Shown in pieces: positions 1 through 64,000 of a stretch of DNA of 64,000 bases. Position 1 is the stretch's first letter. Every line of letters begins with the position of its first letter. Source of the DNA: a virus; IMG/VR virus record IMGVR_UViG_3300047548_000297, positions 2,806-66,805 of that record; one strand, written 5' to 3'. A program made the position numbers and the translations under genes. Under the pieces are notes generated by a model. The model had not been told where the DNA came from and did no database searches. It saw only the letters and a program-made list of their open reading frames with translations.

Positions 1-1
1 A

Positions 2-343
2 TGCTCATTAGGAGTTCCATGCGTAGCTATTCTTGGTACTCATTCATGGTCTGATAGAAAGACAGCTATTTTATCCTATGTAGGTGTAGATAGGGTAATA
101 TCCTGCTTCGATGGTGACTTAGCTGGTAAGACTGCTAGTAGACTTATCGTTCATGGAGAACGTGTTCTTGAAGACAAATCTGTTGTAAAAGTTTCAGGAT
201 TTGAACCTATAAATACTGCGTTTGATGTGAAAGAAGTAAAACTCTGGAATATGCCAATACCTGAGGATCATATTGAAGATAAACTGGACCCAGGTAATAT
301 ACCTATGTCCATAGTAAAAAAGATAAAGAAACTTCTCGTATAG
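2..343 (+). CDS. DNA primase, TOPRIM C-terminal part (5'-truncated by window edge)
   Basis: Frame 2 reads ...CVAILGTHSWS...VISCFDGDLAGK...KLDPGN...LLV* (TAG 341-343). The DxD and DPG motifs are typical of DnaG-type TOPRIM domains. Not in the ORF track. Confidence 0.8.
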   Translation, partial: CSLGVPCVAILGTHSWSDRKTAILSYVGVDRVISCFDGDLAGKTASRLIVHGERVLEDKSVVKVSGFEPINTAFDVKEVKLWNMPIPEDHIEDKLDPGNIPMSIVKKIKKLLV

Positions 344-353
344 AAGAAAATCA

Positions 354-363
354 ACACTGTTAA
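354..363 (+). promoter_or_regulatory. ACTGTTAA promoter-like motif, followed by an 11-bp hairpin
   Basis: ACACTGTTAA is intergenic. The same core recurs at 5481, 8124, 18004 (CTGTTAA), 51825 and 63079(-). Confidence 0.55.
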
Positions 364-449
364 GGATCTATGTCTTATTAGGGGCTCTATAAGATATAGC
401 CAATACCAACCCACAAAGAGCCTGATTGATAGTTACGAAAGAACGAACC

Positions 450-1022
450 ATGCAAACCGTAAACAGCTTTAGCGCACTAAGCACACTTCTAAGCACCCGT
501 GCTCCTGCACCTGTTCAAGTAGAACAGCCTTCAAATAACGCTGAACGCCAGCATCCACCTACTGATTTCCTTAAGGCTTCGGTAGTGTTTAAGCCGGAAG
601 ATGATGCAGGATTTCCAGGTAGTATTTCTCACATCGAATTCTCGTTCAAGGACGATTCCATTCGGCCACGTATCATGAATCGTATTCATCTATACGATGC
701 TTTTGCCGAATCTCTACGTGAGTACGGGGACAGTATTAGTTCTGCTAACTTTGCCGTGCGTTATGGTTCGCAGGTTCAACTAGAGAACATGCCATTTCTA
801 CATAGTAATGTAAGTCTTGTTTCCGTATTTGACCCATTGCAGACCATGCGTGATCCTGTAGTAGAGCTTCTAAAGAACGGTAGCATTGTACTTATTGCAG
901 TACCTTCACAAAGTTATCATTTTAAGTCACGCGCTGCCGCAAACACTAGTAGCTTCCGAACGGTTCGCCATAAGGCCGGTAAGAAGGCTAGCAAGGAAGC
1001 ATCCGGTGTAAAGGCTGAGTAA
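450..1022 (+). CDS. hypothetical protein
   Basis: Long ORF with typical codon usage. ATG at 450 is preferred over TTG at 426. A terminator follows. Confidence 0.75.
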   Translation: MQTVNSFSALSTLLSTRAPAPVQVEQPSNNAERQHPPTDFLKASVVFKPEDDAGFPGSISHIEFSFKDDSIRPRIMNRIHLYDAFAESLREYGDSISSANFAVRYGSQVQLENMPFLHSNVSLVSVFDPLQTMRDPVVELLKNGSIVLIAVPSQSYHFKSRAAANTSSFRTVRHKAGKKASKEASGVKAE

Positions 1023-1027
1023 ACAAT

Positions 1028-1058
1028 AAAAGCCGGGCGTAATTCGTCCCGGCTTTTT
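1028..1058 (+). terminator. intrinsic terminator
   Basis: AAAAGCCGGG...CCCGGCTTTTT stem with U-tract. Confidence 0.8.
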
Positions 1059-1062
1059 GTAC

Positions 1063-1677
1063 ATGAGAATGACAAAAATGGTAAAACTACAAGAAGTAGA
1101 GAATAAATACAAAGAGCTGGACGTATTAATGTTTTCGCTAAAAAAGTTTATAGAAAACTTTATATATAAGAATGAAGTGCTGGCGGATAAGTTTGATAAG
1201 ATTAGGTCTAATCAGCAGGCCACGCTAGAACTAATGGTTGGGCAGGCTAGCAAGAGTATTAGCGTGGACGTAGGCGATGAACGCCTTAGTGACATTGATG
1301 TAGCAGTTACTAGATTTAGTCCACATGAACTTGTACGTCGAGCTACAGCCAAGAAGCTAGCTAGAAAGCTACTTCAAAAGTATCATCCTGATAAGTCTGA
1401 AACTGGTTCAGCTGAGATTTTTAATATAATACGGCGTGCATCCAAGGAAGGTGATGTAGAGCTTATTAATCTTTACCTGCACAAGGAAGGATTTGCTGCT
1501 GATAGTCTAGACTCTGTGTACGCTAGTATATCAAGCAGAGTAGAACGTCTAAAGGGAACTCCTCTTATGCTATGTGCTCGTATGTTCATGGCTAACAGCG
1601 TAGACACACTACTAAGAACTAATACTACTCTTGATAACATTATTTATACTTCTAGTCCGTTTAAGGAAAATAGATGA
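1063..1677 (+). CDS. J-domain (DnaJ-like) protein
   Basis: ARKLLQKYHPDK...AEIFNII contains the HPD motif with flanking helices, preceded by a coiled coil. Start is uncertain (1063/1069/1078). Confidence 0.7.
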   Translation: MRMTKMVKLQEVENKYKELDVLMFSLKKFIENFIYKNEVLADKFDKIRSNQQATLELMVGQASKSISVDVGDERLSDIDVAVTRFSPHELVRRATAKKLARKLLQKYHPDKSETGSAEIFNIIRRASKEGDVELINLYLHKEGFAADSLDSVYASISSRVERLKGTPLMLCARMFMANSVDTLLRTNTTLDNIIYTSSPFKENR

Positions 1678-2687
1678 AAGCTGCACCTAAAGACTACGTT
1701 GTTGTAAACTGTGCCGAAGATGAAACGAAACCAAAGTACAAACTACTAAGGGTAACGTCCAGTAACAACGGAGAGATCATAGGAGTTGACCAGAAGCAGC
1801 CGCATATCGAACGTGAGATAGTTGAGGTGACTTCTCCTAAAGTAATTCTAAATCTTGGGCAGACTCCATATCCAGGTATCTATCTAGGTCTTAGTACAAA
1901 GAGCCTATACCGTAGGTCTATGGAGTCTGCCATTGGGACAGTTCATATTATGTGCGGAATTAAAAAGTCAGAATTCGAGGTATTTAACGAATCAGCTGAA
2001 CGTTTCAAGACTTGGCTTGTAAATAATAAACTGGACTTTATACTTAATGACGATATTATTCTTGAACTAGTGTCATCAACAGGCAAGTATGCGGGTATGT
2101 ATCATACTAAGTCAAAAAGCTTAGCTAACCCAAAGATAACTTTTAGCTACGAGAAGTTGTTTGAAGAAGGTGCCAGCATCGATTACGTGATTGCACATGA
2201 ATTTGGGCATCATATAGACTTTACCTATATAAACGAGCATGATAAAGCTAGATCTTCTTGGGTATCTCTGTTCAAAGAATCTACAGAGGCTCCATTAGTA
2301 GAAAAGAAGTTCATTGCTGAGTGCATGGAGCGTATTGTAGCTTCTGATGTGAACTGCCTAAAAGACGTTGTTACAGAGTTAGATGCAGAAGAAGTTCCAC
2401 TGTTCAAGCACATTTGCAAATGGATCGTTAAAAATCGTAAGCTTAAGATTCAAGACATTGACTCTCTGCTAAAAGACAAAGACTACGACTCGGTACGAGA
2501 TATCTGGCCCAAGCAAGCTATTGCCTATAGTAATCTAAAGCCTTTAGTTTCGGAGTATGCTTGTGTCTCTAGCCGAGAACTATTGGCTGAGTCCTTTGCT
2601 TTTAAGGTTGGTGGTAAAAAACTGCCATCTAGGGTAGAAACACTACTAGATAAGAGCCTATCCCTAGCGCGTAGGCTAAGTAAATAA
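1674..2687 (+). CDS. zincin-like metallopeptidase
   Basis: VIAHEFGH (HExxH) plus a distal SEYA...RELLAESFA third-ligand motif. Confidence 0.7.
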   Translation: MKAAPKDYVVVNCAEDETKPKYKLLRVTSSNNGEIIGVDQKQPHIEREIVEVTSPKVILNLGQTPYPGIYLGLSTKSLYRRSMESAIGTVHIMCGIKKSEFEVFNESAERFKTWLVNNKLDFILNDDIILELVSSTGKYAGMYHTKSKSLANPKITFSYEKLFEEGASIDYVIAHEFGHHIDFTYINEHDKARSSWVSLFKESTEAPLVEKKFIAECMERIVASDVNCLKDVVTELDAEEVPLFKHICKWIVKNRKLKIQDIDSLLKDKDYDSVRDIWPKQAIAYSNLKPLVSEYACVSSRELLAESFAFKVGGKKLPSRVETLLDKSLSLARRLSK

Positions 2688-2699
2688 CTCGTAATCGAG

Positions 2700-2708
2700 C
2701 AATTTTAT
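2700..2708 (+). promoter_or_regulatory. CAATTT promoter-like motif
   Basis: CAATTTTAT lies about 35 nt before nrdB. The same core sits before several other operon starts. Confidence 0.45.
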
Positions 2709-2740
2709 CTCCCTGTCATCTAACTTTTAGGTATATTAAA

Positions 2741-3781
2741 ATGTCAAGTGCGCAAAATGGTCTAGTTCGAGCCTATACGGATAGATCAGACTCTGTTGTT
2801 GAGGTGTTTAAAGAGTATTCTGACCTAGCCAACAGCCAGCTACACGCTCTATGGTTTCCAGACGAGATCCAAGTAGACAAAGATAAGCAGTGTATTCTTA
2901 CTGAAATGACTACTGCTGAAAGGCACGGTGTCATTACTGCACTCAAGTTGTTCACAATGTACGAGGTTAGGGCTGGAAAAGACTACTGGGCTGATCGTTT
3001 CTTACGAATTGCCAAGGGGCCAGAGTTTGACCGAATGGGAGCCGTATTTTCTATGGTAGAACGGTCTATTCACAAGCCATTCTATCAGAAGCTAAACGAG
3101 GTTCTAGGGCTAGATACTGATGAGTTCTATGATTCATACGTAAATACTCCAGTTCTAAAGGCTCGTATGGAATTCATTAGCGAGATTCTAGGTCATCCAA
3201 ATGATCTTGTTTCTCTAGGTGGGTTCTCCATGGTTGAGGGTGGTATCTTGTATAGTACTTTTGGCTATCTAAAACACTTCAATGCTAACGGCAAGAACAA
3301 AATCAAGACTACTGGAAGTGGAATTAATTTCTCCGTATCTGACGAGTCCTTGCATCAACAGGCAGGTGCCAAGTATTTCCGTCATTTAACATCTGATGCT
3401 ATGCAAGATGGTGTGTATGAACAGCTATTTGGAGATAAAGCCGAAGTAAAAGACACACTTGAAAAGGTAGCTAGAACTATCTACGAGCACGAGGCTCAAA
3501 TTATTGATATGTTGTTCGAGAAGGGTGAACTAGATAGCCTAACTCCTGGTGAACTACGAGTATTCGTTCAATCTAGACTTAATTTGTGCTTAAAGGACTT
3601 AGGTCTTGATCCTATTTTTGAAATCGTAGAAGGATCTAATACCATTGCAGAATGGTTTTATGATAATATTAATGGTTATCAGTCTGTTGATTTCTTTTCC
3701 CAGACCGGAAATCAATATACTCGTAATTGGAACGAAGACGATTTTGAGTTTAAGGCTTTTGAAGAAAAGGAAGTTGCATAA
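2741..3781 (+). CDS. nrdB: ribonucleotide reductase class I beta subunit
   Basis: WFPDEI, ERSIH..FY, VEGGILYSTF, DESLH and DFF motifs of the R2 ferritin fold; abuts nrdA. Confidence 0.95.
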   Translation: MSSAQNGLVRAYTDRSDSVVEVFKEYSDLANSQLHALWFPDEIQVDKDKQCILTEMTTAERHGVITALKLFTMYEVRAGKDYWADRFLRIAKGPEFDRMGAVFSMVERSIHKPFYQKLNEVLGLDTDEFYDSYVNTPVLKARMEFISEILGHPNDLVSLGGFSMVEGGILYSTFGYLKHFNANGKNKIKTTGSGINFSVSDESLHQQAGAKYFRHLTSDAMQDGVYEQLFGDKAEVKDTLEKVARTIYEHEAQIIDMLFEKGELDSLTPGELRVFVQSRLNLCLKDLGLDPIFEIVEGSNTIAEWFYDNINGYQSVDFFSQTGNQYTRNWNEDDFEFKAFEEKEVA

Positions 3782-5934
3782 TGGCTGATCTAACAAACAA
3801 CCTATACGAAAAGTTATCCGCTGAGCGCAAGCAGCTACAGAAGGAAGGACGACTTCCTAACTGGTATCTGACAGGTGGATGGTCCATGTTCAAGCAGAAG
3901 TATTTGTACGAGGCAACTGATGTACGAGCCCAGTTCCAGCGTATTGCTAAAACTGCTGCTAAACACCTAATCGATATTGGAGTAGATACAGTCAAGGAAG
4001 CAGAAAATAAGTTCTTTGAAATGCTGTGGTCAGGAGTACTTTCAGCCTCGACTCCAGTTCTTTCCAACACTGGCACTAATCGTGGTCTACCAGTATCTTG
4101 TCAAGGTAGTTACATTCCTGACTCTATCGATGGAATCTACGAAGGAAAACGTGAACTAGCGCTTCATACCAAGCATGGTTTTGGTACGTCAGCATACTTA
4201 GGAGATATTCGTTCACGCGGAACTCGTATTTCCATTGGCGGTAAAGCAGAAGGAATTCTGCCTGTACTAAAGGGACTTATCAATGACTCTCAGTACGTAA
4301 GCCAAGGTAATACTCGTAGAGGAAGCGTTGCTGCTTATCTACCTTTTGATCATGCGGACTTTGACGAGATTATTGACTTCGTAACTGCTACTCCAGAAGA
4401 CGCTAATATTGGATTTAATTTCTCAGCTGCAAATATTGGTAAGCTAGAAGCTCAAGACCCAGAACTAGTTCGTAGGTTTAAGCGTCTAATGAAGATGAAG
4501 ATGGTTACAGGCAGAGGATACTTGAGTTTCATTGATAAAATGAACAAACTTGCTCCTACTGCTATCAAGAACTCAGGAGTTCCCATTGTCGCCAGTAACC
4601 TATGTGTTGCTGGAGATACGATGCTACTTACTGATACAGGTGAGTTTCCAATCTCTGAGCTAGTAGGCACCACAGTTAACGTGTGGAACGGAATTAGGTT
4701 TACACCAGCACTAGTTGCCAAGACTGGCGAGAACCAAAAGCTGCTAGAAATCAAGCTTGAATCTTATGATTTATCATATACTCTCACTGAAACCAGTATC
4801 AAGTGCACTCCATATCATAAATTCTACGATGAATGGGGTGACGTAGTAACTGCTGGTGAACTTGTTAGAGATGAATACCTACAACCTTTCTTCCTTCCAA
4901 AGGAAGAGGGTACCGTTATCGATAACGGCTATCGTCATTTCAAGGTTGTTAGTATTGATCAGATCGATAACGCTGATACATACTGCGTAAACGAGCCAAC
5001 AGAACACAAGGCAGTATTTAACGGAGTGCTAACGGGTAACTGTAACGAAATCGCTCTTCCCTCAAATGATGAATATTCTTTTGTCTGCGTTCTATCATCG
5101 ATGAACCTGGTTCATTGGGATCGACTAAAGACTTCTGACGATATTTTCTGGGCTACTATTTTCCTAGACTGTATCAATTCCGAGTTTATCAGTAAGGCAA
5201 AGCACATTCCTGGCCTAGAAAAGTCAGTTAAATTTGCTCAGGACTTTGCTGCGCTTGGGCTAGGTGCATGCGGTCTGCATACTTTGTTCCAGCAAAAGAT
5301 GATTCCATGGGAGTCTTTCCAGGCGCACCAGCTAAACAACGAAATCTTTGCTCGAATGGATTCCGAGTCACGTAGAGCCTCAGAATGGTTAGCAGAAAAG
5401 CGCGGCTGTGTTAAGTTTACTGAAGGTACTGGTATGCGTAATGCTACCAGAATTGCTATAGCCCCAACGAAATCTACAGCACTGTTAATGGGTGGAGTCA
5501 GTGAGGGCATCAATCCAGATCCTGCTATGACTTATACTCAGGCTTCGGCAGGTGGCGATCTTCTACGAGTAAATGCTCTTATTCTTTCCCGCATGCGTGA
5601 ACGTGGTGCGTACAAAAAGAGCGAATTTGACTTTATCAATGCAGCCAGCGGAAGCGTTCAGCACGTAAGCTGGCTAACTGACGAAGAAAAAGAAGTATTT
5701 AAGACTGCGTTCGAGATCAATATGGAGTCAGTAATCCGTATGGCTTCAGCTCGTCAGCGCCATATTGATCAAGGCCAGAGCTTGAACCTATACTTCTCAG
5801 CCAACGAAGATCCTAGGTGGATTGCACACATTCATCGTATGGCTATGCTGGATGAACGAATCAAGGGCCTATACTATGTGTACAGTACACGTACCCTAAA
5901 AGGTGCTTCGCGCGAGTGCGTAGCTTGTCAGTAA
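3781..5934 (+). CDS. nrdA: ribonucleotide reductase class I alpha subunit, intein-containing, no ATP cone
   Basis: STPVLSN, PVSC, SNL[intein]CNEI, VCVLSS, IAPT, DQGQSLN, KGLYY and C-terminal CVACQ. Confidence 0.95.
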   Translation: MADLTNNLYEKLSAERKQLQKEGRLPNWYLTGGWSMFKQKYLYEATDVRAQFQRIAKTAAKHLIDIGVDTVKEAENKFFEMLWSGVLSASTPVLSNTGTNRGLPVSCQGSYIPDSIDGIYEGKRELALHTKHGFGTSAYLGDIRSRGTRISIGGKAEGILPVLKGLINDSQYVSQGNTRRGSVAAYLPFDHADFDEIIDFVTATPEDANIGFNFSAANIGKLEAQDPELVRRFKRLMKMKMVTGRGYLSFIDKMNKLAPTAIKNSGVPIVASNLCVAGDTMLLTDTGEFPISELVGTTVNVWNGIRFTPALVAKTGENQKLLEIKLESYDLSYTLTETSIKCTPYHKFYDEWGDVVTAGELVRDEYLQPFFLPKEEGTVIDNGYRHFKVVSIDQIDNADTYCVNEPTEHKAVFNGVLTGNCNEIALPSNDEYSFVCVLSSMNLVHWDRLKTSDDIFWATIFLDCINSEFISKAKHIPGLEKSVKFAQDFAALGLGACGLHTLFQQKMIPWESFQAHQLNNEIFARMDSESRRASEWLAEKRGCVKFTEGTGMRNATRIAIAPTKSTALLMGGVSEGINPDPAMTYTQASAGGDLLRVNALILSRMRERGAYKKSEFDFINAASGSVQHVSWLTDEEKEVFKTAFEINMESVIRMASARQRHIDQGQSLNLYFSANEDPRWIAHIHRMAMLDERIKGLYYVYSTRTLKGASRECVACQ
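4603..5040 (+). mobile_element. mini-intein (146 aa, no homing endonuclease) in the NrdA active-site NLCxEI motif
   Basis: Starts CVAGDT, has block B CTPYH, ends FNGVLTGN, and is followed by +1 Cys. Removal restores SNLCNEI. Confidence 0.93.
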
Positions 5935-5942
5935 CTCTAAGT

Positions 5943-5958
5943 GGGGCTTCGGCCCCTT
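5943..5958 (+). terminator. cUUCGg tetraloop hairpin after nrdA (terminator or stabiliser)
   Basis: GGGGC-TTCG-GCCCC followed by TT. Confidence 0.6.
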
Positions 5959-5970
5959 GTAGGAAAGTCT

Positions 5971-6363
5971 ATGCTAAGTCTTCGCACTATACTTAGGGCT
6001 ACGCCACCAGAAAACATGAATGGATCTGGTTCTGTAGTTCTAGAATCCGTTCGTATTGGAGTTTCAAAAACTACAGGAAACGGCAAAGGCGTGTGTCGAG
6101 CGCACACGCCTAAAGAAACAAACGTAAAATATACTACTTCCGTGGAATTCAAAGGCCGAGGACCAGAAGCAGAAGTTTTGGTAACATGCTCGTGTCCAGA
6201 TCACATGTATAGGTGGGAAGTTGCCCTAACTAAAAAAGGTGGGAGCAAAGTCCTATATAGTAATGGTGAGAAGCCAGTAGTACAAAATCCAAAAGAGTTA
6301 AGTGGTTGCTGTAAACATGTATTTGCTTTTATAAAACTTCTGCAACGAAAGGGGGTTATGTAA
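5971..6363 (+). CDS. SWIM zinc-finger protein
   Basis: CSCPD...CCKH (CxC-xn-CxH). ATG 5971 follows AGGA; the GTG at 5941 overlaps the hairpin. Confidence 0.75.
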   Translation: MLSLRTILRATPPENMNGSGSVVLESVRIGVSKTTGNGKGVCRAHTPKETNVKYTTSVEFKGRGPEAEVLVTCSCPDHMYRWEVALTKKGGSKVLYSNGEKPVVQNPKELSGCCKHVFAFIKLLQRKGVM

Positions 6364-7389
6364 GTGGCCACACCACGATCAGCAGGAAGTAAACAGAAAG
6401 TTAATACATCGTCAAAGGTATTCTCTGACCTAAAGGATACTAGGGAGAAGATTCAAGGAAACTTGACTACGGCTCAGTATCTAAGAACTTATGACATACT
6501 GCTGTACACTGCGATGCGTGGAATAGTAGAACATACTAATTTCTTTGATACTTACCTAATACGTTTGCTTGGGTGGCAGGAAGTTAACCATCGACGGAAA
6601 GTTTCGTTTCTTAAACGAACTGAACTACCTAGACTAGTTATTAATTTTCTTCTGCAAGATACGCCAGAAGCTAGATTCATAGCTATAAAGCAGCTTAAGC
6701 TAGACAGAGGTTTACGTGTAGAAATAATACGTGCATTCGTAGCTAGCCTATCCAAGTACTTAGCCTGCTGTAATTTGAATAGCGAGCTTAGTTTAGCTGA
6801 GTCAATTGAGTATAAAGCTCAGGTAGAAAAAGAGTATAACTACCCTGATCTATATAAACTATGTGTTGAGTCCTCCCTATGGCTAGACCGGGCCTTGGAG
6901 TTCAAGTCCATGATACAAGAGAAGTATATTCGCTTGTGTCTAGTAACAGCTCAACGAGATCATGCTACTTTCTTTTCTGGATCTATTGATCTAGACGACG
7001 TAATTCATACTTATTTTATAGCATGCAGTCGAGCTATTGACAAGTGTGACGGTGATGCTGGAACACTAACTACACATATTCAGAACTGGTTCTTCACCGC
7101 AAGAGAATCAGTTTGGGGCCAAAAGAATAAAACCAAACAAGTGTCTATGGATGCCTTTCTACAAAGACAAGAATCCACAGACTACGGAGAAGGTTTAGAC
7201 GATGTAGACGAAGACGATGTGACCGTGCATTCTAGGGAACAAGAGCTAGAACATGATCATGAAGCACGTCAAATGTCAGCACTAGCGAAGATAGCTGACC
7301 CTCACGGTGCTGCTAGACTACTGCTAGGAATACCTGAGTTTTTAACCGAAGCCGAGCTTAAGAAGCTCAACAAACTAGTTAAGGAATAA
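6364..7389 (+). CDS. sigma70-like RNA polymerase sigma factor
   Basis: YIRLCLVTAQR...IDLDDVIH...SRAIDKCD...GTLTTHIQNW resembles region 2, and QVSMD resembles region 3. No clear region 4 HTH. Confidence 0.7.
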   Translation: MATPRSAGSKQKVNTSSKVFSDLKDTREKIQGNLTTAQYLRTYDILLYTAMRGIVEHTNFFDTYLIRLLGWQEVNHRRKVSFLKRTELPRLVINFLLQDTPEARFIAIKQLKLDRGLRVEIIRAFVASLSKYLACCNLNSELSLAESIEYKAQVEKEYNYPDLYKLCVESSLWLDRALEFKSMIQEKYIRLCLVTAQRDHATFFSGSIDLDDVIHTYFIACSRAIDKCDGDAGTLTTHIQNWFFTARESVWGQKNKTKQVSMDAFLQRQESTDYGEGLDDVDEDDVTVHSREQELEHDHEARQMSALAKIADPHGAARLLLGIPEFLTEAELKKLNKLVKE

Positions 7390-7391
7390 AC

Positions 7392-8096
7392 ATGAACAAG
7401 TTTCTACTAATCGCCCAGACACAGAGTGAAGTCAACAAGAAGATGATTGGGGCCGAAGACTGGATTGCAGAAGCCCTAAAACCAGAGCGCAACATTAACT
7501 ACCAACTAGCTATTCTTGACGAGGCTGTTGAGTTTATGCGCTCGGCTATCGCCTTTAAGTGGTGGGCTAAGAACGAACTTGATGCTGATAACGCTGTAGT
7601 AGAACTAGTTGATATTCTTCACTTTCTTACCTCCCTAGGTATCGTTAATACTGGAAGTGTAGAAAAATGCGCAGAAGAAATGGAAGCAACGCTAGTTGAG
7701 GTAAACAAACTGCAGGGGGAGACTATTGAATCTGATATTGTTCCAGCGCTACTAGGTTTTATTAATGTACTAGCTACTACTGGTATTGAAGTTCCAAGAT
7801 ACGAGGACGAAGAGTCTTCTGATACAGAATCACTATGGTATCATTTTTGGATGCTATGTCGATGTGCAGGAGCTAGTATTGAAACGGTTATTTCCATGTA
7901 CCGTAGTAAAGCAGTGCTGAATAAGTTCCGTACTACGATGGGGTATAAGCTTGGTACTTATCGTAAGACTTGGCTTGATGGTAAGGAAGATAATTGGTAT
8001 CTTACCAACTTCCTAAAGTCTGTAATGAATGGAAACGGTAATGTATACCCAGGAGACGAAGTTCTAGAGAATTTCCTGTACAGTAACTACCGATAA
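7392..8096 (+). CDS. dimeric (all-alpha) dUTPase
   Basis: DEAVEF, FKWW, VELVDILHF, Y..KAVLNKFR, GYK.GTY.K.W..KEDN are Campylobacter/Trypanosoma-type dUTPase motifs. Confidence 0.88.
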   Translation: MNKFLLIAQTQSEVNKKMIGAEDWIAEALKPERNINYQLAILDEAVEFMRSAIAFKWWAKNELDADNAVVELVDILHFLTSLGIVNTGSVEKCAEEMEATLVEVNKLQGETIESDIVPALLGFINVLATTGIEVPRYEDEESSDTESLWYHFWMLCRCAGASIETVISMYRSKAVLNKFRTTMGYKLGTYRKTWLDGKEDNWYLTNFLKSVMNGNGNVYPGDEVLENFLYSNYR

Positions 8097-8121
8097 AAAG
8101 CTCAATATACGAGCGAATCTA

Positions 8122-8164
8122 ACACTGTTAAGGGGTATGGTACGGTGGGTCCGCTACCATACTC
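8122..8164 (+). promoter_or_regulatory. ACTGTTAA promoter-like motif plus leader hairpin
   Basis: ACACTGTTAA, then a GGGTATGGTA...TACCATACTC stem. Confidence 0.55.
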
Positions 8165-8196
8165 TCAATACGTGAACCTGTAATAGAAAGAGCAAA

Positions 8197-8763
8197 ATGA
8201 CAATTATCCGAAATAACGAAAACAACCTACACATTTATCATGTACGTAACTACGATTCTGAAGGCGTAGTAGAGTTCAACGGTGGTAGCACTCTAGCATT
8301 TTATGTTCAGCCTAAAGGACGTAGTACCGTAGTCATGTACGGTCTATCCCGCTGTCATGCTAATGACGGTTTTGATCGTAAGATCGGTCGAGATCTAGCT
8401 ATCGTTCGTTTGAGCGAAGCGCCAACTACCTTGATTACGGATTTCCCGTCTAAGTTCCTTGTGTCCAAGAAACTAGAGTCTGATAATAGTACAGATGCTG
8501 ATGTAGCCACAGTTGCTAACTATCGACTACCTAGCAGCAAGGTAATTCTTACATTGTTTGCTAATCTTATTCTTGAACATTATGCTCAAGAACTACAGGA
8601 CAAGGCGTTTAGCATGTATACTAATGACCTGTATGATGATGTTGATAGTCTAGAAGGCGAGCAGATTATCGATGCTGAACATGCTAAGTCGGTAGTACAT
8701 AGCAGCAAGAACTTCATTCCTAGTCTAGGTAATGGTGCTACTGAGCACGATCCACTAGTTTAA
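8197..8763 (+). CDS. hypothetical protein with GxSxCxxxDxFDRxIGxxLA motif
   Basis: GLSRCHANDGFDRKIGRDLA is a motif common in phage proteins. Confidence 0.7.
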   Translation: MTIIRNNENNLHIYHVRNYDSEGVVEFNGGSTLAFYVQPKGRSTVVMYGLSRCHANDGFDRKIGRDLAIVRLSEAPTTLITDFPSKFLVSKKLESDNSTDADVATVANYRLPSSKVILTLFANLILEHYAQELQDKAFSMYTNDLYDDVDSLEGEQIIDAEHAKSVVHSSKNFIPSLGNGATEHDPLV

Positions 8764-8788
8764 TTAATCTAAGTAAAGGAAATAAAAC

Positions 8789-10084
8789 ATGGCTACCAAA
8801 CGCGGTTACGATATTGATGATGCTCCAGTTGCAGGTTCCGAAAAGCAACCACAAGTAAAAGATCTTGTATCTCTACTAGAATTTAGCGACAAGTTTACTT
8901 CTCTACGCTTAGTAGGTAAGCTATTCGCTTATGGAACACACTGGGTAAACGTAAAGAAGCGTGATGGTTCACGTACATCTTTCCCTACAGCCTGTCTAGC
9001 TTTTGACTCAGAAACAGGTCAACGGGATAGTACTAAGAAATGCCCGTGGTGTGATCACGAACGCGAGCATCCACAACCAAAGGATCAGGCTGATCGTAAG
9101 AACTTTTACGGAAGTAGTTTTAGCACTGACTACTACGTTAATGCTATTAGCCGTTCATTGCAAAAGCGTATTGGAACTACATTAGACACACCAACAAAGG
9201 TAGAGGCAAAGACAGGCTTCAAGCAGAAGGACTCGGATACTCAAACTCCTTTTGTTGTTCTTCGTCTAACTGCTTCCCTTGTTCGTTCGATCAAGGGCCT
9301 TAAGGAACTTAATGTTCATGAGGACGAAAACGGTGATAGCACAGCCTATGCTATTACGCACCCCAAGTTTGGACGCGATGTTTCTATCAAGTACGATAAG
9401 GATGCCGCAGGCGCAGCTAAGTATCCAATTCAGATTGGTGGAGAAGCCCCCCTAAAGGCCATTGAAAAGAAGTTCCTTCAGTGGGATCTTTCTGATCTAG
9501 TTCAGTCGCGTTCCTATGAAGACGAACTAGTCGAATACAAGCGCTGGGCCGAAAAGCTAGGCTTTGGTGTAAAGAAGAAGTCGTCCAAGGATATTGACGA
9601 AGAGGACGAAGACACTGGCCTAGACGATGGCGAAGAAGACGAAAAGCCAGCCAAGAAGGCTACTAAGCCTGCTGCTAAGAAGATGGCTAAGCCTAAGTAT
9701 GAAGAAGAGGACGATGAAGACATGGATGAAGAAGACGAGGAGGAAGGACAACTAAAGAAGCCTGCTAAAAAGGCTTCCAAGAAGCCTTCCCCATTTGAAG
9801 AAGATGATGAGGAAGACGAAGAAGAGGAACCTGTCCACAAGAAGTCGTCCAAGAAACCTGTAAAGAAGGTAGTGGACGACGAAGATGAGGAAGAGGAAGA
9901 TGATGAGGAAGAAAAGCCTGCAAAAAAGCCAGTAAAGAAACCGGCTAAGAAGGCTATAGAAGAAGAGGAAGATCTTGACGAAGAGGATGAAGAAGATCCT
10001 CCACCTAAAAAGGCTACTAAGAAGCCCGTTAAGAAGGCTAGTAAGCCTAAGTATGAAGAGGAAGATGAAGAAGACGATTATTAA
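8789..10084 (+). CDS. ssDNA-binding protein (gp32-like) with long charged tail
   Basis: Has H...C...CPWC putative Zn ligands, a GRDVSIK motif and an acidic C-terminus ending in Tyr; lies directly upstream of RecA. Confidence 0.75.
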   Translation: MATKRGYDIDDAPVAGSEKQPQVKDLVSLLEFSDKFTSLRLVGKLFAYGTHWVNVKKRDGSRTSFPTACLAFDSETGQRDSTKKCPWCDHEREHPQPKDQADRKNFYGSSFSTDYYVNAISRSLQKRIGTTLDTPTKVEAKTGFKQKDSDTQTPFVVLRLTASLVRSIKGLKELNVHEDENGDSTAYAITHPKFGRDVSIKYDKDAAGAAKYPIQIGGEAPLKAIEKKFLQWDLSDLVQSRSYEDELVEYKRWAEKLGFGVKKKSSKDIDEEDEDTGLDDGEEDEKPAKKATKPAAKKMAKPKYEEEDDEDMDEEDEEEGQLKKPAKKASKKPSPFEEDDEEDEEEEPVHKKSSKKPVKKVVDDEDEEEEDDEEEKPAKKPVKKPAKKAIEEEEDLDEEDEEDPPPKKATKKPVKKASKPKYEEEDEEDDY

Positions 10085-10107
10085 TAATCGTCTCTGTAAA
10101 CCGACAT

Positions 10108-10146
10108 GAGGCCCGAGTCCCCGAAAGGATTTCGGGCCTCTTTCTT
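10108..10146 (+). terminator. intrinsic terminator
   Basis: GAGGCCCGAGTCC/GGATTTCGGGCCTC stem followed by TTTCTT. Confidence 0.8.
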
Positions 10147-10166
10147 ATCTAGTTTTGGAATAATCT

Positions 10167-11588
10167 ATGGCACGCACTGCAAGCAAGAATGTATCTTCAA
10201 CTGGTACTCCGTATAGTTCCCCTGTAGACACACTAGATCTATTATCTGAGGTAGAGAAAGTAGCTAAAGTACAGAGTATTACTCTTACTGCTGAGGACCG
10301 AATTCCTACTGGTATTTTAAACCTTGATCTAGTACTTGGTGGTGGTATTTCACCTGCACTAATTACATTTGCAGGAGCTGAGCAGTCGGCAAAGACTACT
10401 ACAGCCATTGCAGCTATGGCTTCTTCAGTTAATAGTGACGTAGGGCTACGTGTCCTATGGGATGCTGAAGGATCCTCAGGTTCGTCTACTGATTATGTAG
10501 AAAATATCTTTGCTACTATGAATGTCAAAACTGACATGGAAACTCTGTTTGGAGTTAAGGATAGCAAAGGTAAATACGTAGTAGCCCCTATGGTATATTA
10601 CCGAGACGAAGGAGAAATGGAAACATTCTTCGACTGGGTTTCTGCTATGCTACGACGCTTTCCAGATAAGCGAAACGAACAAGGACGTTGGTGGTATATT
10701 TACGAAGCTACTAACGAAAACAAGGCCAAGTATAAATCCCAGATGGACGTTAGCATGTCTCGTCAGAATGGAGCTATTTACATTCCTGCTGAGAGTGGAG
10801 CACTACAAGCATTCATCATTATTGATTCCTGGCCTAGTTTAGTTCCAAAATCAATGGACGACGAAGATAGTAAAGGCTCAGGTATGGCGGCAGTTGCTCG
10901 TGAGTATGCTAAGCATCTTCCTCGCGTAGTTGGCAAGCTAAGATCCAAGCGTGTAGCAATTCTAGGTATTAATCAGCTAGCTGAAAAGCCTGGTTTTTCC
11001 ATGGGTGATAATAGATATGAAAAGGGTGGTAATGCTCTACGCTATTACTCAGCTCAACGCCTATGGTTTACCCCACGCGCTCTATCCGGTGTTCCTTTCA
11101 ATCCAAAAGGAAAGGGCATGGAAGAACTAGAGCCCTCTATTGATGGAGTTGGTGAGGACACGTATAGGTATATTCATGTAAAAGCTCGTAAGAATAAACT
11201 GGCCGTACCTAATCGCGAAACTTGGCTTCGTATTTGGGTTAGTGACGCAAAAGGAAATGCCCACGGAATTGATCCAGTGTTCGATTGTTTCTATATTCTC
11301 AGTCAGACTGGTCAGGTGAGTGGACGACGTTCTGCTATACGTCTAAACCTAGCTGGAATGGGGGAGGCCAAGAAGACTATGGACTGGGTTACGTTTAAGA
11401 GACTAGTCCTTACCACCAACAAAAAAGAAGCCACAGAAATTCTAGCAGCTATTGGTTACAAATATATTAATATTCGTCAGGGACTAGCCAGTATGCTCAA
11501 GAAAGGCACACTAGAAAAGATGTATATGGCAACACGCGCTGCTCCTGTAAAGAAGGCCGCAGCAGACGAGGAGGACTCTGATGAGTAA
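10167..11588 (+). CDS. recA: RecA/UvsX-like recombinase
   Basis: IPTGILNLDLVLGGG, GAEQSAKTT, WDAE, IIDS, GINQL, GGNALRYYS and KNK. Confidence 0.92.
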   Translation: MARTASKNVSSTGTPYSSPVDTLDLLSEVEKVAKVQSITLTAEDRIPTGILNLDLVLGGGISPALITFAGAEQSAKTTTAIAAMASSVNSDVGLRVLWDAEGSSGSSTDYVENIFATMNVKTDMETLFGVKDSKGKYVVAPMVYYRDEGEMETFFDWVSAMLRRFPDKRNEQGRWWYIYEATNENKAKYKSQMDVSMSRQNGAIYIPAESGALQAFIIIDSWPSLVPKSMDDEDSKGSGMAAVAREYAKHLPRVVGKLRSKRVAILGINQLAEKPGFSMGDNRYEKGGNALRYYSAQRLWFTPRALSGVPFNPKGKGMEELEPSIDGVGEDTYRYIHVKARKNKLAVPNRETWLRIWVSDAKGNAHGIDPVFDCFYILSQTGQVSGRRSAIRLNLAGMGEAKKTMDWVTFKRLVLTTNKKEATEILAAIGYKYINIRQGLASMLKKGTLEKMYMATRAAPVKKAAADEEDSDE

Positions 11589-12612
11589 ATCTTTTGACTT
11601 TGTAGCTATTGGTGATCTACATCTGGATGGGAAACTTAAAAAGTTCATTCCAAATCTGAATGAGGTTATCCTAAATGAGGCGCGCGTAGCATTGAATTAC
11701 GCACGGCGTAATGGTATTAAAGCTGTAGTATATCTTGGTGACGTGTGCGACGTTCCTAAGATGAGCCCTGATGCGCACCTTAGACTGCTAGACCTAGTTT
11801 CTGAGTATACGGATATCAAACATATCATGATTACAGGTAATCATGACACAGAGGACGAGAACACAAATTCTCTTCAGATTCTAAAACGTATGTCAGAATT
11901 AGGTGGTATTACAAATCTAAAGGTAATTGATAAGCCAACTAATCTTTATTCAAAGGCTGGCACTCCAGTTAGATTCTTACCATGGCCACACTTTTCAGTG
12001 GGCAAGGACTATCTAAATATCATGCATATTGAGACTAATGGATCTCAATGGGATCATGGTAAGGCAGTTGAATCCGAACGAGACACTAGCTATACATGCC
12101 TATCGGGGCACCTTCATACAAAACAGATCGTTGGCAAGAAAAAGAACATTCATTTCGTAGGAACTCTGTATCAAACTAATTTTGGTGAGCGCCTAGACAA
12201 GTACTTTGCCCACTGTAGTTGGGACGGAACTGAGTTTGGAATTGACTATATTCCTATCAAGCCTACATACAGCCTACATAACCTTATAATTGCAGAAAAG
12301 GGTGATCTAGGTAAAATCGTTACTGATCCGTTTAATCTATACAAGTGCTTTGTCAAGTCGGGAGTGGACCTTTCTGCCTCAGACCTGGAAAAGTATTCTA
12401 ACGTAGTAAAGGTAAACTCATTCAAATCACGTCAGGAACTAGAGGCTCTTCTATCAGATGAACTTCTAATGCAAGATGTTGATGCAGAAGTAAGTTCAAT
12501 GACAGTTCTAGATGCTCTGCAAAAGTGGATGTTAAGGTCTAAAGTAGACGAAGGTTTAGCTGAGAAAACGCTGAACCTGTTTAACAAACTAAGTCAAACC
12601 AAGGTAAATTAA
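11581..12612 (+). CDS. SbcD/Mre11 (gp47-like) nuclease
   Basis: Metallophosphoesterase motifs GDLH, GDVCD, GNHD and GHLH. Confidence 0.88.
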   Translation: MSKSFDFVAIGDLHLDGKLKKFIPNLNEVILNEARVALNYARRNGIKAVVYLGDVCDVPKMSPDAHLRLLDLVSEYTDIKHIMITGNHDTEDENTNSLQILKRMSELGGITNLKVIDKPTNLYSKAGTPVRFLPWPHFSVGKDYLNIMHIETNGSQWDHGKAVESERDTSYTCLSGHLHTKQIVGKKKNIHFVGTLYQTNFGERLDKYFAHCSWDGTEFGIDYIPIKPTYSLHNLIIAEKGDLGKIVTDPFNLYKCFVKSGVDLSASDLEKYSNVVKVNSFKSRQELEALLSDELLMQDVDAEVSSMTVLDALQKWMLRSKVDEGLAEKTLNLFNKLSQTKVN

Positions 12613-13728
12613 ATGTCTTTGTATAACAAGTATCGTCCGCGCAGCCTTCGCCGCGTTATTGGACATGATCAGGTAGTAACCACACTACGCGGTAAAATTT
12701 CTGAAGGTAAACTGGGTAGTGCTATTCTGTTTACTGGCCCTACTTCTGTTGGAAAAACTACTCTAGCAAAAGCACTAGCTGCGGATATACTTGGCACTAA
12801 AACCCTACTAGTTTCAAATCCTAACTTTTCTGAATACAATCTATCCGAGAATCGAACTATTGAAGACATCAGAGCTATTATTAGCGTCTCTAGGCTTAAG
12901 CCTAGAGACGGAGCAGTTAAACGAATTATCCTACTTGAGGAGTTTCAGGGTATTCTTGGTGCGCCCGCAGCAGGAAATGCTTTTCTATCTGCTTTAGAAA
13001 ACCCTCCTGATAGCACATTGTTTATTTTATGTTCTATGGAGGGTGATAAGTTTGGGTCAGGTCAACTAGGAAAAGCTTTAGCTAATCGATGCTTACGCTT
13101 CAACCTGCAGCCTCCAGGTAAAGCTGAACTAGTAAAGCAGGCCAAGCGTATTGTAACAAACGAAGGCGCTAGCTATATTACAGACGAAGTTATTTCAGAA
13201 GTAGCTGATAACTGTTCCTCACAGATGCGTATTCTGGCGAATATCATAGAAGGACTTATCGGATACTATGATGGATTAGCAGAGAAGCCGGAGGAGCTAT
13301 CTAAAGACGACGTTCTAAAGGTTCTAGAGAGTTCTAGTAATGATGAAGCTGCAGTAGTTAACTTTATTATTGCTCTACTATCTGGTAAGTTTGCTGAATC
13401 TCAGCTTGCTTTGCTAGACGTTGGTGATGCCACAGGTTTTGCAATGAAGACTTGTAGTGTAGCTAACTTTGTGCTGAATAATCTACTGCTTAAGGGTCAG
13501 CGCCATCCAAAAGTATGGGGCACTACAGCTGGATGGAATGCGTTCAAGCGACTCAAGGAAATTAAATTAGTTGCAGGGTTAAAAGACTCTGACCTACTCG
13601 ACAGATTGGCTGAGCTAAACTCTGCGCTTGTTAGCTTTAAACTACAAGCCGGAGCATTTGCAGTTGACGAACGACTTGCTTTGTCCGCTGTAGCTTGGAA
13701 TTTTGTAAAACAATACAGGAATAAGTAA
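12613..13728 (+). CDS. clamp loader AAA+ subunit (DnaX gamma/tau-like)
   Basis: LYNKYRP, GPTSVGKTT, LLEE, LENPP and NRC. Confidence 0.9.
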   Translation: MSLYNKYRPRSLRRVIGHDQVVTTLRGKISEGKLGSAILFTGPTSVGKTTLAKALAADILGTKTLLVSNPNFSEYNLSENRTIEDIRAIISVSRLKPRDGAVKRIILLEEFQGILGAPAAGNAFLSALENPPDSTLFILCSMEGDKFGSGQLGKALANRCLRFNLQPPGKAELVKQAKRIVTNEGASYITDEVISEVADNCSSQMRILANIIEGLIGYYDGLAEKPEELSKDDVLKVLESSSNDEAAVVNFIIALLSGKFAESQLALLDVGDATGFAMKTCSVANFVLNNLLLKGQRHPKVWGTTAGWNAFKRLKEIKLVAGLKDSDLLDRLAELNSALVSFKLQAGAFAVDERLALSAVAWNFVKQYRNK

Positions 13729-13730
13729 GA

Positions 13731-15920
13731 ATGAGCCAGGGTCTAGTTTTTCATAGCATAACACTTATTGATTTTCCTTTCTTTAAAAAACAAACCTTCG
13801 TACTAGACTCTGGACACATCAATCTAGTACTAGGTCAAAACTTTAATGGTGGCGGTTCCAGTAATCCAAATGGTGCTGGTAAATCATTATTCTTTTCTCA
13901 GATCATAGAGTTCATTACAGATGAGCCTATTATTGGAGTAAAAAAAGATAAAATTCGACGCGGTACTAGAATACTAGAGTTTTCAAAAGCAGGCAAACGT
14001 TATAAAGTTACTAGGTCTTTTACTGAGGGTAAAGAGAAGATAACTATTGAACGTGAAGGCAAAGACCTAGGAATTCGTGAGCTTAAAGCTGCTAAGGATA
14101 TGATCGATAACGTAATCGGTCTTAGTAAAGAAGAGTTATATACATTTGTCTATCTAGACTCTCAGGTTGGGCATCCACTTATTCATGGAGATACTGCTGT
14201 AAGAAAGAACTTCTTTGTTTCGTTTTTTAAGCAGTTTGGTGTGCTGAACAACTTCCGTAAACTAGTAGCAGCCCAGGTAGACATGTGTAAAGGAGATCTC
14301 ATTCGTATTGAGGAAGCTCAAGGTCGAATGAATTCTTTGAAAGCTAAACTACCTGCTACACCTATTAAAAAACTTAAAGCTGCAGTAGAAGAACTACAGG
14401 AAGAATCTAGTTCTCTTGCTACTACGGTACCTGAACTAGTACGAGCTAATAGCATACGAGAAAAGTATTTTAGTATTAGAGATAAGCTTCGTTCCTTGTG
14501 CATGGAAATTCAGGTTACTGATATAGATGAAGTTCAAGCTAAGCGCAAAGAATTGAGATCTTTAGGAAGAGAACTCTCTCAGGAGCAGGATGCTCTTGAT
14601 AGGTATAATTCCTGGCTAGAATCGAATGCTCAAATCGCGGCAAGACTAGAAGAACTTAGTAGTAAGGTTGGGGATATAGATGCTGAGTTACTGCGAACCA
14701 AACTATCTGAACTAGAGGCTAAGTATTCCACTGAGAAGTCTAAGGCACGTAGCCTGAGTTCAAGGTTAAGTGAAGCCGAAGATAAGATGGAAATACTGCA
14801 GTCTAGTAGGAAAAAGACAAAACACCGTATTGAGCATCTGAGTTCTGACGAAGGTAAATGTCCAACATGCGGAGCTGACTACGTTAATAAGTCTGCGGCC
14901 ACTGAACTAGCCTTGGCTAACTCCAGGCTAAAACAAATAGCAAAAGATATAGAGTCAACTCAGCAGGAACTAAATGAACTTAGCTCTGAACTTGAAACAC
15001 AGACAGTAGTAGTTAGTAAAACAGAGGCTAAGCTTGGAAAACTAACTGCCAAACTTAACTTGGTTGACGAATACAACCAGTTAAAATCCTCTAGATCAAA
15101 TTCGCCTCCTAAGCCTAATCGTACACAGGAGCAAATTACCTACGGCCTTTCAAAAGTAGATACTGTACTAGACCAGCTATCTAGTATGATACCAATGTTT
15201 GAGCTGAAGAATGAATGGTTTGCCGTTAGTTCGTATACTAGAGCACAACTAAAAACTCTAGACCTAGCTGAAATAAACTCCAAGATGACGGAAGTTAGCT
15301 CTAAACTAGCTTCAGCTAGAGTAAACTACGAGATGGCTAGTAGTTTACGGTCAGAGATCGCTGCGATCAGTGATAGGCTAAGTGAGTTAAATTCCAAGGT
15401 AGAAGACTTAGACGCTCTGAAAACACTTGAGGGAGCATTCTCAAAGAAAGGCATAGAGATGATTCTCATAAAGTCTTTATGTTCATCTCTAGAACAGCAG
15501 GTAAATAAGTACTCGAAGCTTATTTTTCCAGAAGACTATACATTTACATTTGAGCTTGATACAAACTTCTCTATTCTGGTAACACGTATTCATAATAGTA
15601 AAGCAGAAACTTCTGATGTTAGAAAACTATCTGGTGCTGAGAGAAAACTATTTTCCTTGGTACTACTGATATCACTACTTACATTCATTCCTAAGTCTAA
15701 ACGGACTAATCTGCTAGTATTGGATGAGCCTACTGCTGCTATGGGTGAGGATAATAAGGCAAGTCTAATTAGGTTCCTACCAGTATTACAGTCAATTATT
15801 CCAAATATTATTGTTATCACTCCGCTGGATAAACAAGATTATGCAGTTATTAATCCTAAAGTGTGGACTGTGCAGAAACGGGGGCTCCAGTCTAGAATAG
15901 TGGAAGGTGGGCCTCGATGA
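13731..15920 (+). CDS. SbcC/Rad50 (gp46-like) ATPase
   Basis: NGAGKS, coiled coils, CPTC zinc hook, LSGAE signature and LVLDEP. Confidence 0.92.
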   Translation: MSQGLVFHSITLIDFPFFKKQTFVLDSGHINLVLGQNFNGGGSSNPNGAGKSLFFSQIIEFITDEPIIGVKKDKIRRGTRILEFSKAGKRYKVTRSFTEGKEKITIEREGKDLGIRELKAAKDMIDNVIGLSKEELYTFVYLDSQVGHPLIHGDTAVRKNFFVSFFKQFGVLNNFRKLVAAQVDMCKGDLIRIEEAQGRMNSLKAKLPATPIKKLKAAVEELQEESSSLATTVPELVRANSIREKYFSIRDKLRSLCMEIQVTDIDEVQAKRKELRSLGRELSQEQDALDRYNSWLESNAQIAARLEELSSKVGDIDAELLRTKLSELEAKYSTEKSKARSLSSRLSEAEDKMEILQSSRKKTKHRIEHLSSDEGKCPTCGADYVNKSAATELALANSRLKQIAKDIESTQQELNELSSELETQTVVVSKTEAKLGKLTAKLNLVDEYNQLKSSRSNSPPKPNRTQEQITYGLSKVDTVLDQLSSMIPMFELKNEWFAVSSYTRAQLKTLDLAEINSKMTEVSSKLASARVNYEMASSLRSEIAAISDRLSELNSKVEDLDALKTLEGAFSKKGIEMILIKSLCSSLEQQVNKYSKLIFPEDYTFTFELDTNFSILVTRIHNSKAETSDVRKLSGAERKLFSLVLLISLLTFIPKSKRTNLLVLDEPTAAMGEDNKASLIRFLPVLQSIIPNIIVITPLDKQDYAVINPKVWTVQKRGLQSRIVEGGPR

Positions 15921-16609
15921 TAGTAATGATACGCGCAGCAAAAGAACTAACTCCATTGGACGTAGTTCATACGTGCTCTAGATTTAGTATTACATGTACA
16001 GTATTCAACAGTACTCTTGCTATTTCCGATAGAAAAAAGAGATATGTACAGAGTCCTAGTGCTACTAAAATACGGGTAGTATACTTTGATTCTATAAAAC
16101 TATTGCTAAGAAGGTGGGAAGCTCTATCTAGATCAAAACTACGAATGCTAATACTCGTAAATAGCTGCGACGAGTACGAAATAAAACAAATACAAAAGCA
16201 GGATATAGTTTCTATACTGAAGGTTTGTAAGAGGCTTGAGAGTACACATACAACTGTTGCTAAGCCAAGGCATATGTATGACATGGTAACAAATGCCATG
16301 AAGTGTAACATGCAGCAGTCGATAGTTCATAAACTAAGCATGAGTTTGTATTCAGTAAAGGACAAGCCTCTTAGGGATGAGATGCGTAAGAGCATCATGC
16401 GGTATTTAGCTGGGTGTGGTGCTAAGCCTAATATGCTAGCCTACCCTAGAATTAATAAACTTATGTCAGATCCTATGATACCTGCATTAAGACAAGCCGT
16501 AATACTATCAAGATCTCTTGGTGAAGGTGGTCCAGATCTAGCAGCAGCTAAAACAAATATTGATAGATTCGATATAGCTTACGTAGAATCCTATATTACT
16601 AAAAAATAG
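15917..16609 (+). CDS. hypothetical protein
   Basis: ORF coupled to the upstream gene by an ATGA overlap; no recognised motif. Confidence 0.7.
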   Translation: MIVMIRAAKELTPLDVVHTCSRFSITCTVFNSTLAISDRKKRYVQSPSATKIRVVYFDSIKLLLRRWEALSRSKLRMLILVNSCDEYEIKQIQKQDIVSILKVCKRLESTHTTVAKPRHMYDMVTNAMKCNMQQSIVHKLSMSLYSVKDKPLRDEMRKSIMRYLAGCGAKPNMLAYPRINKLMSDPMIPALRQAVILSRSLGEGGPDLAAAKTNIDRFDIAYVESYITKK

Positions 16610-16611
16610 CT

Positions 16612-16619
16612 CAATTTTA
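16612..16619 (+). promoter_or_regulatory. CAATTT promoter-like motif
   Basis: CAATTTTA lies about 20 nt before the ATG at 16640. Confidence 0.45.
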
Positions 16620-16639
16620 GTATTGTACAGGAGGGCAAT

Positions 16640-17131
16640 ATGGCGTTTGATAACATGAGTTTTGTCTTAAACTACCCTTTGAACTCTACTAATACTGTTA
16701 CGAATAATTCAGCATACCTAGCACCTTCTGGAACAGGTCTGCTGAAAATTTCTTTCTATGATGGCACTGAAGTTGGAGCAGAAGATGGCTCTTATATACT
16801 AACTAAGTCCGGAGTAAAGCTCGTATCTGAGCTAACAGTCTCTGACTATGTTAGTTTCTGGTATCCAGCTCAGATAACAGGACAGTTTAAAGAAACTGTT
16901 CAGTATCAGTCTATTAGAGAGTTTTTAGTCCACGACATTGGATTAGCTAAACAAGTTAGCTCAGTATCTAGTCTAGGTCAAGGTTACGGTTTATCCAGTC
17001 CTGTCTACAGGACACCTGAAAATGGTGGTACATCTGGAGAGGACTATCCGTGTGTATGTGTATTATTTAATGATAGTTGTGGCACCAGAATGACTACAAC
17101 TACTTTTAGTATTGAACAACTGGAGAATTAA
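16640..17131 (+). CDS. hypothetical protein, possibly a degenerate Hint fold
   Basis: Strong SD (AGGAGG). LLKISFYDG...ILTKSGVKLVSEL..SDYV resembles the Hint beta-strand pattern. Confidence 0.65.
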   Translation: MAFDNMSFVLNYPLNSTNTVTNNSAYLAPSGTGLLKISFYDGTEVGAEDGSYILTKSGVKLVSELTVSDYVSFWYPAQITGQFKETVQYQSIREFLVHDIGLAKQVSSVSSLGQGYGLSSPVYRTPENGGTSGEDYPCVCVLFNDSCGTRMTTTTFSIEQLEN

Positions 17132-17875
17132 ATGGGAAAACAGAATTTTCTGCCGGTGGTATGCAACGAAACAGTACTTGGTGTAGTTCCAATTACTGAA
17201 ACTACGTTCACACCAGGATCAACTACCGCAACAGTTAATGGAAACACGGTTAGTATAGAATGGCGCAGTAAGAATACTGAAGGTAATAACCCCGTATCAT
17301 TTGCTATCCTACCCGTAAATGCTAGTTCAAAGCGATCTGGATATTATAAACAGATGTACCCAACGCTAATTGGTGTTGATCAGCTAGTACTAAAACCTAA
17401 GTGGTTCGCTGTTTCTGGTCTTATTACTAATAATCTGCTACCTGAACAGAATGGACTCATGCATTTTCTATCAACAGGAGTAGATAGCGGTAGTATTGTA
17501 TCAGTAGTACCTTCTGCACCAACTGCTACTGGAGCAAGCTTTATCTGGAACATTACTACCAACTTTATTGGCACATCAGCCTGCACCTTTACTGATATAA
17601 ACTGGCTAGAACTACTATCAGCTAGCCATCCTAATATTGAACCTGTATCGATAAGCTTGAGTGATCCTACTCCCAGTTCTTTACTGACTAACATTCGTGC
17701 CTACGTAGTACAAACTCCTAATGTATTTGGTGCAGGTGGTGTAGTGTATAACACCATACGTTTTGTTAAGATCCGTGCAGATGATCCAACACCAGGAACG
17801 TATACGTATAATGCTACCATAACTGCAAAAAATGGACTGTCTACTGTGGTAGTTCTTACTCTAATCGTACAATAA
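17132..17875 (+). CDS. probable virion protein (beta-rich, Ig-like C-terminus)
   Basis: S/T/V-rich; ends PTPGTYTYNATITAKNG...VVLTLIV. Confidence 0.6.
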   Translation: MGKQNFLPVVCNETVLGVVPITETTFTPGSTTATVNGNTVSIEWRSKNTEGNNPVSFAILPVNASSKRSGYYKQMYPTLIGVDQLVLKPKWFAVSGLITNNLLPEQNGLMHFLSTGVDSGSIVSVVPSAPTATGASFIWNITTNFIGTSACTFTDINWLELLSASHPNIEPVSISLSDPTPSSLLTNIRAYVVQTPNVFGAGGVVYNTIRFVKIRADDPTPGTYTYNATITAKNGLSTVVVLTLIVQ

Positions 17876-17946
17876 AAACCCATCTTGGACCTTAGTTGCT
17901 TAAACGCATTGTATAGTTGCCTTTCACTATATAGTCCGAGTATTTG

Positions 17947-17993
17947 TGCCGCCTATTGATCAAGTTGGGGCTTGGTTTATGGCGGCATTTTTT
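17947..17993 (+). terminator. intrinsic terminator
   Basis: TGCCGCC...GGCGGCA followed by TTTTTT, with an extended inner stem. Confidence 0.75.
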
Positions 17994-18018
17994 CGTCCTC
18001 ATTCTGTTAATGAACTCT

Positions 18019-18375
18019 ATGAATCCATACATACTAATTGAGCCTGAGCTTATACATCTGTTTGAAGACGATGAAGAACGAGATAACTTATGTAAGCAAC
18101 TTATTGATATACTTCAAACTACAGTCCACGTAGAATGTGCTGCGCTGACTTCAAGTATATCACCTGATGCTTTTGGTCTACGTGTTATTACACCAGGAAA
18201 ACTGGATAAAGCTTGTGAAGACATGTGCCCTAAGCTTAATACTATAGCAGCAGCATTTTTAGAAAAGTCTAAGTATTATAAGTCTATAGCTGTAGAAGTT
18301 CATATAACTAGAAACAGACTAGATGTTTATTTATCGGCCAAGTATTATACTGGCATATCCTCAATGGTACACTAA
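18019..18375 (+). CDS. hypothetical protein
   Basis: The ORF-track TTG start runs through the terminator, so ATG 18010 or 18019 is preferred. Confidence 0.6.
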   Translation: MNPYILIEPELIHLFEDDEERDNLCKQLIDILQTTVHVECAALTSSISPDAFGLRVITPGKLDKACEDMCPKLNTIAAAFLEKSKYYKSIAVEVHITRNRLDVYLSAKYYTGISSMVH

Positions 18376-18377
18376 GT

Positions 18378-19337
18378 ATGTCAGACATATTAACTAAGTT
18401 TATAGAAACAAAAACTTCTGCACTAATGAAGTCCGCCATGGATGAGGGTACAGTTCTTAACAAGAATGACCCTACTAGATTAACCAATGTTAGATTCAGT
18501 AGCTTCCCATTCTGCGGAGTAAGGTGGTTTCTAGATCTACCTTCACTAGTAACAAAAGCATCAAATAAAGACTTTGCATTTGGATACTTTACTAGAGTAG
18601 GAACTACAGTACATGAGGTAATCCAGGAGGCATTCTCATCTCTGTCGGAGGACGGACAAAGCTTTACGTTGTTATGGGACTGGAAGTGCAAGAACTGTAA
18701 ACATAGAGAGGGTATTCTTTTAGCCGAGGCTCCTACTGAAAGCTGTTCTAGCTGTGGCGCATACACTGGCTTCTCGCGAGAAGAACATCAGATTAGGTTT
18801 CGTGGAGCGGTTGGACATGTAGACACTATCATTTCAGTTAAACTTCCTGCTAACATTGCCAGTGTATTTGGAAGTCCGATAGGTCTTATAGTTGCTGATT
18901 ATAAAACTACTAGTGTCTACAATGTAACAAAGAAAGACACTCTTCCGTATAAGAGCAATGTAGCCCAAATATCCAAGTACACGGGTGTTTTACAGAAGAA
19001 TCTTCCTGTTATCGGGTGGGCTCTTATATACATGCCTAGAGATTTACCCTTCAGATACAAGGTAATAGGCAAGTTTATGGACAAGGCTGAAGGTCTACGT
19101 CATAGAAAAGACATTGTAAAGTATGTGGCTACGCACAAAGCTTGGAGCACAGCAAGTAGCCTTGAAGAAATACGTCAGCTGTTCAATGCTAGACCCTGCC
19201 AGCGACCTGATTCTATTCCAGAAGAATTCTCAGACTGTGATCATTGTAAATCATGTACTGGAACTAAAGGATTTTCTAAGGTTGAGAGTACGTTTAATCG
19301 TATCAAGAAACATATACCTATAGTATCTAAGGAATAA
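18378..19337 (+). CDS. Cas4/RecB-like PD-(D/E)xK exonuclease with Fe-S cysteines and an inserted Zn ribbon
   Basis: PFC, GTTVH, GHVD, ADYKTT, QISKY, C-terminal C...CDHCKSC and internal CKNC/CSSC. Confidence 0.8.
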   Translation: MSDILTKFIETKTSALMKSAMDEGTVLNKNDPTRLTNVRFSSFPFCGVRWFLDLPSLVTKASNKDFAFGYFTRVGTTVHEVIQEAFSSLSEDGQSFTLLWDWKCKNCKHREGILLAEAPTESCSSCGAYTGFSREEHQIRFRGAVGHVDTIISVKLPANIASVFGSPIGLIVADYKTTSVYNVTKKDTLPYKSNVAQISKYTGVLQKNLPVIGWALIYMPRDLPFRYKVIGKFMDKAEGLRHRKDIVKYVATHKAWSTASSLEEIRQLFNARPCQRPDSIPEEFSDCDHCKSCTGTKGFSKVESTFNRIKKHIPIVSKE

Positions 19338-19340
19338 TAT

Positions 19341-20237
19341 ATGAGTAGTGTTGCTATTTTCCCAGATGGCAATTGGTTACTACATAGAGCCTACCATGCC
19401 GTAGGTAAAACTTCTAACATTCCACATGTAAAAGTTCCTTTACTTATAACAGACTGGATATTTAGTTATTTGATTAAATGGAATTCTAGCAATTGTGCTG
19501 TATGTTTTGATGGAGATAACGTATTTAGGTATGTGGTGTACTCTGAGTATAAAGCAAAACGAAACTCTAATAGATCAGAGTACGAAGCATCTGGGGATCC
19601 AGTATATGATTTACTACCTAGTGTGATAAACTGCCTAAACTTATGCGGAGTATACGTACAACAAGATAGCGAGTATGAAGCTGATGACCTAATATCCTCG
19701 GGATCTAAGAAATGGGTGGCATTGAACCCTAGTAATAAAGCAATTATTATAGCTAAAGACAAGGATAGCCTACAGAATATAACAGATAAGATATTGTGTT
19801 TTACTCCAGGGGTTAAAGATTCTCTGTCAGACATAACCTGGACTGAAGCCAAGGTAAAAGAAGTTAAGGGAATGTATCCTAAAGAGTATTTAAGATATCA
19901 GATACTTACAGGCGACAAAATAGATAACATACCTAGTCTTATGTCGCCACGTAGAGCCCGACAGGTTGTAACTAGTTTTAAAACGCTCAAAGACTATTTT
20001 GATACTGATGAAGGTGCATCTTTCTATAAAGCGAATAAGGGTGCTCTAATACTTAATAAGCTACTAGTTACTATGGTAGCTGATAGTTGGAAAACTAATT
20101 TTTCAAAAATAAAAGTTACTGATTCTAAAATTAATAATGATCAACTAATAGAAACTTTTGGTAGAATACCATCAGGTCTAAGTTCATATAGAGCTATTGG
20201 TAACAGAAAGACATCTATATTTGGAAATCAAAGGTAA
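19341..20237 (+). CDS. 5'-3' exonuclease / flap endonuclease (PolI N-terminus or T4 RNase H-like)
   Basis: DGNWLLHRAYH, CFDG, YKAKR, EADD, DKD and LTGDKIDNIP. Confidence 0.92.
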   Translation: MSSVAIFPDGNWLLHRAYHAVGKTSNIPHVKVPLLITDWIFSYLIKWNSSNCAVCFDGDNVFRYVVYSEYKAKRNSNRSEYEASGDPVYDLLPSVINCLNLCGVYVQQDSEYEADDLISSGSKKWVALNPSNKAIIIAKDKDSLQNITDKILCFTPGVKDSLSDITWTEAKVKEVKGMYPKEYLRYQILTGDKIDNIPSLMSPRRARQVVTSFKTLKDYFDTDEGASFYKANKGALILNKLLVTMVADSWKTNFSKIKVTDSKINNDQLIETFGRIPSGLSSYRAIGNRKTSIFGNQR

Positions 20238-20277
20238 AAGGCCCGGTTGAACTTACTAAGTTCAACCGGGCCTTTTT
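20236..20277. terminator. bidirectional terminator between convergent modules
   Basis: 19-bp arms AAAAGGCCCGGTTGAACTT / AAGTTCAACCGGGCCTTTT around a 3-nt loop. Confidence 0.88.
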
Positions 20278-20279
20278 GT

Positions 20280-23200
20280 TTACTTGTTCAAAAGTGCGTC
20301 TAGTTCTGTTCTCATTCTGGAGTTTTGTTCTGCAAGTTCTTGCAATGCTTTTATTATTACTGGGTATAAACCGTCCTTCGTAACCATTAGATGTTCTGGA
20401 TTTGACTCATTGACTACTTTTAGATAATCGTTTGCTTCCCCTAGAGCTTCTTGTAGGTCTTGGGCTATAAAACCAGAGTCTTCTACTCCATTACGAGTTC
20501 CATCTCTAGCGTGCCATTCAAAACGAACTGGCTTTAGTTTATTAATTAGATTTAGTCCATCAGTTAATGGTCTAATATTAGTTTTGTCTCTGGCATCAGA
20601 AACATTACTCCACCCTGCAGCATACATTCTGTATGTAGTATGCAGTCCATTACCTATAGTAACTTCGTTAGAAGCAGTTTGAGACGAAGCTAGCCCATCT
20701 ATAACAATAACCCTAGATAAATTTACTCCTGAGTATGAATTATACAGTCCATTACCCAGTATCACAGACTGTGATATGTTATTTACTACAGAAGAGTTGA
20801 ACATCTCCGATCCAAGTATAGTGGACTGTGATACTGTGCCTACACTATTAGCAGCTAGACATCTATATCCAACTAGTACGGATGAATTATAAAATCCAGA
20901 TACTGATCCAGCATTACTTCCTATTTCCACAGAGTATGTGTGTGTTCCAGCACGAGCCGCGTTAGCGCCTAGTGCAGTGGTATGAGTACCAGTAGCAGAT
21001 TCTAGTGTCCTGCTACCAACAGCTACGTTGTTATCACCTGTTCCAGATCGTGCAAAAGAAGACCTGCGCCCAATGTACACAGAATCGGTCTGTATGCCTG
21101 AAACTGTTCCTGATGTTTGCCTACCTGCTTCGTCTCCTATGTACACATCACCTATTACACTTGCAGTCTGCTCACAAACCTGACTACCAATACAAACAGC
21201 ATTAGCAACAATAGTAGTATTCCTATTAGCAGAAGATCCTATGGATACTAGATCAGAAACTGATGTTAAACTGTATCCAGACTCGACGCCTACGGCTACA
21301 GCTCTAGTTACAGAACTTGCGCTATACAGCGATTTTTGTCCTACAGCAATAATATTAGAAGCAGAAACTGCATTCCTTAAAGCATCCGTCCCTACACCTA
21401 TGTTACTAGATCCAGATACAGAACTGCTTAAAACAGCTCCCCCTACAGCTATGTTATCCGATCCTGTAATATTTGATAGTAACGAAGATCCGCCTACGCC
21501 CACGTTACGTAATCCAGAAGTTGTAGCTAGTAGCGTTCTATCACCAATTGCACAGTTTCCACTACCAGTTGTGTTATTAGCCAGGGCATTGTATCCAACA
21601 GCTATGTTTACGCTACCTGAGGTGTTGCTATATAAAGCACGACTACCAACAGCAGTATTCTCTATACCAGTGCCTACTGCTGCTGGATTAGCTGTCGCGA
21701 AAGAATAACTACCTATAGCAGTATTGCTGCTACCGGATGTATTAAATGCACCAGAGGATCTTCCTATGAATGTATTATATAGACCAGTAGTGTTATAAAA
21801 TCCTGAATTAAATCCTGCGCAAGTATTATCTGATCCAATAGTATTTGATTTTAAAGTGTCTAAACCAATAGCAACATTATAGCTACCAGTAGTATTAGAC
21901 AGCAAGGTATTGTTTCCCAGGGCAGTATTACTACTGCCTGTAGTATTTACGAATAAAGCACCATGACCTATGGCAAGATTATACGCGCCACTAGTTGTAC
22001 TACGTAGAGCACTATCACCTATACCAATACAGTATTCGGCCGAGGTAGCTAATTCCATAGCCGCTATACCTATGGCTATATTATTAGCGCCGGTACCTCC
22101 CTTAGCCCTTAGCCCAATTGATATCTGGTTTAAACCTGCACTATATGCTCTATGTCCTATGGTAGTGCTATAACTAGCGCTAGAATCTGCCCCTGATCCA
22201 ATTACTACACGACCATCGGCCACTGCGTTTGACCTCATAGCACTATCGCCAATGGCAACATTGGCATTTCCACCAGTAGCTTGGTCTAATGAATTTGATC
22301 CAACAACCACATTATTAAGTCCAGTAGCTAGTAGTCTACCAGACTCTACACCTATGCATATATTGTTGTACCCAGTTGTAACAGAACCTAACGAATTAAT
22401 ACCTACAGCTACATTATTTGTTCCAGAGATAGAGTTTGGATTGGATCCTAATAAAATATTAGTAGCAGTTCCATTACTACCGATAGAAACACCACTTATA
22501 TTAGACAGTTTAGAATTTACTTCTAACCTTCCAGAGGCTGTATACGTAGGAAATACAGTTACAATGTCTTGGGTTAACGTAACCTGTTTTATGCTGTTAA
22601 ATCCTAAGCTAAAAGAAGTTGTTCCCTTAGAACCAACATATAATGTACTGTCCTCAAGGATACGTAACCCACCTATGGCTGTATTATTCCGGCACAGTTC
22701 ATATACACCAGTTTCATTGTTACTAGTATTTAAAGTGACCGAATACGTACTAGGCCATCTATTTCTTAGGGTTGCATTTAGTCCTATGGACTTCATATCG
22801 AAATTTATGCCAGCTGTGTTACTAGTCTGAAATCCAGTTCCAGTCATGTTCAGTGGATTTGGATAAGCTTGTCCTACAGCTATGCTATCAGATACAGTAA
22901 CTCCGCCTACAAAATTAATTCCAGGATCTACGTATCCAACTCTATGCCAGTCACCTGATCTAAACACATAAGGTATGTATCTAGAAGAAACGGACGTATC
23001 ATAATACAAGTTTGGTATACTTGGTGTAGTACCAAGAACAGGGGCACCTGTGCCATACTGAGCGTCTGTTGGATATACTCGTGTCCACGCAGAGGTACTT
23101 GGATCGTTTATATATAGGTCGTATCTTCCAGCAACAGACTTGTCTGCATAGAATGGGGGTGTGCTAGGAGTAGTTCCAAGTGGGGCTCCAATACCTATTT

Positions 23201-24287
23201 GAACCCTCGGAGCGTTAGCTATTGGAGTTACTACGTTTGTATTAAATGCAGTTACAAAGTCTTCTAGCCATTTCTTATGAATAGCATCATTGTCGTTTAC
23301 TGGATTACCAACATTAGTTAGTCTGTAACTAGCAAAGTCCAGATTATTTATGGCAGCTCTACTACCATCTGTCATGAAAATCTTATTTAGATCTATAGTC
23401 TGAAGGCCATTAGTTTGACCGGCACCTACCCCTGGGTTAAGGCCGTTTAAGAATCCAATAGCAGTTGATGTAAGATAGTTTCTTCGTACAACACTGAATG
23501 TATCACCAACTTGAGGTGGATATAGAAAGCTATTAGATACAGAATAGGCTTTAGTTCCAGCAGAATAGCCGGATATTACACGAATCGATCCTGTGTTTAA
23601 ACCTGTAACTCCTTGAATAAGGAGTTCACCTACTGTAGTAGGATTAGTTGCGGACTGGGTGAATACTATGGTTGACGCAGTAGATCCAGAATCAACTACT
23701 AGATTAGTGTGTATTTCTGTATCATACCCAGTTACCGACCATCTTGAATTATTTGAAAAAGCTAATACAGAGGACAGCTGACCCGGACTAGAAACTTGGT
23801 ATGTATTAGGTACAGCTATATATGCTGGAGGTAGAGAGTCTATTCCAGGAAGAGCTGGAATATTTATATTTATATCGGAGTTTCCAAGTTCTGCATATAT
23901 AGCATACGTAGTACCAGACGTAGGTATGTAGCAATCAATGCTAATAGCATTACCATCGCTATTAACGCTAGACTTTACTTTAGGAATCTGAGTTGTAGAC
24001 GTGCCTATAGCAAATAGAACATTACCAGGAGCATATAGAGCTACTTCACCGAAGTTAAAGTTCCCTAGGGAGAAGTCTAGGTATATTGTGTACTTAACTA
24101 AATTTGATGCCTGTACTACAGGTTTAGACGGTGTACCAGAGTGTACCTCTGTTCCAGATATATCTATTTGCCCAACGCTAGGTGTATATCCAAATGCACT
24201 GCCAAGCTTGAATGCCTGTAGATTAGGTGCTACACCAGGATTAGATTGGATAAGTAGCTGACCTGCAGTTGTTAGAACGAATTGCAT
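20280..24287 (-). CDS. long tail fibre with 14-aa repeats and C-terminal S74 intramolecular chaperone
   Basis: N-terminal MQFVLTTAGQ module, NxAIGxxALxxNTTG repeats and SDARDKTNI...GFIAQD chaperone. Confidence 0.9.
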   Translation of the reverse strand: MQFVLTTAGQLLIQSNPGVAPNLQAFKLGSAFGYTPSVGQIDISGTEVHSGTPSKPVVQASNLVKYTIYLDFSLGNFNFGEVALYAPGNVLFAIGTSTTQIPKVKSSVNSDGNAISIDCYIPTSGTTYAIYAELGNSDININIPALPGIDSLPPAYIAVPNTYQVSSPGQLSSVLAFSNNSRWSVTGYDTEIHTNLVVDSGSTASTIVFTQSATNPTTVGELLIQGVTGLNTGSIRVISGYSAGTKAYSVSNSFLYPPQVGDTFSVVRRNYLTSTAIGFLNGLNPGVGAGQTNGLQTIDLNKIFMTDGSRAAINNLDFASYRLTNVGNPVNDNDAIHKKWLEDFVTAFNTNVVTPIANAPRVQIGIGAPLGTTPSTPPFYADKSVAGRYDLYINDPSTSAWTRVYPTDAQYGTGAPVLGTTPSIPNLYYDTSVSSRYIPYVFRSGDWHRVGYVDPGINFVGGVTVSDSIAVGQAYPNPLNMTGTGFQTSNTAGINFDMKSIGLNATLRNRWPSTYSVTLNTSNNETGVYELCRNNTAIGGLRILEDSTLYVGSKGTTSFSLGFNSIKQVTLTQDIVTVFPTYTASGRLEVNSKLSNISGVSIGSNGTATNILLGSNPNSISGTNNVAVGINSLGSVTTGYNNICIGVESGRLLATGLNNVVVGSNSLDQATGGNANVAIGDSAMRSNAVADGRVVIGSGADSSASYSTTIGHRAYSAGLNQISIGLRAKGGTGANNIAIGIAAMELATSAEYCIGIGDSALRSTTSGAYNLAIGHGALFVNTTGSSNTALGNNTLLSNTTGSYNVAIGLDTLKSNTIGSDNTCAGFNSGFYNTTGLYNTFIGRSSGAFNTSGSSNTAIGSYSFATANPAAVGTGIENTAVGSRALYSNTSGSVNIAVGYNALANNTTGSGNCAIGDRTLLATTSGLRNVGVGGSSLLSNITGSDNIAVGGAVLSSSVSGSSNIGVGTDALRNAVSASNIIAVGQKSLYSASSVTRAVAVGVESGYSLTSVSDLVSIGSSANRNTTIVANAVCIGSQVCEQTASVIGDVYIGDEAGRQTSGTVSGIQTDSVYIGRRSSFARSGTGDNNVAVGSRTLESATGTHTTALGANAARAGTHTYSVEIGSNAGSVSGFYNSSVLVGYRCLAANSVGTVSQSTILGSEMFNSSVVNNISQSVILGNGLYNSYSGVNLSRVIVIDGLASSQTASNEVTIGNGLHTTYRMYAAGWSNVSDARDKTNIRPLTDGLNLINKLKPVRFEWHARDGTRNGVEDSGFIAQDLQEALGEANDYLKVVNESNPEHLMVTKDGLYPVIIKALQELAEQNSRMRTELDALLNK

Positions 24288-24290
24288 TAG

Positions 24291-27200
24291 TTATTCCTTT
24301 CTTATTTCACGTTTTAGTATTTCTAGTTCTGCTGTTAATTCGTTAACTGCATTAACCAGAACTGGAATTAAATAAGTAGTAGATAGTCTAAGTTGCTCTG
24401 GATTGTCTGTATTTACTAGTCTCAGATAAGAATTAGTAGTTGTACCTACTGTAGCTAGTACTTCCTGTGCTATAAAACCAGAATCCTCGTCACCAACTCT
24501 AGCCCCATCTCGTAAGTTCCATTTGAACTTAACAGGACGCAGCTTATTTATAAGGCTCAGTCCTGTATCTAGAGTATTAATCTCGATCTTATCTCTTATA
24601 TCAGATATGTTAGTCCATTGTGCAGTATACATGTTATAAGAGGTATGAGAGGAACTACCAAGTGTAACGGAGTTAGCAACACCTACAGAGGTATTAGGAC
24701 CTATGAGTATAGCATTTGTAGCTGTAACTCTAGATCCCATACCTATGACTATAGAATTAGTTCCTACCGAATTTGATAGAGCGCCTATAGCTATGTTTCC
24801 AGTACTAGGTACTGTATTGTTTGAGTCTACTCCAGAGCTACGTCCTATAGCTATGTTATTAGCTCCATGTATAGTTGCTACATGTCCAATGGAAACTGAA
24901 TAATCTGCTAGTAAATTTACAGCAGACCCATATCCAACGGCTATAGAGTTAGTAGCATTAGCCTGGCAGTAACCACCTACGGCTACAGTATAGGATACAC
25001 CAGTATTAGCATAGGAAGCAAAGTCCCCAATAACAACATTATTAGACGCAGTAGAATCACATTCTCCTCTGGCGTATGTTCCAATAGCAATGTTTCTAGA
25101 ACCAGAGACTCCTGACTGATTTCCTATGCTTATGTTATAACCTGTAGCATTTGTATTGCTGGATATATCAGTGCCTATAACAACACTGCGTCTAGCTGTA
25201 TTGGGAATTATAGTTCCAGTATACATCGATCCTACAAATACTATATCTCCAGTACCCGTATACGTAGACAAAGCTGAATTGCCTATCGCTACAGTCTTGG
25301 TAGTAGATACAGCAGAAGTTAGAGCATTATAACCGATAGCTGTGTTACTACCTCCTGTAGTAGCAGAGGCTAATGCTCCGTATCCAACTGCAGTACAGGG
25401 ACCAGAAGTATTGTTATTATTAAACAGCGTTAGAGCTGAATGCCCTATAGCTGTATTATAATTACCATCGGTAGAAGTTGCAAGAGCACCTGTTCCAACA
25501 GAAGTATTACCACTCCCTATATTTAAATACCTACCAGAATTGTATCCAACCGCTACGTTAGTGCCTGTTGTTGTGGCATTTAATGCATAGGATCCAACAG
25601 CAGTATTACCTGTGCTTGTAGCTAGTGGAAGAGAAAATGCACCAACTGAAGTATTAGACTCTCCAGAAACAGAGCCACCAGAAATGTAGCCTACAAAGGT
25701 GTTATTATTGCCAGAGACTATGGATGTACCAGATCCACTTCCTACCGATACATTATTACTAGCAGAAGTGACTAGACCTCCAGACCCCTTTCCTATAAAC
25801 ACGTTATTAGTGCCTGTACTAACATTAGCTAGCGGATGACTTAGACCCAAAGCACCTTGACCTATTCCTATATTAGTAGCTGTGGATCTTGATCCTATTT
25901 TTATAGGATAGCTCGCACTACCGTTAATGGTAACATCTGTATTGAAAGTAGGTGTAGATCGTATTAGCGTTGTATTATTGTTATTAGTACCAAATATTGT
26001 ATTGCCTAGTAAACTAGCAACTCCAGATACATCTAGTGTGTTGGAAACGAGTGTAGGCCCAGAAGCATTTATGCCTGCTAGTGTAGATAAACCAGTTACA
26101 GTTAGTTCAGATCCAGAAATAGGTAGTCCAGACGATCCGGTACTTGCGATTCTATACCAAGTGCTGTTAGGAACATTATAAGCATAAGAAACTGGAGCTG
26201 AAGGCGTAGTTATGTCAATATATAGGCTAGGATATATAGGAGTAGATATAGTTGGTTCTCCAGTACCCGTCTGAGATAATGGGCTAAGCTCTCTAACCTT
26301 GGAACTGATTGCTAGTTGTAAACTATTGGTTGAGGGAGAACTTATAGCAGAGCTTAGTCCGCTTGGAGTAAGAGCTACTAATCCAGATATACCATCAGCG
26401 TGTTGAGCTGTAGTAGCTAGTCGCACAATACCAGAGGTTGCAGTACTAGAACTAGGTAGCTTATCCGAGGGTATACCATTTGCTATCCAGTCTAGTAGTA
26501 CCGAGTGCTCAGCGTTATTTAGGTGATAACGTTCAGCAGCCGCACCGCCCTGAAGTCCTTGACTAGTATTATGCTGAAAACTATTTAGTTCATTAGAGAT
26601 GCTAGAAGTTAGCGTTTGTAAGTTAACCGCATCTTGAACAGCTACAGGATTCGCAATACCTGTTATTCTGTTATTACCTAAGCTAAGAGCACCTGTCATT
26701 GGTTTGGTGCCATCAAGTCGTACTAGTACATCAACAGGATCGCTTACTAGTGCATTTATATGTCCAGAAGTAATCTGTGTATTAATACCACTTAATAGAT
26801 TCCAGTACTTTCCGCCCTGAAGAGTTTTTACGTAAATTCTAACAGTGTCACCAAAGTTAGGTAATAGTGTCAGTGGTGTATCAAATGTATATCTTCTGAT
26901 ATTTGATATAACATCAAGGGCTCTAACAGCACGAACAGTACCTACAGACTGCCCATCCACTATCTGAACTAGGACTTCACCGTATACACCGTTTGGATCT
27001 GGTATAGCTAGAGGTGAAGCTGGATTAAACTGCATATCTATAGTGTATGTGCCTGATCCTGATATAGGAATAGCCTCAGAATACATAGTATAGTCAGATA
27101 TGCTCCATAGAGCATTATCCGATATAGCTAGTGTAGACTGTCTATCGGAAGCAGGAGATACTACTGAGTACACATTTGGTACTGCCTCCTTGGCTTGAGG

Positions 27201-27659
27201 CAATAGGTCTATTGAACCGACGCTCTGTAACATTAGTTCACTACTAGAATTAGCTAGATTAGCGTATGGATAATAGCCAGTAGCAACGCTAGAGGGTATA
27301 TAACAGTCTATGGCAAGACTAGAACCCTGGGATATGCCATTTAGTTGGGATTTAAGTATCAATGAACTGGAAGTTCCTATAGCAAATGGTATACCTCCAG
27401 GTAGATATAAAATTACTTCGCCAAACGAGAACGTAGGAGCGTTATAGTCGATGAATAACGTATACCTAATTACATTCTGGTTTATAGAAGTTGGAATTGA
27501 TGGCGTACCTGAGTAAACCTGACTTCCAGCTAAAGAAGTTTGGTTAGACGACGGTAGATAGTTGACGCCAGAGCCAAGCTTGAATTCTGTAAGATGAGGC
27601 AGCTGACCCTGGTGCTGCTCTATGTAGGTTTGTCCGGCAGTAGTTAGTACAAAATACAT
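24291..27659 (-). CDS. second tail fibre with S74 chaperone
   Basis: Paralogous N-terminus MYFVLTTAGQ, GIVRLAT fibre motif, the same repeats and SDIRDK...GFIAQE. Confidence 0.9.
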   Translation of the reverse strand: MYFVLTTAGQTYIEQHQGQLPHLTEFKLGSGVNYLPSSNQTSLAGSQVYSGTPSIPTSINQNVIRYTLFIDYNAPTFSFGEVILYLPGGIPFAIGTSSSLILKSQLNGISQGSSLAIDCYIPSSVATGYYPYANLANSSSELMLQSVGSIDLLPQAKEAVPNVYSVVSPASDRQSTLAISDNALWSISDYTMYSEAIPISGSGTYTIDMQFNPASPLAIPDPNGVYGEVLVQIVDGQSVGTVRAVRALDVISNIRRYTFDTPLTLLPNFGDTVRIYVKTLQGGKYWNLLSGINTQITSGHINALVSDPVDVLVRLDGTKPMTGALSLGNNRITGIANPVAVQDAVNLQTLTSSISNELNSFQHNTSQGLQGGAAAERYHLNNAEHSVLLDWIANGIPSDKLPSSSTATSGIVRLATTAQHADGISGLVALTPSGLSSAISSPSTNSLQLAISSKVRELSPLSQTGTGEPTISTPIYPSLYIDITTPSAPVSYAYNVPNSTWYRIASTGSSGLPISGSELTVTGLSTLAGINASGPTLVSNTLDVSGVASLLGNTIFGTNNNNTTLIRSTPTFNTDVTINGSASYPIKIGSRSTATNIGIGQGALGLSHPLANVSTGTNNVFIGKGSGGLVTSASNNVSVGSGSGTSIVSGNNNTFVGYISGGSVSGESNTSVGAFSLPLATSTGNTAVGSYALNATTTGTNVAVGYNSGRYLNIGSGNTSVGTGALATSTDGNYNTAIGHSALTLFNNNNTSGPCTAVGYGALASATTGGSNTAIGYNALTSAVSTTKTVAIGNSALSTYTGTGDIVFVGSMYTGTIIPNTARRSVVIGTDISSNTNATGYNISIGNQSGVSGSRNIAIGTYARGECDSTASNNVVIGDFASYANTGVSYTVAVGGYCQANATNSIAVGYGSAVNLLADYSVSIGHVATIHGANNIAIGRSSGVDSNNTVPSTGNIAIGALSNSVGTNSIVIGMGSRVTATNAILIGPNTSVGVANSVTLGSSSHTSYNMYTAQWTNISDIRDKIEINTLDTGLSLINKLRPVKFKWNLRDGARVGDEDSGFIAQEVLATVGTTTNSYLRLVNTDNPEQLRLSTTYLIPVLVNAVNELTAELEILKREIRKE

Positions 27660-27671
27660 AGTTGTCCTTGG

Positions 27672-29912
27672 TTATACGTATAAGGAAGCATCTCCATGCT
27701 TCATTAGTAATTCTTCAGTAAGAACAGACAGAGGAGTAGGTTTAGTTTTTTCCAGCATCTCTTCCTCTTCTTCTCTAGCTACCTTAGCAAGTTCTTCTTC
27801 GGGGTCTAATTCAGGTTCGTCTTTTTTAGTTTCTGACTCACTACTATCAGTATCAGTATCAGTATCAGTATCAGTATCAGTAGACGAGTCGTTCTCAGTA
27901 GTATTCTCTTCTACTGTAGGTTCTTCCTCTTTAGCATCTTCTTCAACAGGAGCCTCTTCAACTACTTCAGGTTCAGGTGTAGTAGTGTCGTCAGCAGGCT
28001 CTTCTACAGTATCCATACTTTCTGGCAGCATAGGGACTGATGTATCTTCCAGTAAATCTTCTGTAGCATCTGGGAAAGAATCTGAGTCAAGGAAAGCGGG
28101 GGCAGATTCAGTTGCAGCTTCCACCTTAGTGTCTATCCCCACACCCAGTTTCTTTGCAAGATAAGCTGGAAGTGGAACCCCATAGTGTTCATAGAACTTA
28201 GCTTGAGCATTAGGATCAATGTAGTTAGATAAGGCTGTAGCTCCAGTAACTTCTTCACCTTCTACGCCTCTACGCACATGGTTTAGCTTCTTACCTACTA
28301 GCATTGCAAGAGATTCTATCACCTGCTTGGCACCCTTTTTATCTAGCTTAGCATATTTTTTGAATGTCTTATCAAGTTCATCTTCAAATATCTTAGTTCC
28401 ATGGTAAGTACGAATATTATGGATAGTAAATCCAGAAGGCACTTGATAGAAGTTCTTTAGCTCTGTATTAACTAGGTAATCACCTACTCTACGTGATTTA
28501 CCTTGCTTAGTGATGTAAGTAAATAAATGATCACTTCTAGTCTTATCACCTGACGTGGCTAGAATACGAAGAGCATCAACTATGTATTTATTTAAAGGAT
28601 CTACTGCTTTAATAACATGCTTGGTAAGAACTGCGTCTTTACCCTTATATGTAATAGAAACTGAGTTCTGATTAAACCTAGTCTGTGATACTAGTACAGT
28701 AGATAGACCATAAGTTTTTTCACCAGCAGTTGCGTTTTCCGCATTTCCAATGCGAGCTGCAGTTTGCCACACTAGTTCAATAACTAGTGCTACTACCTGC
28801 TCTTTATCAGCAGGAGAAAACACCTTAGTAGGATTAACTCCAGTATCTGATCCAGTTAGTTCTCGCAGCCAGCGCTTTCTTATATGTTCTGCATAAGAAC
28901 CAAATTCTTTAACCGCACCGAATTTACCAACAGCACTTTCCTGGTGATGTTCTTTAGTGTAATAGGTTTTCTTAGCAACTGCATCTTCTACTCTTCCATT
29001 CCAGTCCATTACTTTAAACTGGCCTTTCTTAGAAGGATCTTTGTTCATAATTACTACTGGCGTATACGCCCTGCGTGGACGACCTTCTATCATTTTTTTA
29101 TCTTTGGTATATATTCTAGCGGCAGCATCTATATAACCATCGAAACCTAGAGGAAGATCGGACTCATATCCATTTTCTTCCATTTCGTCTAGCAGAGCTG
29201 AGTATGGAGCTAGCTTCTGACCTGACTCTCTTACAAAAGCTGCTACATACTGTAGCCAAGTATGGTTAAATTCCTTGCGGGCCTTAACGTATCTATCCCA
29301 TAACTCAGGAGCCTTTTCTTTCATCTCCTTTTCTTCCTGTGGAGATTTTATAAACAACGAGGAGTCACCATTGTATTCTTCTACAATAGACCTCATTTCG
29401 TCTTGTATATCTTCTTGATTAGGAACATACTCGATGCTAAATATTTCTCCAGTCCATACTGGATAAACTAGGTCAGCTGATGCTCTGTCTAAAGCATTTC
29501 TATACAAGTCTTTTCTAGTAGATAGATAGCTTCTGAAATTATTTATAAGAGCTTTAACCTGGGGCACTGAGTCCATGTAACCTTCATAGGTCTTTGCGTA
29601 TCTACGTAGACCTAACTGAAAACTCCTTAGGTACGCAGAATCAATAGACTCTGTTTCTTGAACATGTTCAGCTACCTCGAATAGACCAGGAAAATACTCG
29701 TCTATAACTTCTATTTCAGGAGACTTGAATATATCTAGGGCTTCTTGCGGAAGTTGTTTATTTTCAACTAGACCTACTATAGCGAATAGTATATTCAGTA
29801 CTAGCCTTACGTTTAATGGAGAAAACGCGGGATCTCCACGAGGAACTTGTACCTCAGGTAGATTAGCCCTAGGTATTGTTTGAATAGGCACTTGATCTTG
29901 TAGATCATCCAT
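27672..29912 (-). CDS. type IB DNA topoisomerase with long N-terminal extension and acidic tail
   Basis: ARIGN...YGLST, YKGKD, HNIRTYHGT, KKLNH and ALSNYIDP supply the R-K-R-H-Y catalytic pentad of poxviral/bacterial TopIB. Confidence 0.85.
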   Translation of the reverse strand: MDDLQDQVPIQTIPRANLPEVQVPRGDPAFSPLNVRLVLNILFAIVGLVENKQLPQEALDIFKSPEIEVIDEYFPGLFEVAEHVQETESIDSAYLRSFQLGLRRYAKTYEGYMDSVPQVKALINNFRSYLSTRKDLYRNALDRASADLVYPVWTGEIFSIEYVPNQEDIQDEMRSIVEEYNGDSSLFIKSPQEEKEMKEKAPELWDRYVKARKEFNHTWLQYVAAFVRESGQKLAPYSALLDEMEENGYESDLPLGFDGYIDAAARIYTKDKKMIEGRPRRAYTPVVIMNKDPSKKGQFKVMDWNGRVEDAVAKKTYYTKEHHQESAVGKFGAVKEFGSYAEHIRKRWLRELTGSDTGVNPTKVFSPADKEQVVALVIELVWQTAARIGNAENATAGEKTYGLSTVLVSQTRFNQNSVSITYKGKDAVLTKHVIKAVDPLNKYIVDALRILATSGDKTRSDHLFTYITKQGKSRRVGDYLVNTELKNFYQVPSGFTIHNIRTYHGTKIFEDELDKTFKKYAKLDKKGAKQVIESLAMLVGKKLNHVRRGVEGEEVTGATALSNYIDPNAQAKFYEHYGVPLPAYLAKKLGVGIDTKVEAATESAPAFLDSDSFPDATEDLLEDTSVPMLPESMDTVEEPADDTTTPEPEVVEEAPVEEDAKEEEPTVEENTTENDSSTDTDTDTDTDTDSSESETKKDEPELDPEEELAKVAREEEEEMLEKTKPTPLSVLTEELLMKHGDASLYV
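27845..27880. repeat. hexamer tandem repeat (TATCAG)x6
   Basis: Six perfect copies; encodes the (TD)n tract in the TopIB tail. Confidence 0.95.
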
Positions 29913-29932
29913 AGAATTCTCCAGTAGTTAAC

Positions 29933-30529
29933 TTAAAAATTGAGTATTTTCCATTTATGCACTACGAGCGTGTACGGAACTACAGAAAAGAATATATCAG
30001 TTAGTGATTGTAGATCAGTATGAACTAGAGTTGCTGGATCAACGTATACGTTTACATGACTAGTTGGATACCAGGATCCTCCATCATATATGCTAGTTCC
30101 TATGCCTGAGTCCCCCTCCTCTAGAAACGTAGCATAATCGCTAGTGTATAATTTAACTACCTGTATACGAACTTGCAGTGTATATGCTAGGAATGGAACG
30201 AACTGCTTGTTTCCTTTACTAAACCAGTACATAGATATATTAGCACATAACCTAGTGAGAGCCTCATTAGATATACCCTCAGTACTTCGTAGTTTCAGTC
30301 CTAGTCTATTAAGTTTTTTAATAGCAGTTTCTCTATCCATTACGTCTAGGCTAGACTGCGGGGTAAGCTCTAGTTCGTTAGTATAAGTAAACCTAAGTGC
30401 ATCGTTTATTTTATACAGGTCTACTACCTTAGAATCTATGTCTTCTTTCCATACTTCGTCTACTGAATCTAGCAACGTTCTCCAAAATTCTATGTTTAGA
30501 CTATCGGGTAATAGTATTGATCTTGGCAT
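29933..30529 (-). CDS. baseplate wedge subunit (P2 gpI / T4 gp7-like)
   Basis: Follows the gp6/J-like gene; has W..KG...F..FL and FFSVVPYTLV patterns. ATG 30529 is preferred. Confidence 0.65.
   Translation of the reverse strand: MPRSILLPDSLNIEFWRTLLDSVDEVWKEDIDSKVVDLYKINDALRFTYTNELELTPQSSLDVMDRETAIKKLNRLGLKLRSTEGISNEALTRLCANISMYWFSKGNKQFVPFLAYTLQVRIQVVKLYTSDYATFLEEGDSGIGTSIYDGGSWYPTSHVNVYVDPATLVHTDLQSLTDIFFSVVPYTLVVHKWKILNF
29935..29942 (-). promoter_or_regulatory. CAATTT promoter-like motif upstream of TopIB
   Basis: Minus strand reads CTCAATTTTTAAG...GGAGAATTCTATG. Confidence 0.4.
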
Positions 30530-30530
30530 G

Positions 30531-32243
30531 CTATCTAGTCCGAGTTGAGTAGTTGGTTGAAATCTCAAGGTTATTAAGTTTTACGTACTGTGTACTAGAC
30601 TCGTTGTATACAGGTGCTGCTGCCCCAAGTACTAAGGATCCGTTGTCAAAAAACGTAGTCGTGTTTCCAGGAGTAACACCTAGAAGACCTTGTGAGGACT
30701 CTGTTCTACCATATACGCGATACTCCATAGCCCCCGCTACGCTAGGCCATGTAATAGTTATACTGCTATTATTAGTAGGAACAGTTATTATTACATAGTT
30801 AGAAGGGGACGAGACACCTAATCCAACGTCCACCGACACTCCATATGCATAAGTTCCTGCTGCTAACATACCGCTGTTAGCTGTAACTACATAACTAGGA
30901 GTATCAACTTTCTTGTTTGAAACAATTATGTCAGATAATGGAGAGGCTATTTCAAAATATTCTATGCCAGAATTAGCAGTGCGTATTGCATTTGCAATAT
31001 CAGAGCGATAGAAATCGTATCCAAGTATACCTGACTTTAGTTCAAATAACTGTTGAATAGCGGATTCAACATCTAGTTTTACCTGAGATATATTAGCCCA
31101 TGAATAACAGAATACAGTGGCTGTGATGTCTAGTAGTCTAGCGACGGGTGTTTCTAGTATTATCTTAGCAGTATAGTTAGACCGGTCTTCCATATAGGAT
31201 ATAAATGTTGATTTCTCGGTTGCATTCCATATAGTAGAAGTAAGTAAGCTAACCCTAACTGTATTCATCCAAGTAAGAGCATAAGGATTGCTCTCTCTTT
31301 GAGACGTAGTAACTGCGTCTATGACCCCAGGATATTGTAGTGCAGTAGATACATACTGGGTCTTGGTAACAGCAGAGTTAAAAGTTCCAAAGTTAGGGGC
31401 ACTAAGATTTTTATACCACAGAGCACTATCTTGATTACGTCCATTGTGTAGAGGTGTAGTTATTACACCTGTTACATTAGGATCTACTGCGCTTGTAACA
31501 ACCTTGTCAACTAGATCCAGAGAATTACCATCTAGACCTAGTGTAACAACATAGGTTATATAAACAGTGTCAAGGGCACTGGGTTTAGACCCAACGAATG
31601 AATTACCAAATAGTACAACTGCACGGCCATCAGGTAGCGTCCTATCCTGAAATCCCTGAGTATTGTACAGTGTCCATATACCATCTGTAACTCTACGTAT
31701 GCTTGTATTATTTATTGATACAAGAACATCGGCATCAGACACAGAGAAATCAGCCTCTGGAGTTACGAATGTGGCATAGTCCTCACCTAGACCAGAACTT
31801 TGGTTTACAATTACTTGGCCTTGATACAGTGTAACTGTTGTAGGTATACCGGGCGGCAAAGTAATAGATTTCCTATTAAAAAAGAATACACCTGCGTACT
31901 CAAACGTCGAATACGCAGGTATTATATTTGTAGTTGTAGAAGCTGATGTTAGTGTTACTAGGCACTCGGCTGGAGTTTTTCTAGTTAAACGCACTCCAGA
32001 AGAATCGGCTATAGCATAAATAGATCTTGTAGACTGAGCAGTTTCCTGAAATCCTTCTTGAACCGCTCGTATAATTTTTAGTTGGTCCAAGACTGATATC
32101 GAGGCTAGAACGTCAATAAGGGAGTCAGCTACTGGAGAATCAACTGCGTTTTTCCAGGAGTCTTTTGAGGCTAGATAGGCTCTAATCTGTGATTTTACTG
32201 CATCAAAATCTGGATTAATAGTAGATAGTTGTAGATTAGACAT
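30531..32243 (-). CDS. baseplate wedge protein (T4 gp6 / gpJ-like) with FN3-like C-terminal domain
   Basis: PDFDAVKSQIRAYL, E.F.ETA, V.FG...G.KP and AVT..QY; follows gp25. Confidence 0.85.
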   Translation of the reverse strand: MSNLQLSTINPDFDAVKSQIRAYLASKDSWKNAVDSPVADSLIDVLASISVLDQLKIIRAVQEGFQETAQSTRSIYAIADSSGVRLTRKTPAECLVTLTSASTTTNIIPAYSTFEYAGVFFFNRKSITLPPGIPTTVTLYQGQVIVNQSSGLGEDYATFVTPEADFSVSDADVLVSINNTSIRRVTDGIWTLYNTQGFQDRTLPDGRAVVLFGNSFVGSKPSALDTVYITYVVTLGLDGNSLDLVDKVVTSAVDPNVTGVITTPLHNGRNQDSALWYKNLSAPNFGTFNSAVTKTQYVSTALQYPGVIDAVTTSQRESNPYALTWMNTVRVSLLTSTIWNATEKSTFISYMEDRSNYTAKIILETPVARLLDITATVFCYSWANISQVKLDVESAIQQLFELKSGILGYDFYRSDIANAIRTANSGIEYFEIASPLSDIIVSNKKVDTPSYVVTANSGMLAAGTYAYGVSVDVGLGVSSPSNYVIITVPTNNSSITITWPSVAGAMEYRVYGRTESSQGLLGVTPGNTTTFFDNGSLVLGAAAPVYNESSTQYVKLNNLEISTNYSTRTR

Positions 32244-32666
32244 TTAGTATCCATTAGGTTGAAGTAGCATAGTCATGTTCTCTGTGCTATCAGAGCCTAC
32301 TACTTTAAAAGTTATACTTACTTTATAACCATTTATACTGGTGTAGGGTGTTACTTCAATGTCACCAGCATTGACGGTCACTCTAGGTTCCCATTTATCT
32401 ATTGCATTTACTATGGACGACCTTATTACAAGAGCTGTAATAGAATCCATAGGTTCATTTATAAATTTTATAAGATCCGAACCCCAACTTGTATTAAACG
32501 TTCTACTTCTAGATCCTATGTGAGATGTTATAAGCAGTCGTATAGCCGCCTTTATAGCCTGAAGTCCAGATACGCTTAGAGATGAGCTAGACTCAGGATT
32601 ATAAAATGGATTTATGTCATAAAAAGGAGAACTCGACCTCAACGTAGATATAGGTAACGTCGCCAT
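32244..32666 (-). CDS. baseplate wedge gp25-like (sheath initiator)
   Basis: AIK.AI..L...GSR...WGS.L..FINEP...AIDKWEPRV. Confidence 0.9.
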   Translation of the reverse strand: MATLPISTLRSSSPFYDINPFYNPESSSSLSVSGLQAIKAAIRLLITSHIGSRSRTFNTSWGSDLIKFINEPMDSITALVIRSSIVNAIDKWEPRVTVNAGDIEVTPYTSINGYKVSITFKVVGSDSTENMTMLLQPNGY

Positions 32667-32675
32667 ATATAATCC

Positions 32676-33383
32676 TTAAACTGGTGGATCGGTAACACCT
32701 GGGCCACGAGATATGCCTGAGTGGGCGTGTGTGCTACTTACGTCAGTTCCATTGTTAGTTAATGTACCAGTAGTACTAGTATTACCCTGTATATCAGTAG
32801 TTCCTACAATGCTAGTTGTAGAAGTTTCGGCTCTATACGTTGGAGTTTGTATTAATATGGACTTGGAAGCATTTAGACTAAAGTTATTACACGAATAAGC
32901 TATGTCATCTACAGAATGAACGGTTACTTTTCCGTTGTCTGCTACAGTTAAACGTGTTCCTGACTTATGAAGAAAATGCACTATAACTTGTCCAGATGTT
33001 ATATCTATGTAAAATAGATTGTTAGCTGGATCTAACCATCCACGTCTATTAGGATAGTTATTAGCAAGCTCACCTGATACAGTGGTTTTGCTGGTATGTA
33101 GGCAACTACTAACAACTCCGTAGTGTATATCTCCGCCTTGAAACTCTACCATAACTGTAGATCCAACTACAGGAACATTTACTGAGTATGCAGATTCAGT
33201 CATACCAAATAAAGAGTGCTGAGCTGGAAAGCACCAGGGCAAATTAGCTGGATCACCAGTTAGCAAGTTTGGTATTTCTACTTTTACTCTCTGTAGTTTT
33301 TTAGGATCGTTATTATCAACTACTTTTCCTATAAAAGGAATTGAATAGTCAGGTGACTCAAACTGATTTAGGTTATTAAACAT
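32676..33383 (-). CDS. baseplate central spike (gp5/gpV OB fold with HxH tip)
   Basis: GKVVDNNDP..LQRVKV, VPVVGS.V.VEF..GD and C-terminal HAHSG. Confidence 0.9.
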   Translation of the reverse strand: MFNNLNQFESPDYSIPFIGKVVDNNDPKKLQRVKVEIPNLLTGDPANLPWCFPAQHSLFGMTESAYSVNVPVVGSTVMVEFQGGDIHYGVVSSCLHTSKTTVSGELANNYPNRRGWLDPANNLFYIDITSGQVIVHFLHKSGTRLTVADNGKVTVHSVDDIAYSCNNFSLNASKSILIQTPTYRAETSTTSIVGTTDIQGNTSTTGTLTNNGTDVSSTHAHSGISRGPGVTDPPV

Positions 33384-33386
33384 GTA

Positions 33387-34532
33387 TCATCCAGCTATAA
33401 GTTTATCTGATGTGTATGATACCGAACGAGAAGTAAACTCAAGCTTCTCCATATAATCCATACCTTGAAAGTATACTACTTTTGCTGATAGTCTATATAC
33501 TCCACCAAATTTCTCTAAATTTCTGTTTTCATTATCCATATCTATTTTTGCACAATCCAGAAGTTTAATTCCTGAAGGTTCTTTAACAATAAGTTCCAGT
33601 TTGTTTACAAATAGATTAGTTATTCTACGATTTTGATATAGAGCTTGTTCATAGTTTGTGTGCACATTACCTGGATCTATAGGTGAGAATCTAACTCTAC
33701 CCATTCCAGCCTGAGCTTTTACTTCTGAATTAATAGATAAACTTTTGCCATCAGTTCTAGTAGATAGTTTTATCTTAGACGTAGTTTTATGAACTGGATC
33801 TAGTAGGTCTTGTTCTATTATGCTACTTGAGTACCCACTCAAGTTATTTTTAGCTCCAGGACTAGAAGACGGAGAAGCGTCTAAGGCAAATAAATATCCA
33901 GACTTAGGTTTACCAACACTTATATTGAATTTTGGAGACTCCATATTGGAGACATCCTTATATATAAGAGTCTTGGATAAGTCAACGCCTAGCTGCATGC
34001 ATGAAGTATCTGATTTATATCCACGTTCGGATGTAGCTCTAGCCCACTCGTAATAAGGAAGATTTCTTGGAAACCAAGTCTGAGAGTCAGAGGTCTTGTC
34101 TCCCAGGTAGTTAAGCGAGCACTTAGCTGCTATATCACCCATTAACGCTGATGACGTACCAGTGAATGCCAAGAATGATGTAGATTGCCAGTACTTAGCT
34201 AGGTTTAGGTAACCGTCTAGTTCAATGGTTCTTTTATCTGATACTACGCTACTCGGATTAGTAAACGAGTTTAGTCTGAACTCATATGTAGTAGACTGTG
34301 CCGATTGATCGCCTATAACTATAGTTATTAAACAGTTATCAAACAGTAGTTTGTTGTTAACTAGGAAATCAGTTGAGTCTATTAAACTCATATGCAACAT
34401 AGGAACTGCTATACGTGATGAACAGCTCATGTGTATAAAATTAATTACTAGACCTGTACCATAACCTAGAGGAAGCTCTTTTCCACTAAAATATACTTTT
34501 AGTGATATTCTACCTTGTATTTCTAAAGACAT
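33387..34532 (-). CDS. baseplate hub (gp27-like)
   Basis: Size and position between the gp53-like and spike genes; GGVYR...VVY C-terminal pattern. Confidence 0.6.
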   Translation of the reverse strand: MSLEIQGRISLKVYFSGKELPLGYGTGLVINFIHMSCSSRIAVPMLHMSLIDSTDFLVNNKLLFDNCLITIVIGDQSAQSTTYEFRLNSFTNPSSVVSDKRTIELDGYLNLAKYWQSTSFLAFTGTSSALMGDIAAKCSLNYLGDKTSDSQTWFPRNLPYYEWARATSERGYKSDTSCMQLGVDLSKTLIYKDVSNMESPKFNISVGKPKSGYLFALDASPSSSPGAKNNLSGYSSSIIEQDLLDPVHKTTSKIKLSTRTDGKSLSINSEVKAQAGMGRVRFSPIDPGNVHTNYEQALYQNRRITNLFVNKLELIVKEPSGIKLLDCAKIDMDNENRNLEKFGGVYRLSAKVVYFQGMDYMEKLEFTSRSVSYTSDKLIAG

Positions 34533-34533
34533 T

Positions 34534-34866
34534 TTATATCTCGATAGTGTTTATATTGGATCTATTACCAGATTCTAGTATAGTAATTAGGGAGCTTCTA
34601 CTTGGTATGGCAAGTTTAGTTCCTATAGTTATATCTTCTATTGGATCTAAAAGTCCATTGTGCATAAGTATGGTCCACCATAGCCTAGAGGTTCCTAAAT
34701 ATTTTTCTGCAATATACGGAAGATTGGCTTCTGTTGTAGAATCAACAGTTATCACTCTAGACGTGGACGAGGTTAAAGCTAGATTCCTGAACTTGGCGCT
34801 AAACAATTCTAGGTCTTGTCCATCCTCAGTCAGGGAGCAGAAGTTGGTTAAGTCGAATCTAGACAT
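34534..34866 (-). CDS. baseplate wedge gp53/LysM-like protein
   Basis: IAEKYLG..LWWTILMHNGLLDP...GTKLAIP. Confidence 0.85.
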   Translation of the reverse strand: MSRFDLTNFCSLTEDGQDLELFSAKFRNLALTSSTSRVITVDSTTEANLPYIAEKYLGTSRLWWTILMHNGLLDPIEDITIGTKLAIPSRSSLITILESGNRSNINTIEI

Positions 34867-34867
34867 A

Positions 34868-35785
34868 CTATTCCTTTACTGGTGAGTACATTCTATCAAT
34901 GTCTAATGATGTAGGAACATAGAATGTACTGAAAGATATGTTGGCTACTATTATTTTCATCTTACCTGATGTAGTAGGCAGTGTCTTATTTTCTAGTGCT
35001 ACATTAGTTATAACTACTGAAGGAAAGTACCAATGATGTCCGATGGATAAAGATATAGTATTTATGGTAGCTCTTTCAATGGCTCTGGATACGTGTTTAA
35101 ACGTTCCTTTTGTAGCGTTTACAGCACCAGTCCAAGCTCCAGATGCTGCGTCGGATACTTTAGAGGGGTCTATAGCCGATGATATAAGACTACTACCTGC
35201 GCTAGCCAGATTATTGAATGTAGCCGTAGGATTTGAGACTACTGATTCAGCAGCATTTTTTCCTGAGGCGTACATGTTTTTTGCCTTATCCGCAAGGCCA
35301 GAATTTTTAATCTCTGATTTTGCAGCTTCAACTAGTAGCTTAAAGTCAAGATACGGTCCCGGTGATCCAAGTAGGTCGCCGTCTTCCTTTTCCTCTGGAA
35401 CAGATAGTCTGAGTAGATCTGCTATAGGTTTACGAACATTATCTTCCATGTTGTTCTCATACACGAATTGCAGCTCAAGGTCAAACTGCCAAGGATCTGA
35501 ACCTTGCCACACCTGAGACGTAAGTGCCTTCGTGTTAAAGCTTCCTCCGAATACGCTATACGTACTGTTGAAAGCTCCAAGGGCTCCCGATCCTGGAATC
35601 TTATCTAGATAAGACTCCCCGTACTTAGTAGCTGATGCAAACGAGAAAGTTTTAGGTAGAGAGCCCTGAACTAAGATACCTTTCTGTGGACAGTGTATGA
35701 TAGCTGTGTATTTTGGATTACTACCTGGAAGAGCATAAAATGGTGGATCAACAAACTTATGTTGTTTTACTGATAAAGTTCTCAT
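34868..35785 (-). CDS. probable tail tube initiator / tube-baseplate junction protein
   Basis: Position; QVWQGSDP.QF.LEL.F and SIG.....SVVITNV tube-fold pattern. Confidence 0.55.
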   Translation of the reverse strand: MRTLSVKQHKFVDPPFYALPGSNPKYTAIIHCPQKGILVQGSLPKTFSFASATKYGESYLDKIPGSGALGAFNSTYSVFGGSFNTKALTSQVWQGSDPWQFDLELQFVYENNMEDNVRKPIADLLRLSVPEEKEDGDLLGSPGPYLDFKLLVEAAKSEIKNSGLADKAKNMYASGKNAAESVVSNPTATFNNLASAGSSLISSAIDPSKVSDAASGAWTGAVNATKGTFKHVSRAIERATINTISLSIGHHWYFPSVVITNVALENKTLPTTSGKMKIIVANISFSTFYVPTSLDIDRMYSPVKE

Positions 35786-35788
35786 AAT

Positions 35789-37006
35789 TTATGACACGCT
35801 AAAATATAAACCAGATTTATGTCTTACTACACCATCAAGCGTAGTTCTAGGTTTTATATAGTTATTCTCCATACTAGAAATTACACTAGGAGTACTAGTA
35901 ACAGTCTCAGTTGGTTCTGGACTAATGTACGAAACATCTTTAGTAGGCTGTTCCTGTACTGTGCGTGTAGTAGGTGGCTTAAGATTGGCAGAAATGGTGG
36001 CAGGTGTCTGAGTTGTCACTACGTTAGTAGCATGTTCGTATACAGGCTTTTTCTTCTGCTCTTGTACTTTAGTATCAAGCGCTATAGAGTTAGCGTCTAT
36101 ATAGTCACCAACAGTAGAGCTAGAACCTCCTATATTACTGCGTATGGCATTTTGTATTTTGGTAGGAAGATCCGATATTTTTGTACTACGAGCTGAAGTT
36201 AATATATACTTGGCATTCGGTCCACCTATCTGTAGTGCTAGATATGTCGCTATACTAGAATCAAACTTACCAACAAATTTCTTATCTGCGACTAATAATC
36301 GTATTCCAGCATCTATGTTGTCAAGTATATTAAATCTATTACCAAGACCCATCAGGTTAGCCGTAGCACCTGTAAACTGAAATATACCAATTGCTCCAGT
36401 TGAGGACACTGCATTTGGATTACCACCAGATTCCACTATAGCTATTTTTACTGCTATATCTTGATTTACTCCGTATTCAGCAGCTTTCGCTCGTATCAAG
36501 CCTTCAATCTTTGGGTTTATACGTGTCTTATATGCAGTAGTGTCTGCTCCACTGGCTCTAAGTTGAATGATACGTTCAGCTTCTTCTTTTGTATACGTTC
36601 CATTACTAGGAAGTTTGCCCAAAAGCCCAAGCTCTTTAGGTGACTTCCTAGTAATTGAACTTTGTATACCATCCCCTTTTGGTATATCCCAGGTGGTTGA
36701 TGTACTACTAACCTGAACAGGAGACGAAGATGGAAGATTTGGATTGGTAGAAGTAGAACTGCTACTTGTTAGTTTATCTATAAGTTCAGATAATTTTTCT
36801 AAGCCAGATTTAATTTTATCCTGTGATACAAAACTCTTTATGTAGGAGTATACAGGTACGCTAGCAACGGCTATGTTAGGTAGTGTATTAAGTATAGAAG
36901 AAAGTAGAACACCAGAGGTTGAGGTTGATCTTAGTAGACCCTGTTCTTCTAAATCAACCTCAACTAGGGTATTCTTTACTAGATTAGCTAAAGAAAAGAA
37001 GCTCAT
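35789..37006 (-). CDS. virion lytic transglycosylase (SLT domain)
   Basis: IAIVESGGNPNAVSSTGAIGIFQF...NIDAG. Confidence 0.88.
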   Translation of the reverse strand: MSFFSLANLVKNTLVEVDLEEQGLLRSTSTSGVLLSSILNTLPNIAVASVPVYSYIKSFVSQDKIKSGLEKLSELIDKLTSSSSTSTNPNLPSSSPVQVSSTSTTWDIPKGDGIQSSITRKSPKELGLLGKLPSNGTYTKEEAERIIQLRASGADTTAYKTRINPKIEGLIRAKAAEYGVNQDIAVKIAIVESGGNPNAVSSTGAIGIFQFTGATANLMGLGNRFNILDNIDAGIRLLVADKKFVGKFDSSIATYLALQIGGPNAKYILTSARSTKISDLPTKIQNAIRSNIGGSSSTVGDYIDANSIALDTKVQEQKKKPVYEHATNVVTTQTPATISANLKPPTTRTVQEQPTKDVSYISPEPTETVTSTPSVISSMENNYIKPRTTLDGVVRHKSGLYFSVS

Positions 37007-37007
37007 A

Positions 37008-40000
37008 TTAGGATGCCATCATTCCTGCGTTCATTATAAAGAATGAACTATCTAGAAAAGAGAATGTATCTATCTTGGAGCTTTGCTGACTAGGGGCACT
37101 TGGCACTATACTGGGAACTATAGGTGTAGAAGAACTAGCAGGTTTCGCGGCAGAAGTTTCATACGTTGGTTTTACTGAAGTAGGAGAAGTTTGAACTTGA
37201 GTTCTGGTTGTATTACTAGTAGCTACAGGAGGAACCGATTGCTGTCCAACATAGCTAAGGTGCCAAGGTTCTCCCTTGACGTTTCTAGCAAATCCATACT
37301 TTGACAGTAGGCCCATGGATTCAAGTTCACCAGCAGTGGCTCTGTCTATATCCAATGCTTTACCTTGCTCGTGTAAGGAGTGTCCTGGCTTAGCTGCTAT
37401 AGTTGGATTAGCCGCGTAGAGTTTAGCCTGCTGTTCTGTACTTCTACGTGCGGATTCTATACTAAGAGGTTTTGTTCCTCCGTTAGCTCTATACTCCTGA
37501 GCCATACTCTCAAAACTAGACTTTACTGTTGGGTCTAGATTATCGAAATCCACAGAAGACTTATTAGTAGAGAATAGTTTGCCGACACTACTAGATATAT
37601 AGGTTTTAGCACCAGACGCTGATGTACTTATACTATCAACGGTACTACCTACGGCAGATTTTACTGAAGTTCCTACTTGTCCTACCTTGTCAGAAACTAT
37701 AGTTGCAGCTCTAGACGCACCCTTTGATATGTATTCTGCTCCTCTACTTATTGGATTCGTATCCCACCAGTTAGAAAGCTTCGTACCAGTTGCTTTTAGT
37801 TTATCAGCGGGTTTCTGTAACAGACCTACTACGTAGTCATATCCGTCCTTTAGACCTTGTACTATGTTAGTAGCTGTGTTTATTACGCTATCTATTGCAT
37901 CTAGTATCTCAGTAGAGTACTTGTCATACAGCTTTGTTCCCAGTTCCCAACCGGCGTAAGCGCTTCCAGCTAATGCTACTGCAGGGAGCGCAAAACTAGC
38001 TAGTCTAGGAGCATACTTAGCTATATTGGGAAGAACTGATTTTATTAGCTTTCCAGTACCACCCCCAATAACGGCCTCTATTGATGATATGGCTTTTGTT
38101 ATTAGTGGGCTACCTATTAATCCACTAAGCATACCAGACAAATTTATACCACCTGTCTGACCAGACCTAGACTTGGATCTACTTATCCTCTGTACGGCTG
38201 ATACAAGTTTGGCTCGGTCGTTACGCTCTTCAGCACGGTAAGAGTCTTCTGCCAACAACTCGTCTTTACTCTTGCTAGGAGACAGAGCTATTTTTTTGTA
38301 TGCATTGTCTACAGTATATGATATTACTGTTTTTAATCCAGTAGTAGGTTTAGTTAAAATCTTATCTATGACTGCATTAGCTTTTATAAAGTTCCAAACC
38401 TTAGATTCTGCATATGGATTAGAGGTTTTAGCCGTATCTGCAAGTATCTTATCCAAGTGTTTGTCTAGTACTTCTAGCTGTTCTTGTATATGTTCGCTAG
38501 CTAGTAGAAGTTCGGTTAGCTTAGACTCATGAACCGTATCTATTTTTTTATCTTCTACCTGTTCTGACCTAAGCTCATTTAGTACGCTAGTCTGTTTACT
38601 GTCTACTGTAACTGAAGTATGTATAGAAGATAATGGATTAGTAGTCTCATCTTGTACAGTAGTAGAGAGTTTAGACTTATCTTTACTAGTAGTTACTCCA
38701 GACAGGAATTCTTCTAGTGCGTCACTAACTACTTCCTTTAAGTCTTCCAGAGAAAAGTCTTGCTCGGTTAAATCTGCTGGTATATAAGGTACGTGTTCGT
38801 CTATTCTGTCTAATACATCGTCTATGAATAGCTCGGCTCTCGGGGCGCTAAGCCCAGAGTTCATCTTAGGAAGCTGTGTTGGTCTAGACAGAATAGATAG
38901 GGGAAATCCAGCACTAACCTTTCCTGAGTTAAGCACAGGTAGTTCTGTAGGCTGCTTTAGTAGGTCTAAAGGAAATCCAGGTTTTTTACTGGGCGTACTG
39001 TTTGGTGTTCCGGTAGTAGTTTCAGAATCAGGAGGTATAGTTGGTTTAGCATAAGTTGGTTCTAAACCAGACATATCTGGTTCTGACTTACTCGGAACAC
39101 TACTAGCTAAACTGATAGGAGAGAACGAGTTCTTTACAAAGTTTGATATTAAACCTACACTGCTTTTTGCTTTACGTACAGCAGATCCTACCCCATAGCC
39201 AGTACCGTACATGGTACGGCTAATCAGACTAGAAGCGCCTTTAGGTCTGGATCGTAGGTCACTAACTTTAGTTGCAACTCTATTTCCTAGAGAACCTAAG
39301 TATTTTCCAGAAGCTTTGATACCCCGTACCGATCCTGAACCTGCAGAGCGTATGACCCTACCTGATAAACTAAACGCACCTGTAGCCAAATCACTCAGAG
39401 AGCTTGCTAGCAGTCTTCCTGTAGAGCTAGCCAGTACACCAGCCCCCTCAAGAGCTTTGTATCCTAGGTACTTAATCGGCTTTGCTACTAGGTACTTTAA
39501 GGGTTTACCTATGAGAGTTCTTGTTATTGGGTTGTTTACAACCTTATATCCAGCATATAGCGCTAATCCGGCTGGCCCAAGATGTTTTAAAACTCCATGC
39601 ACGTAGGAGTCTAATCTAGCTGCCCCAGACAGTTTTTTCTTTTTACTACCAAATATACTTGGATAGGATGTTGATGAACTAGGGCGGGTGGTTCTACGGT
39701 CTTTAGGTTTATTTTTTAGTCTAAAGGCTTCGTCTATATCTCTAGACTTTCTAGCAAGCGTTCTAAACTCTAGTCGCTTGGAGTACTCAATCAAGGAATC
39801 TTCAATAGCAACTTTGGCTGAAACGAATCCTTCAAAGTTGCTGTTATTTATAGACTGAATGCCCTGCTCTAGACTATATATAAAGTTATCAATACGTGCT
39901 CTACGTTCATTTAGTATGTCTCTAGTTTTACTAGAATTTGAGGATATACTAGCTTCTATTTCCAGATTAGATAAAGTAGCTGAAGCCTCGTTACGTAGCG

Positions 40001-40703
40001 AAGACCATTTAGCTTTATAGAAGTTCTTGTTGCGTCTAAAGTCTTCTTTGAGCGCGGCTTTATCCGCTTTTTGTTCGCGTTTAAACTCACGCTTGTCTAT
40101 GTCTGGACGACTACCTGAAGAAGACAACTCACCTAGTAACAAAGATACAAATCGTGTCAACGGATGCATGACACTAGATTTAATGTAGTATAGAGCGTCG
40201 TTGAATGCTTTTAGAGATTCAGCCGCATCAGAGCTTTCTATTAGTGTAACAAGACTAGGAAGGCGTTTCATTAAATGAAAGTATACGTCTTTTCCTAGCT
40301 TGTTAGCTATGATATCAGTCTTTGGTACGTCCTTCAGTATTAGGTTGTACTTTCCCATAAAAATCATTATTAAATGGGAAAGTCTATTTATGTATTCTAC
40401 CCTAAGCTGAGGCGAACTAAGCTTTTCTAGTTTATCAGACTTAATGGCTAGTATAAGCAAACTGGATTCTAATTTAGATGCACGTACTAGATGACTATAG
40501 TAAGTCTGCCTTAGAGCTAGGTTTTTTGAGTATAGTTTCTTTAAATCTACAGACTCGCCCGCTATTTTAGACGTAAGGCTGACTATAAAACTAGGAAGTT
40601 CTTTTGGTGGTAAACGCCTAAAACTACTAGAAGCCTTAAGAGCATCTTGTTCCGCAAGAACTTCTGCAGTAGTAGAAGGTAGTATGCTAGATGGTAATGC
40701 CAC
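37008..40703 (-). CDS. tape-measure-like protein with C-terminal M15 (VanY-like) peptidase
   Basis: Long, helical and A/G/S-rich, located after the chaperone; SARRS..QQ.KLY, PGHSLHEQGKALDI and EPWH. GTG start after AAGGAG. Confidence 0.8.
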   Translation of the reverse strand: MALPSSILPSTTAEVLAEQDALKASSSFRRLPPKELPSFIVSLTSKIAGESVDLKKLYSKNLALRQTYYSHLVRASKLESSLLILAIKSDKLEKLSSPQLRVEYINRLSHLIMIFMGKYNLILKDVPKTDIIANKLGKDVYFHLMKRLPSLVTLIESSDAAESLKAFNDALYYIKSSVMHPLTRFVSLLLGELSSSGSRPDIDKREFKREQKADKAALKEDFRRNKNFYKAKWSSLRNEASATLSNLEIEASISSNSSKTRDILNERRARIDNFIYSLEQGIQSINNSNFEGFVSAKVAIEDSLIEYSKRLEFRTLARKSRDIDEAFRLKNKPKDRRTTRPSSSTSYPSIFGSKKKKLSGAARLDSYVHGVLKHLGPAGLALYAGYKVVNNPITRTLIGKPLKYLVAKPIKYLGYKALEGAGVLASSTGRLLASSLSDLATGAFSLSGRVIRSAGSGSVRGIKASGKYLGSLGNRVATKVSDLRSRPKGASSLISRTMYGTGYGVGSAVRKAKSSVGLISNFVKNSFSPISLASSVPSKSEPDMSGLEPTYAKPTIPPDSETTTGTPNSTPSKKPGFPLDLLKQPTELPVLNSGKVSAGFPLSILSRPTQLPKMNSGLSAPRAELFIDDVLDRIDEHVPYIPADLTEQDFSLEDLKEVVSDALEEFLSGVTTSKDKSKLSTTVQDETTNPLSSIHTSVTVDSKQTSVLNELRSEQVEDKKIDTVHESKLTELLLASEHIQEQLEVLDKHLDKILADTAKTSNPYAESKVWNFIKANAVIDKILTKPTTGLKTVISYTVDNAYKKIALSPSKSKDELLAEDSYRAEERNDRAKLVSAVQRISRSKSRSGQTGGINLSGMLSGLIGSPLITKAISSIEAVIGGGTGKLIKSVLPNIAKYAPRLASFALPAVALAGSAYAGWELGTKLYDKYSTEILDAIDSVINTATNIVQGLKDGYDYVVGLLQKPADKLKATGTKLSNWWDTNPISRGAEYISKGASRAATIVSDKVGQVGTSVKSAVGSTVDSISTSASGAKTYISSSVGKLFSTNKSSVDFDNLDPTVKSSFESMAQEYRANGGTKPLSIESARRSTEQQAKLYAANPTIAAKPGHSLHEQGKALDIDRATAGELESMGLLSKYGFARNVKGEPWHLSYVGQQSVPPVATSNTTRTQVQTSPTSVKPTYETSAAKPASSSTPIVPSIVPSAPSQQSSKIDTFSFLDSSFFIMNAGMMAS

Positions 40704-40718
40704 AAAAGGCTCCTTTAA

Positions 40719-40868
40719 TTACTTATTGTTACGGGCTTCTCGTTTGTTTTTGGCCTTAGCCGTCAAGAAGAGAAAGTTCTTGATAGGCATACTGAAGTCT
40801 ATAAGTATAGAAAACTCCTCAGCCACAAGGGACTGAGATTCTAGCATATATTCTTCAGTATAAAGGTC
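40719..40868 (-). CDS. 49-codon +1-frame extension of the tail assembly chaperone (or a 42-aa standalone ORF from ATG 40847)
   Basis: The open frame DLYTEEYMLESQSLVAEEF...KREARNNK* fills the chaperone-TMP gap and begins at CTT-TGA-C. Confidence 0.55.
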   Translation of the reverse strand, partial: DLYTEEYMLESQSLVAEEFSILIDFSMPIKNFLFLTAKAKNKREARNNK

Positions 40869-41826
40869 AAAGAAACGAGTGCGCTGAGATAGAGATTTTA
40901 GTCTCCGACTCAGCGCGACACTCCGGGCAGGTAAAACGAATAGACTCCTCTACGCCGTAGGCTGATACTAGAGTACGGAACTGTTCAATGACGTGTAGAT
41001 TTTCTGCAGTTAGGCTCTCAACGAATTCACATCTAGCCTGCATACTAAGTCTGGGTGTACTAGTATCTTTATTTTGTAGATATCCAGCATAGTCAACTAG
41101 ATACTCAATCTCTGGATAATTCTCATGCTCTAGCAGATTTTCCTCAATATCCACTATGTCTACTATGCAGGACGGAGCCAAAGCAAACGGGGTGCCTTCA
41201 AGAAAGGATAGATCTGCAGTTTCTAAGAAATCTTCCAGTGGCTTGGGATCGAACACGGTTTCATTTAGAATAGACTTACTAAGCGTGTGAACTGATACCA
41301 GAGATTCTTTTGGTAGATCTCCAGTTTTTACTTTGTGTACATGCTTAGGACTTGTACAAACTGCTGTATGAATTAGCTGTACCTTTGTATAGTAAGTCAT
41401 TCTAATCCAGTATAGCAGCCAGTAAAAGTCTGGAATAGTTAGATCCCAAGCTGAAATACCTTCTGGTAGTAGCGTAGAAATAGCATCAACCATGTACCTA
41501 GTGCGTTTCTCTTTAGCCGCACGGGCAAACTTTGCTTGATGGAATCCTAGTACTGGACCTACACCAAGAGTATCAAAGTCATAGAAATAGAAGTTAGACG
41601 GAAGATCTGCATTTAGATACTTAGGATCTAACTGCTCAATAGGCTTTTTGAATTCCTGTAGAACTAGGTTATCAACTTCATCTAGCTGTGTAGCTATAAC
41701 TGCCGGTCTACGGGCTTGAGGTTGATTGTTCGTACTGGGTGCGCCAGAAACCTTCTTTGGAGGGAGCTTGAAGGAGGCACTAGATTCTTGGGTCGATCCA
41801 AGATCAGAGATGTTTACACTAGTCAT
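40867..41826 (-). CDS. tail assembly chaperone / baseplate hub assembly protein (T4 gp26-like)
   Basis: LPS...Y, DLT..DF..LL..IR...Y and C-terminal CPEC; directly upstream of the TMP. Confidence 0.75.
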   Translation of the reverse strand: MTSVNISDLGSTQESSASFKLPPKKVSGAPSTNNQPQARRPAVIATQLDEVDNLVLQEFKKPIEQLDPKYLNADLPSNFYFYDFDTLGVGPVLGFHQAKFARAAKEKRTRYMVDAISTLLPEGISAWDLTIPDFYWLLYWIRMTYYTKVQLIHTAVCTSPKHVHKVKTGDLPKESLVSVHTLSKSILNETVFDPKPLEDFLETADLSFLEGTPFALAPSCIVDIVDIEENLLEHENYPEIEYLVDYAGYLQNKDTSTPRLSMQARCEFVESLTAENLHVIEQFRTLVSAYGVEESIRFTCPECRAESETKISISAHSFL

Positions 41827-41846
41827 AAAACATTCCTTTTAGGAGA

Positions 41847-42845
41847 TTAGAAAAAGCTCTTTATCTTTCCAAGAGCAGAGGATGCGGCACTTTCGGCTCT
41901 ACCTCTAACGGAGTCTAGCACGCTTTCGGCTTTACTAAAAGTGTCATTTCTTAGCTTATTTACTTCTTGTCCAAATCTATCTTCTAGATAAGACTTAGGA
42001 GTTGTATTACGTATATCACTGGACATGGCTGCAAGAGCAGATGATCTACTTCTAATAAGGTCGTCATTTACGCTTATGCATTCTATAGTATCAACAGACA
42101 GTGTAGCACTAGCAGATATTGGAGTAGCAGCTCCAGAGGTGAAGTCATACCCGTCTAGAATGGAAGTTGGAAAACATCCCCCTAGAACGAAACGGGCACT
42201 TACTGTTCCGTATGGGTCTAGAAGAGATATCATTATCTGCTTTTTATATTCAAACGCTCCTGTAAATGTTCCTAGTTTATTGCTATATCCAGCGTTTGCC
42301 CAAGATAGCATAAACTTGGAAGCAGTTCCAGTAACATCTTCATATAGTTTTATATTGCAGGAATTTATAGTTAAGCCTGCTATATAGTTACGTTCTACAC
42401 CTTCTCTAAATACAGCGTGCTGTTCTAGAGTTATACTAGGTACAGATATCTCTTCTATATATATAGGAGCTATTAGTTCGTCAACCTCATTGATGCTTAT
42501 TATCTGAGCTTCCCAACAAAAATTCATCTGTGGATCGGGTCTGGACGTTGCTTGATTCAATGTGGAGTTCGGATCAGTGCTCCAAACTTTGGTTGGAGCT
42601 TTTGGCTCACTACCAAATAGATCTTGAATGCCTCCAACTTTAGTAAGTATATCTTTGAACTTTGAATCTATAGTTAGCAGTTTTCGAGCTGTCTTAGACC
42701 TACCAGACAAAGCAGTTAATACACCGCTTATACCTTGAGCTGTATTTGGATTCTTTAGTCCACGTACAACTTGAGATCCAGTACCAGAGATCGAACTAAC
42801 TTTTGATATAGTGTTTAGGGCAGTATTAAATACAGATAATCCCAT
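41847..42845 (-). CDS. tail-tube-fold protein (gp19/gp54-like)
   Basis: EISVPSI, IKLYED, YKKQI.I.LLD and L.GCFPT. Confidence 0.7.
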   Translation of the reverse strand: MGLSVFNTALNTISKVSSISGTGSQVVRGLKNPNTAQGISGVLTALSGRSKTARKLLTIDSKFKDILTKVGGIQDLFGSEPKAPTKVWSTDPNSTLNQATSRPDPQMNFCWEAQIISINEVDELIAPIYIEEISVPSITLEQHAVFREGVERNYIAGLTINSCNIKLYEDVTGTASKFMLSWANAGYSNKLGTFTGAFEYKKQIMISLLDPYGTVSARFVLGGCFPTSILDGYDFTSGAATPISASATLSVDTIECISVNDDLIRSRSSALAAMSSDIRNTTPKSYLEDRFGQEVNKLRNDTFSKAESVLDSVRGRAESAASSALGKIKSFF

Positions 42846-42865
42846 ATAATTTTCTCCAGTTTGAC

Positions 42866-42873
42866 TAAAATTG
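42866..42873 (-). promoter_or_regulatory. CAATTT promoter-like motif
   Basis: Minus-strand CACAATTTTAG lies between the terminator and the ATG at 42845. Confidence 0.5.
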
Positions 42874-42883
42874 TGACCCTGGC

Positions 42884-42923
42884 AAAAAGGCTCGCTGTGT
42901 ATCGATACACAGCGAGCCTTTTT
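42884..42923. terminator. 40-bp perfect palindrome / bidirectional terminator
   Basis: AAAAAGGCTCGCTGTGTATC|GATACACAGCGAGCCTTTTT. Confidence 0.85.
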
Positions 42924-42927
42924 ATGC

Positions 42928-43731
42928 TTACGATATAGTCAGTGCTGGACGAATTGTAATTTCACCTGTGCCGTTTCTAGTGACCGCAGGTTGAGTTACA
43001 GTCTTGGTGGTTCCATCTACGTATGTAACAGTGTACGCATCAACGCACTTGAAAGTAGCGTTAACCGTAGTAGCTGTAAATACGCCACTAGCTCCGTTAG
43101 GCCAAGTAACCGGGGATGAAGTAACAACACCATTAGCATCTAGTGTTCTAGTGCCAGTGAAGATTTCCGACGGATCAGTAGCAAATGACTTAAGCCAAGC
43201 ATCAGAACCCAAAGCTGCATACCTAGCATCACCCCTAGTAGTATTTAGATACTGAGTATGGTCATCGCCAGTAGTAAGACCAGTTAGATCGCTGTGAGCA
43301 GAAACACCAGTACCTCCACCAGTAATATTACCTGCGTCTGCATCGTCTTTTGACCGTCCTATTACAGTACGAATACCAAGATTAGGATTTAGGATACCAG
43401 AAGGATCCGAAATGGAGTAGTATACTGGAGTTCCAGGGGGCGCAACAGCATTAACTAGAATAGTTCTAAACGTAGTTGAACCAGATCCAGTATCTAGCCA
43501 GAAAGTACCAACTGCAATAGGAGCTGTGGGCTTAGTGCTACTAACGGTAACCGAGATATTTGTAGCAGGAGTATATGCGCCGTAATGCGCTCTGTTATCT
43601 ACGTCTAGGACTACAGTAACAGGATTAGAAATAGTGTATCCAGCGTTGAGTGCTATGGACAAAATGCGCTCAATGATCTGAGCGTAGGTCATGTCCGACG
43701 TAATGTTATTAAATGCTTTGTTGGAGGCCAT
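42928..43731 (-). CDS. virion fibre/decoration protein
   Basis: HSDLTGL..GDDHTQY fibre motif; C-terminal domain shared with 55008..55799. Confidence 0.65.
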   Translation of the reverse strand: MASNKAFNNITSDMTYAQIIERILSIALNAGYTISNPVTVVLDVDNRAHYGAYTPATNISVTVSSTKPTAPIAVGTFWLDTGSGSTTFRTILVNAVAPPGTPVYYSISDPSGILNPNLGIRTVIGRSKDDADAGNITGGGTGVSAHSDLTGLTTGDDHTQYLNTTRGDARYAALGSDAWLKSFATDPSEIFTGTRTLDANGVVTSSPVTWPNGASGVFTATTVNATFKCVDAYTVTYVDGTTKTVTQPAVTRNGTGEITIRPALTIS

Positions 43732-43748
43732 TACTATTCATCCTTAGT

Positions 43749-44258
43749 TTAAGGGGCTAGGTCTTCAGTATAGTCGAAACTAAACTGGACTGCATAGGTA
43801 ACTACTGTGGAAGTAGAGTCAAAAGACGGCGCACTGGTATCAGTTGGGAACACACCAATCATTTTTACTCTACGTATGATCTGCGGTAGATCATCATATA
43901 GAATGATTTCTACTGGAATAGAATATACAGACTTATACGTACCAGAATTACCTACCCAAGAACGAGCTAGTTCTTGCCATGCTATAATAGCATCACGGGT
44001 ACTATTGGTACGAGTTTCAAAGAATGTAGCTGACCAAGTTCCAGTCCAGGTGCGACGACCTGCAAAGTTAAGCTTGATGCCATGAGCTTCAATTGAAGTT
44101 TGCTCAAGCTGTGACTCTGGAATAGTGGTTGACTGACAGCGAATAATTAGTTCTCTGTTAGATCCACCACCCGGAAGAGGTGGAAGAACTAGGTCAAAGT
44201 TATACGCTAGCTGCGGATCTGCCGTGCTTTGCACGTCTTGAAGTGAAGTACGAGCCAT
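43749..44258 (-). CDS. tail tube protein (gp19-like)
   Basis: Follows the sheath; C.STTIP, FAGRRT, W..TF.E, GVFP and F.FDY. Confidence 0.9.
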   Translation of the reverse strand: MARTSLQDVQSTADPQLAYNFDLVLPPLPGGGSNRELIIRCQSTTIPESQLEQTSIEAHGIKLNFAGRRTWTGTWSATFFETRTNSTRDAIIAWQELARSWVGNSGTYKSVYSIPVEIILYDDLPQIIRRVKMIGVFPTDTSAPSFDSTSTVVTYAVQFSFDYTEDLAP

Positions 44259-44281
44259 TTCATTTTTCCTTATAGCTGTTT

Positions 44282-44303
44282 GGTGGGGAGTAAATTCCCC
44301 ACC
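44282..44303 (-). terminator. hairpin between sheath and tube genes
   Basis: GGTGGGGA/TCCCCACC; no clear U-tract on the coding strand. Confidence 0.45.
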
Positions 44304-44312
44304 TAGATTAAT

Positions 44313-46250
44313 TTATAGGCTAGCTAGAGTCTTCTCGTCTACTTCTAAACCTTCCTTGGAGATGACCAAGCTTAGCTGGATTTCTCGCACTGGAATGATA
44401 GGAGTGATGATTATAGCTACGGCTAGAGTTCCGCTATTTACAAGAGCAGGTGGATTGTTAGACGAGTCAATAACTACACGGTATTTAGAGATACCGCGAC
44501 CTGCCTTTACCACGTCTAGGTACTGTTCAAGCGCAAACTGAATCTGTTTGCGCAGAATATCATCATTAGGCTCCTGAAGCGAATAAATCAGGTAGTTATA
44601 CGCAGCGCGCTTTATGATATTACATAGTACACGAATGCTTATGAGCTGAAGAGCAGAACTTCTATTCAACAGAGTGTTCTGTTCCCAGAATGCAATACCC
44701 CTACCAATAAATTTACGAACATACGAGATGTTGGCAAGAGTTACTAGCGTCGCTTCTCCATCATCATAGGCTTCACGAATGCCAAGCGTAATGCCGTTTA
44801 GTTGGCCTCTATTTAGGCCAGCAGTCGAGAACCATGGCTGAGTAGAGCGGAAGGTTCTAGCCAGAAGTCCAGCTATAGCGCCCGAAGGAGGAACATACAG
44901 CAGCTTTCCATTGATGGGATCAGACTGTAGCAAGTCTTGAGCAAGTAGAGCAGAGTATGAAGAATTTAGATTTAGATCTAAGTTTCTGAAGTCTACTACT
45001 GACTGGGCGCTTTGCTTGGTAGATGGAGCATCTAGGTACGCAACACAGTCATTTCTGGTTTGTGCTACATAGTCCATGTATCGCTGTACGATAACTGAAG
45101 TCTTTCCACTGTTGATAAGAACATCAAGCGTATATAGTTCTTTGTTGAGGAAAACAGACCACTTGTTATTTATATCAGCTGTAGTTGGTGCTGTACCAGA
45201 ACTACCACCAGCAAGATTAGCTTTCGGAGCTGAGTACAGAACTGGAGTTGATACAAGCATACCAACGTTAGACTGTACTCTAATATAACGAGAGAAAGGA
45301 TTGATTCTCTGTGTAACCTCCATCTGTGCGCCAGTATCATCCGTCTGTTCAGTTAGCGAGCAGTTAAAACTCTCTACTGGAACACTGGTAGATACAGAAG
45401 TATCGTATACACGAAGAGTAAACAGTGGTGAAGGAGCAGCTAGACCAGCAGTGCTAGTAATAGGTGGCTTCGTAATATCAGGCGTTATAATACCTAGGTC
45501 TTGGAAGCTAAGTGTAGCAGCGCCAACTTGAGCTATAAGATACATGTTACCAGATACTCTACCGTATACCTTGTAACCAATAGCTCCGGTTAGAGCAGGC
45601 CAGTTTACGGTAATGGTATTAGTAGTTGTAGCAGAACCAACTACGACGGTTAGAGGTGCTGAAGCCAAAGTTTCAGTACCACCAGCAGCAATAGCTGAAA
45701 CCACGTATTCATACGTAGCTGCAACTAGTTGACCGCCAACAGAAGTTGTAGTTCCGGTTAGACCTGTAACGGTTTCGAGGTTTGCAGCTTCCATAGAAAC
45801 CGCGAGATTATTACCTAGTGAACCTTGTCCCCTAGCCGGAGTTATTAGGTAGAGTGGAGTTTCAGTAACTGGTGTGTAAGAACCCCAGTCAGGATTGTCT
45901 GGATCAACAACACCAGCAGGTAGACCAGCAACTACAGTCTTTAGCGAGGCGTTTAGTTTGATAACTGCCGCCGCGTATTTTGCACCTGCACCTGTAGCTC
46001 TAATAGCCCACAGGGAATTACCTTCACGCAGATAGTCTAGGGCTGCATAATGATCATACGAAACTGCAGCATTTGGATTACCATAATCGAATAGGAAGTC
46101 ATCAGGACTAGAATAGAACGTAGCCTTGTCTCTGCCTTGAGCTGATACAACTACAATAGCAGCAGTAGCAGCACTAACTCCACTTAGAGAAGTACTTAGA
46201 TCAACCTCATTTATGCGCACATCACTGGCGCGTCTAGCAAGAACTGCCAT
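44313..46250 (-). CDS. tail sheath protein
   Basis: V.INEVDLS, YVPPSG.IAG, PWFSTAGLNRG, IRVL, EPND and VID.SNN. Confidence 0.95.
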   Translation of the reverse strand: MAVLARRASDVRINEVDLSTSLSGVSAATAAIVVVSAQGRDKATFYSSPDDFLFDYGNPNAAVSYDHYAALDYLREGNSLWAIRATGAGAKYAAAVIKLNASLKTVVAGLPAGVVDPDNPDWGSYTPVTETPLYLITPARGQGSLGNNLAVSMEAANLETVTGLTGTTTSVGGQLVAATYEYVVSAIAAGGTETLASAPLTVVVGSATTTNTITVNWPALTGAIGYKVYGRVSGNMYLIAQVGAATLSFQDLGIITPDITKPPITSTAGLAAPSPLFTLRVYDTSVSTSVPVESFNCSLTEQTDDTGAQMEVTQRINPFSRYIRVQSNVGMLVSTPVLYSAPKANLAGGSSGTAPTTADINNKWSVFLNKELYTLDVLINSGKTSVIVQRYMDYVAQTRNDCVAYLDAPSTKQSAQSVVDFRNLDLNLNSSYSALLAQDLLQSDPINGKLLYVPPSGAIAGLLARTFRSTQPWFSTAGLNRGQLNGITLGIREAYDDGEATLVTLANISYVRKFIGRGIAFWEQNTLLNRSSALQLISIRVLCNIIKRAAYNYLIYSLQEPNDDILRKQIQFALEQYLDVVKAGRGISKYRVVIDSSNNPPALVNSGTLAVAIIITPIIPVREIQLSLVISKEGLEVDEKTLASL

Positions 46251-46261
46251 AGTTATTCTCC

Positions 46262-46444
46262 TTAGTCAACAGTCTTTGCAAGAACTAGAGTATTTAGCTT
46301 AAGATACTCTGATGGTACAGCATATCCAGGCTCAATCTTAGCGCGCGACTTAGGTTGAATGAAAACCTCAGTAGTATTGCCACTTAGGTCTTTGATCGGA
46401 ACTACTTTAAGTTCCTCAGTTCTATTAAAAACATAGTATGCCAT
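46262..46444 (-). CDS. small hypothetical protein
   Basis: SD AGGA; tightly packed in the operon. Confidence 0.7.
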   Translation of the reverse strand: MAYYVFNRTEELKVVPIKDLSGNTTEVFIQPKSRAKIEPGYAVPSEYLKLNTLVLAKTVD

Positions 46445-46454
46445 AGTTTGTCCT

Positions 46455-46820
46455 CTATGCTTGAATTATTACGAGTTTAGACGCCGAAGTTCCAGTATTG
46501 GTTATTACCATCTGACGTACATCGGAGTCCACTAAATGAACTTTTGAAACATTCATCTGATACGGGGCTGTGGCTGAAGCAACAGAGAACGTAAAATCAG
46601 ACTGCACAGGCTCAGAGCAACTAAGAAAAGTCATAGCTGATTGTGCCATCGGGGTATTCCAAGTTACAGTTTCACTTGGATTAAGTGTAAAGTTATTTAC
46701 CACAACCCCTGCTGTAGGTGAGGTAAAATTGTATGTAAATGCCCCTATACTGCGTCTAACGTTATTATCAGCCAAGAATGCCCCTATGTTTAGAAGCACT
46801 GCCTTGGTTACAGCGGTCAT
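46455..46820 (-). CDS. hypothetical virion protein
   Basis: In the operon, with an SD; beta-rich. Confidence 0.7.
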   Translation of the reverse strand: MTAVTKAVLLNIGAFLADNNVRRSIGAFTYNFTSPTAGVVVNNFTLNPSETVTWNTPMAQSAMTFLSCSEPVQSDFTFSVASATAPYQMNVSKVHLVDSDVRQMVITNTGTSASKLVIIQA

Positions 46821-46827
46821 ATAATTC

Positions 46828-47571
46828 CTATCTTAAATTTGGAGGATACGGTTTTATTGAATTAGAAGTGACAGGTTGTTTTGAACTAGTTGTATAGATA
46901 ACTCTGTTGTCTCCAGTGGCAGGGTCGGTTTCGTTTAGCTGCCCAGTTATTACTAGATTATCTACTATCTGCTGTTCTAGAAGTTCAGGCATAGAAATAA
47001 ATCCAAGAACTTTTGCTGTGGTATTTATTATGTACTCCTGTACCGTACCGGGTTCAGCGTCACGTTTTGGTATAGTTACAGAATCCGTAGGCTCTACTGA
47101 TATACCGAAGTGATGAGTTCCATATTGAATATCAAACTTCAACCACCCTAGAACCCTAGAAAACATCCATCTATTAGCAAAGGTAGAAACTTGACTAAAG
47201 CTGTTAGCTCGTAGTTCAACAGATACATCAAAGTCTACTGGAATGTAGTGTACATTGTAGGTACGTTTTTCATCAGTAACAACTACTGATTGAGATCCAC
47301 GTAGGGCTTGATTCTTTATATTACCTCTAGTACTAGATATAGTATATGCATCCATGCTAAGTATTATATACGGATACGAAACTTGGTTTCTACCGCCCTG
47401 GACTTTGGCTACCTGCTGTATAGCATCAGTGGATGTAGACCAAACAACTGGGCAACCGAACTTCTGCGCGAACTTCTGCTGAACTCCAGAGAACACGAAG
47501 TTTTCCAATGGATCTAGTGTTAGAGTTAGACCTGATCGTTCTGAACTTGAATTTATTGTAGTGACTTGCAT
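46828..47571 (-). CDS. probable tail terminator / neck protein (gp15-like)
   Basis: YP.I.L, IPV.FD.SVE and V.GFI pattern; located between head and sheath genes. Confidence 0.55.
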   Translation of the reverse strand: MQVTTINSSSERSGLTLTLDPLENFVFSGVQQKFAQKFGCPVVWSTSTDAIQQVAKVQGGRNQVSYPYIILSMDAYTISSTRGNIKNQALRGSQSVVVTDEKRTYNVHYIPVDFDVSVELRANSFSQVSTFANRWMFSRVLGWLKFDIQYGTHHFGISVEPTDSVTIPKRDAEPGTVQEYIINTTAKVLGFISMPELLEQQIVDNLVITGQLNETDPATGDNRVIYTTSSKQPVTSNSIKPYPPNLR

Positions 47572-47599
47572 ATACTTATCACGAACCCAGAAATGAGAA

Positions 47600-47633
47600 A
47601 GGCCCGGTGCAGTTATTACACTGTACCGGGCCT
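47600..47633 (-). terminator. terminator of the head operon
   Basis: AGGCCCGGTGCAGT/ACTGTACCGGGCCT; T-rich downstream on the minus strand. Confidence 0.7.
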
Positions 47634-47659
47634 GTTTAGATACCCCGGTATCGGGAGAA

Positions 47660-48217
47660 TTAAATATCTCTCGGGGTAAGCTTTATCTTTTTACCAGTTT
47701 TTACTGACATAGAAGACTTACGTTTAGCCTTTTTCTTCTTTGCAGCAGCCGTTATGTTCATAAGAGCAGCGGCAAACCTAGCTTGGATAACTTCGATGCT
47801 AGCATCTTCGTCGTCCTCGTCGTCAGCTTCTTCTGCAGCTTCCTCTTCCTCAGTTTCAGCCTCTTCAAGAATTTCTTCAGGCTCTTCCTCCTTGGCACTG
47901 TTGAGCATTTCCTGTTCAACGTCGTATCTAGAAACAAAACCATCTATAGGAGAGCCTTCATCTACAGGTTCTTCAACTTCAGTAACTGAAGCAGAGGCAA
48001 CTTTTACTGTAGGTGAAGCGCTGTTATGACATCCTGCATCAAGAGCTTTTGCATCAGATACAGAGTCAGATGCACGAAGAATAATTTTTACTGCTCGAAG
48101 AATATCAGTAGCTTCTGCAGCTTCACCTAAAAACTTAGCTGCGGAGATAGATTTTCCCTGACTAAGTTGTAGTGCAGCAAGTGCGATCTTTTCAATAGTA
48201 CTAGAAGCGTTGTTCAC
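47660..48217 (-). CDS. acidic head-associated hypothetical protein
   Basis: Follows the MCP; E/D-rich centre and basic C-terminus. Confidence 0.65.
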   Translation of the reverse strand: MNNASSTIEKIALAALQLSQGKSISAAKFLGEAAEATDILRAVKIILRASDSVSDAKALDAGCHNSASPTVKVASASVTEVEEPVDEGSPIDGFVSRYDVEQEMLNSAKEEEPEEILEEAETEEEEAAEEADDEDDEDASIEVIQARFAAALMNITAAAKKKKAKRKSSMSVKTGKKIKLTPRDI

Positions 48218-48241
48218 GGTTTAACCTTTCAAAGGTATACA

Positions 48242-48273
48242 TAGGAGGGTTATTTAGCTAAATAACCCTCCTA
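48242..48273. repeat. 32-bp perfect palindrome downstream of the MCP
   Basis: TAGGAGGGTTATTTAG|CTAAATAACCCTCCTA. Confidence 0.9.
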
Positions 48274-48282
48274 ACCTACAGA

Positions 48283-49356
48283 TTAGACGCGAATAGCTGC
48301 AGCAACAGAACGCGAGTTGGCAATAGCCATTGACATTGATTCAGAGATCAGCCAGCCCTTACCGATAATACGTTCGATCGTACCATCGATAGGTTGCGAG
48401 TCAACACCGCCACGATCCGAATAAGCACCATGCTGCGAAGGATCTGCAGTAATGAAGAACTCGCCTTCATTTAGAACCTTGTGCTCAGGGTGACGATAAG
48501 CTTCTGAAACTAGAGTTAGACCGTATAGAACAGCTAGTTGACCAGTCATGACTAGTTCATGGCGAGCAACAGGTTCGATAGCCTGAATGAAGCTCGAATC
48601 ACCAACGATGTCGTTGAATAGATCCGAAGCCATTAGACAATACATCGGCTTTAGACCCCAACGTGCAACTTGCTGGCGAACCGACATTAGTGATAGCGGG
48701 CTTAGAGTACCACTGAATACTTGACGGTCATTGTCAACGCCAACAGTAGCTTGAACGGCGTTATACCACATGCGGTCTTCTGAAACCATTACGGCTTCCA
48801 GACCTTCAACGAACTTTTCTTCTAGGATATCGGTGTTCGACTGATTTAGTTCGTTTTGTGGAACCAGTAGACGAGCAGCGATCTGTAGTTCGGGAGGGGT
48901 TAGCCAACGATCAGTGGTGATCTGGGTTTCAACCTTAGTAGGACCAGTAACAAGCATCGCCGAAACATTCTTACGACGAACAGGGAAACGTGGGATGTCA
49001 CCTTGCTTGAGGTCGATCTTATTTAGGAAACGACGCATGAAACCCTTGCGATTGCTGGTAACATAAATGCTATCAGCCATCTTTTCGCCGACGATACGTA
49101 GAGCCGACGAGTCCTTCATTGCAGCTTGAAGTAGTACGCGATTAGTTGCACGGTCTTCTTCACGCTTAGTAGCTTCAGCCTCTGAAATAACGTCGCCGTT
49201 CGAGGCAGCGGCCATTAGCTTCATCGATTGACTAAGAAGATCCTTCTTGCTAGAAGCGTTGATTTCGCCGTTATTGCCGACAGCGCGCTCAGAAGAACCA
49301 GCGAATCGGAAATCGGTAGCTACAGTTGCCTCACGGCTAGATAGAATGGTAGTCAT
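48283..49356 (-). CDS. major capsid protein (HK97 fold)
   Basis: 357 aa with strongly biased codons; follows the scaffold and decoration genes; R.GF.RRFL....L.QG..PRF and ED...Y patterns; G.L..LYGL. Confidence 0.8.
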   Translation of the reverse strand: MTTILSSREATVATDFRFAGSSERAVGNNGEINASSKKDLLSQSMKLMAAASNGDVISEAEATKREEDRATNRVLLQAAMKDSSALRIVGEKMADSIYVTSNRKGFMRRFLNKIDLKQGDIPRFPVRRKNVSAMLVTGPTKVETQITTDRWLTPPELQIAARLLVPQNELNQSNTDILEEKFVEGLEAVMVSEDRMWYNAVQATVGVDNDRQVFSGTLSPLSLMSVRQQVARWGLKPMYCLMASDLFNDIVGDSSFIQAIEPVARHELVMTGQLAVLYGLTLVSEAYRHPEHKVLNEGEFFITADPSQHGAYSDRGGVDSQPIDGTIERIIGKGWLISESMSMAIANSRSVAAAIRV

Positions 49357-49406
49357 TATTAGAGTTCCTAGATTTGATTAAATACTTTGTGTTGCTAGTC
49401 TATAGT

Positions 49407-50090
49407 TCAGAATGCACTTGAGAACTGTAGACCAAGGAAAGGATAGTCCTTGGAAGGAACACGAGTAACGATAGCGTTGATGGCAACACCAGTACCAGTT
49501 TGGTCAGTAACCTTACCGCCAGCGGCTAGCTTAACGGCAGTAGCTAGATTCCAGTTAACGGCCGAGTTAAACATACTGGTATAAATAACGCCTTCTTGAC
49601 CAATACCAACTTGACCGTAGGTATGACCAGAATAGCCGCCGGGCTGAATGTCACCAACTAGCGCGCGAGCTTCAGTAACGGTCAGGGCATGCGTGTAAAC
49701 TAGAGTTACAGCAAGACCAGCACTACCTACGCCAACGTCAACGCTGTTACCAGTTACTGAAACTACAGCGATAGTGGCCTTGGTAACAGCGTTCTGAACT
49801 GCAACAGTTCCAGTAACCGGAGTCTTCGATGCAACAATAATGCCGTTAGCTGGAACAGCATCAATGTCTTCAACCTTTACTGCGGTAGCAGGAACGGTAG
49901 GAGTAGCGCTAGTTTGAAGATTAGAGAAGCCTAGGAATACTTCACCAGCAGTACCAGCCGAAGGAGCGGTAACTTGAGCACCGTTTTGGATGCTGTGTAC
50001 CATAGCCTGACCAGAATCAGCAACTACTGCACCAGAAGCTAGGGCCTTTTCAGCCGAACGAGTGAAGAAAGAAAGAGGACCGTAGATCAT
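49407..50090 (-). CDS. head decoration/cement protein
   Basis: Directly upstream of the MCP; A/V/T/G-rich; ends VP....PFLGLQF. Confidence 0.65.
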   Translation of the reverse strand: MIYGPLSFFTRSAEKALASGAVVADSGQAMVHSIQNGAQVTAPSAGTAGEVFLGFSNLQTSATPTVPATAVKVEDIDAVPANGIIVASKTPVTGTVAVQNAVTKATIAVVSVTGNSVDVGVGSAGLAVTLVYTHALTVTEARALVGDIQPGGYSGHTYGQVGIGQEGVIYTSMFNSAVNWNLATAVKLAAGGKVTDQTGTGVAINAIVTRVPSKDYPFLGLQFSSAF

Positions 50091-50105
50091 ATTATTTACC
50101 TCGAA

Positions 50106-51731
50106 TTAAAAGAAGTTTAGCGGCTGATTGCCAGAGAGAATAGAATTGGCTTTGTCTAGAACAGAACTGGCAGTTACTGCTTGGTTTTTACCAGTACGTA
50201 GCAGCGATGCAGTCATGGCTAGACGAGCTTCGATTGGTGCGGATTTTACAGTATTTACAGTATTTTCTTCCTCAGTTTCAGCAACTTCGGCAGTAACTAC
50301 TTCTCGTGTCATATCTAGCATATCTGCAGTGTCTTTTCTAGCCTCAGCTGTCATCTTAGAAAGCTTAGCTGATAGTTCAACTAGGTTCTTAGAAAATTGA
50401 ACACCGTACTTGTCAAATAGCGAGGCCGCAATCTTCTTAGGATTACGCACACCTTGCATAGAAAGTTCAGCTTCAAACGCTGCACGCAGAGGATTTTCGT
50501 AACCCTTGAAAGCACCACGGCTTAGACCAACTGCTGCAATAGCGAAGCAATCTTCCATTGAAGCCTTTACTTGCTTCTCCTTTTCCAGGAAGTCCTTGCG
50601 AACTGAGGCAATAGAAGCAGTAATCTCCTGCTTAGTTACTACTGGAACTCGAACTGGTTTAAATCCAAGATCAGCTAGACCAGCACGTAGGCCCTTGGCA
50701 GAAACATGATGCATAGCTGCCTTACTGAAAGTAGGCGTAGCCATAATATCAGCATTAGAACCAGCGTCAGCAGCACGTAGCGAGAATACTGAAACATGGC
50801 CTTTGGAAGCTACCAGACGATTACTAACTAGACTAAACGTAAGATCCTTGGAAGTATCGTCTACGCCAAGAGCGTCTGCTAGAATACTGCCACGATCGTC
50901 CTTTACGCCCTCTAGATCATCATGCTTAGTAATAGGCGCAAGACCCTTTTTACCAGCTTCTAGTTCCATACCAGTATCAGGAGCAGCTACTAGTTCTTCA
51001 GCAACACCGCCATCAGAAACCATTTCGTCAGCTTCGGCTGAAATTGGCTCAGGTAGAGGTTCCGCAGAAACATCATCTTCTTCTGATAGCGTTGCATCTA
51101 GAGGAATTTCGTCTTCTGACATTTCAGCTTGTACTTGAGTATCAACTAGCTCAAGAGGCATTTCGTCAGTAGCAGCCTCCACAGGAGGAGCTTCAACTGC
51201 TGGTAGTTCTTCTTCGGCCGTAGGAAGCATTTGGTCCATTGAGTCTTCCGTAGCGGTAATTTCGGCTTCAGGCATTTCTTCCTGAGCAGTGATTTCAGCC
51301 TCAGGAGTCTCGCCCCCAAATTCATCAGTACTAGCATGAATTTGCAGATGTTCACCACATGAACTGCAGTGAATGCTATTGTTGCACGCAGTAATTACGT
51401 TAGCAGTAATAGCATGAGTGGTTCCACAGTTATGACAGGCAACTCCAGCCAGGAGGGTGGAAGCATTGATCGTAACTGGCTCTTCAGTAGAAGCTACCAA
51501 AGAATGTGATCCACAGTTGATACAAAAAGGACTGCCCTGAGTGGATGCAGTAATGTGAGTATCACATGACGCACACACGTAGGCAGTCATTGCACCAGTA
51601 GTTTCAGCAACGATTTCTTCGGTAGCATTCTCTGAGTCTAGTATTGCAGGATCGGCTGTAGCATAGATAAAAACTCCTTTTGGGGAGGTCTTCTTAATAG
51701 CAGCAGCCGAGAGTTTTACATTTTTCGACAT
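50106..51731 (-). CDS. scaffold / prohead core-like protein with N-terminal Zn ribbons
   Basis: First gene of the head operon; CASC, CINC, CHNC and CSSC; acidic centre; many [IVL]xA motifs. Confidence 0.6.
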   Translation of the reverse strand: MSKNVKLSAAAIKKTSPKGVFIYATADPAILDSENATEEIVAETTGAMTAYVCASCDTHITASTQGSPFCINCGSHSLVASTEEPVTINASTLLAGVACHNCGTTHAITANVITACNNSIHCSSCGEHLQIHASTDEFGGETPEAEITAQEEMPEAEITATEDSMDQMLPTAEEELPAVEAPPVEAATDEMPLELVDTQVQAEMSEDEIPLDATLSEEDDVSAEPLPEPISAEADEMVSDGGVAEELVAAPDTGMELEAGKKGLAPITKHDDLEGVKDDRGSILADALGVDDTSKDLTFSLVSNRLVASKGHVSVFSLRAADAGSNADIMATPTFSKAAMHHVSAKGLRAGLADLGFKPVRVPVVTKQEITASIASVRKDFLEKEKQVKASMEDCFAIAAVGLSRGAFKGYENPLRAAFEAELSMQGVRNPKKIAASLFDKYGVQFSKNLVELSAKLSKMTAEARKDTADMLDMTREVVTAEVAETEEENTVNTVKSAPIEARLAMTASLLRTGKNQAVTASSVLDKANSILSGNQPLNFF

Positions 51732-51794
51732 GTCTTATAAACTCCGGGTTAAAGAAGAGGATGCGGGACGGGCGCATTCCCCGTCTTGCCTAAC

Positions 51795-51863
51795 GAAATT
51801 GTGTAAAACGGAGCACTTACTAGCACTGTTAATGGTATGTAAGCCGGTCAGCAACTGATCGGT
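51795..51863. promoter_or_regulatory. divergent promoter region: CAATTT (-) and ACTGTTAA plus hairpin (+)
   Basis: CACAATTTCG on the minus strand faces the head operon. GCACTGTTAA (51823-51832) is followed by the hairpin GCCGGTCAG-CAA-CTGATCGGT. Confidence 0.55.
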
Positions 51864-51890
51864 AATTAATGGTTTTTTACAGGAAAAACG

Positions 51891-53393
51891 ATGACAAACA
51901 CACTAGATCGCAGTTGGTATGTATTCGCGTACTATGACATGTCTAATACAGCCGTATTTGTTGGAATGGAACAAGAAGTTTCCGGTGAAGATGCTGTAAC
52001 GAAGTTCTCTAGTTGCACCAAACTAGATAGCTCCAAGGGGTACCGCTTTTCTGATACAGAACTATCTCGTGTAGTTGGTGCTAAAGTTCTAGGCTATGGA
52101 ATGAGTCGAGACGAAGCGGATATGGCAGTAAAGGTAGCACGTAATATGCTATCTGATTGCATGCCAAAGAACATTAGCGAAAATCTTCTGAAGGTACGTT
52201 TCGTAAAAGAGATTGGTGTAGAAGTTTCTACGGGTGCTCTAGAAGATAATTCTTCGCTAGCAGACTCAGAACTAACTGAGGATAGCGTAGATGAAGACTC
52301 TGTAGAAGAAACGGTAGCGCCGAAACTGTCTCCAGAACAAGAAGATATTAGGCTTCGACTAGAACATACAAAGAGTTTGTTGCTATATACTATTGCCAAA
52401 AAACAAGGCAATAATAAACTAGCAGAATACTACCTAAATGCAGCCAAGGAACTGAAACAGCATGTACTGGATATCGGTCGAACGCCTGAAGATGCGCTTT
52501 CTGGTCCTACGGTTCTTGAAAAGCGTAGCGTAGAAGAACTTAGTAAGTCTCTAGCTAAAGTTAACGAGTTTCAAAAACAGAATAAATTCGAGAGCAGTCT
52601 AGATACTATTCCTAACGAAAATATAATTGATACTAGTGAGCTTAGTATTGAAGAAGATGATGAATACGAGCCCGCAGTAAAGAAGTCTGCTCCTAAACCG
52701 AAGCCTAGTACTATGCCAAATGAGGTAAAGGGCGTTAAGCTATCGGATGAAGAGTTTAATGAAGTAGTAGAAGACTTTACTCGGCATCTAGCCAAAAAGA
52801 ATCAAGACGAAATCGATCGTCTTAATGGAGTAAAAAAGCCACATCCACTAGATAATATTGAATTTGATGAGGCACCACCCAAGACTAGCAAGAAAGCAGT
52901 GCCTAAGTCTTTTGAAGTTGTTAGCGAAGAATCAGTTCAAGATTCAGATCTAACTGAGCTAGACGAGCAGCTACGCCTTACACATTTCAAAATGATTCTG
53001 CTTCAGGTCAAGGCCCGTAGAATGGGTAGGGACGATCTAGTAGATAAGTATGCGAATAAGTCTGAAGCTTTGCGAAAGCAGATTCTGGCACTAGGCGTAT
53101 CAGAAGTTCAAGATATGGCAGATATTGCAGTAGTTGGACGAATGAAGAATTCTGAACTAAAGGTGGCAATTGAAGAGGTTAAAAAGGCTGAAGAGGAACG
53201 TTCTGCTAAAAGCTCCAAGTCAGAGGAAGAAACCGTACAGGAACAGATTGAAGACTTAAAGATTGCAAATAATATTGACCAAGAAATTATCAATCACCAA
53301 AAACGTACAGGTACTGGAACAGCCAAGGAACGTAACCTACTGCGCAAGAAAATCGCGGAACGTAAAGAACGTATCGAAGCTCTTAGTAATTAA
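51891..53393 (+). CDS. hypothetical protein with an internal duplicated helical domain
   Basis: 500 aa. N-terminal WYVFAYYD....VFVG is reminiscent of GIY-YIG; two related ~50-aa segments. Confidence 0.75.
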   Translation: MTNTLDRSWYVFAYYDMSNTAVFVGMEQEVSGEDAVTKFSSCTKLDSSKGYRFSDTELSRVVGAKVLGYGMSRDEADMAVKVARNMLSDCMPKNISENLLKVRFVKEIGVEVSTGALEDNSSLADSELTEDSVDEDSVEETVAPKLSPEQEDIRLRLEHTKSLLLYTIAKKQGNNKLAEYYLNAAKELKQHVLDIGRTPEDALSGPTVLEKRSVEELSKSLAKVNEFQKQNKFESSLDTIPNENIIDTSELSIEEDDEYEPAVKKSAPKPKPSTMPNEVKGVKLSDEEFNEVVEDFTRHLAKKNQDEIDRLNGVKKPHPLDNIEFDEAPPKTSKKAVPKSFEVVSEESVQDSDLTELDEQLRLTHFKMILLQVKARRMGRDDLVDKYANKSEALRKQILALGVSEVQDMADIAVVGRMKNSELKVAIEEVKKAEEERSAKSSKSEEETVQEQIEDLKIANNIDQEIINHQKRTGTGTAKERNLLRKKIAERKERIEALSN

Positions 53394-53403
53394 TTGAGCT
53401 TGA

Positions 53404-53528
53404 TAAGAGTTTAATGCAGAAAAATCTTTAATACTAATTCAATATACTACTGCTCTAAGCCCATAGGCACACCATGAGCAACGCTAGTTGAGAGTGAAGT
53501 ACTGAGTAAATAAAGTGTAAGACTCTTT
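53404..53528 (+). ncRNA. candidate structured RNA
   Basis: Intergenic, with no ORF; closing stem of 12/13 pairs (including GU) plus inner stems. Confidence 0.25.
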
Positions 53529-53550
53529 TTGATCTTTATTAGTACAACAA

Positions 53551-53585
53551 TAAAACCCCGAAGCTATTAGGCTATCGGGGTTTTA
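53551..53585. terminator. bidirectional terminator
   Basis: TAAAACCCCGA...TCGGGGTTTTA between convergent genes. Confidence 0.8.
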
Positions 53586-53589
53586 GTGT

Positions 53590-54207
53590 TTATTTTTGCT
53601 CTTTTTCTTCGTACAAGTTTGACCATTTAAGGTTATTTAAGTCAGAGTCTTTATGCTTAATTCTACCTTTAGGCCAGGAGCCCGTCTGCAGTAACCATAT
53701 TACGCGGTTTAACCTATAAACTTCTCCATCTATTTTTATTATATGTTGCCCTGAGCTGTGCTTAAAACCACCAGGGCTACCCTTTGGTACCATGGGATTT
53801 ATATCGAGTTTCCAAGATATAGCACCTGTCTCTGGAGAGTAGTTCAGATATTTATACGCTGTTTTAAAGTCTAGCTTTTCTTGCTTAGAGTCGTCTATTA
53901 AACCTTCTGCGTATACTAGGAAACTAGAAGTAAGCCTTTCTATTTTTTTGCTAGAGCTGTCTAATTCCCTTGACGTAGTTGGATTAACTAAGTCGTGTTC
54001 AGTAGGAAATAATTTTACCTTGGTGCTATTAGCTAGAAGTCTTAGGTTAGTGAAAAAGGCTAAGTTTAGCTCAGAGTAGTTTTTTAATACAACGTTTACA
54101 GTTTTGTCCCTGGCTACTGTAGCACACTCTATAGTGGTGTCCTCCATGTTAGGTTTTAGACCAAGCGCTACGCAAACGTCTACTAACGAGTGTAGTTTAG
54201 TATTCAT
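53590..54207 (-). CDS. protein with a C-terminal, likely degenerate HNH endonuclease domain
   Basis: YSPETG...W, IKIDG..Y...RVIW....GSWP...I.H.D....N....NL; ends before the last N/H ligand. Confidence 0.65.
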   Translation of the reverse strand: MNTKLHSLVDVCVALGLKPNMEDTTIECATVARDKTVNVVLKNYSELNLAFFTNLRLLANSTKVKLFPTEHDLVNPTTSRELDSSSKKIERLTSSFLVYAEGLIDDSKQEKLDFKTAYKYLNYSPETGAISWKLDINPMVPKGSPGGFKHSSGQHIIKIDGEVYRLNRVIWLLQTGSWPKGRIKHKDSDLNNLKWSNLYEEKEQK

Positions 54208-54917
54208 GTTAATATAATGTCTAGGATACTGGATTCTGGCTGTAACTCAAATGAGTTAAACGACAACTCATGTGTGGTGCTCGATAATTCTACGGGCTGC
54301 CAATAAGAAGTGGATTCAGCCTCCTGTTTAGACAATGCCTCCTCCTCTGCTATGAATTTGCTATAGGCTTTAGACATTTTTATATCATAGTTATTTAGTC
54401 TGTAGGACGCACCGTTATAGATACGAGCAAAATCTGCCCACCTAAGATCGCGCAGTTCGTCAGATAGACCACGATCTAAGACAAATTCAGTAAAGCACTG
54501 TAGATGTGTATTAGCATCGGAGTACTGAGCCTGAACAAACTCTTCTAAGCTAGCAAATCCGCATATGGCGTAGTTGCTACCCATTATTTGAAATGTGCCC
54601 CAGGACGCTGACATTAATGCAGCGTTTCTGTCTAAACTTATAGCTAGCTGTAGCCTTGCCCATTCTGCGTCACGAGTTTTACCATAAAACTGCCTTGTCC
54701 ATTTAGGGTAGCAAATGCTAGGATGGGAAGCAGCGAATTTACCTTTAGTTAATTTATAAAATATATGACCTTCAAACAGGGTCTTTGGTCGGCCTAGAAG
54801 ATCAAAGCCAGATCCAGAGCTTTCTACTTCTGCAACCGCTCTAATAGCAGCAACGTTACATCCAATTTTACTAGCATCGTCAAGGAAGTCGTCTCTTGTT
54901 AAAACACGAGTATTCAT
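54204..54917 (-). CDS. endolysin, N-acetylmuramidase (DUF3380-type)
   Basis: AVAEVESSG.GF, LFEGH.F, SASWGTFQIMG.N and WADFARIYNG. ATG 54917 follows AAAGG. Confidence 0.92.
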   Translation of the reverse strand: MNTRVLTRDDFLDDASKIGCNVAAIRAVAEVESSGSGFDLLGRPKTLFEGHIFYKLTKGKFAASHPSICYPKWTRQFYGKTRDAEWARLQLAISLDRNAALMSASWGTFQIMGSNYAICGFASLEEFVQAQYSDANTHLQCFTEFVLDRGLSDELRDLRWADFARIYNGASYRLNNYDIKMSKAYSKFIAEEEALSKQEAESTSYWQPVELSSTTHELSFNSFELQPESSILDIILT

Positions 54918-54947
54918 AGTACACCTTTCTAGGTAAAGTACAGTGAA

Positions 54948-54955
54948 TAAAATTG
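54948..54955 (-). promoter_or_regulatory. CAATTT promoter-like motif upstream of the endolysin
   Basis: Minus-strand CGCAATTTTA, 30 nt before the ATG. Confidence 0.5.
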
Positions 54956-55007
54956 CGTACTCTGTCGATGAAACGTTTTTATTAAACCAACTCTCAAGGA
55001 AATAAAC

Positions 55008-55799
55008 ATGTCTGACGTTCTTCAACCAAAAGTTATCGTTGATCTAAGCGCTACAGTAAATGGCACTCAAGTAGTCGTTACTAATACCAAGGGCACTGGT
55101 TTTGTAGTTCCTGCTGCTACGGATACGACGGCAGGTGCTATGACTAGCGCTCAGTCAACAAAACTAACCGGCATTGCTACGGGCGCTACCGCAAACTCTA
55201 CTGATGCTCAACTACGTGATCGTACTACACATACTGGAGCCCAAGCTATCAGTACTGTAACTGGTCTACAGACTGCTCTTGATGCTAAGTCAGATACAAC
55301 TCACGTTCATGGTGTAGTAACCACAACAGTAAATGGTTTTGCTTCGGCAGTAGATAAAGTAAAACTAGATGGTATTGCTTCTGGTGCCACTGCAAACTCT
55401 ACTGATGCTCAGTTGAGGGATCGTACTACTCATACTGGGGCTCAAGCTATCAGTACTGTAACTGGTTTACAGACTGCTCTTGATGCTAAAGCAGCGCTAA
55501 CTCAAACACTAGTTATTGGTTCAGATAACTGGCTAAAGATTTTTGCAAAGGATTATGAACTTCTACTTAGTGGCACTATTACTCGTGATGCTAATAACGT
55601 GGTTACTACGTCTGGCGTAGTATGGCCGGATGGAGTTACTGGAACGTTTACCGCTACTACGATTAATGCTACGTTCAAGTGTGTTGATGCGTATACTATT
55701 ACTTATGTAGGCGGTACTACAAAGACTGTCACTCAACCTGCGGTTACTAGAAATGCTAGCGGATACGTAGTTACATATCCAGTAGCTACAGTAGCCTAA
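55008..55799 (+). CDS. short fibre-like virion protein
   Basis: AT...AG.M and KL.GIA.GATAN fibre motifs; C-terminal domain shared with 42928..43731. Confidence 0.75.
   Translation: MSDVLQPKVIVDLSATVNGTQVVVTNTKGTGFVVPAATDTTAGAMTSAQSTKLTGIATGATANSTDAQLRDRTTHTGAQAISTVTGLQTALDAKSDTTHVHGVVTTTVNGFASAVDKVKLDGIASGATANSTDAQLRDRTTHTGAQAISTVTGLQTALDAKAALTQTLVIGSDNWLKIFAKDYELLLSGTITRDANNVVTTSGVVWPDGVTGTFTATTINATFKCVDAYTITYVGGTTKTVTQPAVTRNASGYVVTYPVATVA
55161..55490 (+). repeat. intragenic direct repeat, 2 x 129 bp (43 aa)
   Basis: 55161-55289 and 55362-55490 both encode KLxGIAxGATANSTDAQLRDRTTHTGAQAISTVTGLQTALDAK. Confidence 0.9.
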
Positions 55800-55816
55800 T
55801 TTAGGAGTTTTATTAT

Positions 55817-58015
55817 ATGTTTTTCATACTTACTGCTGCGGGGCAGGTGCTAGTAGATGCCTCCCCTGGAGTTCCTATAGTTTGCACTTCATATAAACTA
55901 GCTAGTTCTACGCCGTATACGCCAGTACCTTCGCAAGGTAGCATGGTAGGAGCTAGTCTATTCACTGGAATTCCCGCTGCACCTAGCATGCAGTCTAACG
56001 GTTCGGTCAGGTACACTATAACTCTAGATCCGAATGTAGGGGATTTTGTATTTAATGAAATAGGCCTATACGTTGGAACTACGTTGTTTGCTGTAGCTTC
56101 TAACAGCAGCGCTATAACTAAACTACGCACTACAGGTCTTGTAGTCGGTAACAGCATGGTTCTGGAATGCTATGTAAGTCCAGTGAGCGGAGGGAACTCC
56201 TTCCTGGACGTAGCTAATTCTAGTACTGAGTACAACATTGCTCAGCTTGGACTAGTAGATAATCTTCCTGCTGCTATAGCTAATGATATAAATATTTATC
56301 AGGTTGGTATTGCTGGAGCTTCCGGTAAGTCTACCCTAGCTTTCAGCATATTAGATAAATGGGACTTTGCTGACTACAGTGAAGTTGGCACCTATACAGT
56401 TGATTCTGGAGGTGCCAACTACGTTCAGTTTACAACTAAGAAACAGCGTCCTGAATTCGATGGGCATCTAATACTTCAGGTTCTTACTGGTGCTAATACA
56501 GGACAAGTTAGAACTATTGCTAGTTATGTAGATGCTCAGAATAGGTATGTTCTTTTAAATGCTTTCTCTGCTATAGTTGAAGCCGGTGCTACCGTACAAG
56601 TTCTTGCGTATAACAAGATAAGCGGAATTGCTATATTTGGTAGCGGTGAACCGAATAGTTTAACAGATACGCGCTTTGGTAGGTATATCGATAACAGTAT
56701 CACACCTAACGTAGAATACGTATACAGTGTGTCATCTGGAACCTGGAGTAGGATAGGTATCAAGGCTGTAGCTTCAGGAATAAAGCGTCCCAAAATAGCG
56801 CTTGTTGGTGATGTTGGAGCTACAGGATATAAGTCCAGACCAACTGCTAATACAAGTAATGTAAACCAAGATAACGTATTCACTTGGTTTAATGGACTAG
56901 CCAGTAACGTGTTTGATGTTACTGGGGTGTTTGGGAGCAACACAGCTACGGCCGCAGAGGTTGATTCTACGTATCTAACGCTCGCACTATCTAGTGATTG
57001 TGATTATGTCGATATCAGTGTAGGTGCTGAGGATATATACACAGTAGGATCTACGGCTAGTGCAGTTAGAGGACACATAGAAAGCATAGTTAATAAAGTT
57101 ATAGATGCTGGCAAGATTCCTATTTGGAGTACGGTACCAGCAAGAGCTTTTGTTACTGAGTCTAAACTAGCAGAGCACCTGAAGCTAAACTATGCGCTAC
57201 GTGAATTAGCTAAGGATAAAACCCCTAGCCTGTTCTGGGATGCATTCGCAGCTAGCGTTGATTACAGAGATGCACAGTGCGCAGCTTTTACTGATTTTAC
57301 TACAGACGGTACAAAGCTAAACAACATAGGTGCATACTACCTAGCTAAGTCAAAGTACAAGTCTGTGGTAAAGGGCATTCCGTATGCTGCTCCCTACGCT
57401 AGTTCAATGGAAACTACGGCACGAGTTGGTAATAATAATGTGCTTGTAAATCCGGGATTTACAGGAACAGCCGGAACTCTTGGAGCAAACGTTGTTGGTT
57501 CCGTTCCTACCGGATGGAAAGTTCAGTGGGCAACACGAACTGGAACTGCTATTGCTAGGTCTACTATAGTAGACGTTCTTAACCCTGATACTGGTTTATA
57601 TAACGCTATTGGAGTTCAGCTTTCTGTAGAAAGTGGAGCTACGGCTCTTGATGACACACTAGAACTAGTTCAAGACACGGGTATAAACTCAAATCTGTCT
57701 GGTGGATTATTTGTACACGCTGAAGCTAATATAGATATAAATTCTACTATAGGTATAAAACAAGTATCAGTAGTTTCATCGATAAACGGTAATGCTTCTT
57801 CATGGGGCTCTTATCTTAACGGTGTAACTCAGTATACTGGTGCGATTAGTGTACGAGCTGGAACACTACCTACTCAGAGCAGTGGTAGTGGAGCAGCTAC
57901 ATCCGCCAGCTTATCAGTAAGGGTAGCAAGCAGTGGAGTTAGCGAGTTTTCTATTGTAGTTAGCGCACCTGTACTAAGTCAAGATTCAACTTACCCATAC
58001 TCGTCAAATGCGTAA
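55817..58015 (+). CDS. tail spike/fibre with shared N-terminal module and SGNH-like domain
   Basis: N-terminus MFFILTAAGQ is paralogous to the two fibres; IALVGD, VGAED and DGTKLN..G correspond to degenerate SGNH blocks. Confidence 0.75.
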   Translation: MFFILTAAGQVLVDASPGVPIVCTSYKLASSTPYTPVPSQGSMVGASLFTGIPAAPSMQSNGSVRYTITLDPNVGDFVFNEIGLYVGTTLFAVASNSSAITKLRTTGLVVGNSMVLECYVSPVSGGNSFLDVANSSTEYNIAQLGLVDNLPAAIANDINIYQVGIAGASGKSTLAFSILDKWDFADYSEVGTYTVDSGGANYVQFTTKKQRPEFDGHLILQVLTGANTGQVRTIASYVDAQNRYVLLNAFSAIVEAGATVQVLAYNKISGIAIFGSGEPNSLTDTRFGRYIDNSITPNVEYVYSVSSGTWSRIGIKAVASGIKRPKIALVGDVGATGYKSRPTANTSNVNQDNVFTWFNGLASNVFDVTGVFGSNTATAAEVDSTYLTLALSSDCDYVDISVGAEDIYTVGSTASAVRGHIESIVNKVIDAGKIPIWSTVPARAFVTESKLAEHLKLNYALRELAKDKTPSLFWDAFAASVDYRDAQCAAFTDFTTDGTKLNNIGAYYLAKSKYKSVVKGIPYAAPYASSMETTARVGNNNVLVNPGFTGTAGTLGANVVGSVPTGWKVQWATRTGTAIARSTIVDVLNPDTGLYNAIGVQLSVESGATALDDTLELVQDTGINSNLSGGLFVHAEANIDINSTIGIKQVSVVSSINGNASSWGSYLNGVTQYTGAISVRAGTLPTQSSGSGAATSASLSVRVASSGVSEFSIVVSAPVLSQDSTYPYSSNA

Positions 58016-58022
58016 ATAAAAG

Positions 58023-58060
58023 AGCCCGGTTGAACTTAAAGTTCAACCGGGCTTCTTTTT
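58023..58060. terminator. bidirectional terminator, near-identical to 20236-20277
   Basis: AGCCCGGTTGAACTT-A-AAGTTCAACCGGGCT followed by TCTTTTT. Confidence 0.88.
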
Positions 58061-58167
58061 ACTTCGTTCTTGGCACTACGCTGATATCATATAGGACGTT
58101 TACCACCTGCATGTTTCTATACTAGTTAGTCCACATAATTACAGTCCGCTAACTATAGATTTTCCTC

Positions 58168-59601
58168 TTAGAAGGAATAAAGCCTGCGACGTGGACGAGT
58201 ACAGGCCACATATAAACATTTGAACGCGGTAACCTTGTCTTTGTTTACAAGTATGTCTCGTTGGTCAACAAAAACAGAATCATAGGAAGATCCTTGACTA
58301 CGATGCGCAGTCATAGCATACCCATAGCGCACTGATACAAAAGAGTGTTTGAACTTCCAAAACTTTTTCCAGGCTTCTGACTTACCAAAACCCGAGCTAT
58401 TTTTAGCTAGGTTTGCAAGGTAGTTTGAGTACCTACTAAATCCTGTTTTGTCTCTAGCTACGTACACAGCACCTTTGTATCCACCAGATACAGTTAGTTT
58501 GTACGATTCTATAGAAGTTTCGGCTAGTCCAGGCATAGAAATGATTCGTTGAACTACCTCTATATTTTCTACGAATAAGTCTGTGTCTACTGAACCAATA
58601 AGATTATCTGCATCATCATAAATAGGGGAGGCGGAGAACAGGCTTTCACCTAGTTCAAACTCTCTAGAAAAACCTAGTTCGTTTCGGACTAGATAGTTAT
58701 ATTCATCCACTGTCTTGTTACGCCAAGCAATGATCTTAGTCTGCTTAAATTTGTTTACCGAAAGATCCGAGAGAAGTTCTGCATAGAAGTCGTCTTTGCT
58801 GTCAAATAATGTAACCTGTTCTCCCATAGTCCTAATAGGAGAAATATAGTTCTTTGATGTGATACAGTTACGTAAGTCTACTGAGAGGTTTATTAGATCA
58901 CTATCGAAGCGTAGAACTTGACGCATCATCACATACGAGTCATTGTCCCTGCATAGCTTGAATAATGGTGATTTAAGTTCTCCTACTGGAGGAAGCTGAT
59001 AATTATCTCCTATAATGAGAACTTTAGCTCGTGTAGCCATAATATACTTAGTAAGCTCTGTATTTGCCATAGAGCCTTCGTCTACAACAATCAGTTCTCT
59101 GGAGGAGAAAATAACCTCTTTATCAGGAGCCTTTAGCTTTACTTCTTCCCCATCTTCATCCATAGTTAGACCAAGTAAACTATGAATAGTTTTTACCTGA
59201 CTACCTGTGATTTCAGATAGGGTAGCTGCTGCTTTATTTGTAGTAGCAGTCAGGTGGACTTCATACTTAGAAAGTTCTTTAGACTTAATAAGATTCTTAA
59301 CTAGGGTTGACTTACCAGAACCCGCTACACCCATGAAAGCAAATAACTGATATGCTTTTGGATCAGCCAGCCAAGCTAGAATTCGATCCTTGGATTTTGG
59401 CTGATCCCCTTTTAGGACGAGTAATTCAGGATCCTGTTCTTCTGGTGTTTCATCAGCACGTTTCTTTGCAGTAGAAATAGCCAACTGAGTGTCTAAAAGC
59501 TGAGTGGTAAGAAGCAGAAGCTCTTTTTCTAGTGATTCCTTTCTAACTAAAAGTTTACGTTCTTTATTTTCCAGTTCTGCTAGGCTAAGAGCTTCTAACA
59601 T
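58168..59601 (-). CDS. dda: Dda/RecD-like SF1B helicase
   Basis: GVAGSGKS, TTNKAA, TIHSLL, VDEGSM, IGD.YQLPPV, YAMTAHRSQGS and LYVACTR. Confidence 0.92.
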   Translation of the reverse strand: MLEALSLAELENKERKLLVRKESLEKELLLLTTQLLDTQLAISTAKKRADETPEEQDPELLVLKGDQPKSKDRILAWLADPKAYQLFAFMGVAGSGKSTLVKNLIKSKELSKYEVHLTATTNKAAATLSEITGSQVKTIHSLLGLTMDEDGEEVKLKAPDKEVIFSSRELIVVDEGSMANTELTKYIMATRAKVLIIGDNYQLPPVGELKSPLFKLCRDNDSYVMMRQVLRFDSDLINLSVDLRNCITSKNYISPIRTMGEQVTLFDSKDDFYAELLSDLSVNKFKQTKIIAWRNKTVDEYNYLVRNELGFSREFELGESLFSASPIYDDADNLIGSVDTDLFVENIEVVQRIISMPGLAETSIESYKLTVSGGYKGAVYVARDKTGFSRYSNYLANLAKNSSGFGKSEAWKKFWKFKHSFVSVRYGYAMTAHRSQGSSYDSVFVDQRDILVNKDKVTAFKCLYVACTRPRRRLYSF

Positions 59602-59603
59602 AA

Positions 59604-59810
59604 TTACTTCCAGGGCCAGTATTTTAGATTATGTTGTTGTAGTGTGCAAGAACGTAGCATCATGTATTGATACTGTTTATACATAAATGTATGAATGCTA
59701 GCTGTAAATGCGTGGTTGAAGTCCGGTACTAAACCATTAAGACGATTGATAAGGTGTCCTAGTGTGTACAAGAACCAGCAGGAGATAAAACGGATGGCTG
59801 TATTAGTCAT
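59604..59810 (-). CDS. small hypothetical protein
   Basis: Tightly packed ORF. Confidence 0.6.
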   Translation of the reverse strand: MTNTAIRFISCWFLYTLGHLINRLNGLVPDFNHAFTASIHTFMYKQYQYMMLRSCTLQQHNLKYWPWK

Positions 59811-59812
59811 AT

Positions 59813-59995
59813 TTATTTCTTTAGAAAGGATAGGGTAAAACTAACATATCTATTACGCCAGTACTTTAGTATAAACCATGAGTTCCATGTAATTAACTTT
59901 GGAATATTTAGTCCAAAATGCTTGGCTTTATCATGGCTATTTCCACACCAAGAACAGTTGCACTCTTTACTATGAACTACGTGTCTGACAGTCAT
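59813..59995 (-). CDS. small hypothetical protein (H..ECNCSWC)
   Basis: ATG 59995 is preferred because the upstream part overlaps a better gene. Confidence 0.5.
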   Translation of the reverse strand: MTVRHVVHSKECNCSWCGNSHDKAKHFGLNIPKLITWNSWFILKYWRNRYVSFTLSFLKK

Positions 59996-60149
59996 TATAG
60001 TATCCCCAGGTTGCAACAGGTAGAATTTCTTGACAGTTTGCACATTCGATCCTTCCACTTTTCAGCAAACAGAACTTAGTAGAACCACAGGTACATGAAT
60101 ACGCCTTGTGGTCGTCCAAGTTAATTACTTTGTTATCAGGACTTGGCAT
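59970..60149 (-). CDS. 59-aa Zn-ribbon protein (below the ORF-track cutoff)
   Basis: MPSPDNKVINLDDHKAYSCTCGSTKF...IECANC...RSS*; fills the gap after 60136. Confidence 0.6.
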   Translation of the reverse strand: MPSPDNKVINLDDHKAYSCTCGSTKFCLLKSGRIECANCQEILPVATWGYYNDCQTRSS

Positions 60150-60516
60150 TTTGTTCAGCTAGTTTAGTGCGTAGCTCATACCCTAGCATGGGCCAAATTT
60201 GGTCTGTAGCATTACTACGTGCTAGCTTTCGTCCAAGTTCAGCGTCAAAGTTACCTGGACTTACAGGACCAGTATTAACTCCGATAACCTTGGTTCCATT
60301 CTTTAGTACTAGGCAACAGATAGTGACTTGGTTTAAAGCAGCCGGATAGTCTGCTTCCCTAGGCCCTAGGTTAGACATAAGCCAGTGTCCGTAACAACCA
60401 TTACCAGCAGTAAAGTACGTTTCGTGAGCAATTGCGTTTTCCAAATCCGCTGGCGTAATACGCTGTGCAGTTAGATTCTTTGCAAGAATTTCTTGTTCAA
60501 CTTGCTGATCATTCAT
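60136..60516 (-). CDS. Gp49-family (Phage_gp49_66) protein
   Basis: RITP..LE..I..E.Y, TICCLVLKNG..V.G, VSP.NFDAELG.K.A and QIWPMLGY.L. Confidence 0.85.
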   Translation of the reverse strand: MNDQQVEQEILAKNLTAQRITPADLENAIAHETYFTAGNGCYGHWLMSNLGPREADYPAALNQVTICCLVLKNGTKVIGVNTGPVSPGNFDAELGRKLARSNATDQIWPMLGYELRTKLAEQNAKS

Positions 60517-60517
60517 T

Positions 60518-60805
60518 TTAGTTTCCTTCGGTTTCAGTTTGGTTACGAGATGGAATGGAACGATGGATTCGGTCGTGATTAGCGTAGGCTTCTAACTCAA
60601 GAAGCCTGCTTTTAGCTTTCTGAAAAGCACTAGCTTTTGCTGAGTCTTCTCCGTATACAGTGGACACTAGAGCAATTCCATGCACTACAAATCCATTATG
60701 TAGAACAACCTCGCATACTACAGATTTTCCTGTAGGAAAAACCATGTAGTTAGTATGTTTCATTAGCTTACCTAGTCCTACTTCTACAGTCATTGAATCA
60801 GTCAT
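60518..60805 (-). CDS. divergent Gp49-family paralogue
   Basis: Y.VFP....VVCEVVLHNGFVVHG...A.Q.A...L.ELEAY. Confidence 0.65.
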   Translation of the reverse strand: MTDSMTVEVGLGKLMKHTNYMVFPTGKSVVCEVVLHNGFVVHGIALVSTVYGEDSAKASAFQKAKSRLLELEAYANHDRIHRSIPSRNQTETEGN

Positions 60806-61124
60806 TTTGTTGCCTCAGCTTACTAGCATAAAAGTTTAATAGCATAGCGCGATGCCTAACAGCAGCTAGCGCTCTGTTTTTAGTAAAATATACGGCACTA
60901 GTATCCGTGCGTATATAATTTCTGGGTATATACCCCTCTAGAAGAGGAATCGAGCAAAATAATTCATTAGACTTGTACCTAGCATATTCTATTCCGTCAA
61001 TAGTTTTAATACTAGCTACGAAGCACGTATTAACCTTTCCATAAAAGAATTTTAGTTCTGCGTCCCAGTACACATGTGCTATGTATATTGTATGGCCTTG
61101 TCGTAATTTAGATGTGCGCCTCAT
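60798..61124 (-). CDS. hypothetical protein
   Basis: Overlap-coupled ORF. Confidence 0.6.
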   Translation of the reverse strand: MRRTSKLRQGHTIYIAHVYWDAELKFFYGKVNTCFVASIKTIDGIEYARYKSNELFCSIPLLEGYIPRNYIRTDTSAVYFTKNRALAAVRHRAMLLNFYASKLRQQND

Positions 61125-61411
61125 TTAGTTTCATTAGTATAAACTGCATTGAGAACAAATTCATGCTTATTACTAGACCATGGTGAGCACATAGTAAAAT
61201 TAGTAGTATCAGATTCTAGAGACTCTGCTCCGCAGTTAATGCACTTATATACCTTTACCTCTTTAGGTGGTTTGCCCGTTCCATTACATGAGGGACAAGT
61301 CTCACCACCACAAAACTGCAAGGATCCATTACCTAGGCACTCGTCGCATACGTCAGTTACGATAGACGCTAGCTTTCGTTCTAGTTTTCTATTTCTAGCT
61401 AAACTATACAT
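61121..61411 (-). CDS. small Cys-rich protein with DnaJ-type CxxCxGxG motifs
   Basis: CDECLGNG, CPSCNGTG and CINC. Confidence 0.6.
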   Translation of the reverse strand: MYSLARNRKLERKLASIVTDVCDECLGNGSLQFCGGETCPSCNGTGKPPKEVKVYKCINCGAESLESDTTNFTMCSPWSSNKHEFVLNAVYTNETK

Positions 61412-61505
61412 ATTAGAAATTAGCTCTAACGATTTGACTTAGCTACATCTTTGTAACCAGATACTTTAGTATTAATATTTAGCATAAGTTAATAGGTAGT
61501 AAAAA

Positions 61506-61898
61506 CTAGGCTTCAGGATAAATTATAGTCATCTTTAGAAGTTTTGCTAGCAAAACTTCTACTCTAGCACCCTTGGATTTCTTCCATCCAGGAAGTAGTA
61601 CAATATGTGTAGCCTCCATCATCATTGAAATAGCTTTACGCATCCAGTTTTCCCAGGTATTTTTCTGGCCGTTGTCTAGAACTAGTCTTGCTGGGTTTAA
61701 AACTTTTGAGTACTGATCTTTAATACGGTCTTCTGCTGCAAAGAATGCTGGATAGTTAAGGTCTGGAAGTCCAGACATTGGACCTGAGATGTAGGCTATG
61801 GCAAAAGCTTTTGTTAGAGCTACTTTAAGTTCTTCAACTTTGTGCTCAGGCCATCTTCCATAAGTTTCTCCAGTAGTAATAGATTCAATTGGTATCAT
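61506..61898 (-). CDS. DUF4406 / nucleoside deoxyribosyltransferase-like protein
   Basis: YISGPMSGLPDLNYPAF, VLNPA and LLPGW..SKGA..E. Confidence 0.85.
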   Translation of the reverse strand: MIPIESITTGETYGRWPEHKVEELKVALTKAFAIAYISGPMSGLPDLNYPAFFAAEDRIKDQYSKVLNPARLVLDNGQKNTWENWMRKAISMMMEATHIVLLPGWKKSKGARVEVLLAKLLKMTIIYPEA

Positions 61899-61916
61899 TT
61901 ATTGCTCACTAGGTAG

Positions 61917-62630
61917 TTAGTACAAGTTTTCTGAATAGAGTTCCTCATGATCCCCACCGCAACGCCGACGAATCTGACCAGTGGCTGCTGCGATACGTCT
62001 AGCTTCAGCACGAGTTAGAAACTTTCCAAACTGGTCAATGAACCCCTGGTCCGCCTCAGTCCAACCTCGAACAGAGGGCTCATCTGCAGTTTCTCGATGT
62101 AGGTTTAGCGTAGCGTAGAATGTAGAATCATAATGTCTAGGGCTACATATAATAGCTCCGTTATATGTATTCCTGGCCGCTGCACACACAATGTATTGCT
62201 GACCTTCAGTATATGCGCACGACTTTAGGTGTGATGGATCTAGCTCTGGGGTAAAAATTTCGTTAATTTGTTCTACACTAAAAGTGTTTTTATTCTTTAG
62301 TATTGCCAGCTCTTCACGTAAGTCCAACACCTCATCTACTTTACGTGCAACGTCCTGGCATGACTCACTGTTATATTCGGGTAGCATATTCCTAGCATCC
62401 ACTGCCGATTCACGGGTGTCTGAGTTAGCTACAACACTGCATGCTGCTAGGCGCATACGTTCATTTTCTAGTTCTTGTACTAATTTATCGTATTCTGATT
62501 TTAGTACCCAAGAATCTTGGGTATCTGTGTTACTAGGCAGCATTGATAGGCCAAAAAACCATTTAGCTCCAGAAGACAAGATGCCAGTCATTTTCCATTC
62601 GGAAATGTTTTTGTTTAGAAATAGTTTCAT
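61917..62630 (-). CDS. conserved phage hypothetical protein
   Basis: IVCAA...RH...QGF.DQ.G.FLTR.EA..IA...GQ...LYSE.LY. ATG 62630 follows GAGG. Confidence 0.7.
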   Translation of the reverse strand: MKLFLNKNISEWKMTGILSSGAKWFFGLSMLPSNTDTQDSWVLKSEYDKLVQELENERMRLAACSVVANSDTRESAVDARNMLPEYNSESCQDVARKVDEVLDLREELAILKNKNTFSVEQINEIFTPELDPSHLKSCAYTEGQQYIVCAAARNTYNGAIICSPRHYDSTFYATLNLHRETADEPSVRGWTEADQGFIDQFGKFLTRAEARRIAAATGQIRRRCGGDHEELYSENLY

Positions 62631-62643
62631 TGTTACCTCAGAT

Positions 62644-63045
62644 TTATAAAAACTGCCATTCTGCAAGATTAGTAATATCAACGGTTCTAACTGCCGTTAG
62701 TCTTGATCCGTAGTCATCAGTTACCCTATATACATCACCACCGGATATGTGTTTTACTAGTTTACCCTCTCGACTGAGATTTTCAGTTACGGTCTTTAAG
62801 GACAAAGCACTTATAAGTGTTTGAGTGTACAGCTGCTGACACCTAGACTTGGCTTCATCTAAGCTATATTCGCATATATAGTGACCTCCTTGAAACGGTG
62901 TTTCTTCTACGTAGAATCCTGAGGTATCCTTCCAGGATTTCCATGTAATCACAAATTTACCCAACGGGCTTGTACCTATTACATGGTTGTATCGGTAAGA
63001 TTCGTTAGGGCTAAGCTCTTCTGACCATTCAATAGGCTTAAACAT
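62644..63045 (-). CDS. hypothetical protein
   Basis: First gene after the minus-strand ACTGTTAA motif. Confidence 0.65.
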   Translation of the reverse strand: MFKPIEWSEELSPNESYRYNHVIGTSPLGKFVITWKSWKDTSGFYVEETPFQGGHYICEYSLDEAKSRCQQLYTQTLISALSLKTVTENLSREGKLVKHISGGDVYRVTDDYGSRLTAVRTVDITNLAEWQFL

Positions 63046-63078
63046 GTGTGGCTACCACTGCGTTGTACACAGAGTACG

Positions 63079-63088
63079 TTAACAGTTT
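63079..63088 (-). promoter_or_regulatory. ACTGTTAA promoter-like motif
   Basis: Minus-strand AAACTGTTAA lies 34 nt before the ATG at 63045 and heads the small-gene operon. Confidence 0.5.
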
Positions 63089-63110
63089 GCTAGATGCATC
63101 AAAACTGTAG

Positions 63111-63527
63111 AACAATTTAAGTGTTTACTCGGTACAAAGAAAAGTATAATGTCTAGTATTTTACTGCCCTTAAACAATACAAGTATAATAGCGTCAATAT
63201 TGACGCTAGTTCGTTCCGTATTGCGGACAACTATATAGATACGACTGCTGGTTATATTCTTCAGAAAATCAGATTATGCCAACTATACACATGACAGGAA
63301 ACAAGATATGTAGATGGTACTTGAAGAACGTAGTGCTGCGTCTATATTTGGCATAGGTCAATGGAATATTAGCTCTAATAATCTATGTGGTACGTGCCAT
63401 GATCTTATGTGTAGAGTGTCCAACTGACGCAGCAGGAAGTCCTGCCGTATGGATTAATGTTACAGCAGGTGTATGGAGAGCATATGGATTAACTGCCTAA
63501 CAGATCAAAACAATTTAACTGTTTACT
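63111..63527 (+). repeat. 19-bp direct repeat (18/19 identical) containing CAATTT
   Basis: AACAATTTAAGTGTTTACT (63111-63129) and AACAATTTAACTGTTTACT (63509-63527). Confidence 0.8.
63149..63500 (+). pseudogene. frameshifted remnant of a probable virion/spike gene (or sequencing errors)
   Basis: ATG follows the repeat; protein-like text is spread over several frames; ends PTDAAGSPAVWINVTAGVWRAYGLTA*. Confidence 0.35.
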
Positions 63528-63551
63528 TAACCTCTTAATGAAAGAAGTAAA

Positions 63552-64000
63552 ATGCGTGATTTAACTCCGGGGCTTATGACCAATTCTCTTGGTGCAGTTC
63601 AGGCTGCATTTGATTCAGGAACTGCAGGAGAAAAGAGTACTTTTCAATCCTCGGTGTCAGGGGATCTGAAGGCCAACGAAATCGCCTTCATCGGTGATTC
63701 ACGCACCCGCTACGGCCTGCGAAACTGGTACAAGGGCGCCACCGCCACGACCAATATCACTGCGCTGCCGATCGACTACCTTGGTACCGCTGGCGTCGGG
63801 GTGAATGCGGACACGACGGGGCTGCTGGAATACCGGGCGTTGGACAAGCACGTGCGTTGGATAACGGCCATTGCCGGCGACACTCAAGGCTCTTGGACCC
63901 CGCTGCAGCTCGGCCGGATGACGGTCGAGTCCGGTGGTGCCGGACGGGGCCTGACGATGGTAGTTCGCTCGCTTGCGACGATGCCCAGCACGGATGTCAC
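63552..64000 (+). CDS. probable tail spike with SGNH/GDSL esterase block I (3'-truncated by window edge)
   Basis: Open frame MRDLTPG...FQSSVSGDLKANEIAFIGDSRT... runs to the window end. Not in the ORF track. Confidence 0.75.
   Translation, partial: MRDLTPGLMTNSLGAVQAAFDSGTAGEKSTFQSSVSGDLKANEIAFIGDSRTRYGLRNWYKGATATTNITALPIDYLGTAGVGVNADTTGLLEYRALDKHVRWITAIAGDTQGSWTPLQLGRMTVESGGAGRGLTMVVRSLATMPSTDV

What the first reader, a model, noticed from the sequence alone, without database searches (positions are those of the whole stretch)
40719..40878. prfB-like CTT-TGA-C +1 frameshift signal at the end of the tail chaperone
Seen: the chaperone ends TCG TTT CTT TGA C. The +1 frame stays open for 49 codons and stops just before the TMP Shine-Dalgarno. 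Known: CUU-UGA-C is the RF2 (prfB) shifty stop, and tail chaperones upstream of TMPs often make G and GT products, usually by -1 slippage. Most other genes here end in TAA. Inference: the G:GT ratio may be set by +1 shifting and so be sensitive to host RF2. No internal SD is visible upstream of the site, unlike prfB.
Basis: partly seen in the sequence, partly recalled or inferred. Interest (0 to 1): 0.72.

Follow-up and report, generated by a model that had tools for sequence, protein, structure and literature searches.

The report
Conserved frameshift in phage hub chaperone
A jumbo-phage gene next to the tail tape-measure gene ends in a slippery UUU-CUU-stop sequence that very probably makes some ribosomes slip one base forward and add a 49-residue tail, and dozens of distantly related phages keep the same arrangement.

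Summary
The 319-aa gene (40867-41826, minus strand) ends TCG TTT CTT TGA C. The +1 frame runs 49 codons to a TAA that lies 3 nt before the Shine-Dalgarno (SD) of the tape-measure-like gene.

Comparative data strongly support a programmed frameshift.
- All 16 non-duplicate relatives whose stop follows the Phe-Leu/Phe pair directly keep TTT CTT T[GA]A (one has TTC TTT TGA).
- A profile of their extensions finds the extension in 30 of 42 other loci: 28 in +1, 2 in -1, none in frame 0.
- The two -1 loci carry a canonical T_TTT_TTC heptamer on the same codons.
- 38 extensions align without gaps from the first codon after the site.
- ATG 40847 is not conserved, has no SD and lies inside a hairpin.
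- No in-frame fusion appears among the 150 best representative proteins.

- The gene is a distant T4 gp26/gp51 (PF12322) hub-assembly-chaperone relative, not a lambda gpG homologue.
- TGA and TAA interchange, so an RF2-specific sensor is not conserved.
- The likely stimulators are a weak E-site UUU and a downstream hairpin.

No product was observed. I rate it a new variant of a known kind.

The parts
40867..41826 (-). Zero-frame gene, 319 aa. It is a distant relative of T4 gp26/gp51 (PF12322) and ends ...ISISAHSFL-TGA.
   Evidence: ORF. PF12322 E=1.1e-3, 19.1 bits, below the 24.5 cut-off. phrog_13792 4e-21 and phrog_150 'baseplate hub' 5e-5. 11 of 28 family members hit PF12322. ESM Atlas: 30 of 30 neighbour clusters carry PF12322.
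40866..40875 (-). Proposed shift site UUU CUU UGA C. CUU would sit in the P site, UGA in the A site and UUU in the E site.
   Evidence: Sequence. TTT CTT T[GA]A is invariant in 15 of 16 non-duplicate loci with the stop at the site; the 16th has TTC TTT TGA. Background codon use there is TTT 41% of Phe and CTT 22% of Leu.
40722..40868 (-). +1-frame extension of 49 codons (stop TAA at 40719-40721), acidic at its start and basic at its end.
   Evidence: It is homologous to the extensions in the related loci. Differences between close pairs fall mainly on third codon positions of this frame.
40788..40862 (-). Predicted RNA hairpin that starts 4 nt after the TGA. It has a 10-bp outer stem and encloses ATG 40847.
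   Evidence: -31.9 kcal/mol, z -3.6, 0 of 200 shuffles fold as well; z -3.06. 8 of 13 non-redundant loci of this type have z of -1.9 or lower. Site versus control windows.
40845..40847 (-). ATG of the 42-aa ORF, the rival independent start.
   Evidence: There is no SD-like match in the 20 nt upstream. The aligned column is ATG in only 4 of 16 loci. It lies inside the hairpin. The 42-aa product is not a called gene in the protein collection.
37008..40703 (-). Downstream tape-measure-like gene, 1231 aa, GTG start with AAGGAG SD at 40710-40715 and a C-terminal VanY peptidase domain.
   Evidence: PF02557 8.1e-8 at residues 1056-1153. phrog_16823 'tape measure' 1.4e-9, over the same C-terminal region only. 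The tape-measure role rests on position and size and is an inference.
41847..46250 (-). Upstream tail context: a 332-aa protein with a weak T4 gp19 tube-family match (a tube initiator by analogy with a relative's annotation), a 267-aa ORF, the 169-aa tail tube protein and the 645-aa tail sheath protein.
   Evidence: PF06841 weak (E 0.0029), phrog_4542 3e-11, phrog_45 2.2e-26, phrog_23 3.5e-65, PF04984 5.3e-9.

Best explanation
The window is part of a jumbo myovirus related to Ralstonia phage RSL1. Its single T4 gp26/gp51-like hub-assembly gene lies directly upstream of the tape-measure-like gene and is decoded in two ways. Most ribosomes terminate at UGA and make the 319-aa protein. A minority shift +1 within UUU_CUU_UGA and continue for 49 codons, making a 368-aa protein with the same body plus an acidic-then-basic tail.

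The most likely event in this clade is a prfB-type shifty stop. Peptidyl-tRNA-Leu re-pairs from CUU to UUU while the A site waits on the stop. The weak E-site codon UUU and a hairpin that starts 4 nt after the stop would help, and there is no upstream Shine-Dalgarno.

By analogy with lambda G/GT, the two forms would act together in hub and tape-measure tail assembly, in a ratio fixed by the shift efficiency.

Shown here: the sequence anatomy, family-wide conservation of the site, the frame relation and coding of the extension. Inferred: that the shift occurs, which tRNA slips, how efficient it is, and what it does.
For: - All 27 protein homologues (32-96% identity) end exactly at ..F-L.
- Of the best 150 of 352 representative hits, 56 end exactly at F[LF], 85 have 1-11 further residues and 9 have no F[LF] in the last 14 residues. 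None has its best-scoring stretch running past query residue 325 into the extension.
- DNA of 58 non-duplicate junctions was examined. In 16 the stop follows the pair directly. All 16 have YTT-T[GA]A: 15 are TTT CTT and 1 is TTC TTT. Background use is TTT 41% and CTT 22%.
- An HMM built from those 16 extensions was run on the other 42 loci. It matched significantly in 30: 28 in +1, 2 in -1 and 0 in frame 0. Every match started at the first codon after the pair. 12 loci gave no significant match.
- The two -1 loci (L038, L046) form one clade nested among +1 loci and carry T_TTT_TTC on the same two Phe codons.
- 38 extensions align without a gap over the first 25 columns, while the zero-frame tails vary from 0 to 9 codons.
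- Over 11 close pairs, differences in the extension fall 94/52/250 on codon positions 1/2/3 of the shifted frame. In the first 8 codons they fall 14/16/30.
- The column of the window's ATG is ATG in 4 of 16 loci and TTG in 2. That ATG has no SD, whereas 30 of 47 long ORFs of the window have one.
- In all 5 cultured relatives examined, the annotated small CDS is in +1 relative to the upstream gene, with gaps of 7, 16, 34, 1 nt or an overlap. In 2 of them the conserved start of the peptide has no start codon.
- Literature: in the RF2 site, E-site codons with A:U pairs at positions 2 and 3, UUU among them, give the highest +1 shifting (PMC2377451, passages).
- The downstream 100 nt is more structured than control windows. 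With the stop at the site: n=13, mean z -1.96 against -0.51, p=7e-4. Other loci: n=34, -1.53 against -0.30, p=7e-7.
Against: - No protein, ribosome or reporter data exist for any member.
- There is no upstream SD, which is the main stimulator in prfB.
- 5 of 13 non-redundant loci with the stop at the site show no unusual downstream structure.
- TGA and TAA interchange, and the base after the stop varies (T 8, C 6, A 2), so no uniform weak-termination context exists.
- In most of the family (42 of 58 loci) the stop is not at the site, so a stop cannot be the general stimulator. TTT-Y is more universal: 41 of 42 of those loci, against 34 of 42 for YTT-Y at the second codon.
- Many loci of the RSL1 clade have an AAGGA-type SD plus ATG for the small ORF, so free translation of the small peptide may coexist with the fusion or replace it there.
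- The tail-chaperone function rests on gene position and a sub-threshold Pfam match.
- Some of the 58 'non-duplicate' loci are near-identical (for example L034/L039 and L043/L044), so they are not all independent.
Confidence: 0.8

Rival explanations
1. The frameshift is real, but the slipping tRNA is tRNA-Phe one codon earlier. UUU re-pairs to UUC while the A site holds CUU, a codon used for 0-43% of Leu in these genes, as at the influenza PA-X site UUU_CGU. The product would read ..SFFD... This is a sub-variant of the best explanation, not an alternative to frameshifting.
For: TTT-Y is present in 57 of 58 loci, and the only exception (L065) is the only locus without a homologous extension. 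Five +1 loci (TTT CTG G, TTT CTT G, TTT CTT A, TTT TTA C, TTT CTA C) allow only this slip. The most distant clade has TTT TTT CGY. Firth et al. 2012 (PMC3498833, passages) state that tRNA-Phe has higher affinity for UUC than UUU and predict a UUU_C class of +1 sites.
Against: It does not explain why the stop directly after CTT is kept in 15 of the 16 rows of one deep clade (98/92 support). A T-to-C change there would be synonymous in the +1 frame and would remove the stop. The same arrangement occurs again separately in L012.
Confidence: 0.28
2. There is no fusion. The 42-aa ORF from ATG 40847 is an independent small gene, perhaps translationally coupled, and the slippery-looking stop is incidental.
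For: An ATG exists in the window and its two closest relatives. GenBank and RefSeq records of the 5 relatives examined annotate a separate small CDS with no join. Several RSL1-clade loci have an SD plus ATG. No in-frame fusion was found anywhere.
Against: The 7 codons before the ATG are conserved as protein. The ATG column is not a start codon in 10 of 16 loci. There is no SD and the ATG is buried in a hairpin. The frame relation is 28 in +1, 2 in -1 with a heptamer, and 0 in frame, despite variable gaps. Codon-level conservation of TTT CTT is unexplained by this reading.
Confidence: 0.1
3. The extension is reached by another recoding event: a -2 shift on U_UUC_UU, giving ..SFLFD.., or a 7-nt hop from CUU to the next CUU (CTT TGA C CTT).
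For: -2 gives the same frame as +1, and tRNA-Leu(GAG) could pair with UUC two bases back. A second CTT lies 7 nt downstream in the window.
Against: The second CTT is absent in most other loci with the stop at the site (codon listing). -2 shifting needs more re-pairing cost than +1 on this sequence (general knowledge, not tested here).
Confidence: 0.04
4. It is an artefact or chance: an assembly indel in a T-rich run, or a decaying gene.
For: The window is a single metagenomic contig, estimated 28% complete.
Against: The same arrangement occurs in 58 non-duplicate loci from IMG/VR, metagenomes and 5 finished cultured phage genomes.
Confidence: 0.01

Closest known systems
Bacterial prfB (release factor 2) +1 frameshift, consensus CTT_TGA_C with an upstream Shine-Dalgarno (Antonov et al. 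2013, PMC3711429, figure legend seen; Liao et al. 2008, PMC2377451, passages)
   Same: CUU is the last sense codon directly before an in-frame UGA followed by C, and the +1 frame carries the rest of the protein. The E-site codon is weak.
   Different: There is no internal SD. The stop is TAA in 9 of 16 relatives. The shifted product is the minor extended form of a phage structural-assembly protein, not the only functional product. No autoregulatory logic is evident. A downstream hairpin is present.
Lambda G/GT and P2-type tail assembly chaperone frameshift (Atkins et al. 2016 review, PMC5009743, passages)
   Same: The gene lies immediately upstream of the tape-measure gene. The shift is near its 3' end. 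It gives a short product and a C-terminally extended product from one start. An in-frame fused form was not found.
   Different: The direction is +1 at a shifty stop, except for two lineages with a -1 heptamer. No tail-chaperone family was hit in Pfam or PHROGs. The protein is larger (319 aa) with a zinc-knuckle-like pair of motifs, and the extension is only about 50 aa.
T4 gp26 and gp51, 'hub assembly chaperones' (Leiman et al. 2010, PMC3004832, Table 2 and passages)
   Same: Both T4 proteins are PF12322, the only family the window protein and its relatives hit. They lie in the hub and tape-measure gene cluster. gp26 ends where the PF12322 domain ends, and gp51 carries about 48 further residues from that same point. 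This mirrors the short and long forms proposed here.
   Different: T4 has two separate genes and no frameshift. The window's relatives have one gene per genome. The match is below Pfam's cut-off. Profile comparison of the extension with the gp51 tail gives no support (probability under 1%).
+1 shifty stops in phage structural genes: Listeria phages PSA, A118 and A500, tsh gene, CCC_UGA (Atkins et al. 2016, passages). A comparable case in SPP1 is recalled from memory and was not checked.
   Same: A +1 shift on the last sense codon before a stop in a tail gene gives a C-terminally extended second product.
   Different: The P-site codon there is CCC (Pro) and the gene is the major tail protein. 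Here the site is UUU_CUU and the gene is an assembly factor.
Archaeal myovirus HSTV-2 tail chaperone, 'very likely +1' (Atkins et al. 2016, passages)
   Same: A +1 shift is proposed for the G/GT-position gene of a contractile-tailed virus.
   Different: The host domain and protein family are different. Its site was not examined here.
Influenza A PA-X site UCC_UUU_CGU (Firth et al. 2012, PMC3498833, passages)
   Same: A UUU_C tetranucleotide is followed by a seldom-used codon. The most distant clade of this family has TTT TTT CGY, and all +1 loci have TTT-Y.
   Different: It is a eukaryotic virus translated on 80S ribosomes, and no stop is involved.

Membership tests
prfB-type shifty-stop +1 frameshift site | CUU as the last sense codon directly 5' of an in-frame stop | tested here: met
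   Conserved in 15 of the 16 loci with the stop at the site; the 16th has UUU before the stop.
prfB-type shifty-stop +1 frameshift site | The stop is the RF2-specific UGA, conserved | tested here: not met
   UGA in the window, but TGA 7 and TAA 9 among the 16, with several switches on the tree.
prfB-type shifty-stop +1 frameshift site | Shine-Dalgarno-like stimulator a few bases upstream of the shift codon | tested here: not met
   The upstream sequence ...ATC TCA GCG CAC TCG has no SD-like run.
prfB-type shifty-stop +1 frameshift site | The +1 frame encodes a conserved continuation of the protein | tested here: met
G/GT-type tail assembly chaperone frameshift | The gene lies immediately upstream of the tape-measure gene | tested here: met
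   and the same order in 5 cultured relatives. The tape-measure assignment is by position, size and a PHROG hit confined to the C-terminal enzyme region.
G/GT-type tail assembly chaperone frameshift | Two products share an N-terminus through a shift near the 3' end | not testable with these tools
   Sequence conservation predicts it. No product data are available.
G/GT-type tail assembly chaperone frameshift | -1 slippery heptamer | tested here: not met
   The window needs +1. Only L038 and L046 have T_TTT_TTC with the extension in -1.
G/GT-type tail assembly chaperone frameshift | Sequence membership in a known tail-assembly-chaperone family | tested here: not met
   No such family was hit in Pfam or PHROGs at E of 0.01 or lower. 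The extension hits nothing.
PF12322 T4_baseplate (T4 gp26/gp51) | Pfam score above the gathering cut-off of 24.5 bits | tested here: not met
   19.1 bits, E 1.1e-3, near full length: residues 106-312 against profile positions 35-212 of 219. The RSL1 homologue scores 23.1 bits. 11 of 28 members have E of 0.01 or lower.
PF12322 T4_baseplate (T4 gp26/gp51) | Consistent remote-homology signal by independent methods | tested here: inconclusive
   ESM Atlas: 30 of 30 neighbour clusters carry PF12322 on 17-51% of members, top score 0.96. phrog_150 'baseplate hub' 5e-5. hhalign against a gp51 alignment gave only 30% probability, in the wrong register. The fold could not be tested.
PF12322 T4_baseplate (T4 gp26/gp51) | Location in the baseplate-hub and tape-measure gene cluster | tested here: met

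The most novel reading that the evidence does not exclude
PF12322 proteins are the long-missing G/GT equivalent of T4-type contractile tails. RSL1-like jumbo phages make the short and the extended form from one gene by programmed frameshifting: +1 at a shifty stop, +1 without a stop, or -1 on a heptamer, all on the same Phe-Leu/Phe codon pair. T4 achieves the same with two paralogous genes, gp26 (short) and gp51 (long). This would remove T4's status as the exception to the conserved tail-chaperone frameshift. It would also provide a natural series of SD-less +1 sites of the UUU_CUU_N type.
Probability: 0.35. Interest if true: 0.85.

Novelty: new variant of a known kind. Interest (0 to 1): 0.74.

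Why it matters
- It extends the tail-chaperone frameshift rule to a large, unannotated family of at least 352 clusters at 50% identity. The family belongs to jumbo myoviruses with T4-like hub genes. The 2016 review (PMC5009743, passage seen) says the G-T frameshift is conserved in long-tailed phages 'except T4'.
- It offers a natural experiment in recoding. One codon pair is used for stop-dependent +1, stop-independent +1 and heptamer -1 shifting in related phages, without the Shine-Dalgarno that drives prfB.
- It corrects annotation. None of the 5 GenBank or RefSeq records examined joins the two ORFs, and two of them give the small CDS an implausible start.
- In the held library, searches for tail-chaperone +1 or shifty-stop frameshifts, gp26/gp51 with frameshift, phiRSL1 with frameshift, BcepSauron, and CUU UGA with phage and tail found no description of this site. 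Two related papers contain no mention of 'frameshift'.

Tried and rejected
- Homology of the extension to the T4 gp51 C-terminal tail was tested by hhalign in several forms. Probability was under 1%. Only a greedy alignment is collinear. This remains a positional analogy.
A table-11-only alignment of the 319-aa protein (A4) was not accepted because the tool was not ready. No fold search could be made.
- Complex prediction (extension with tube protein) was unavailable, so nothing was learnt about binding.
The ESM Atlas could not take the extension.
- The search for related loci with the single protein found no relative. With the extension alignment there was no stretch conserved enough to scan. 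In bacterial genomes, 0 of 61 candidate stretches were relatives.
- Pfam and PHROGs gave nothing for the extension or for 7 homologous small ORFs.
- Rfam gave only two sub-threshold chance matches. The window has no tRNA genes. No PDB relative was found; the best E-value was 0.34, to an aspartate transcarbamoylase regulatory chain.
- RNAalifold on 10 RSL1-clade junctions gave only a 6-bp consensus with 2 compensated pairs, which is too weak to claim.
- A terminator-like match inside the hairpin (40838-40817) is not above the shuffled expectation of 2 found against 0.6 +/- 0.9. I therefore rejected an attenuator reading.
- Absence of TAG among the 16 stops at the site (0 of 16, against 6 of 42 elsewhere) is not significant by my estimate (p about 0.1).
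Full report
**What is there.** The genes of this region lie on the minus strand. A 319-aa ORF (40867-41826) ends ...TCG TTT CTT TGA C. In the +1 frame the text continues for 49 codons (40868-40722). It ends at a TAA (40721-40719) 3 nt before the AAGGAG and GTG of a 1231-aa ORF (37008-40703). An ATG at 40847 opens a 42-aa ORF in that same frame. Of 57 non-overlapping ORFs of 80 aa or more in the window, 41 end TAA, 9 TGA and 7 TAG. Only this one ends CTT-stop.

**Context.** The window is 64 kb of a 66.8-kb IMG/VR virus record estimated to be 28% complete.
- Upstream lie a tail sheath (645 aa), a tube (169 aa) and a 332-aa protein with a weak T4 gp19 tube-family match.
- Downstream lie the 1231-aa protein with a C-terminal VanY peptidase domain and an SLT-domain protein.
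- By tblastn the 319-aa protein finds 14 phage records at 26-33% identity. All are 221-264-kb phages of Burkholderia, Ralstonia (RSL1), Achromobacter, Xanthomonas and Erwinia.
- Its only family signals are a weak match to PF12322 'T4_baseplate' (19.1 bits, cut-off 24.5; residues 106-312 on profile positions 35-212 of 219), phrog_13792 (unknown function) and phrog_150 (baseplate hub).
- 11 of 28 family members hit PF12322 and nothing else. All 30 neighbour clusters in the ESM Atlas carry PF12322 on 17-51% of their members. The RSL1 homologue reaches 23.1 bits.
- In T4 both gp26 and gp51 are PF12322. Leiman et al. 2010 list both as hub assembly chaperones (PMC3004832, Table 2).
- The gene is therefore best called a distant gp26/gp51-like hub-assembly gene in the position that lambda's G gene holds. 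No known tail-assembly-chaperone family was hit.

**The end of the protein is fixed.**
- All 27 homologues from the word-indexed search (32-96% identity) end exactly at ..F-L, and F318 and L319 are invariant.
- A full HMMER scan with the hypothetical 368-aa shifted product (read with TGAC=D) found 352 representative clusters.
- Among the best 150, the best-scoring stretch ends at query residue 318-325 in 136 and earlier in 14. In none does it run into residues 326-368.
- 56 of the 150 end exactly at F-L or F-F, 85 carry 1-11 further residues, and 9 have no F[LF] in the last 14 residues: eight end in variants such as ..FS or ..FC and one is unrelated.
- No natural in-frame fusion was seen.

**DNA of the junctions.** Scans of IMG/VR and of metagenome contigs, plus five GenBank or RefSeq records, gave 77 loci. 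Seven run off a contig end before the junction and 12 duplicate another locus. That leaves 58 non-duplicate junctions including the window, some of them near-identical.
- In 16 loci the zero-frame stop follows the Phe-Leu/Phe pair directly ("group A" below). 15 read TTT CTT T[GA]A and one reads TTC TTT TGA. The stop is TGA in 7 and TAA in 9, never TAG. The next base is T in 8, C in 6 and A in 2.
- Elsewhere in these same genes TTT is 41% of Phe codons and CTT 22% of Leu codons, so the codon choice itself is conserved.
- On a tree of 50 rows (8 very distant rows left out), 15 of the 16 group A loci form one well-supported deep clade (98/92). It also contains L031, where a rare-looking AGA replaces the stop (CTT AGA TAA). 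The 16th, L012, sits separately among the other loci.
- A T-to-C change at the first stop base would be synonymous in the +1 frame and would remove the stop. Its absence across this clade argues that the stop is functional.

**The extension is read in the shifted frame from the very first codon.**
- The 16 extensions align from residue 1 with the pattern [DNK]-x-[YF]-S-[ED]-[ED]-[YF]-[LM]-L....
- The column holding the window's Met is ATG in 4 of 16, TTG in 2 and a non-start codon in 10.
- An HMM built from these 16 was run on all three frames downstream of the other 42 loci ("group B" below). 28 gave a significant match in +1, 2 in -1 and none in frame 0. 12 were not significant: 9 weak in +1, 1 weak in frame 0, 1 weak in -1 and 1 with nothing. 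Every significant match began at the first codon after the Phe-Leu/Phe pair.
- 38 extensions align without a single gap over their first 25 columns. The zero-frame tails after the pair vary from 0 to 9 codons.
- Over 11 close pairs, differences in the extension fall 94/52/250 on codon positions 1/2/3 of the shifted frame (187 synonymous against 104 non-synonymous codons). In the first 8 codons they fall 14/16/30.
- In the five cultured relatives the annotated small CDS (41-64 aa) is always in +1, at gaps of 7, 16, 34 and 1 nt or overlapping the upstream gene. In BCSR5 and Motura the conserved N-terminal part of the peptide has no start codon at all.

**A switch of direction.** Two loci (L038 and L046; L048 duplicates L046) form one clade nested among +1 loci. 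They carry the homologous extension in the -1 frame, and on the same two Phe codons they have TCT TTT TTC C, the canonical -1 heptamer T_TTT_TTC. A change of frame relation accompanied by the matching change of slippery sequence is hard to explain unless the two ORFs are joined by frameshifting at this codon pair. The single locus with neither TTT-Y nor a heptamer (L065) is also the only one without a homologous extension.

**How it probably works in the window.** I estimate about 80% that a programmed shift joins the two ORFs.
- About 55%: peptidyl-tRNA-Leu on CUU re-pairs to UUU while UGA waits in the A site, as in prfB.
- About 28%: tRNA-Phe slips from UUU to UUC one codon earlier. This is the only option in five +1 loci and is the mechanism shown for influenza PA-X (PMC3498833, passages).
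- A few per cent: a -2 shift or a hop.
- Stimulators. prfB's SD is absent. UUU in the E site belongs to the class of weak E-site codons that gave the highest RF2-site shifting in E. coli (PMC2377451, passages).
- Downstream hairpin. A hairpin begins 4 nt after the TGA, with a 10-bp outer stem (-31.9 kcal/mol, z -3.6, 0 of 200 shuffles as good). With dinucleotide shuffles, 8 of 13 non-redundant group A loci have z of -1.9 or lower and a first paired base 1-5 nt after the stop. 5 have z near 0.
- Site against controls. With mononucleotide shuffles, the 100 nt after the site are more structured than control windows in the same genes. Group A: n=13, mean z -1.96 against -0.51 for 78 controls, p=7e-4. 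Group B: n=34, -1.53 against -0.30 for 202 controls, p=7e-7. Near-duplicates were dropped before the count.
- The stems are not homologous between clades. In the window the 3' arm lies six codons further on than in L008, so ordinary covariation tests do not apply.
- The hairpin also buries ATG 40847. That ATG has no SD, whereas 30 of 47 long ORFs in the window have a core match of 4 nt or more.

TGA and TAA interchange repeatedly, so an RF2-specific sensor is not a conserved property. In the window itself a UGA shifty stop would necessarily respond to RF2. In the 42 group B loci the stop is 1-9 codons further on, so something else must slow the ribosome there. The candidates are the CCN or UCC codon that follows, or the structure. 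Many RSL1-clade loci have AAGGA plus ATG for the small ORF, so a free small peptide may also be made in those.

**The T4 question.** The 2016 review states that G-T frameshifting is conserved in long-tailed phages 'except T4' (PMC5009743, passage).
- In T4, gp26 (208 aa) ends where PF12322 ends. gp51 (249 aa) has the same domain (residues 1-201) plus about 48 further residues. The collection tags that tail with a second family, PF28602.
- In the window protein the shift site falls within a few residues of the PF12322 domain's end (match to residue 312 of 319, profile position 212 of 219), and the extension is 47-68 aa in the group A loci.
- RSL1, BcepSauron and BCSR5 each show one PF12322 match, Motura shows none and T4 shows two. 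A complete 238.5-kb virus record of the window's clade has one copy of the family, and the window's own record has one.
- This suggests that T4's two paralogues correspond to the two forms made here by frameshifting.
- Profile comparison of the extension with the gp51 tail gives no support, and the fold could not be tested. I hold this at about 35%.

**Limits.**
- No product, footprint or reporter evidence exists.
- Structure prediction, complex prediction and earlier findings were unavailable.
- The tape-measure role of the 1231-aa protein is inferred from position and size.
- The loci are not all independent.
- Literature statements rest on passages, not whole papers, and only the held library was searched.

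Noticed in passing
window 37008-40703 (-): The tape-measure-like protein is 1231 aa with a C-terminal VanY D-Ala-D-Ala carboxypeptidase domain (residues 1056-1153). That is about twice the 543-633 aa of the corresponding genes in four cultured relatives. An SLT transglycosylase protein follows at 35789-37006, so two cell-wall enzymes sit at the tail tip.
   Followed up: no
L038:1368-1380 and L046 (duplicate L048): In one small clade the extension is in the -1 frame, and the Phe-Phe codons form the canonical -1 heptamer T_TTT_TTC. This is a switch of frameshift direction within one gene family.
   Followed up: partly
L069, L071, L073, L074, L077 (junctions): The most distant clade ends ..FEFFRPSS and has TTT TTT CGY with a 73-75-aa +1 ORF. 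The site looks like the influenza PA-X UUU_CGU motif. Homology of its extension to the others is not significant.
   Followed up: partly
L002:3250-3325 and 9 related loci: In the RSL1 clade the codons AUG GAU CGG CA of the small ORF can pair with ..UG CCG AUC UA about 50 nt downstream, hiding the AUG. Two pairs show compensatory changes, but the consensus is only 6 bp.
   Followed up: partly
L078:3803-5229 (T4 genes 26 and 51): gp26 and gp51 are paralogues of one Pfam family. gp26 ends (..EFFELL) at the point where gp51 (..DVFKLL) goes on for about 48 residues.
   Followed up: partly
L004:3348-3473 and L005:3192-3386: The database records give the small CDS doubtful starts. In BCSR5 it begins after the conserved N-terminal residues. 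In Motura it begins inside the upstream gene. None of the 5 records examined joins the ORFs.
   Followed up: yes
window 40817-40838 (-): The inner stem of the hairpin followed by AGTTTTCT matches a simple terminator pattern. The count is not above shuffled expectation.
   Followed up: partly
proteins P0136, P0143, P0148, P0160, P0171, P0175, P0250, P0258: Eight representative homologues end ..FS, ..FSG, ..FSR.. or ..FC instead of ..FL or ..FF. Their DNA could not be fetched, so their site is unknown.
   Followed up: no
window 40867-41826 (-), residues C157, H162, C300, C303: These four residues are invariant in 149 aligned homologues. They look like a zinc-binding site that bridges the middle and the C-terminus of the protein, about 15 residues before the shift site.
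   Followed up: no
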